A stretch of DNA of 61,912 nucleotides, counting the filler, from Collodictyon triciliatum (Eukaryota): the NCBI GenBank assembly GCA_043381765.1. It is 27 parts of 27 records of this genome, joined end to end, with 100 filler letters (N's around TTAATTAATTAA, not from the genome) between each part and the next. Parts side by side here need not be neighbours in the genome. Positions count along the whole stretch, not along the records: positions 1 to 2,202 come from JBHJMP010009294.1; 26 more parts are not named here. One strand, 5' to 3'. The notes under the pieces were generated by a model that worked only from the letters and a program-made list of their open reading frames with translations, searched no databases and was not told where the DNA came from. Shown piece by piece: positions 1-61,912 of this stretch. Numbering within the stretch: the stretch's first letter is position 1; each line of letters begins with the position of its first letter. The position numbers and the translations under genes were made by a program.

Positions 1-2202
1 TTAACTCTGATAAATCTTGAAAATAATCTGGTAATGTACCATCCATTTTGTTCCAGGACAGGTCCATATATTGGATTGAAGGAATGTTCCAATCTCTGCG
101 AAGAGTCCCGTTGATTTGATTTTCGCTTACGTCGAGTCTTGTCAGATTCATAAAATTAAACGAAGGTAAAGTACCGGTCAACCTGTTTCGAAATAGTTCT
201 AATTCTTGAATCTTGATACAATCCTTAAAATTTGGAACCATTCCCTCGATGTTGTTTTCAAATACAGAAAGAAATTCAATTTCTCTTAAATTTGGAAAGT
301 TTGGAATTGTTCCTATAACAAGAATAAGGTATGTAATTTTATAAAATTAATTCAATTAAATTGGAAAATGAAATACCGCTTAATTCGTTTCTATCTAGAT
401 AAATAAGTTCGACTACAGGAATTGATGTGAAATCTGGAATCGTTCCTGTAAAAATAAAATATTAGGGGTATTTCAATGAATTACGACAAACCAAAACACT
501 TCAATAAGAAAAATAATAGGAAAAATTGGATATAGTAGTGCTGGTCGATATTAACAAAGTTAATCTTTTTTTTTTTAAAAAAAACACTACCATTAATTTT
601 ATTATTTTGAAGATATATCTTTTTAATAATTGGAATACCACTGAAATTTGGAATAGTTCCTGTAATAATATATAAGAAATTAGAACGATATCAATATATT
701 TGAAAAAAAAATCAAAATCACCAGTCAGTCGGTTACTAAAGAGAGTAATTCTTTCGACATTTGGAATGTTTTTGAAGTTTGGAACCGTTCCTATTTTGAT
801 AAATTATTATGTAGTTTCTATTATGTCAAATAAAACAAAAATAAACCATTCAAATGATTGGTTTGAAGGTAGATTAGTCTGAGGTTAGAAATGTCACTGA
901 AGTCTGGGACCGTTCCTATATTATAAAATCAGTTGGATATCTATATCATGCAAGATTATTATAGAAATCACCATGAAGTCGATTATTATGAAGGTAAATT
1001 TCAATGGAGTTTGGAATCCTATCGAAGTTTGGTATTGTTCCTGTGATGTAAAAATAATCTTAGAAGATATAGTCTATTACAATTATATTTTAAAAGCTCA
1101 CCGTTCAACTGATTATTATCAAAAGATATCCATAAAGCATTTGGAATGTAGCTAAAATTCGGCAATGTTCCTATAACATCAAGTCAGTCTGCTAAAGGGA
1201 TGCGTTTATCATTTACAAAGAATATACCAGTAAGCTGATTGTCATAAATAGACAGCAGTTTAGTGTTTGGGATGCTACTGAAGTGTGGAATTGTTCCTGT
1301 AATGAAGACATTAGTATCTTTTTTTATATAAGAGGTTTTAAAATAATTGAATTACCAGTGAATAGATTTCCCCCAAGATATATTAATTCCGCGTTGGGGA
1401 TGTACCTAAAGTTTGGGACTGTCCCTAATATATATATAAATAAAAGAAATATTAAAATCAAAATATTTATGTGATTTAAGAAATACCATATATTTTGCAA
1501 TCATGAATCCCAAGGAGCCGAATATTGGGCAATCCAGAAAAATCTGGCAAAGTTCCTTTGTCAAGATAATAAGAATAAGAAAAATATTTGGAATCAATGA
1601 GGAGAAAGCATTGATTATAATTAAAATTATCCAAGATAGATAAACCTATAATTTTATCATTGGAACCAATCCATAAAGTTGTGAGTAAGTGAATCCTAGA
1701 AAAATCGGAAATTGTGCCTTCTAAATTATTGTCATCAATATCTAGATAGTCAATGCTCGGAATTGCTTGAAAATCTGGAATAGTCCCAGCAATTTGATTC
1801 ACATAAATATCCAATTTCAATATGCTTGGGAGGTTGAAATCTGGAAGATTTCCGTATATTAAATTATAACTCAAGTCCAAAGAGTTCAAAAATAGAAACT
1901 GTCCGAAAATCGCAGACGCCGCTTCAATATCTCCATAAAGAAAATTTTTTGGCATCTCGATTCTAACAACAGGACATGTATTGTTCTATTGATAAAATTT
2001 TGTAAATACCCACAAAGAAGCAATTTTTTTTTTAATTTTGGTACGTTCATGAATGATATTTTAAAAAAATGCTTACCATGTATTCCTCACCCAGACAGCG
2101 TTCATAGCAACCTATTCCATACCACTCACATATTGGAATGCTTTCATTCTTCCATCCACGATTGTCAGACCAATTATCTCCATCAAGCACATCATAGAGC
2201 CT
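1..2202 (-). CDS. Extracellular plant-type LRR protein (LRRNT cap + GxIP LRRs), partial at both ends, at least 12 exons
   Basis: Cap exon reads RLYDVLDGDNWSDNRGWKNESIPICEWYGIGC. Nine 69-nt exons (377-445, 591-659, 722-790, 847-915, 972-1040, 1102-1170, 1228-1296, 1356-1424, 1487-1555) each encode one 23-aa LRR, e.g. GTVPNFKNIPNVERITLFSNRLT, and are flanked by GT-AG phase-1 introns. Exons 1646-~1985 and 1-312 each carry several LRRs. Confidence 0.93.
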
Positions 2203-3638
2203 NNNNNNNNNNNNNNNNNNNNNNNNNNNNNNNNNNNNNNNNNNNNTTAATTAATTAANNNNNNNNNNNNNNNNNNNNNNNNNNNNNNNNNNNNNNNNNN
2301 NNTCTCACCCCCCTTCTCTCTTTTCTCTATTCCCCATCTCTATACTCCTCTGATGGCACATCCGCCATCACTATCCCCTTTTTACCTCGGAATACTTGCT
2401 TGGTGGTTGAAAAAAGATTGTTGGCACGGGTACCAACAGCGAAGTCCATCACGGATAAAAAAAAGATTCATCCAGGCTGAACCCAGTTAACATCGATTAG
2501 ATGAAGGATTAATGAGTATTCAAAAATATTGTTACAGTGGATTTTAAAACAGGATATTGATAAGTGTGCACCTTGAAGACAGTTTTAGCTGGAATGGGAG
2601 TGTTTGTGCGAACGAGAAGAATGAGCCTGTCGGTGATGAATATTGTCGTGTTTTCTTTTCTCGGGAAGCAATTCCGAGTCATATGAGTGAGTCTTTCATA
2701 ATTATAAAAATCCCTTCCTTATCGTTGCACTTTCGGGTTTCATCACATCTTGCAGTTTATTGTATATATTTGTGCAGTTTGTGAAGGAAAGTATTTTCAT
2801 TATTTTTTGTATAGGCATATGAAGCAGTCTTTTTTCTTTGAAGAATTTGCTCTATATCGCTTCCATTAACAGTGGTATGTCAGTCACTTATTATTGATCG
2901 AGAGTCTGCCTCCCGACGCAAGCTCGCCCCTCAGATGAGGTTGACGCGTTATAGTTCTGGTCTCATGCGATTTCATCATGAACTCAATTGAATATGTGGA
3001 GGTGTATTAATATGCAATAAAACAATATCCATAAACATTAAGCAATACGAAAGAAAAGCAAGCGAGAAAAGGAAAGAACTAAGTTTGGGCATTCCCATAT
3101 CATTTTTATAATAGGTTATAATACCGATTGAAAATATTCACAATTTGTGGCATGTCGAATACTGTGTCATAAATTTTCCGAATTTTTGCAGCAGGAATAC
3201 ACGTCGTGCATCATTGGGAGATATCGCACCTGGGGCATTCGAGAATGTTCTGTCTTCCCAATCACCGCACGAGTCACACACCGCACACGAGCGACACACA
3301 GCCCAATCCGTCCACTATATATTGAGATGGCCGCATGTTTATTCGGATGGAAGATTCGCCGGCCTTTGTGGGATATTTAACCTTCGTCCCGTCGAAATCA
3401 CGGCTGCCCTGCGCTCTTTCTTTCTCGCTACCTTATCACGTCGCTCATTCGCAATGCACATTCTATTCTCTGTGCGCACAACCGCACTGCTCTCACTCGA
3501 GCAACGCCAGTCTGTGTGACTTGTCAAGTCCAGTCACAAAACAAACTAACGCTAGGCAGCACACAAACACACAACCCAGTTCACTCATCCACACAGCCCC
3601 CCAGAACCCGTCCAAACTGCCTCCGCCTCACTTCTGTC

Positions 3639-3845
3639 ATGATGGCCGACGAGGCTTCGCTTTTAGAAGAGGTCCGACGAATCTCCAGGAAATCCCATCT
3701 TTAAAAAGCTCTGAGAGTCTAGACTTAGCCGGGAAAAGCCTGACATCCGTTCCGCGTGGTGTCTTTTTGTTAACTAGTCTGAAAATCTTGAGCCTTCATG
3801 GCAATCAGTTGCCATCGCTGCATCCACAAATATCGTGTTTGACAG
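3639..3845 (+). pseudogene. 5' exon of a cytosolic LRR protein with an apparent 1-nt frameshift near 3684
   Basis: ATG 3639 gives MMADEASLLEEVRRI; the LRR text (QEIPSLKSSESLDLAGKSLTSVPRGVFLLTSLKILSLHGNQLPSLHPQISCLT) continues in another frame. A GT donor follows at 3846. This may be a pseudogene or a base-call error. Confidence 0.5.
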
Positions 3846-3865
3846 GTATCATAAAACTTAGATGG

Positions 3866-4503
3866 ATTTTCCCTTCTATATCACTTTGTGCAGGGTGGTA
3901 GAGATGTTGGCTTTAGTTCTCTAGCCATCGTTTGCTTGAACGCTTTTTAGTGGCTAGGTGGCATAGAAGTAGTCGGTAATCAGGAATTGCATCCTGCGGT
4001 TTGGCCTGTAGCCCGGGTCTTGTGCTTGCATGAAAGAGGTACAGGGCGAGGTTGAATCTCTTTTTCACCTTCTTTCCACATGCCTCTTCTCACGGGGTCT
4101 GAGTAGTAGAGAACGTGCAGGTGGCAAAGGAAGCTGTTGAGGAAAGAGATTTGTATGATGTCGTTCAGCCTATTATCAGGAATGGGAGGCGGGTTGTTGA
4201 GTCTTGCTTCGCGTGAGTATATGCGCGCTGTCCACATAGTCCATAGCAAATGGCCTCGCGTCTCCGCCCAGAATGTTTTTTGCATCTGGACGCAGCTGTT
4301 GCAGATGCCCAAATATCGCCTGGATTGGGCCAACAGCCGCAGCCGTCTTGATTTTCGGTCGAAGAATCTCACTGGCTGTTTCGCGCTAGTTTTGAGCGAA
4401 GGGACATTGCACAAATGTGTGCTCAATGGATTCATCACGGTTGCTGCAAAGTGTGCATTGTTGGGAGACTTTGCCAGCTTTTGCCGCGCGTGTGCCTATC
4501 CAT
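3866..4503 (-). mobile_element. Degenerate 3' part of an L1/Tx1-like non-LTR retrotransposon (zf-RVT region + 3' end)
   Basis: The minus strand reads CTLCSNRDESIEHTFVQCPFAQN*, a C-x2-C-x8-H-x4-C knuckle with TAG where Trp is usual. After a frameshift it reads LLWTMWTAR. 3885-4140 is clearly homologous to 22270-22530. Confidence 0.8.
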
Positions 4504-5028
4504 NNNNNNNNNNNNNNNNNNNNNNNNNNNNNNNNNNNNNNNNNNNNTTAATTAATTAANNNNNNNNNNNNNNNNNNNNNNNNNNNNNNNNNNNNNNNNN
4601 NNNAGAGCAAACGCGAGTAGGAGAAGACACTACCGTGGAGAGGGTAGCACTGGAAAGAAGTCAGTGATAGCGAGTTGGTCAGGTGGGCGTCCCAACTGGT
4701 TGATTGGTTGCGTGAGCAGCAAGGGGTTGGATATGCTGTGGGAGATATCTTACGTGGTTTGGTTTGGTTTATTTTTCGTTACTTACATGCTGATTGTTTT
4801 AACATGACTCCATTCTTATATTTCTTCAACGCATATGCCATCAATTAATTTCACATTTGACATTTTAGATGTATATAAAATCGTATCGATGGCAATTAAA
4901 GAAATGTTTTGGTGAAGATGACTCATTTCTTGGGCCGAGTCCTCCAAGGAAATTATATTAAGAGGTACCTTATTGCAATTTTTATCAGATTTTTTTGGCC
5001 TTATAACCCCTCCTCTATGGAATTTATA

Positions 5029-6804
5029 TTAGTCAAGAATGTAAGTGACCCCTTTTGCAGGTCCTTTAGAGGATTCGAACGGAGCAGAGGCTAACATTGT
5101 GACATTGTTAACTGCAACATCAAATCCAAATCCATCAGAACCGTCCAAATGCTGACTTGTGTACTGTTTTTCTTCAAACCATTTACCTTCGTGAGCACTG
5201 AATATGTAAACTTTTCCTATTAAAACAAAGGTGACTCAGTTGCTTGCAATTATTTTTATTTTTATTTTTTTTTAAAAAAAAATTACTTTTTGATTTACAT
5301 ATAGTACTTCCGTTACATGGATATGTCCCTACTATTAGTTTTGTTCCATCAGAATCAAAACTATAGCCAAAGCCATCATTTTCGACACTTAATGGTCTAA
5401 CTGTGGATTTCATGGTCAAATGTCCGTGAGAATTAATGGCGTAAATACTGATAGAGCCTGAATTTAATTTAACAGCGTTATCATTCAGTGCAGAAATAAA
5501 AAGGTCACTGCCAACGAATTTTACTTTCCATCCAAACCCAACCTTTGTTTTATCTGTTATGGAATGACTGAGAACCCATTTATCTTTATTTCGGCGTAAA
5601 ATATTGACAGTTTCATGATTTTGATATGTTGGTCTATTTGCTATTGCAATTAGGTAGTCTGTAAAGAATGATAGAGCAGACCCGAAGAATTCATTTTCAA
5701 TTTTCATAGATGAATTGATTATGAAAGGTCGAGAGTTACATTTATCACCTTCAACCTGAAAAATGTAAACTATGCCTGAATTTTTAATAAGAGAAAAATT
5801 ATAGTTTGGAGAGCTTATTGCCAAATAATATCCTGATATACTTATTGTCTTGGAAAAGCTGTGGTCATTTCTATTTTTACCAGGTTTAATAGAGCATTTT
5901 TTTGTAAATACTTTTAAACTATCTTCCCAAATATACAAAACAACTGCTCCAGTTGATCCGCCTTGTCTTTTTGAGCCTGTTGCAGAAACAGCTAGTATGT
6001 TTCCACTCATTCCCATGTCAAATCCAAATCTCACATCTAAATTTAGGAAAGGATTTCTAATTTTACCTATAAAAATCAACTGGCCCTCTATCCTTTGATA
6101 TGCCAGAATGTATCCCCCATCACATAGATTAGGAGGTTTTACACAAAATGGAACAGATATCATAGCAAATCTGGTTGTAAGTATTACTCTATGTCCCATA
6201 TTTTCTGATTTTGTCGATTGAATTAGGTTTAAGTAATTACTGGTGGGGGTTAGAAGACTTGAGTTTGATAAATTACACACTGAAAATAACATATGGCATT
6301 TTTTAGAGTTGTATATGTACAAATCTTCAACAAAAGAATTTTCAATATTGGATTGAACGCATGATAAAATGCCGTACGAGCCGAATTCAGTTGTAAATGT
6401 TCCTTTTGGGCAATGAAAGCATGAGTTTTTATCTTTAGTTGCATCCGTCTCTTGATAGAATCCAGGTGAGCACTGAATGCATGATGAGCTTCTTTCGGCG
6501 CTGAAGCTTCCGTTTGAGCATTTGATGCAAGATAATATGCTTGATGAGTCTGTCATATTGTTGTAAGTACCGGCTGGACATGACACACACGAAGGCTGTC
6601 CATTCTTGTCATTGAAAGTCCCTTCTGGACAGCTTACGCACGACTCGCTTCCGTATGAGCCGGAGTTAAGATTGTATGTCCCCTTTGGACACGCGTAGCA
6701 TGAGTCTTGGTCTTTGGTAGCATTAACCTCTTGATAGAATCCAGGTGAGCACTCGATGCATGATGAGCTGCTCTCGGTGCTGAAGCTTCCGTTTGAGCAT
6801 TTGA
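5029..6804 (-). CDS. Cys-rich (ephrin-receptor-like/GCC2-GCC3-type) repeat protein with a C-terminal FG-GAP-like beta-propeller; 5' partial
   Basis: CPAGTYNN and CSPGFYQ repeats, with a 279-bp internal duplication (6450-6524 vs 6729-6804). These are followed by FG-GAP-like units FGFDMGMSGNILAVSA, FFGSALSF, GFGWKVKFVGSDLFISA and DGFGYSFDSDGTKLIVG. After an intron at ~5217-5286 the last exon ends DGFGFDVAV...VTYILD* at 5029. Confidence 0.85.
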
Positions 6805-7329
6805 NNNNNNNNNNNNNNNNNNNNNNNNNNNNNNNNNNNNNNNNNNNNTTAATTAATTAANNNNNNNNNNNNNNNNNNNNNNNNNNNNNNNNNNNNNNNN
6901 NNNNTTTCTTTTTTTCTTTTTTTTCTTTTTTTTTTCTTTCTTTTTTCTTTTTTTTTTCTTTCTTTTTTCTCTTTCCTTTTTCCTTTTTTTCTTTTTTTTC
7001 CTGGTGTAGGTGTAGATTTAACAAACCCAAAAACCACCCCTTCCCCCCTCAAGTAAGTACAAAAAAGGAAATAGAAAATTATGTACAAGTTTGTAATCTA
7101 TATATGGACGCTGTCACGGTATCTTTCTATAATTTTCTAATCTGGAATATTGATTTTCTGACTATTCTTTGACTCTGCTGCTATTTGTATTTTTTTTCTA
7201 ACCACAATCCCTTTCAGCGTTCTGATGTTTTGCTGTGAAAGCTGTCCTTCACTCAACCATCCTTCATCCACTGTCCTTCTCATCCTTTTCTTTTTGTCCT
7301 GAAGGACTCTCAACACTAGCTGCCGATCA

Positions 7330-8190
7330 ACTTGCTTATGCATTTATTGGTTACTCTTGGCAATCACAAGGCATATTTTCAGCCGATCACCAGTCGACGC
7401 TCTCACACGCTCGACCAAAGGTTCCCAGCCACACCTAATCGCCCACAAAGAGCGCCTGGAAGTAGAACCCGTACGGAACCGGCTGCCACGTCCACCTTCG
7501 AGGTAAGCACAAATGCCCCAGAACTACCACGCCCACATACATGTAAGGAAAGAATAAGCCCGGTCCTGAAAGATCTTGAGTGCCATAATAAGATGACTAT
7601 GAACCAGCTATTCGATCAACTTCAAGAATACACATCATCCTTCCCAAAAAAAATAATAATTGCAGAGACGAGAGTAAAGTAATACTGAACTGCTTTTTTT
7701 TTTGTGTGTACATAACGAGAGAGGCCAGCTCTTTGCTACCCATTATCTGTAGCATTCCTCCGGGCTTCATCAAGGGCAACATCGAAGGTATGTGAAAAAC
7801 AACAATTCATCTTCACAGTATTCTTCAAGGGTTAAAACGTGTTTTTGATGAATGAAGCGCTGAATAACAATCCAACATCAGAACTACCCAAAGTATGAAA
7901 AAAAATAATTCTATGTTACGTATCCCTCACTATTTCGCACTCTGTCAAAGAACACAAGGAAAAATAAAATGAAAAATATCATGGTAAACTCCGTCACAAA
8001 TACTAACAGAACGAGGTGTCAAGTATAGAAAGACAATGTCGACCCTTTTAAACCCAACCACCCGGACCTATGGAAGAATAAGCATCGCTCAAGCAAGAGC
8101 AGCCTTCACAAGAGCTCTCCAAAAAGAGCGGACGGGTTCTTGGAGACGCGCCTCACACTAAAGCAATCTGGACAAGCAATCCAAGGTGCA
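7330..8190 (+). mobile_element. Possible highly decayed LINE ORF2 fragment
   Basis: Broken frames give NQLFDQLQEYTSSFPKKIIIAETRVK and LLPIICSIPPGFIKGNIE, which resemble the post-RT region of L1-type ORF2. No clean YADD motif was seen. Confidence 0.3.
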
Positions 8191-9524
8191 ATATTATGAA
8201 GTCAGAATTATTTTTTATTTTCATGCAAAATGAAAGTTTACTTTTTCATTCGAATAGTATTAATATACAAGGATGATTCCTAACGAAGATTATATTTCAT
8301 GATTTGTCTGTTACTGCAAGGCACATATGGAAAAAAACGCTCACGTTGAATGGAAGGCAAGCACCTAAACCTGGAAAACTTAAGTGGTGGTTTGGTATTT
8401 TTTTTATCCCACGTAAAGCCTTCTCCATGAAAACCAGGTTATAATTAACGGAGAGTATTACATGAGTATCGGTACTACAATTTTATTTTGTTTGAGAATT
8501 TGGCATTCTATGGGAACATACTAACCATCACATATAGTTTGGGACATTTGCACAATTTCGAATAGATTCAAAGGAATAATATAACCATCGACCAGGAAGA
8601 ATATCAATCTATTACGCAGACTTTCATACATCACATTTGTTGTTTTATACGAAACATTTAGCATTTGAGAATGTTTAGTGGCCGTATGATGCATAAGCAA
8701 ATCACATCAATATTATTACAAAAAAGCAATTAAAAAAGCATAGAATTCATCTCATATTGAGATATATTTGTATTGACGAACAGTTTATTTCATAACAAGA
8801 AAAATTTTTAAGAGTTGGTAATATTGAGCTTTAAGCTTTAATACAATATAATCTTGTTAGCCTATTGAAATTTCTAAAACGCATTCAAAATATGAATCGA
8901 TAAATCAAACAACTTCCATTCATGAAAAAGTAGAATAACTTGATTGATAATTGGCATATATTATAACCCATGAATACGATGTTTTTTATGCAACACACAC
9001 GAAGGAATAGGAAGATTCAAAACATGTCTGCAACCGAAACAAGCACCGAGGCCAACGTCAGCTTTGTCACCATTGACGAAGTCTGTACAAATACATGCAT
9101 TATCTTCANNNNNNNNNNNNNNNNNNNNNNNNNNNNNNNNNNNNNNNNNNNNTTAATTAATTAANNNNNNNNNNNNNNNNNNNNNNNNNNNNNNNNNNNN
9201 NNNNNNNNCACCAACAAAAAAAAAGAAACAAAACAAAACATAGCAATAAAGGGGAACATGAAAAGGCAGGTGCGCGGGCGCAGAGCAGGATTTCTTTTTT
9301 TTTTTGTGGGTGGATTCAAGTCGGCGAAATGATACCTTATCAGGAAAATCTCGAATCTTCACTGACATCTGACAGCGAAGGTATTTTTCTCGGTCTGGGT
9401 TAATGCGTAGTTTTCTTCAACTTCCCGGTGGGCCAGGCCATTTCCCCAGTAACCTTATCCAAGAATCCAAGCCCATCTGCTAAAGGTTTACCATCCCTTT
9501 TGTTGCAGGCCTCAAAGCCCGAGG

Positions 9525-11069
9525 ATGGATACTGCCAACAATGAATATGACTGTGGTCTTGGTATCGGCTCTGTAGGCGATAAGCAAGCATCTGGACCGA
9601 AACAAACCGAAGCAGATGATCAAAATCGACTACACCATGAGTTTACCGAGCCTTCATATCATCCAAGTAACCTAAAGGACAGCAACAAAAACGAACGAAA
9701 GGCTAGCGACGAGGCTCACGTAAAAGCAGAACAAAAGCCGTGGACTGTTTGTTTCCGACACGCTTTGTTTGTTTGGTTCCATATTTTATGGAAAACAACC
9801 CCCAGATTATTTGCCGTAATATTTTTGATGTGTGTATACTATATGCCATCGAGAATATTGTCGAGTCAAATGTTGGACGTCGCATCGCCAATACTATACG
9901 AAGCCATCAGAAATGTTCTTCTTGTTATTCTATTCAGTTTTTCGCTAAAGTTATGCTTTGATGAGGTATTTGGAAATCATTTTGTGTTAGTACCGTTTCT
10001 TGTTTCTTTTATACCCCTGATAATTATGTGCATACCCCTAATTGTATGGGGGTCTGAAAATCCTCAGGTTTTTTGTTTAATAATCAACTTACTTGGGGGA
10101 ATTGGTATAACATCAACTCTGTATTTTATCTCTAAGACAAAGCAACTTATAAATATGGACACCGAGACCAGTTTCCACTTCCAACTCACGAAAGATGGAA
10201 CTCCATTCGCTCTTTGGAAGGGAATAATGTTTATTTTCATATTATGCATTTTTTCATTACAAAATTTATTTCCGATTTACCTTTCCTCAGTCTTCTATAT
10301 TCAGCTTATCTATCGGTTCATTCTTTTTCCATCATGTCTATCAATTTCAAAGTGGTTTCAGATCTCAGTTTTTTCTGATTTTTCTGCAAATGAAAATCCA
10401 GCACGGTTAAGGGTGTACGAAATATCTTATTTCTTAATGTCGCTTTTAAGTCGACTGTACTTATCAAATTTATCAGGAAGTGGTTCCAACTCTGCAAGAT
10501 ACATCTTTGTTAACTTTTTGGCTGCTTTGATTGAAATTCTTAGTCATCTTACTATAGAGTATCGCTTAAGCCTATTTTACGAGGGTAAAATATTCTTCAA
10601 TGGTCTTTATCACAGAATAAGGTTCAAAAATAGAGGGAAAATTATTAATGTAATACCTGGAGACACTGTCGTGAATAACGGGAAGGTTGATGCTGAAATA
10701 TCGTCTAATGATAAACAAAAATTCATCAAAGAGACTCTAAATCTGCAATCAAAACAAATATGTACTGACATTAGCTCTGAGTTGTGCTCTTTGTTTGTCG
10801 CACCAATCATCATGTTCTTTTTGTTCACAATATATCCGAATACATCTTTCCAAACAATTAGCACGGTTTACAGCTGTTTCGATCAAATAGCCATTCAACT
10901 TGTGTTTGAGTTCTTGTCAGACGCCATATCATTAGCCTTTTTGATTCGAAAAGGTTATATCAGCACGATTATATCTTCGGAATGGGTTCCATTAAGGTAT
11001 CAGATCATGTTTTGCTGGGATTTATTTTGTGTTACTTACTTTCATATGCTGGTCCGTGTTTTTTCCTGA
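9525..11069 (+). CDS. Intronless multi-pass membrane protein of unknown function (514 aa)
   Basis: Long uninterrupted ORF with a hydrophilic N-terminus followed by roughly 10 hydrophobic segments. Confidence 0.85.
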   Translation: MDTANNEYDCGLGIGSVGDKQASGPKQTEADDQNRLHHEFTEPSYHPSNLKDSNKNERKASDEAHVKAEQKPWTVCFRHALFVWFHILWKTTPRLFAVIFLMCVYYMPSRILSSQMLDVASPILYEAIRNVLLVILFSFSLKLCFDEVFGNHFVLVPFLVSFIPLIIMCIPLIVWGSENPQVFCLIINLLGGIGITSTLYFISKTKQLINMDTETSFHFQLTKDGTPFALWKGIMFIFILCIFSLQNLFPIYLSSVFYIQLIYRFILFPSCLSISKWFQISVFSDFSANENPARLRVYEISYFLMSLLSRLYLSNLSGSGSNSARYIFVNFLAALIEILSHLTIEYRLSLFYEGKIFFNGLYHRIRFKNRGKIINVIPGDTVVNNGKVDAEISSNDKQKFIKETLNLQSKQICTDISSELCSLFVAPIIMFFLFTIYPNTSFQTISTVYSCFDQIAIQLVFEFLSDAISLAFLIRKGYISTIISSEWVPLRYQIMFCWDLFCVTYFHMLVRVFS

Positions 11070-11114
11070 TAAAGTTACTGAAGACTCTGCATTACAAGAT
11101 TATCCTTTCAAACG

Positions 11115-11191
11115 CCAATCAAACGGTGGCTAGCGAACCAAAGCCAAAATCCCCACCATCCTGCACAAAATCGAAAGGAAGAATAAAAAAA
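11115..11191 (+). mobile_element. Short 3'-terminal copy of the same LINE family, ending in AATAAA plus an A-run
   Basis: aaacggtggctagcgaaccaaagccaaaatccccaccatcctgcacaaaatcgaaaggaagaataaaaaaa closely matches the reverse complement of 22251-22321. Confidence 0.75.
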
Positions 11192-11509
11192 CCTTTCAAA
11201 TGCCAACTTTTAAAAATTCCATGGTAGGCATTGACAAAAAAAAACCAAAAAAATCGAGACTAAAACCATTCAAAAATGGCTGCAATCTATTTAATTTGAA
11301 AATGAAAAATGACAGAGTCTACCCACAAGATGCTCTCTGAGCTTGATTATGCTCCCAACCGACTCAGCGCGTCTGACATCCTGTTTGGCCCACAATACCA
11401 AATGACCCANNNNNNNNNNNNNNNNNNNNNNNNNNNNNNNNNNNNNNNNNNNNTTAATTAATTAANNNNNNNNNNNNNNNNNNNNNNNNNNNNNNNNNNN
11501 NNNNNNNNN

Positions 11510-11572
<63 letters not shown>

Positions 11573-11764
11573 GGGCACTGCGTGCGAACACTCTAATCGT
11601 GATCTCTCATGATCCTACCTTTTCAGACTTGTTCCGAAACTTTTGATCGGATCTGGACATGATAATGAATCGGGACAAATAAAGCGTTCTGTTACTCCAT
11701 TAATCAAGTGATGGGATAAGATTATAGGTCGATTAACAAATCTATTCAAAAAAGGTGGTGGTGG

Positions 11765-11831
<67 letters not shown>

Positions 11832-12006
11832 AACAATAGTAACTGAACAATATCCTCATTGTTGGCCATCTCTCCACTTTTATTTCTGATTGGTTTAGGG
11901 TTCAAGGTCGCTTTCGACGAAAGTTTGAGAGAACGAACCAGAGGAGCAGAGAAGGGATGTGAAAAGGAAAACGGCCATTCGTGTGAAAAACACTCAGTAG
12001 GAGATG

Positions 12007-12083
<77 letters not shown>

Positions 12084-12143
12084 ATAGAAAAGAAAAGAAA
12101 AGAAAAAAAGAAGCAGGAAATGTAATCTTCACAGTCACGCGGC

Positions 12144-13136
12144 TTAGTAAGTGACAAACCTGAATGGATCCGATTGGATGGTGTAAAGAGTCCCATCGAT
12201 ACCAAAGCAGAAGCAGGAGAGATTTTCAATCGGGATTTTGTGTTCCATGTCCCCTTGTTTGTTAAAGAATTGGAGCTGGTTATTCGACCGATTCCCAAAC
12301 ACGAATCCGCCGCCAGGACCACGCTTCACATGTTCTCCTCCAGAAACCTTTTGGACGGGTATTTTACGAAGGAACTCACCATTGTTTTTAAATGCAAGCA
12401 AATTGTTTTCTTCCTCACCAGCGACGATAAGTTGATCAAACCCGTCAACGGTGACTCCCCATGCCCATCCAACCCTCACTCCAGACTCTTTCTGGTTGCC
12501 AAACCTTCTTACAAACTCGCTTTCTTCGGTGCATTGTTGCATATGGCGATTGGCCCCATCCGATATAAACATGTTACCAACCGAGTCAAATGCAACGTCT
12601 TGCGGGAAATAAAAGGAGGACTTCATTTCAGAGTTTTGACGACCAATCACACGGATATATTCCAAATCAGAAGTGAAAAGCTTGATGCATGAATCACCAT
12701 TGCTGACCACTGCGACTGTCCCTTTGAGAGAAACATCTAAACCACGGGGGTCTTGGAGTGACCCGGAATGGAAGTCTCCAGACGAATGGTATTTTAACGG
12801 CTCTAGAGCAGGCGTTAAAGACAGTACCACACCAAGAGATGATATTGTCACATAAATATTCCCAGTAATCGGATTGACTGCCATCGCATACGGATTGTCT
12901 ATACTGTTGAGACCAGGAAATGAGAGAGATGAAAATGGAACTGTTTTCTTTGGAAGAAGGTAAGAGTGGCTTGGGCGCAAAATAGGCGGGAATCCCACCG
13001 ATACGTAGGTCGAGGGTTGAATAGAAGGCTCGAGCGAAACACTTATGGACAATGGTAGATGCAGATTGATGCCAGATTCTTTGACTGCAATCTTCAAAGA
13101 GGATTGGGCCAGTCGAACGATCGATAAGACTCGCAT
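12144..13136 (-). CDS. NHL-repeat beta-propeller protein, C-terminal exon (TRIM-NHL-like)
   Basis: NHL motifs NPYAMAVNPITGNIYVT, LQDPRGLDVSLKGTVAVV, FYFPQDVAFDSVGNMFISDGANRHMQ and AWGVTVDGFDQLIVA. Probable upstream exons at ~13200-13545. Confidence 0.88.
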   Translation of the reverse strand: MRVLSIVRLAQSSLKIAVKESGINLHLPLSISVSLEPSIQPSTYVSVGFPPILRPSHSYLLPKKTVPFSSLSFPGLNSIDNPYAMAVNPITGNIYVTISSLGVVLSLTPALEPLKYHSSGDFHSGSLQDPRGLDVSLKGTVAVVSNGDSCIKLFTSDLEYIRVIGRQNSEMKSSFYFPQDVAFDSVGNMFISDGANRHMQQCTEESEFVRRFGNQKESGVRVGWAWGVTVDGFDQLIVAGEEENNLLAFKNNGEFLRKIPVQKVSGGEHVKRGPGGGFVFGNRSNNQLQFFNKQGDMEHKIPIENLSCFCFGIDGTLYTIQSDPFRFVTY

Positions 13137-13672
13137 AAATTGTCCTGTTACTTTTTTGGGAGAGTGATAGGGCAGGATAGAATCGAACGGTGAAGAATTA
13201 CCATCGATTCGTGCTCTGATAACGGCTTCTTGATACTTGCTTCACATTTCCGAAGCTAATATAAATACCAAAAAAGAGCACATATTATTAGATGATGGTC
13301 CTTTTTTTCTTTCTTTTTTTGATTTTTTTTGCAAAAAAAAAAAAACCCTCTCCAAGTATCATTTACACAAATTCCAAAAGATAAAACCCTAGATATGGAG
13401 CACCAGAACAAACATTTTGATTGGAAAAGTTTAAAGTATTGCCTCATCGATGAAAGCTGTCTCTACACGTTCAGTACATTGAACGAGTTCATTAAGAGGA
13501 ATATCAACAAGATTTGAGGCCATCACACTCTGGTTTTCGATCTGGTAAGACTCTCGATTAGATAAAATGAAAATGGGATTTGGTACCTTCGCACACTTTT
13601 TGGTGAAAGCACTTTTTGTTTTTTGTTTTTTTTTTGTTTTTTTTGTTTTTTTTGTTTTTTTTTGTTTTTTTT

Positions 13673-13709
<37 letters not shown>

Positions 13710-13923
13710 NNNNNNNNNNNNNNNNNNNNNNNNNNNNNNNNNNNNNNNNNNNNTTAATTAATTAANNNNNNNNNNNNNNNNNNNNNNNNNNNNNNNNNNN
13801 NNNNNNNNNTCTTCTCTTTTCTTCTCTTTTCTTCTCTTTTCTTCTCTTTTCTTCTCTTTTCTTCTCTTTTCTTCTCTTTTCTTCTCTTTTCTTCTCTTTT
13901 CTTCTCTTTTTTATTTCAAAAAG

Positions 13924-15862
13924 GTCTTTTGCTTCAGAGACTAGAAACGTATTTATTGAGCCTTCTCATAACGCACAGGTAACACGAAGTCAATGTACAA
14001 AACAAATCGCAGTTGAGATTATTTTGCTGCTGGTTTGTTTATTTCAGGAAAGTGATAAATATATATCCACGTTCATTAGTATATGATGATTGGTGCGGCT
14101 ACTGTGGGTTATGAAATGATGCACGCTCAGGCAATTCCTCAGTGTATCGTTATCCCGATGCGAACGTTTGAACGAGGCTGGGCTGCCATCGCTGGTATTG
14201 CCTATTATTGCAAGGTAATTAGTGAAATTAATAAAAATAAAAAAAGCTATTGAATTAAAGTTTAAGATAAATAAGATTTAGTTCATTTTTAAAAATTTTC
14301 TTTTCCTTTTTCTCTCTTCCTTTTTCTGCTTATCTCTTCTCTAACCAACGCAGACTGTTGAGCCAACTCTGAGAATTGCAGTTGCATCGATGTCGGATTT
14401 CAATCGCCATATTTTGTTCCCAGACATATTGGAAACATCATGGGTACGTAATATTGTCTTTATCAACGAGTAATTCAGTAGGTCTCCAGTCCGTCAAAAA
14501 GGAAGAAACAGAAACAGAACCTGTAACTTTTGTTTTTTCACAGATTACTAGTATATACCCCTCTGTTGCTTTTAATGAGACTTTCTATCGAATGGAAAAG
14601 TTTGTGTTTATTTCCCTCACTTATAAAAATACTTTTGGAAATATTGTAATTGTTTTTATTTCTTCAAAAAATAAAAGTAACTAAAAAATTTCTAAAATCA
14701 TATCCTTTTCTTCCCTAGTGAAAAAGGAACTATCGGATTTAAGGAACTCAATAAAATTTTCCAAAAAATACCCAAAGGGGATTCTAGGTTTCTCTATATT
14801 GAATAAAACGAATTTCATAATGCAGATGTCATTATATATTAACAAGCAAAAATTCTCCAAGATTGACTCTTGTTGACTATCTTTCATCTGAATCGAATAA
14901 GTTTGTAAATTATATTAATTACAATAATCAAATCAATTTATTGACAAAGTCACTTAATTTAGTAAATGCTCATCTCCTTATTAAAAGATATTATCGTGAT
15001 ACTGATCGATACTAATTCGACTATTTCTCTTTGAACTACAAGTTTGAACTTGACGCAATTTACCGATGTCATCAAACAAGAATCAGACGAAGCTGGTTGG
15101 ACGTTGTTTTCTCTTGTTTAATTTACACATAATATGCAGTAATAACTCACTATTTATGTGTTCACGCCACATGTTTTATAGAATTAGACTTCATGACCAG
15201 AAACTCTCACGTGTTTGACCATCTGAAGCTTGATGTGATGCTCACAAATCAGTTAGTAAACGCAGTTTTTGTCGTCTGAAGCCATTCTCATATGAGAGTA
15301 TCTGATATATGTACCCCAGATAATATCATTTTCCTAGTGTTATCAATGAGGTGGCCAATATTACTGAAAATGAGGCCGCACATGCATTCTTGCGGGTTCT
15401 TGAGTATACCCGAACCACCGCAGATGGAAAAGGGTCTTTGGCGCTTGCTAGTAATCACTTTAACCACTTCCATATCTATTTTACAAGAATGTTTTTTTCT
15501 CATTTAAGACAGCCAACACTATTTTGCTGCGAATATTCAAAAAGCTGTTGTCCTTTCTTGCACTTGAGTTTGGTGAAGATGTCCACCTAATGTTTTTTCA
15601 TCTCATAGGTTTATTGTTTAACAAAGTGAAGGTTCATTCAATCGAACGCGTTGTTTGCCTTGTATCAGGTACACTGACGTACTTTCCTCTTTCTAGATAT
15701 TGTACCTATTAAATCTCAAATATCATTCCTTTTTTTTAAAAAAAAATTACAAATAAAATAAAGGTGGAAACATCGAGCCCCAGAATTTCGACGCAGCGAT
15801 TGATTATGGAATCAGTATTATGGGACAGTATTTTACTATGGAAGTTGTTGCACCTGATAACA
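13924..15862 (+). CDS. Threonine/serine ammonia-lyase-like (fold-type II PLP family) protein with the start of a C-terminal ACT domain; internal fragment, at least 7 exons
   Basis: The spliced text FIEPSHNAQ|YMMIGAATVGYEMMHAQAIPQCIVIPMRTFERGWAAIAGIAYYCK|TVEPTLRIAVA ... ITENEAAHAFLRVLEYTRTTADGKGSLALA|SLLFNK...VVCLVSG|GNIEPQNFDAAIDYGISIMGQYFTMEVVAPDN parallels the IlvA/TdcB motifs FIHPFDD, GQGTIGLEI and SGGNID. Confidence 0.75.
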
Positions 15863-16266
15863 GTGAATCAATATCACAGGTTTTGTTGTAGTTTAAGTGC
15901 CTTTTCTCCTTTTCTCCTTTTCTCCTTTTCTCCTTTTCTCCTTTTCTCCTTTTCTCCTTTTCTCCTTTTCTCCTTTTCTCCTTTTCTCCTTTTCTCCTTT
16001 TCTTCTTNNNNNNNNNNNNNNNNNNNNNNNNNNNNNNNNNNNNNNNNNNNNTTAATTAATTAANNNNNNNNNNNNNNNNNNNNNNNNNNNNNNNNNNNNN
16101 NNNNNNNAAAAGATAAAAAAGATAAAAAAGATAAAAAAGATAAAAAAGATAAAAAAGATAAAAAAGATAAAAAAGATAAAAAAGATAAAAAAGATAAAAA
16201 AGATAAAAAATAGTAACGTCATATCATTATTACAATTCTTGCCGATGTTCACTCACAAAATAATAG

Positions 16267-16372
16267 GGTGCCAATCCGGACGAACTCGCACAACTGAAGC
16301 ACAAATTCCCGCGGGTTGGGCAAGCTGTTGGGGCCGACCGCAAGAAAGCAATACTTGCCTTCATTCAGAATC

Positions 16373-16419
<47 letters not shown>

Positions 16420-17319
16420 GAACAACAACAACAACAACAGCAACAGCAACAACAACAGCAACAGCAACAGCGGAACATAGAACTATGCGGGATACGAAAA
16501 CTAGAGGGAAAGAGATGGGTTATCCTAGATGACGGGTTTCAACACCATCGTATCGGACGATTATTGGATATTGTTATGATAAATTGCTGGGAGCCTTTTG
16601 GAATTGGTGGGGATATTCGTGAATCGCAGAAAAAGTATGGACATGTCATTCCCAAAGGAAACCTGCGAGAACCCATCACCGCCTTGTCTGATGCTGATGT
16701 GATTGCCCTACATCACTCAAACCATGTTTCAGCTGCAGAGCTGTCGCTTATAAAGCAAATGATTACAGAGGCGATTGGTCCCCACAATAAAGCAAGACAG
16801 CCTTTGATTCTAGAATCCTTTTTCAAGTGGACGCATTTCACGGTTTACGATTTTGGGATGGCCCAGTTTTCAAGCAAAGACGACGTCAACCAGACCAAAG
16901 CTCATCTTACTAGGCACGAGCTGTGCGGCACGATAGTAAAAGAGCTGGAGAAGATTAAAGAGTACTCTCGAGTATATGTCATTTGTGGATTGGGAGACCT
17001 GCGCGCGTATCATAGGCAATGGTCTGATTTGCATCCTTGTATTGAATGGCACACACTCGGCGACCATCAGAGTTTGTCTCCGGCCCAATGCAGCCTCTTG
17101 GTGGAGCGATTGACGCACGAATCAAAGTGTGTTGGAGAGGCACATAAGCTCACGGCTATAGGAGTATCCGAAAAGGACTTTTTCAGACAGAGGAGCGATT
17201 ACATCGCTATTGCCGAAAGGACAGGGGTTCCTGTTTGGGTTGTCTCTGGTGAATTGAACATCTCGTCAGGAGAGTCTGATTTCCGGGCGCTGCTGCAGAA
17301 GAAGATAGGCGATACCTGA
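16267..17319 (+). CDS. lpxK: Tetraacyldisaccharide 4'-kinase (lipid A biosynthesis), last exon, with a poly-Q insert; 5' partial
   Basis: One frame runs from an AG acceptor at 16265-16266: GANPDELAQL..VGADRKKA..(Q)n..WVILDDGFQHHRIGRLLDIVMIN..IPKGNLREP..LSDADVI..SEKDFFR. This matches the LpxK motifs DDGxQH, PxGxLREP and TEKD. Confidence 0.9.
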
Positions 17320-17729
17320 TTCAAGTTTCATGATTCTCGACGTGTGAATGTATTGTGGTCTCTTTCTGTCTAAAAATATTGTCGCGTTACTTCAGTATGT
17401 TCAAAACAAAATAAGTTTCTAGCTCCAGAGCACTCAATTCAAGAAAAATTCAAGAAAAATCAATTAAAATAACAAATAAAAGAAGGGTCATAAACCAAAT
17501 AAAGACGAGACCACAAGCATTATTTAGATATACGCTTTATTTCAAAATCCGGGAATAATCACTTAAATTATCGTAGTGACAGATTAGTTTCTTTTTCTTC
17601 TTTTTCAATCGTGTGATTCATTCGAGTCTAGTTGAATGTAATGAAATTCTCTTCGGATGCCTTCTTCCACGAGAGCAGTTTTGTTCTCACGACTCTTCAA
17701 AGAAGGCACAGCCGACCGAGTGAAGTAGC

Positions 17730-18044
17730 TTAAACATCAAGGAGTTTCTGTGACGACCTGTCTCGACGCCTCTTCTTCCACTCTCTTAACATTCGTGCGA
17801 CCATTAAGTCCGGGCGGTAAAATACTACACCGCTTACGACACCTAATTGAAAAAGAAAATAGAAATAAATAAAAAAAATGAAGAGCGATAAGGTAAAGTT
17901 AAGATATAGCTGGTTGCATTCCTAGTTATGAGCGCGTGAAGGATAAATTAAAAGAATTCAGTCACACATACCGATAGCAAGGAAGACGTATACAATATTC
18001 TGGATGTAGCTACTAATCATCATCCACCTTTTTCTATCGCCCAT
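17730..18044 (-). CDS. Small single-pass membrane protein, 61 aa, 2 exons
   Basis: Exons 18044-17972 and 17842-17730, joined across a gtatgt...ttag intron, give MGDRKRWMMISSYIQNIVYVFLAIGVVSGVVFYRPDLMVARMLREWKKRRRDRSSQKLLDV*. Confidence 0.65.
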
Positions 18045-18441
18045 TAAAGTGATTATTCGATTTTTTTTTTAATTTTTCATGAACAGAGTCTGCATATTTG
18101 TCAGAAGCCAAAAGAAGATCAATCAATCAATCAATAATCATAGAAGATATATAAAATATAAAAAAGCAAAAATAATAGAAAACAAATAGAAAACAAATAG
18201 AAAACAAATAGAAAACAAATAGAAAACAAATAGAAAACAAATAGAAAACAAATAGAAAACAAATAGAAAACAAATAGAAAACAAATAGAAAACAAATAGA
18301 AAACANNNNNNNNNNNNNNNNNNNNNNNNNNNNNNNNNNNNNNNNNNNNTTAATTAATTAANNNNNNNNNNNNNNNNNNNNNNNNNNNNNNNNNNNNNNN
18401 NNNNNGGTTTTTAAATTTTTTTTTTTATAAAAATTTTTTTT

Positions 18442-18492
<51 letters not shown>

Positions 18493-18499
18493 GAAATAG

Positions 18500-18787
18500 G
18501 TGTAAAACTATCTGTACTTTTTGTATGCTTCGATTACTGCTACGGTGTAATTTTTTTCAAGGCTGTTGTTCTGACACATGTATTTGTTTCATAAAACTGG
18601 AATAGATCGACATTATCGATATTCTTCTGAAATTAACGCCGCCAAACTTATATTCTGGCTTTCGCCTTATTTTTGAGAAACTCATTACGCTTGTCTTCTC
18701 TGACGAGGTATCGTTGAAATTTTTCTTCAAATGTGATGAATATCTTGCTATGCTTACATTTTCCATTTGGCTTATTTGAAACCAATG

Positions 18788-18847
<60 letters not shown>

Positions 18848-18848
18848 A

Positions 18849-18899
<51 letters not shown>

Positions 18900-20174
18900 G
18901 TAGGAAGGCGACTTCATGAGGATAACATACATCAGTCCATTCTCTCGCTTAATTGTGACCAATACGCCTGTAACAAAAATCATTAAATATGGAAATCGGG
19001 CGGATTTAAAGAATATATAAATACGCACTTTTTTTTTTGTAATGACGGACAACCTTTATCTCTACTTCCAATAGTTCTTTTTGGAGTTCTTCAGGAGCGT
19101 GCCTGTAAATTCTCAGTTCCAATCCGCTAATGGAACTGTTCTTGGGGCATTCCTTGATATCTGGATTGAAAAGGTATTTATGATGTACAAATGTAATAAG
19201 GAATAAAGTAATTATTGTGTCTTGATTAAAAAAAACTCAATTTAATTATACTAGGCTGATAATATTGTCCGCGCAGCCAAACGACGTTTGTCTGCATATT
19301 CGTTATGTCAGCTTCTTTTGAGTGGAGAGGAAGTTGTCTATCTGGTAATCATGTCATTAGTTTATTTCATCTTTTTCCTTAAGAAAAGAAATAATTGAAC
19401 CCCAAAAGGCAGAAACCTCATCAAATTGGAATACTTTGCTATGCCATTAAAAATAGAATATTGGGGCTATTCTCAACCACTGCATCGAAGCTATTGCCGA
19501 TTCGAGTGACGAAAGACTTGTGCAAGAGTGAATGATAATTCATTTTCGACCTATATGCCTGTTTATTTTCGTTTGGTTTGTTGTTTGTATGTATGTATGT
19601 ATGTATGTATGTATGTATGTATGTATGTATGTATGTATGTATGTATGTATGTATGTATGTATGTATGTATGTATGTATGTATGTATGTATGTTCGTATGT
19701 TCGCATATTCGCATATTCGTTTATATGTTTACTTCATTCATATTTGTACGTGTTTTGACTTAAGGGTATTTTTGCTGGTCTCTGGCGAACCGGACGAGGA
19801 TGGAGAAGTGGCAACACCCCTCGTTGAAAGTGAACGCAAGAAAAATGTGCATCTAATTATTATTTTTTTGAAACACATCCATAATTTCCTGCTAAATTTT
19901 GATTCGTACATAGAATTAGTGTTTATATAAATTCAAAAATATGCGTAATCCTTTTAATGTAAGTTAAATTATTTTTTTAAAAAAAAACAATCTTGAATTC
20001 AAGCTTTACCGTTCGGATGTTGTGTACACGGTGGACTTAAGGCAAATGGTTCTACGAACTCTCATAGTTCTGGAACAAACACTTGGAAAGCTGCGTTATG
20101 ATGCACTGATGCAACAAGTCGACCCTAGTGTATTAGCCCAACTGCAAGCAGCAACAGAAGTGGGGTCTCAGTAA
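18500..20174 (+). CDS. IPO11: Importin-11 (Kap120) C-terminal region, multi-exon, 5' partial
   Basis: Spliced FLDIWIEK|ADNIVRAAKRRLSAYSLCQLL, ESERKKN and DVVYTVDLRQMVLRTLIVLEQTLGKLRYDALMQQVDPSVLAQLQ* parallel the importin-11 C-terminus. Confidence 0.8.
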
Positions 20175-20505
20175 GGAGCTGATACAGGAGCCAATAAGGA
20201 CATCAAAGCTGAAGTATGTGCGGAGGCATGGATTGTCTTCATATATTTTAGGATGTATAATTTTTCTCTTGTATTTTTAGCCCTCTTTTTTTTCTTTTTC
20301 TTTTTTTTTTAGTCGTAACTTATGACCGTTCGAATCACTCATGGTCTGCATGCTTTGTTGTCGCCAGGAATAGGCAGCAGGGCTTCACCTCGAGACAATC
20401 ATGATATCTTTTTTCGTGGTGGCGAATCAACATAATGTCGTCCTGGAGACAAACATCTCCATAAAGCTGCCCAAAATTGATGCAGAAGATTAGATTTTTA
20501 CTTGG

Positions 20506-20603
<98 letters not shown>

Positions 20604-21176
20604 NNNNNNNNNNNNNNNNNNNNNNNNNNNNNNNNNNNNNNNNNNNNTTAATTAATTAANNNNNNNNNNNNNNNNNNNNNNNNNNNNNNNNNNNNNNNNN
20701 NNNTTTTTATTTTGTTTTTTTATTTTGTTTTTTTATTTTGTTTTTTTATTTTGTTTTTTTTGTTCTGTTTTTTTTTCGGCCGGGAATGAGAGAAGTTTAA
20801 AGCGATCGTGCTGAACTCTGGTTAGGGGTGATTTGTTTCGAATGGGGAAAGAAAAACAAATATTGTAAGGAACAATTCAATGTGTGTCTTTATTTTCTTC
20901 GTGTTACAACTCCGAAAGAAGAGATCGGATTGGTGAAAAGAATATCGAGGAAGAGCTAGGTCAGCACTTGCGTGATAGATGAATGGGGATACGAACAGAT
21001 AAAGGAGATATACTTGTGGACTGAGAGAAAGAGATCATGTAAACACAGTTATATATTTTTCTTTCGCTGTGTCAGGCTGTTGCTTTTAGAACCACCCATA
21101 AAATCTACCTTTCTTTTTTCTACTTTCCTTTCAATCTAGAAAACAGAAAAGAGACCCCTCGCAATCACTGTATCCA

Positions 21177-21522
21177 CTACTTGTTTGATGTGACACTCTG
21201 GAACAAATCGTTCGCCTTTTCTTTCAAGTTTTCCTGAGGAACAAAGACGGCAATAGGTACAAATTAATCAAACAGACAGATACAAATGGATATCGCGAAA
21301 ATCTTATTGGCTTCAGAAGTAGTGTTTCGATGACGAATGAATACCAACCAACACGCACGTCCGGTAAGCTTCGAATTCTTCTGAACATGCCGTCGTAAAG
21401 TCTCCTTTGAGGAACTTATCCTTATACCTTTACACATATTATTGAATTATACGATGAAGTTGAAAAGAAATGAATGTAATCATGGTATGGTATGATTATT
21501 CGATTCGAATAAAGTATTTGTG

Positions 21523-21564
<42 letters not shown>

Positions 21565-21749
21565 AAAATGGGATAATGAGAGGAAGAGGGATCTTCAATA
21601 GGGCGAGAGAAATGTGACAAGCTAAAAAAAAAGTGTTACCAGTGGAAAAAGCACTCTTCGTATTTCTCTTTCACACTGAGGCATTCCTTCGTCGGCGACT
21701 GGACTGGCGGATCTTCTTTACCTGGCTTTGGTTTTGAAGAATCAGCCAT
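21177..21749 (-). CDS. TRIAP1: Mdm35/TRIAP1 twin CX9C mitochondrial intermembrane-space protein, complete, 81 aa, 3 exons
   Basis: Exons 21749-21640, 21427-21349 and 21233-21177 give MADSSKPKPGKEDPPVQSPTKECLSVKEKYEECFFHWYKDKFLKGDFTTACSEEFEAYRTCVLENLKEKANDLFQSVTSNK*. Not in the ORF track. Confidence 0.92.
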
Positions 21750-22242
21750 GGCGCCTGGCAGATGTGCGGAGGAATTAAAGTGACGTAGGCGTAATAATAA
21801 TAATACTCAGCCAGAAGGTGAAAGTAACACGGGTCTGGTATGTGGAAGAAAAAGCTGACTTTGGTGACTCGGGCTGTTGAGGTTGTCGCGGAAGACTGGG
21901 CCGGGAAAGAGAAAAACAATAGAGGAAAACAAACAGGAGAAAAGAAAAAAAAGGAGGAACATGTGTTTGACAGTAACCGCGAGCAAACAGGCTTCAGGAG
22001 GGATTCCCAGGGCTCGAACTCAACAGCCTGAGAAGGTTTTGTATGTGTATTGCTGTCCTGAACAAAGTGTTTCGTTTCACCTGTTCCTTTGGCTGGGTGG
22101 TTGTTCGGGAGATTTGCGTGTGGCTGCGTGGCGGTTTGCATGGATTCAAGCGCTCTGGGAATTTGGCAATTTAGAAGTCTTCGTGATTTTCTTTTGCCTT
22201 TCACGCGACAAAGTCTAAGTGCACATGGAAGCAGATTATTAA

Positions 22243-22530
22243 TTTTTTTTTTTTTTTATTCTTCCTTTGTGTTTTGTGCAGGATGGTGGAAGTTTTGGCT
22301 TTGTTTCGCTAGCCATCGTTTGCGTAGGCGCTATTTGATGGCCGGATGGCAGAGAAGTAGTCGGTCATCAGGAATTGCATCCTGCGGTTTGGCCTGTAGC
22401 CTGGGTCTTGTGTTTGCATGAGAGATACAAGACGAGGTTTAATCTCTTTCTCGGCTTCTGTCTACATGTTTCTTCTCACAAGGTCTGAGTAGTAGAGAGC
22501 GTCCAGGTGGCAATGAAGTTGTAGGATGCG
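22243..22530 (-). mobile_element. 3' end of an L1/Tx1-like LINE with poly(A) tail
   Basis: T15 at 22243-22257 is a poly(A) on the minus strand, preceded by AAT. About 270 bp are homologous to 3885-4140, and the terminal part matches 11121-11191. Confidence 0.8.
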
Positions 22531-23001
22531 GAAGCAGGTATTAATTACGACAACAGGCCCGCATATTAATCCTTCGAAGAACTTTGAGAGCCCCACGCAC
22601 TGGGCGCAATCCTTTGCACACTAAGCAAAGTATACCTTTGAAAGCTTCCTGTGGAACTTATTATCACTGGTTATTCTTATTTTTTGCATGGATTTTGATA
22701 CGTCATGTCACATACCATACGAATATTGTGATAATCTACGCATACCTTGACCTTGAATGCGGGTTAAAGATGTACATTTAATGTTGATTCCATTTTTTGT
22801 ACTATTCTTTTTATTCTTTTTATTCTTTTTATTCTTTTTATTCTTTTTATTCTTTTTATTCTTTTTATTCTTTTTATTCTTTTTATTCTTTTTATTCTTT
22901 NNNNNNNNNNNNNNNNNNNNNNNNNNNNNNNNNNNNNNNNNNNNTTAATTAATTAANNNNNNNNNNNNNNNNNNNNNNNNNNNNNNNNNNNNNNNNNNNN
23001 T

Positions 23002-23288
23002 GAGACTTTGAACAGTCTGCGGTTTGCCTCAAAGGTCTAAAATCTCTAAAATCCCCATATAAGCAACCTTTTTCGTGGCGTAACCTGTTCAAATTATTTT
23101 GAGCATATAAAGCTTCCCAATAGTTTCCCCCTATTATTCGATTTTAAAGTAAATCTATCTAATTTTTATTCTCAATAATCTAAATAGATGGTGTATTTTA
23201 ACGAGTTTGTATTCAATTTAAGGTTAATGCATGTGAAATTGGCCAAGCCCGACGCCTCACCATGTCCGAGTCCAAGAAGTCTTCATAG
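23002..23288 (-). other. Minus strand over this interval carries no supported feature; see the plus-strand kinesin-14 entry
   Basis: No motif-bearing open frame was recognised on this strand. Confidence 0.1.
23002..23288 (+). CDS. C-terminal end of a kinesin-14 (C-terminal motor) gene
   Basis: ETLNSLRFASK|gt...ag|VNACEIGQARRLTMSESKKSS* is the end of the kinesin motor domain (helix 6) followed closely by the stop, as in KIFC1/Ncd/Kar3. Confidence 0.8.
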
Positions 23289-23983
23289 GCTGACGAATTC
23301 ACACGCGCTCATTCTGCAGTTTATGCGTTGTAAATCCACTCTGCTCTGCGATGGGCTAAAAAAACCATCTTACCGCCCAGTCTATTGTTCATATATTTTC
23401 CGTCTCCCCTTCCTTTCCATAATAAAATAACGAGAAGCAGCAAATATTCATGTCGCCTCTTCATAAACCCTCAGCTGCATTGGCCCATCAAATGGTGTGT
23501 GCATGAGACTCATTACTGCTTCCAAATACATGTGCAACAAACAGGTTGTGATAAGCTCTCGTCCCTCGTGTTCATGAATAAAGAAACAATCACAATAGAG
23601 ACTAATTAATGAAGAATTATCAGGTTCAAATTAACCATTGATGAAGATTAGAGACTATTTGGTTGAAAGCGAACAATTATCTATTGAGTTATTCAATGTC
23701 ACATATGGGCCAGAACAATCGATGGGAATATATTGCAATACGAACCCTAGCACGATGATAGATAGAAACAAATTACAGACATATAGCCAAGAACCTGGAT
23801 GTGTCGTTTCTGTCGTGAACTCCCACATTTTGTAGATTTCCCAACATGATATTCTCACGCATATTGTTGTTTTTATTTTTTGTATAGATTGTGCAGATTG
23901 CAGGTGGGTGGTGGGACGGACAAGCGCATGAGTCCATGAAGACTCGCTGAGTTGTTGCGACCGGATGAGCGGTTTGAAGGACC

Positions 23984-48249: not shown

Positions 48250-49132
48250 GAATTTGTAAACTTTCGGTGGTAGTAATGTTTGGTTCAGTAGTTGGAATTC
48301 TAGCAGGAGCAACTCTTTTCCTTGATGAGCGTGATACAGTGCATCCCCCTCCTCTAGAATTTGAACGCATCTCGTACACCTTATCAGCACGAAATGCATA
48401 ATTGATGAACTCTCCGAAGCACATTTCATCATCCAGGACATTTGGGTCGATGTTTGGAAGGATAATAAGTTCAGAGCACATTCCTCTTCCAAGGTAATCT
48501 GGTGGCAGTGACTGAATAGCAGTTTGACCGCCCCTTTCATGTTCATCTATCATCGAAACAGCTTTATCTAAATATTGACTGTGGCCTTGTATTTGATGTG
48601 AGTTAGGACAGTTCACGTCAGTATCAAAATGGTAATAAATCAAAAATTATATCGATTACTTGTATGTTCGTTGAACCCCCCGTGAACATCATCTCGAATT
48701 TTTCCATAATACGCACTTTCACGGTCACCATCCAGAAGACAAAGACTGTTTCATTCATATAATTATTTATTGGGTAAAAAGGATGATAAAAACATGAGAA
48801 ATATCATATCGTTCATTAATAAACGAAAAACGAAAATTTGGATGGTTTGTGGCAAACAGAGCACACATCGAAGAGCTTTTTAATCAACCTGAGGAAATCT
48901 GATGTCTCATCGACGTTATTCGTCACGTTATATTTTCCAGCTGTTGGGCGGTCAGGTTGATGGGAGGTCCAGCCAGAAGAGACCTGAGTAATCATAAAAT
49001 GAGAATCCATCTATAATTTACGGTAAAAAAGAATATAAAATTGATTGTTCACACTTAGTTCCTACCTCATCAACTTTGATTGCATTTTTTGGAATCTCAA
49101 CGTTCACTCCAGTAGAGAACATGATTATTCCT
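48250..49132 (-). CDS. Hypothetical multi-exon protein fragment
   Basis: Several open segments bounded by GT/AG, e.g. MDSHFMITQVSSGW..CSVCHKPS and CPNSHQIQGH...YLGRGMCSEL. No family recognised. Confidence 0.4.
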
Positions 49133-50545
49133 ATAATTTAAGTAAATGCATTGATAACAATCAGAAAATCAATGTGTGTTTCTTTTAATTCTTTTTCCAT
49201 ATTTAAAATATCATTCTATTCAAGTGTAATATCAGTTTAATTATTCTCATTATGTTTTCCGTTTTTATTTGATTAAATGATTTTTTAGCTTCAAGCTTTT
49301 CCTTGATTCATAATGATTGAGCTCCTCATTGACATTTCATATAAATAACCAATCAGTCATTAATAGCAATGAAAATTCATCACAATAAATGCAATTTTTT
49401 TTTATTCGTAGATAGGAAGTATATGGATTTTTTTGATTGATTCACTCGTTCAACTTGCTAATTCACTAAAGTGAAAGTTCATATAATATGCATATCCTCT
49501 AATTTAAGTAAACGAAAAAATTGGTTTCAGAATAAAAATAAATGCGACTGTATGATAAAACGAAAGATATACATATATTTTGAAATACAAGGGCGTAATC
49601 TTAAAGCCTGTTCCTTCGTTTAATGTATCAAAAAATGAATTAAAACATGGCAATAATATAGTTATTCACGAACGATATTTTACGAATGTTCCTGAAAACT
49701 GCATTCATATGTGTTCAATAACCATTAATATTTTTCCATGCAAAATCCATCAGTTCTTGATTTTTGTAAATATAGAATATGAACCGAAATACATGATACT
49801 AAAAGGAGATATGCGAGAATAATAGTATATTTAGGTCATTTAATAAAAGATATAAAATTCAAACACCATGAAACAGATATTGTAATGCATATAAATTCAA
49901 GTAATTTGTTTTGTCAACGTGATTTAGAAAGGCTCTGCTACGCTCATATAGCTAAGATTTGCTGCGATGTGGGTAATAGAATCATGTGGATATGTCTGAA
50001 ACATTGATGAGAGCGAGTTTGTATTTCTAGATAACACAAACGAACATACCTGCTCTCAGCACTTCGTCAGTATAGAACAGATGGATGGTGCAGAAACCTG
50101 TTTGACGGGGGATGTTAACCATGTCATAAGTATAAGCCCTTGAATTTGAGAAATAATTAAAAATGTTAATTCAATCATCATAAGCCTTGAAATTCACCTT
50201 TTACACAGGATTGCTACGCCGGCATGTTTGTGTTGTGATGGTGATAATGATGGTGAACATAGCTAAGGGCCCTTACACCCAAATTCAGTAGATTAGGTCT
50301 CAGGGCTCCGCCACGTCTCTTGAAGACAGATGATATCCGCGTGGATGAAAAGAGCTGTCTTGTAAACCTCTTTCCGCCTGTGGGGGTCGTTAATCCCCCT
50401 AGCGTTCCATGACAGAACGCCGAAACGCATGGTCTGTTATTAATGNNNNNNNNNNNNNNNNNNNNNNNNNNNNNNNNNNNNNNNNNNNNTTAATTAATTA
50501 ANNNNNNNNNNNNNNNNNNNNNNNNNNNNNNNNNNNNNNNNNNNN

Positions 50546-50615
<70 letters not shown>

Positions 50616-50689
50616 AAAAAAAAAAAAAAAAAAAAAAAGGGAAGGAAGAACCAGAATAAAAGAAACAAAGAAGCAACCACAGAGCCCAA

Positions 50690-51917
50690 GGATCACACGT
50701 GTGCTGTGTGTCTGCGCCGTCTCTGCAGCCCGCGTCTTCTTCCATGCACACACGTCTTCTGCCTGGAATGCCTCACAACTGCAGCCGCACAGCATCGCCA
50801 AAGCATCAGCAGCGCACGCAAAGACTCTGCTTCTGAGCCTCCGACCAAACGCGCTGTGCCTTTGCCTTTGCCTCTGCCTCTGCCCATGCCCTCGCTTCCA
50901 TCGCACCAGCACTTGAACCTCCCCACGGGATTTCCTCTCGACTTCATCGACCCCAGCCGACTGACTTTTGTGCGGAACTCTAATCTCAACATCAATCCGC
51001 CCTTCAACACAGGCGCGGATTTCGACTTTCATCATTATCAAAACGTGAACGCAACCCCGACCACCACTGCAAACATTCGCAAACGCTCACACGCGGATCC
51101 GACAAACCCCAAATCATGTGCACAAGAACGAAAAGATGATGTATACGATTGTGCTGCCGAAGGAGCTCAGTTCCCATGTCCTGTGTGTCGGAGACCTACT
51201 TTGGTCCCGGAAGGTGGCGTCGCTGCATTTCCAGAGTTCGAATGGCCTATTCAAACAGATTCTGCTGGATTGGCAGTCGAGGCAAGTGAGAACAGAGGAT
51301 CCGGAGAAAAGCTTTTGGATCCGGCAAGGTGCGTGTCAGAAGATTGCATCATGGAATCCGCCTTCTTCTGCAAAGGTGGGTGCGGCTCGCTATGCATGGA
51401 TTGTGCCGGATTCCATCGCAAATTGAAGGCCACTCGCTCTCATGAATTGGTGTGCGTATTTAATCAATTAAGTCCATATGAAAATGTATTAATTAATAAA
51501 CGGCATGTTGATTCCATTTACCAACTTCGATATCTGTTATAGTATTTGTTTCTATATATCTATTTGGAAAGATACAGTTTAACCTTCTAGAGCATCTATT
51601 TCCTTTCTAACTAATTCTTGTAATATGATATAGGGATATTCGTGATATTGATAAGTTGAAAAACACAATCGATGGAATTTTGTATTGTGAACATCATCCT
51701 GGTTACGTAGTTGAATTTTACTGCCAATCGTGCAGTCACGCCCCACTTTTGTGCTTGCGGTGTATTCCTTTCGGCCATAATAATCACAAATATACTGATT
51801 TGCAAACTGGCCTTGCTCATGTCAAGTCGAGCACGTTAATGAATATTCAAGAAACGGAATCTTTGATCGAAAACATGCATTCAACGGCAGCTGATCTTAT
51901 CGTGCGAAATGAAAAAG
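50690..51917 (+). CDS. TRIM-like RING - B-box1 - B-box2 - coiled-coil protein, partial
   Basis: RING CAVC..LLPCTHVFCLEC..(135 aa)..CPVCR; B-box1 CVSEDC..FFCKGGCGSLCMDCAGFHRKLKATRSHEL; B-box2 CEHHPGYVVEFYCQSCSHAPLLCLRCIPFGHNNH; then helical sequence. Confidence 0.88.
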
Positions 51918-53104
51918 TAAGAGTGGCTGATTATATATTTATTTGAAGAGTAATTATAATATGTGCTGAGATATTATAAACCAAAAGCAACATTACCCAT
52001 AATCCCATGAGAGAGAGAAAAAAAAGCGCACACATTAATTTATTTTGCCTGCAAAAAGAAAAAAAAAGGAGGGTCTATGCTACATTACTGGCGGCTATTC
52101 TTTTCGCCCTCTTTGATTTACTATAACAANNNNNNNNNNNNNNNNNNNNNNNNNNNNNNNNNNNNNNNNNNNNNNNNNNNNNNNNNNNNNNNNNNNNNNN
52201 NNNNNNNNNNNNNNNNNNNNNNNNNNNNNNNNNNNNNNNNNNNNNNNNNNNNNNNNNNNNNNNNNNNNNNNNNNNNNNNNNNNNNNNNNNNNNNNNNNNN
52301 NNNNNNNNNNNNNNNNNNNNNGTAGATGAACTCGCTTCTCCAAAGCCTGCGTGTGATTCCTTCAAGAGCCCGATTTATTGCCGGTGCCTCTTTTCTGCGT
52401 CCCATCTCCACTGTCGCAGTCTCCCTCCAGCGTCCACCGCCGCATTACCAACAGAACATTTCGTCGACGTCTGTATTCTCCTGACACACTTTTGCTCAGA
52501 CTTTGTGATTCTCTTCTTCCTTCGCATAAGTCCTCTGAAGCAAGGGAATACTGAAAATGATGTGCTTTGCACAGAGTTTAGTTACCGTTGTATTCCCAAC
52601 CATGCAAATTATCAAACATAGTTTCAATAAGCATCAGAGTAGTGGAAACCAAAAAAACCAAAAAAACCAAAAAAACCAAAAAAACCAAAAAAACCAAAAA
52701 AACCAAAAAAACCAAAAAAACCAAAAAAACCAAAAAAANNNNNNNNNNNNNNNNNNNNNNNNNNNNNNNNNNNNNNNNNNNNTTAATTAATTAANNNNNN
52801 NNNNNNNNNNNNNNNNNNNNNNNNNNNNNNNNNNNNNNAGAAAAAAGAAAAAAGAAAAAAGAAAAAAAGAAAAAAGAAAAAAAGAAAAAAGAAAAAAAGA
52901 AAAAAAGAAAAAAAGAAAAAAAGAAAAAAAGAAAAAAGAAAAAAAGAAAAAAGAAAAAAAGAAAAAAAGAAAAAAGAAAATGAAGATGGGGAGGGGAAGT
53001 AAAAGTTTCATGTTTATCTATCATATACACCAACATTATGAAAATTTATTAATGCTCTTACATGTTTGGCAATCCTGAGTTTATCTCCAAATTAAAATAT
53101 ACAG

Positions 53105-54856
53105 GTTGAAAGCCTACGCAAACAGCTACGGATATCAGACACCTTACTCAAGCAAGCGGTTGTTTTGTCTGATTTGATTACCCATGATAATTGGATAAAA
53201 AATAGTATTTCAATCAAAGAGCAAGTAAAGACTGTGCGAAAGGTTAGAATTTATCTTGTGACATTCCTTTTACACCAATATGAAGCGGAATATTGATGCG
53301 CAAAAATAATGATAAAATTAATCGTGTTGATCGCCCTGAATATGCCATTTTTAGTCACACTTTAAATATGTCTCTTTTACAATGAAAAACATAAACCTTT
53401 GGTCTTTCTGTTCACTAGACAATTACTCTGGCGAATATGTCACAAGGAAGACTAGACCCGTTTACTGAGGGGATTATGTCTGTCTGGCAAGGAGTGTGTC
53501 AGAGCATACTATTGCAGCTCAACCAACCTCATCAAGACGAAATAGACCCCGACTTTGTGGCAAAAAGGTGATGAATAGATACGAACGAATTCAAAATGAT
53601 GAGCCAAAATGGTTTTCTTTTAAATCAATTTAATGATTTAAATGATTTATTTGCGAAATAAAAAGACTAGAGATGCCAAAATCAAAAATCGTGAATCATA
53701 AATAAAAAGCTTCAAAGCTTCAAAATTTCTAAAAATAAAGAATCCAAAAATCTACGATATCTTACACATATATTTGTCTATACATTTAATTTGATAATTA
53801 TCAATCAAAATTGACTGCTTTTTTTTTTTTTAAAAAAAAATAATCAGACCAATTGTGCATATGCAATTCAAAACAGCTTCTAATACTCTAGGCTGAAGCA
53901 CCAGATAGGAGTCGATAGAATAGCCATCGAGGAGCTCACTTTGCTAATTAGAGCTGAAGAGATATTCACATATTACATCAGTGTGCGTGAGATTACCAGA
54001 AAAGGATTATCAGAATATTTTACAGTCTCATCCCTTGAGCACCACCCCAGTCTTCTCCATTTGAATCAAATAAAGTACTCTTCTGAGCGAAATGTTCATA
54101 AAGTTCAGAGTACCACAGGATTATTCCTGTTGGACTCAAATGCAGAAGATAACCTTAATTCGACAACTTTATCGATCTCCAACTCGGCTGAGATTATCGC
54201 ACGAGGCCTTTCACTACTGCAGCAATCTGCAATAACATCAGAGAACGTTCATTCATACATCGCCCATTATGACATTCATTCACATGTATGGATATCCAGC
54301 ATATGCGCTGAGGATCTTGGAGCAGAGGGGAAAGTGACACCCCTTGAGATATCTCAAAAAATTCTGGAGACGATTACTACATCCCCTGAGTTTTCTTTGA
54401 TATCATCCCCGATAGAATCCAGGCAAAACACAAAGAGCGAAGAAATCGAATATAAAGAGAAAGTGCCAGAAGTACATGAAACCACACCATTATTCAATGA
54501 AAGAAACAAATCATTATCCATAGGGTATACTTTAATTTACTTTATAATTTTTTAGACATATTCAGATCTGCATATTTATATACATATTTGTTAAAATTTT
54601 ATTAATATGAACCAACCAACAAACGAACCTATAGACCAATAAACTTTGTTAGCTTTCGCATGAATGGTTGTATTCAATAGATACTTTTAAAATAAAAATT
54701 ACTTTGATAGGTCATCCAAACAGCAAAAATTTCGACAAAAGTTGTTAACATTAAGCCCTGAAACAAATACTCCATTGAATCGAAGTTCTGCAAACGCCAA
54801 AATTCAGGGCCAAATTCGTGAGAGACTGTTGATTACGAAGCACAGCACTGACCAGG
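53105..54856 (+). CDS. Hypothetical multi-exon protein, internal fragment
   Basis: GT-AG-bounded open exons at ~53105-53242, 53420-53568, 53892-54524 and 54711-54856. No family recognised. Confidence 0.55.
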
Positions 54857-55136
54857 TATGTCAATCGCACAGCCGTATCTGATAAAGTGGTTCAGACTTT
54901 TCCTTTATATTTCTACGCGATATCACATAAAATAAAACAAAATAAAACAAAATAAAACAAAATAAAACAAAATAAAACAAAATAAAACAAAATAAAACAA
55001 AATAAAACAAAATAAAACAAAATAAAACAAAATAAANNNNNNNNNNNNNNNNNNNNNNNNNNNNNNNNNNNNNNNNNNNNTTAATTAATTAANNNNNNNN
55101 NNNNNNNNNNNNNNNNNNNNNNNNNNNNNNNNNNNN

Positions 55137-55229
<93 letters not shown>

Positions 55230-55534
55230 GTACCTCCCACAGCAACGAAGCCCCACGAGTCGTTGTCCATCGCAGTATGCACTCGATCCAAAACAACCAC
55301 CTAGTCTATTATGTTTTGCTGCATAAGAAAACAAATAAACCAAAAAAAAAAGTATTATTGGGAGCCAAAGAAAACAGAGAATCAGAACGGAAAGCGCCGA
55401 AGAACAAATTGTCCTTCCCGCAAGAAAGAGGCAAGGCAGCCATGAGGTTTATTGCGCCACAACAGCAGCGAGCAACAGCGAGAAGAGGGCGGGAGGGTGC
55501 GATGCAAGAGAGACAAAGCGCATCACAGTAGGCG

Positions 55535-56524
55535 TCAGAACAGAGTCGGAGCAACCAACTCGCGCAGGTAATCGCGATGCCTCTGCAGCATCTCTCGCTG
55601 TGTCTGTTCGGTCTGCACGCGATGCAGCCAATGCCGCGCCTGGTCTTCCCACGAACCAAGAAGTATCTCATCTCCAGAGCAATGCGGAGTATTGTTGGGC
55701 TGCTCAACTGCCTGCGGGACATAGCACGAAGCTATATAGCGAGGCAAGAGCTGACTCTCTGGCGATGCTTCGCTACGTGCCCAGTCAATCGTGCAATCAT
55801 CCAAAGACAGACAAAAACGCACGTTGGTATGCTTTGCAAGGGCACCCCAAGCGTCCAAAACACGAAGCCATCGAAGCCATTCATTCACATGCAAGTCAGT
55901 AATCGGGGCAAATGACTGGGATGATTGTGATTGTGATTGTGATTGTGATTGTGATTGTGATTGTGATTGTGATTGTGATTGTGATTGTGATTGTGATTGT
56001 TGCGAAAGATGTAGCAGGTCTCTATGAGGCAAGTGCCACAAGGCTGCATTCGATGCGTCGACCGTCTGCCTTGTCAAACCCGCAACCGAGCCGACTCTGA
56101 CTTGGGCCACGCGCTTCTCCGCCAACAACTCTGGTGAAGGCAGCGCCCACACGGCTTCTCCCACAATGTGGACAACGGCCTTTTCGTGCGGGAAGGAATC
56201 ATCCCACGAGGCCGGGCCCATATGCCGCCGCAAAAGCCGCCCACATGCGCGCAAAAGAACGCTGCTGTGCGGAGTCATCGTGTTTGCGTCTGCCCCGAGT
56301 TGCAGCAGAAGCTCCGCCCCGAGAAAGTCCCGCACGGCATTCCAGTAGTCGTCTGGCAAAGGCGGACGCAGAAACAGAGGCTCGGTTGTGGGCAAAAGTG
56401 TTGTCGTTGTTATTGCTTCGTGTAGTCGGCGAAAACGGCGCTCCAGTGTGTTGTGGAGGAATGCGCCGGCGATGAGTCCTGTGAAGCCGAGTGCGACTCG
56501 TTGGGCTGTTTTGCGTGTGCTCAT
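55535..56524 (-). CDS. Intronless hypothetical protein (329 aa) with a basic/hydrophobic N-terminus and an (SQ)n tract
   Basis: GC-rich ATG-to-stop ORF; an in-frame hexamer repeat encodes SQ. The N-terminus looks like an organellar targeting or anchor sequence. Confidence 0.7.
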   Translation of the reverse strand: MSTRKTAQRVALGFTGLIAGAFLHNTLERRFRRLHEAITTTTLLPTTEPLFLRPPLPDDYWNAVRDFLGAELLLQLGADANTMTPHSSVLLRACGRLLRRHMGPASWDDSFPHEKAVVHIVGEAVWALPSPELLAEKRVAQVRVGSVAGLTRQTVDASNAALWHLPHRDLLHLSQQSQSQSQSQSQSQSQSQSQSQSQSQSSQSFAPITDLHVNEWLRWLRVLDAWGALAKHTNVRFCLSLDDCTIDWARSEASPESQLLPRYIASCYVPQAVEQPNNTPHCSGDEILLGSWEDQARHWLHRVQTEQTQREMLQRHRDYLRELVAPTLF

Positions 56525-56890
56525 TTCCGGGCAGTGGGTTTGTGCGTTTGTTGGTTTCCAGGCAGGTTGATTTTTTCTGGTATTCTTAGAGTCATTTTCT
56601 CTTTTTTTCTGGCAGATTCATGCAAGTGTTTTTTTTTTTGTTTTGTTTATCTATTTATTACAGTGGCTTTCGGGTTTGCCTGTTTTCTATTTTCTGTTGT
56701 TTTCTGTTTTTTTTTTCTTCTCTTGTTATTGGCGATAATGTTTAATGTTTTTATTGTTCCTTCTTTTTTTTTCTTTTTAATGTTTTCTTTTATTTTTTCT
56801 GTCCTTTTTGTTTTATTTTCTGTTTCTGTTGATGATTATTCTTATTTTGTGCTGAGTCCTGCCTTTCAATAGTTAGATACTCTGCAACCG

Positions 56891-57212
56891 ATGGCGATAC
56901 TTGGCCCGAAGATATTTGGGGCGATCTTATCTTGCGTCCTATTACTTGAGAGCGCAGGTTCTACAAGTCGAAACATACAAGTTTATTTTTTCTTTATTCA
57001 TTTTCCCTATCATACATACCACTCACACAACACCAAGTCAATTTTTTTTGTTTTATTGTTTTTTTCAGTTTGTGAAGTCTCTTCTGGTGAAGAACACGCC
57101 AGAAATGTGTGGGGAACTTACAGACCGAATCTTTACTTTGGGCTCCGCACAAAGACGGCTCCCGGGGCGGTTATGATGGGGACGATGTGGCATGGGCCCT
57201 CCAGAGTAGATG
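56891..57212 (+). CDS. MOGS: Mannosyl-oligosaccharide glucosidase I (GH63), first two exons
   Basis: A signal/anchor exon is followed by NVWGTYRPNLYFGLRTKTAPGAVMMGTMW, matching the WGTYRPxxYFG motif. It lies head-to-head with the gene at 56524. Confidence 0.88.
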
Positions 57213-57581
57213 GTATGTATGTATGTATGTATGTATGTATGTATGTATGTATGTATGTATGTATGTATGTATGTATGTATGTATGTATGTATGTATGTAT
57301 GTATGTATGTATGTATGTATGTATGTATNNNNNNNNNNNNNNNNNNNNNNNNNNNNNNNNNNNNNNNNNNNNTTAATTAATTAANNNNNNNNNNNNNNNN
57401 NNNNNNNNNNNNNNNNNNNNNNNNNNNNTCGGCCAAAAGGGTTCTGGGTTTTTTTTTTTTTTTCTTTTTAATTTTTTTTTTCTTTTACAAACCTTACCCC
57501 TTTTTTTTTTTTTTTTTTTTTTTGCTTCATCGCCCCACCATCTGGTATATGATACGCTCATAGGCAATTTTAATTCAACAG

Positions 57582-59567
57582 GATTTGAGTCTACTTGAAG
57601 TTATAAAGACGTTTGAAAATGACGTCAATGACGAAATCGATGTACGAGGAGAAGAAATTACGATGATGAAGGACCGAATCCATTTCATTCAAAGCGGCGG
57701 TAAAATATTCAACCTCATATGACCGAGAAATGCATCGAATTACAATAACCCTATCAGCTATTTCGCACGAGCATTGTTTGCTTCACAAATGCTGTGTTGG
57801 CATCTAGTCGTCGGCTAATTTATTTTTTTCCATAAAAATAATATGAAAATCGAACATTCCAATACTGCATAAGCGATTCATGCCGAGCAGCATCGTATCA
57901 ACGAGGAGTGTGGAAAGACGCTTGGTGATATAGTTGCGGCTGACGCGGAGTTGGAAGTAATATCAAGGCAATTGCAAGAAAACCAACAAATGCATGAACG
58001 TCTCGATAGTCAAGTATTCTTTCAAATTATCGATATTCATGCGTGCACAATTTTCGACTCCCAAGTTTTTTTTTTAAATTTTTGATAATGTAAAAAGTGT
58101 GTTAGATAGAAAGAAAATAACCTTTTTTTTTTTTTTTTTAACAAAAGCCAAATACTTTTAAATAGTTTAGTGAAGCCGATCATCAATACCATCAAGCACA
58201 TTCTGGCTACACCCATATGAGTGAGATTCACAGCCAACACATGATTGTGTTTCAAAAGTCACAACAAGATTTACAGCAGATTGTTTCTTTTCAAACAACG
58301 TAATGTGCACCATATTTCAACTAATGATTTGTTTTTTATACATGCATATAGCCTGATACACCCAGATAATTTATCTTTCTTTTCAACAGCATTTTATCTC
58401 ATAATAAACCAGTGTTACCAGTTATCTTTTCTCTTTCTCACGGAAATTTTGAAAACCTCCTCAATATCTAGAATTGAAGATGAGTACGCCGATTCCCAGG
58501 AAGACTTGAGAATTATTTCATCTGCTGTGACTATGATAAATGACAGCATCCAAATTGCAGACGAAAATATCTCCAACAAAAACCGCCAGTTGCAAGACAT
58601 TTCTGGGAAGGCGCAGCTCGTTCAATCCGAGATTGAAGAAAAACGAGGTTTCCCTCACTCTAATTATCTCAGACAAAAAAATATTTTTTTAATGAATAAT
58701 TGCCGCCGTATAATCAAAGAACAACCCCACACAACAAAACAAACAATAGACACATTTCCTCTATTTTAAAATGAATCCCTTATGAAATTTCTTGCTGATT
58801 TATTCAACTGAATCATGGCACCTGCTCCATCTCTCCATCGATACTAGGCAAGTACCATGTTTCGCTTAGAATTCAGGGCTTGATTCAGAGTTCAACAGAC
58901 ATTACATTAGCCCATCGATAATTAACCTGATTCTCAACCTAACCTTTCAGTTTGATCTGGTTCATATTTTGCAATATTATATAAGATTACTCAACAAGCA
59001 CACCACAGAGCGCCTGCGTCAGTTTCAGGAAAAAGAGCAGGAAATAGTGGAGGAGGGTGCTGTTCACGTGGCCCGAGAGCTGCTTATCAAGCCTCAACCA
59101 AGGGGACGAAGCCGTGACCTAGCGCCAGCTCATGATGACCATCAAGACCCGGAGTTGTCCAATATGTTTGCAGGAATTCGCTCTAAAATGGATCGAATTA
59201 CAGAGAAAGTGGCGTACAGCCATGTTGCCCAACAGGCGAAGGTATTCATTATTCATATAGTCTTCCTATATTCGTGCAGTTTGCATATTTTTGTATGCTT
59301 TGGAATACAGAGTTGGGTTTCCTGTAAAAAACAAAAATGTTGCACTGAAAATGCACTGTTGATTACTTTTTTTTTTATCTTAGGGTCAACAATACATGAG
59401 CAATCTCCCTCTATTTTTCAATGCTGTGTAAATTTATGAAAGCTTTTAACTTATTCACTCATTCTTAAGGGAGATTATGAGGCAATTATGCAAGACCAGG
59501 CAGCAAATGTCCAAGTGGGCATAATTTTGAGAGACCAGCAAATCTCTGTCATCCACACGCAACTTGA
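57582..59567 (+). CDS. Coiled-coil protein, multi-exon internal fragment
   Basis: E/Q/K/L-rich heptad-like exons with GT-AG borders, e.g. IEDEYADSQEDLRIISSAVTMINDSIQIADENISNKNRQLQDI. Confidence 0.6.
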
Positions 59568-59584
59568 GTGAGTAGATACTCTAT

Positions 59585-59617
<33 letters not shown>

Positions 59618-59721
59618 AAANNNNNNNNNNNNNNNNNNNNNNNNNNNNNNNNNNNNNNNNNNNNTTAATTAATTAANNNNNNNNNNNNNNNNNNNNNNNN
59701 NNNNNNNNNNNNNNNNNNNNT

Positions 59722-61912
59722 GAGAGCAATCAACAAACGCCACTAAATACCCAATCAAACTCATTCGATAACACCAAAAGTCATCAGCACACATTACTAA
59801 ATACTAAATCTCATACATTCGGATATACTGAGAGCAATCAACAAACACCATTAAATACTCAATCAAAGACATTCGGGAATACTAAGAGCAATCAACACAC
59901 ACCACTCCATACTCAATCAAAGACATTCGGGAATACTGAGAGCAATCAACAAACACCACTAAATACTCAATCAAATACATTTGGGTATACTGAAAGCAAT
60001 CAGCAATCACCACTCAATACCCAATCAAACACATTCGGAAATACTGAGAGCAATCAACACACACCACTCCATACTCAATCAAATACATTCGGAAATACTG
60101 AGAGCAATCAGCAATCACCACTCAATACACAATCGAACACATTCGGGAATACTGAGAGCAATCAACACACACCACTCCATACTCAATCAAAAACATTTGG
60201 GAATACTGAGAGCAATAAACAAACACCACTCCACACTCAATCAAACACATTCGGGTATACTGAGAGCAATCAGCAAACACCACTCAATACCCAATCAAAC
60301 ACATTCGGGAATACTGAAAGCAATCAACAAACACCACTCCATACTCAATCAAAGACATTCGGGAATACTGAAAGCAATCAACAAACGCCACTCAATACTC
60401 AATCAAACACATTTGGGAATACTGAAAGCAATCAACAAACACCACTTAATACTCAATCAAAGACATTCGGGAAAACTGAGAGCAATCAACACACACCACT
60501 CCATACTCAATCAAATACATTCGGGAATACTGAAAGCAATCTGCAAACACCACTCAATACCCAATCAAACACATTTGGGAATACTGAGAGCAATCAACAA
60601 ACGCCACTAAATACCCAATCAAACTCATTCGATAACACCAAAAGTCATCAGCACACATTACTAAATACTAAATCTCATACATTCGGATATACTGAGAGTC
60701 ATCAACAAACACCAATCAATACTCAATCAAACACATTCGGGAATACTGAGAGTCATCAACAAACACCACTTAATACTCAATCAAAGACATTTGGGTATAC
60801 TGAGAGCAATCAACAAACACCACTCAATACCCAATCAAACACATTTGGGAATACTGAGAGCAATCAACAAACGCCACTAAATACTCAATCAAACTCATTC
60901 GGGAATACTGAGAGTCATCAGCAAACGCCACTCAATACTCAATCAAACACATTCGATAATACTGAGAGCAATCAACAAACGCCACTCAATACTCAATCCA
61001 AAACATTCGGGAATACTGAGAGCAATCAGAAAACGCCACTAAATACTCAATCAAACACATTCGGGAATACTGAGAGCAATCAACAAACACCACTCCATAC
61101 CCAATCGAACACATTCGGGAATACTGAGAGCAATCAACAAACACCACTCCATACTCAATCAAACACATTCGGGTATACTGAGAGCAATCAACAAACACCA
61201 CTCCATACCCAATCGAACACATTCGGGAATACTGAGAGCAATCAGCAAACACCACTAAATACTCAATCCCAGACATTCGGGAATACAGAAAGTTATCAGC
61301 AAACACCACTCAATACTCAATCAAATACATTCGGGAATACTGAAAGCAATCAGCAAACACCACTTAATACTCAATCAAATACATTCGGGAATACTGAGAG
61401 CAATCAGCAAACGCCACTCAATACCCAATCAAATACATTAGGGAATACTAAGAGCAATCAACACACACCACTCCATACTCAATCAAAGACATTCGGGAAT
61501 ACTGAAAGCAATCAACAAACACCACTCCATACTCAATCAAATACATTCGGGAAGTCTGAGAGCAATCAACAAACACCACTCCATACTCAATCAAATACAT
61601 TAGGGAATACTGAGAGCAATCAACAAACGCCACTAAATACTCAATCAAACACATTCAATAATACTGAAAGTCATCAGCAAACGCCATTAAATACTCAATC
61701 AAAGACATTCGGATATACTGAGAGTCATCAACAAACACCAATCAATACCCAATCTCAATATTTCGAGAATACTGAGAGTAATTTGCTTGTTTCTCATAGG
61801 CAATCCAACTTCAAGTCTCAATCTCAATCCCAATCCCAATCCCAATCCCAATCCCAATCCCAATCCCAATCCCAATCCCAATCCCAATCCCAATCCCAAT
61901 CCCAATCCCAAT
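59722..61912 (+). CDS. Open frame of at least 730 codons made of ~38 tandem 18-aa repeats (consensus FGNTESNQQTPLNTQSNT), ending in (QS)n
   Basis: 54-bp tandem repeat. The frame from 59722 shows no stop wherever read, and much of the variation between copies is synonymous (CTA/CTC/CTT/TTA, TTC/TTT, GGG/GGA/GGT, GAG/GAA). It is absent from the ORF track because it has no early start codon. Confidence 0.85.

Follow-up and report, generated by a model that had tools for sequence, protein, structure and literature searches.

A row of nine 69-nt, one-repeat LRR exons in Collodictyon triciliatum: probably an old, stably spliced duplication product

Does a row of equal-length exons, each coding for a single LRR and each removable without a frameshift, serve a protist as a device for diversifying a recognition receptor, or is it a trace of how the gene was built? 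The question is raised by a locus of Collodictyon triciliatum (GCA_043381765.1, record JBHJMP010009294.1), for which an earlier note proposed an extracellular receptor system diversified by alternative splicing or exon shuffling. The window, i.e., the whole 61,912-nucleotide stretch of DNA analysed, strings together some 27 contigs, each roughly 2.2 kb long, with N44-TTAATTAATTAA-N44 linkers between them, and the genuine context of the array is limited to positions 1-2202. The array region (377-1555) and the LRR gene to which it belongs lie on the minus strand, which the note did not state, and both ends of the gene are cut off by the 2.2-kb contig. The answer that we favour, with a probability of about two in three, is that the region is the middle of an intron-rich gene coding for the ectodomain of a protist LRR protein, and that its one-repeat-per-exon layout is an old, stably spliced duplication product and not an active generator of receptor diversity.

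The exon-intron anatomy and the LRR identity of the array are read directly from the DNA. When the minus strand of positions 1-2210 was scanned for the pattern, nine candidates of exactly 69 nt came out, all of them with AG directly before and GT directly after. The first two bases, GA or GG, are positions 2 and 3 of a Gly codon, and the closing G is position 1 of the Gly codon that follows; the layout is symmetric and phase 1, and removal of any subset of the exons keeps the frame. The nine units read GT[L/V/I]P..., are stop-free and comprise 23 residues, that is, one LRR; GxIP is present in 9/9 units, the repeat period is 23 residues, and all nine peptides fit the LRR repeat. In the order of the gene, exon 1 (GTLPDFSGLPNIRLLGIHDCKIY) is located at 1487-1555, exon 2 at 1356-1424 after a 62-nt intron (1486-1425), exon 3 at 1228-1296 after a 59-nt intron (1355-1297), exon 4 at 1102-1170 after a 57-nt intron with an in-frame TGA (1227-1171), exon 5 at 972-1040 after a 61-nt intron (1101-1041), exon 6 at 847-915 and exon 7 at 722-790, each after a 56-nt intron (971-916 and 846-791, respectively), exon 8, with a G+C content of 0.20, at 591-659 after a 62-nt intron (721-660), and exon 9 at 377-445, between the longest intron (145 nt, 590-446) and one of 64 nt (376-313). 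The strings ERITLFS, KKIYLQN, and RLIYLQT belong to exons 7, 8, and 6, respectively. The G+C content is 0.20-0.43 in the exons vs 0.11-0.33 in the introns. As a chance control the same scan was run on both strands of the whole 61.9-kb window, requiring a length divisible by 3, no stop, and a start matching G.[ILVM][PS]; it gave 18 matches, ten in the array gene, seven in a second LRR gene (39209-40324), and one elsewhere. The description of nine symmetric phase-1 exons with a split Gly codon, from which the question started, is thereby confirmed.

All 11 introns of the gene are of the GT..AG type, and eight of the ten bounding the nine exons are 56-64 nt long. Upstream of the array lies a partial 5' exon (2077-2202, minus strand, as are all features of this gene), beginning at the contig end, whose translation gives an LRRNT-like Cys cap (..W..N.SIPICEWYGIGC..RC..); its match to LRRNT_2 is weak (E 0.014, 16.1 bits, under the 20.7 cutoff), and in P0005, a transcript product of Diphylleia rotans, the segment aligned with it is the cap. 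It is followed by a 91-nt GT..AG intron (1986-2076, G+C 0.22), of phase 0 if the frame of the upstream exon is right, and by a large exon (1646-1985) comprising the end of the cap (..NNTCPVVRIE..) and several unsplit LRRs, including units of 22, 23, and 24 residues, with an LRR_4 match of 27 bits, equal to the Pfam cutoff; this exon ends in phase 1 on G. The next intron (1556-1645, 90 nt, GT..AG) is stop-free and a multiple of 3, and its retention would add 30 residues. Its reading as coding sequence was rejected on account of a 31-column gap to P0005 exactly at this place and of its G+C content of 0.23, and because the same two features mark 1645-1556 as an intron, 1555-1487 is a separate exon. 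On the other side, the last exon on the contig (1-312) starts in phase 1 with the GA of GTIP, carries at least four more intron-less LRRs (23, 23, 22, and 23 residues; Pfam LRR_1, E 5.4e-11, and LRR_8, E 5.1e-7), and runs off the contig end. The introns of the array gene do not resemble one another, the best local score of 30 being equal to the shuffled-control maximum (mean 18.6 vs 17.4), and in the absence of mutual similarity an introner-like origin of the introns was ruled out. A search of the same introns for LRR relics found none, and Rfam and tRNA scans of the window gave 0 matches each.

The nearest relatives of both LRR genes of the window are D. rotans transcripts (EukProt), and the homology of the array gene to this family is directly visible. 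The spliced exons of 1-2202 code for a 466-residue product aligning to residues 121-577 of P0005 with 34% identity over 458 residues (E 2e-90) and a single gap of 1 residue; the cap exon 1985-1646 (113 residues) is 46% identical to its D. rotans relative. P0005, on reading its sequence, comprises an N-terminal hydrophobic leader, Cys-capped LRRs, a Cys-rich region, and several C-terminal hydrophobic helices, in this order. A search among 1.84 billion representatives gave 23598 matches at E up to 0.001, repeated matching being usual for every long LRR protein; inspection was confined to those whose best-matching part started at the cap, and of the five fetched, four (P0191, P0196, P0208, and P0276) share with P0005 the cap, the 23-residue LRRs, the Cys-rich part, and the C-terminal hydrophobic region. 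The window gene carries the elements defining the family, namely, the cap C.W.G..C ... CPV..I and the 23-residue repeat GT[ILV]P[DN]F found in P0005, P0132/P0136, and the representatives. Full-length relatives combine a leader peptide with a Cys-capped array of some 26-36 LRRs, 23 residues each, which is followed by a Cys-rich stalk and, at the C terminus, by a multi-pass membrane domain. By homology to them, the array protein is probably extracellular and membrane-anchored, and may bind a ligand; this supports the receptor-like part of the earlier proposal, the leader, stalk, and membrane part of the gene itself lying off the contig. Searches of the window by tblastn with the spliced product and P0005 matched only the cap exon of the second LRR gene, and with P0005 no Cys-rich or membrane part was found on any window contig. 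The protist origin of the locus has indirect backing, as D. rotans transcripts are closest to both genes and near-identical DNA is present in freshwater metagenome runs.

The relationship to D. rotans does not extend to single repeats. The unit lengths are 22, 23, 24, 23 x11, 22, and 23 residues in the window gene and 22, 23, 23, 23 x11, 22, and 23 in P0005, so the two share an irregular pattern of 22-residue units, which speaks for a stable array; the matching place of the second such unit is a single coincidence. The collinear unit-by-unit score of 312 is attained in 8793 of 20000 permutations, whose mean is 307.6; since pairing is no better than permuted, the gap-free alignment mostly reflects the equal period. 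One-to-one conservation of exons was dropped after this result; the D. rotans products are no more than 34-39% identical, with no correspondence repeat by repeat. At the exposed positions identity to the D. rotans units is 7% for diagonal and off-diagonal pairs alike, and the concave face is not conserved at this distance. Fast evolution would equally give a non-conserved concave face, and we have counted this observation against an old, stable array.

The age of the copies can be observed directly. The nine exon-encoded units are 46% identical to one another vs 33% to the intron-less flanking units, and the corresponding D. rotans units are 27% identical among themselves; the greater likeness of the nine places duplication or homogenisation in the array lineage, after its split from the D. 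rotans gene. Pairwise nucleotide identity of the nine exons ranges from 0.38 to 0.67, with no pair above 67%, and the overall pS of 0.71 rises to at least 0.75 at exposed as well as at 'other' positions. As a consequence of this saturation dN/dS among the nine exons is undefined and pS is usable only as a sign of copy age. An excess of non-synonymous change at the xxLxLxx positions, which the earlier note had suggested looking for, was not measurable (pN 0.57 vs pS 0.77, saturated), nor were any young or recently copied exons found, identity being 38-67% and the introns standing at the shuffled level.

Origin of the array by exon duplication is supported by these comparisons. Most likely, a single exon-plus-intron unit would have been duplicated in tandem to give the nine-exon array, by which equal exon length and equal phase arise automatically. 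The duplication would have taken place long ago, the synonymous sites and introns having since lost their similarity. Most probably the introns, which are short (56-145 nt) and AT-rich, are spliced out constitutively across the array, and the product would form a continuous LRR solenoid, with one turn per exon and the xxLxLxx residues on a concave ligand-binding face.

The SERK genes of plants and the glycoprotein-hormone/LGR receptors of vertebrates also have one LRR per exon. LRR exon arrays of one length and one phase have already been described in brown algae, Tetrahymena, and human NLRs. According to two papers on the type I ROCO genes of the brown algae Ectocarpus and Saccharina (PMC3341825, PMC11378527), each exon codes for one LRR, starts at the G of GxxP, and has a split codon on either side, opening with two bases and closing with one; in the 2024 paper nucleotides 3-71 encode 23 residues. 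The window exons are alike in having one LRR per exon, the same boundary and split codons, and a tandem arrangement of uniform length, but they are 69 nt long (9/9) and the brown-algal ones 72 nt. These papers report recent shuffling, intron relics, positive selection, and splice variants. Recent shuffling of this kind was not detected in the array gene: maximum exon identity is 0.67, its introns are relic-free, and its units group by gene. The proteins differ as well, the brown-algal ones being LRR-ROC-COR GTPases and the homologues of the window gene having a leader, a Cys cap, a Cys-rich stalk, and membrane helices; no ROC-COR GTPase was found on the contig, and full-length P0005 matches LRR families and no other domain in Pfam.

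Tetrahymena is, like the presumed source of the window gene, a freshwater protist whose tandem LRR exons are of one length and one phase. In its LRR genes (PMC6564038) the arrayed exons are exactly 90 bp long, the introns are of phase 2, and the repeat has 30 residues, vs 69 nt, phase 1, and 23-residue plant-type repeats in the window; the copies number tens of thousands and are associated with a retrotransposon, and older 'group II' arrays keep the exon pattern without similarity of the repeats at the nucleotide level. In human NLRP3 (PMC6642158) frame-preserving 171-bp exons code for two LRRs each, and skipping of exon 5 is documented. The human NLR exons, as given there, resemble those of the window in their single length and in a boundary at the same repeat position, but the proteins are RI-type and cytosolic with two LRRs per exon instead of one. 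Plant-type extracellular LRR RLPs share with the window gene GxIP after LxxLxLxxNxL, an N-terminal Cys cap, and long arrays; their matches, including EIX2, Cf-9, PSKR, and ERECTA, reach at most 133 bits vs 219 for D. rotans, their repeat has 24 residues vs 23, the LRRNT_2 score of the window gene falls below the cutoff (16.1 vs 20.7 bits), and no kinase or single-pass anchor was seen in its relatives. Equal-length, same-phase arrays are raw material for exon shuffling or skipping in brown algae, Tetrahymena, and human NLRs. The present locus joins these examples; it belongs to an uncharacterised family of protist proteins (LRR / Cys-rich / multi-pass membrane), shares its exon boundary with brown algae, and raises the modest question of whether this boundary is ancient in GxxP-type LRR genes or convergent. 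It represents the architecture without the dynamics and is a comparison point rather than evidence for a new diversity-generating system.

Among the other explanations, ongoing shuffling at the DNA level, in which unequal crossing-over or exchange among loci alters exon number and order as in the Ectocarpus ROCO and Tetrahymena group III LRR genes, is unlikely, roughly to the same degree as the insertion of introns considered below. It would account for the nine units being closer to each other than to the flanks and to D. rotans units, and for array lengths within the family differing by up to about 10 repeats; moreover, a 58%-identical fragment, P0131, indicates that further paralogue-like copies exist. 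It would also fit the second LRR gene of the window (39209-40324), which has introns at the same codon position as the array gene, 66-nt units, and, in an intron, a 71-nt frame-shifted LRR exon-like piece (39366-39436) resembling the non-coding LRR relics reported for Ectocarpus introns; this piece may be a dead exon or a homopolymer error of the assembly. Against it stand the exon pairs of at most 67% nucleotide identity with saturated pS, and introns at the shuffled-control level, whereas young Tetrahymena arrays keep nucleotide repeats and uniform intron lengths. The two loci compared also differ in their exon length classes (66/63 nt in the second gene vs 69 nt), and for 15 of 16 units the nearest neighbour belongs to the same gene, so mixing of exons between loci is not seen for them. 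The second gene codes, in addition, for a NIDO domain, also found in D. rotans P0132.

Shuffling is further opposed by environmental DNA. Six near-identical contigs of 151-250 nt, from four freshwater metagenome runs of four studies, keep the local exon order; they have a depth of 2-4, cover only three whole 69-nt exons, and comprise 336 intronic and 674 exonic positions. Eight differences were counted, of which the six that could be placed are all intronic, two being unplaced. Within this environmental material, contigs from two other studies keep the exon orders 4-5-6 and 2-3, and their placed differences are intronic. Taken together, none of the tests carried out gave support to an actively diversifying system.

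The insertion of introns, by which an array at first intron-less would have received them independently at the same site of at least nine repeats, is about equally doubtful. No intron interrupts the equivalent Gly in the LRRs of 1985-1646 and 312-1, the intron sequences are unrelated, and among metagenome relatives (96 stretches matched, two confirmed) L001 and L002 are comparable intron-less arrays of 23-residue repeats, each within one open frame (454 and 473 codons, respectively). However, these two are little informative for the array lineage because they are distant (27-31% identity) and GC-rich (0.52-0.54). The intron-flanked units are also more homogeneous (0.46 vs 0.33), which is what joint copying of exon and intron would produce, and the introns of the second gene occupy the same codon position in another length class. 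None of the nine exon 3' ends carries the proto-splice AG of the consensus, the final G being preceded by TG or CG.

Combinatorial skipping of the nine symmetric exons, giving from one gene ectodomains that vary in the number and combination of LRRs, is less probable than either. All exons are removable in frame, and skipping has precedents in the brown-algal ROCO LRR exons, which have the same boundary and reportedly up to nine splice variants, and in the single 171-bp LRR exon skipped by human NLRP3. The per-position entropy, moreover, is 1.7-2.5 bits at the exposed positions 13, 14, 16, 18, and 19 of the unit vs 0-0.8 bits at G1, T2, P4, F6, I9, P10, I15, and N20; such variation, however, is common to every LRR protein and no sign of diversification. 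The symmetric phase, likewise, follows automatically from duplication of an exon-intron unit. In genomes with introns of about 60 nt splicing proceeds mainly by intron definition and exon skipping is rare, and the 56-64-nt length of 8/10 bounding introns favours this mode here. Deletion of a whole LRR (23 residues) was found in none of nine D. rotans isoform ORFs (seven of P0005 and two of P0132/P0136). One D. rotans isoform, P0125, lacks 12 residues from exactly the G of GPIP, which could be counted in favour of skipping. The least probable variant, by a small step, is an extracellular counterpart of the brown-algal cassette, in which a surface family of a freshwater protist would vary its LRR solenoid by in-frame skipping or unequal exchange of single-LRR exons, and which would add the coupling of an LRR ectodomain with the ancient exon boundary of the Ectocarpus ROCO genes to a multi-pass, possibly channel-like membrane domain.

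Several observations concern the D. rotans family itself. The gap of P0125 begins at the point at which use of an alternative acceptor within such an exon would be expected. A literature search for the D. rotans-type LRR / Cys-rich / membrane family found no paper. The distance from the cap to the C-side motif is 597, 661, 762, and 823 residues in those four of six family proteins in which the motif pattern matched, so that array length differs among members. Finally, for the last 481 residues of P0005 the nearest atlas clusters have scores of 0.92-0.93, and the share of their members with Ephrin_rec_like, TRP, or DUF7630 ranges from a minority to a majority, which serves as no more than a lead.

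The linkers N44-TTAATTAATTAA-N44 recur about every 2.3 kb across the window (e.g., at 2203-2302 and 4504-4603), showing that it is a chain of contigs rather than one locus; the chain consists of some 27 contigs, each roughly 2.2 kb long, and a single run of 192 Ns at 52130-52321. Hence only positions 1-2202 are the genuine context of the nine-exon array, and features on separate pieces are not genomic neighbours. This contig carries one gene, on the minus strand, with both ends cut off by the contig.

The array was defined by a minus-strand pattern scan and an explicit exon/intron table, which confirmed nine symmetric phase-1 exons of exactly 69 nt with one LRR each, as claimed in the earlier note. 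Exons 1 to 9 lie on the minus strand at 1555-1487, 1424-1356, 1296-1228, 1170-1102, 1040-972, 915-847, 790-722, 659-591, and 445-377. Every one of them is preceded by AG and followed by GT, is opened by bases 2 and 3 of a Gly codon and closed by base 1 of the next, and codes for a stop-free unit of 23 residues, GT[L/V/I]P[N/D/H]F..[I/L][P/S]....[I/L].[L/I/F]..[N/C].[L/I/F]. The introns on the contig are all GT..AG (11 of 11), 56-145 nt long, with a G+C content of 0.11-0.33 versus 0.20-0.43 in the nine exons. The same scan of both strands of the whole window gave 18 matches, ten in this gene, seven in a second LRR gene, and one elsewhere. The exon pattern is not due to chance. In the flanking exons, 1985-1646 and 312-1, the LRRs are unbroken by introns, thus the one-LRR-per-exon layout is limited to the central block.

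In Pfam, the flanking exons match LRR families, and the first exon of the gene fragment matches LRRNT_2 below the threshold. Among database relatives, exon 1985-1646 comes closest to P0005, a Diphylleia rotans transcript product of 1360 residues (EukProt; 219 bits), followed at much lower scores by bacterial and plant LRR proteins. The script-joined exons code for 466 residues, 34% identical to residues 121-577 of P0005 with a single 1-residue gap. The 90 nt upstream of the first 69-nt exon (1645-1556) are in frame and without a stop, and their retention would add 30 residues; P0005, the best homologue, shows a 31-column gap exactly over this segment, which is therefore an intron. By eye, P0005 comprises a hydrophobic N-terminal leader, a Cys cap shared with the studied gene, approximately 28 LRRs with 23 residues each, a part rich in Cys, and several hydrophobic stretches towards the C-terminus; Pfam finds only LRRs in it. 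When its C-terminal part was looked up in an atlas, the result pointed, as a lead only, to Ephrin_rec_like/TRP-like membrane proteins. A HMMER search of 1.84 billion representatives revealed four further proteins built in this way (P0191, P0196, P0208, and P0276). The distance from the cap to a conserved C-side motif, whose pattern was matched in four of six family members, is 597, 661, 762, and 823 residues, so the array length has changed within the family. This homology supports one part of the earlier proposal of a diversifying recognition receptor, namely that the gene codes for an extracellular, receptor-like protist protein, whose own leader and anchor would lie off the contig. No paper came up in a literature search that combined Diphylleia with leucine-rich repeats. 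P0131, a 107-residue fragment from a 738-nt contig, is 58% identical to exon 1985-1646, and, as it stops where that exon stops, it is probably a paralogue or a close relative that shares this exon boundary.

The second LRR gene is located at 39209-41267, also on the minus strand. Its large first exon codes for a NIDO domain (E 4.6e-31), together with a Cys cap resembling that of the studied gene; past the cap there are seven exons (66 or 63 nt) that carry one LRR each, with phase-1 introns of 58-235 nt at the same Gly position. Here, too, the top relative is the product of a D. rotans transcript (P0132/P0136). Within the 235-nt intron lies a 71-nt AG|..|GT piece resembling an LRR exon (39366-39436, minus strand), with the LRR unit readable at both ends, the frame changing across T/A homopolymer runs, and a stop thereafter; the piece is either a dead exon or the product of an assembly error in a homopolymer. 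At the end of this contig (39075-39170), a CT-rich unit of 10 bases forms a long tandem repeat.

The best-supported account of the nine-exon array is duplication, divergence, and joint splicing, and the exon-duplication origin is, along with the extracellular protist LRR protein, a part of the earlier reading that holds. Long ago, an exon-plus-intron unit bearing one 23-residue LRR would have been duplicated in tandem, which yields equal length and symmetric phase automatically; the copies would since have diverged to saturation, and today the exons would be spliced into one solenoid with the variable, exposed xxLxLxx residues on its concave face. The alternative, repeated intron gain, is disfavoured on three grounds. 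The proto-splice consensus has AG at the exon end preceding the intron, and none of the nine exons ends so; the second gene has its introns at the same position; and the nine units are 46% identical to one another, versus 33% to the flanking units and 27% among the D. rotans units. This greater likeness also suggests that the exon unit was duplicated or homogenised within this lineage. No one-to-one match of the nine units with D. rotans units was found: the collinear score of 312 compares with a permutation mean of 307.6 and was reached by 8793 of 20000 permutations, and identity at exposed sites is 7% both on and off the diagonal. The gap-free alignment with P0005 thus mostly mirrors the period that both arrays have in common; position by position, they agree only in the pattern of irregular units of 22 residues. 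Two distant metagenomic relatives (L001 and L002; 27-31% identity, G+C content 0.52-0.54) carry comparable intron-less arrays, at 2705-4066 and 1876-3294, respectively, in which two nearly identical types of 23-residue LRRs, GPIPSLDQVPKL.. and GTIPSLHNV.EL.., alternate. They point to a very recent tandem expansion, so arrays of this type of LRR can expand without introns too.

Active diversification, the other part of the proposal, is not borne out, although the lack of unit-by-unit correspondence with D. rotans, the greater likeness of the nine units, the exon-like piece in the second gene, and the expanded intron-less arrays of L001 and L002 speak in the opposite direction. Pairwise identity among the nine exons is 0.38-0.67, and the Nei-Gojobori method gave an overall pS of 0.71; at the xxLxLxx positions pS is 0.77 and pN 0.57, so that, with synonymous sites saturated, the anticipated excess of replacement changes is not demonstrable there. 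Similarity among the introns does not exceed that of shuffled controls (top local score 30, equal to the shuffle maximum; mean 18.6 vs 17.4), and no LRR relics were found in the introns of this gene. For 15 of the 16 exon units of the two genes the nearest neighbour comes from the same gene, and the length classes are gene-specific as well. Exon order is locally preserved (exons 4-5-6 and 2-3) in six contigs (151-250 nt) that come from four freshwater metagenome runs, belonging to four studies, and match the gene at 98-100% and cover 674 exonic and 336 intronic positions at a depth of only 2-4. The listed differences, five substitutions and one deletion, are all intronic; two more were counted but not placed. 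Introns this short are suggestive of intron definition, a mode of splicing in which exons are seldom skipped. Among the nine D. rotans isoform ORFs (seven from the P0005 cluster and two from that of P0132), the differences are point changes, altered C-terminal frames, and a single deletion of 12 residues, and none of the ORFs lacks a whole 23-residue unit. The deletion, in the D. rotans isoform P0125 (columns 549-560 of alignment A1), begins exactly at the G of GPIP; since an alternative acceptor in a Gly-starting exon would produce it, it hints that D. rotans has an intron at this Gly as well.

According to published descriptions, each LRR of brown-algal ROCO genes is encoded by its own exon of 72 nt, which begins at the G of GxxP, and these LRR exons undergo shuffling, are under positive selection, and give splice variants (PMC3341825, PMC11378527). 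Tetrahymena has tens of thousands of LRR exons of exactly 90 bp with phase-2 introns on either side, and also older LRR arrays without repeat similarity at the nucleotide level (PMC6564038), while human NLR genes have frame-preserving LRR exons of 171 bp, with skipping of one such exon in NLRP3 (PMC6642158). The studied locus shares its architecture with all three systems and its exact exon boundary with brown-algal ROCO genes, but differs in the 69-nt length and in showing no sign of recent dynamics. Its protein context also appears to be different, with a capped ectodomain that belongs to a family of membrane proteins and no ROC-COR.

Among the other contigs, the one at 32186-34385 has a G+C content of about 0.61, versus 0.27-0.40 elsewhere; its open frame of 626 codons matches MatE (E 1.4e-55), and the contig may stem from another source, such as a bacterium. 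Long open frames are present on separate contigs at 5183-6856 (minus strand), 16267-17319, and 34434-35924 (both plus strand), one of the three matching Ephrin_rec_like, FG-GAP_2, and NCD3G, one being LpxK-like, and one a protein kinase.
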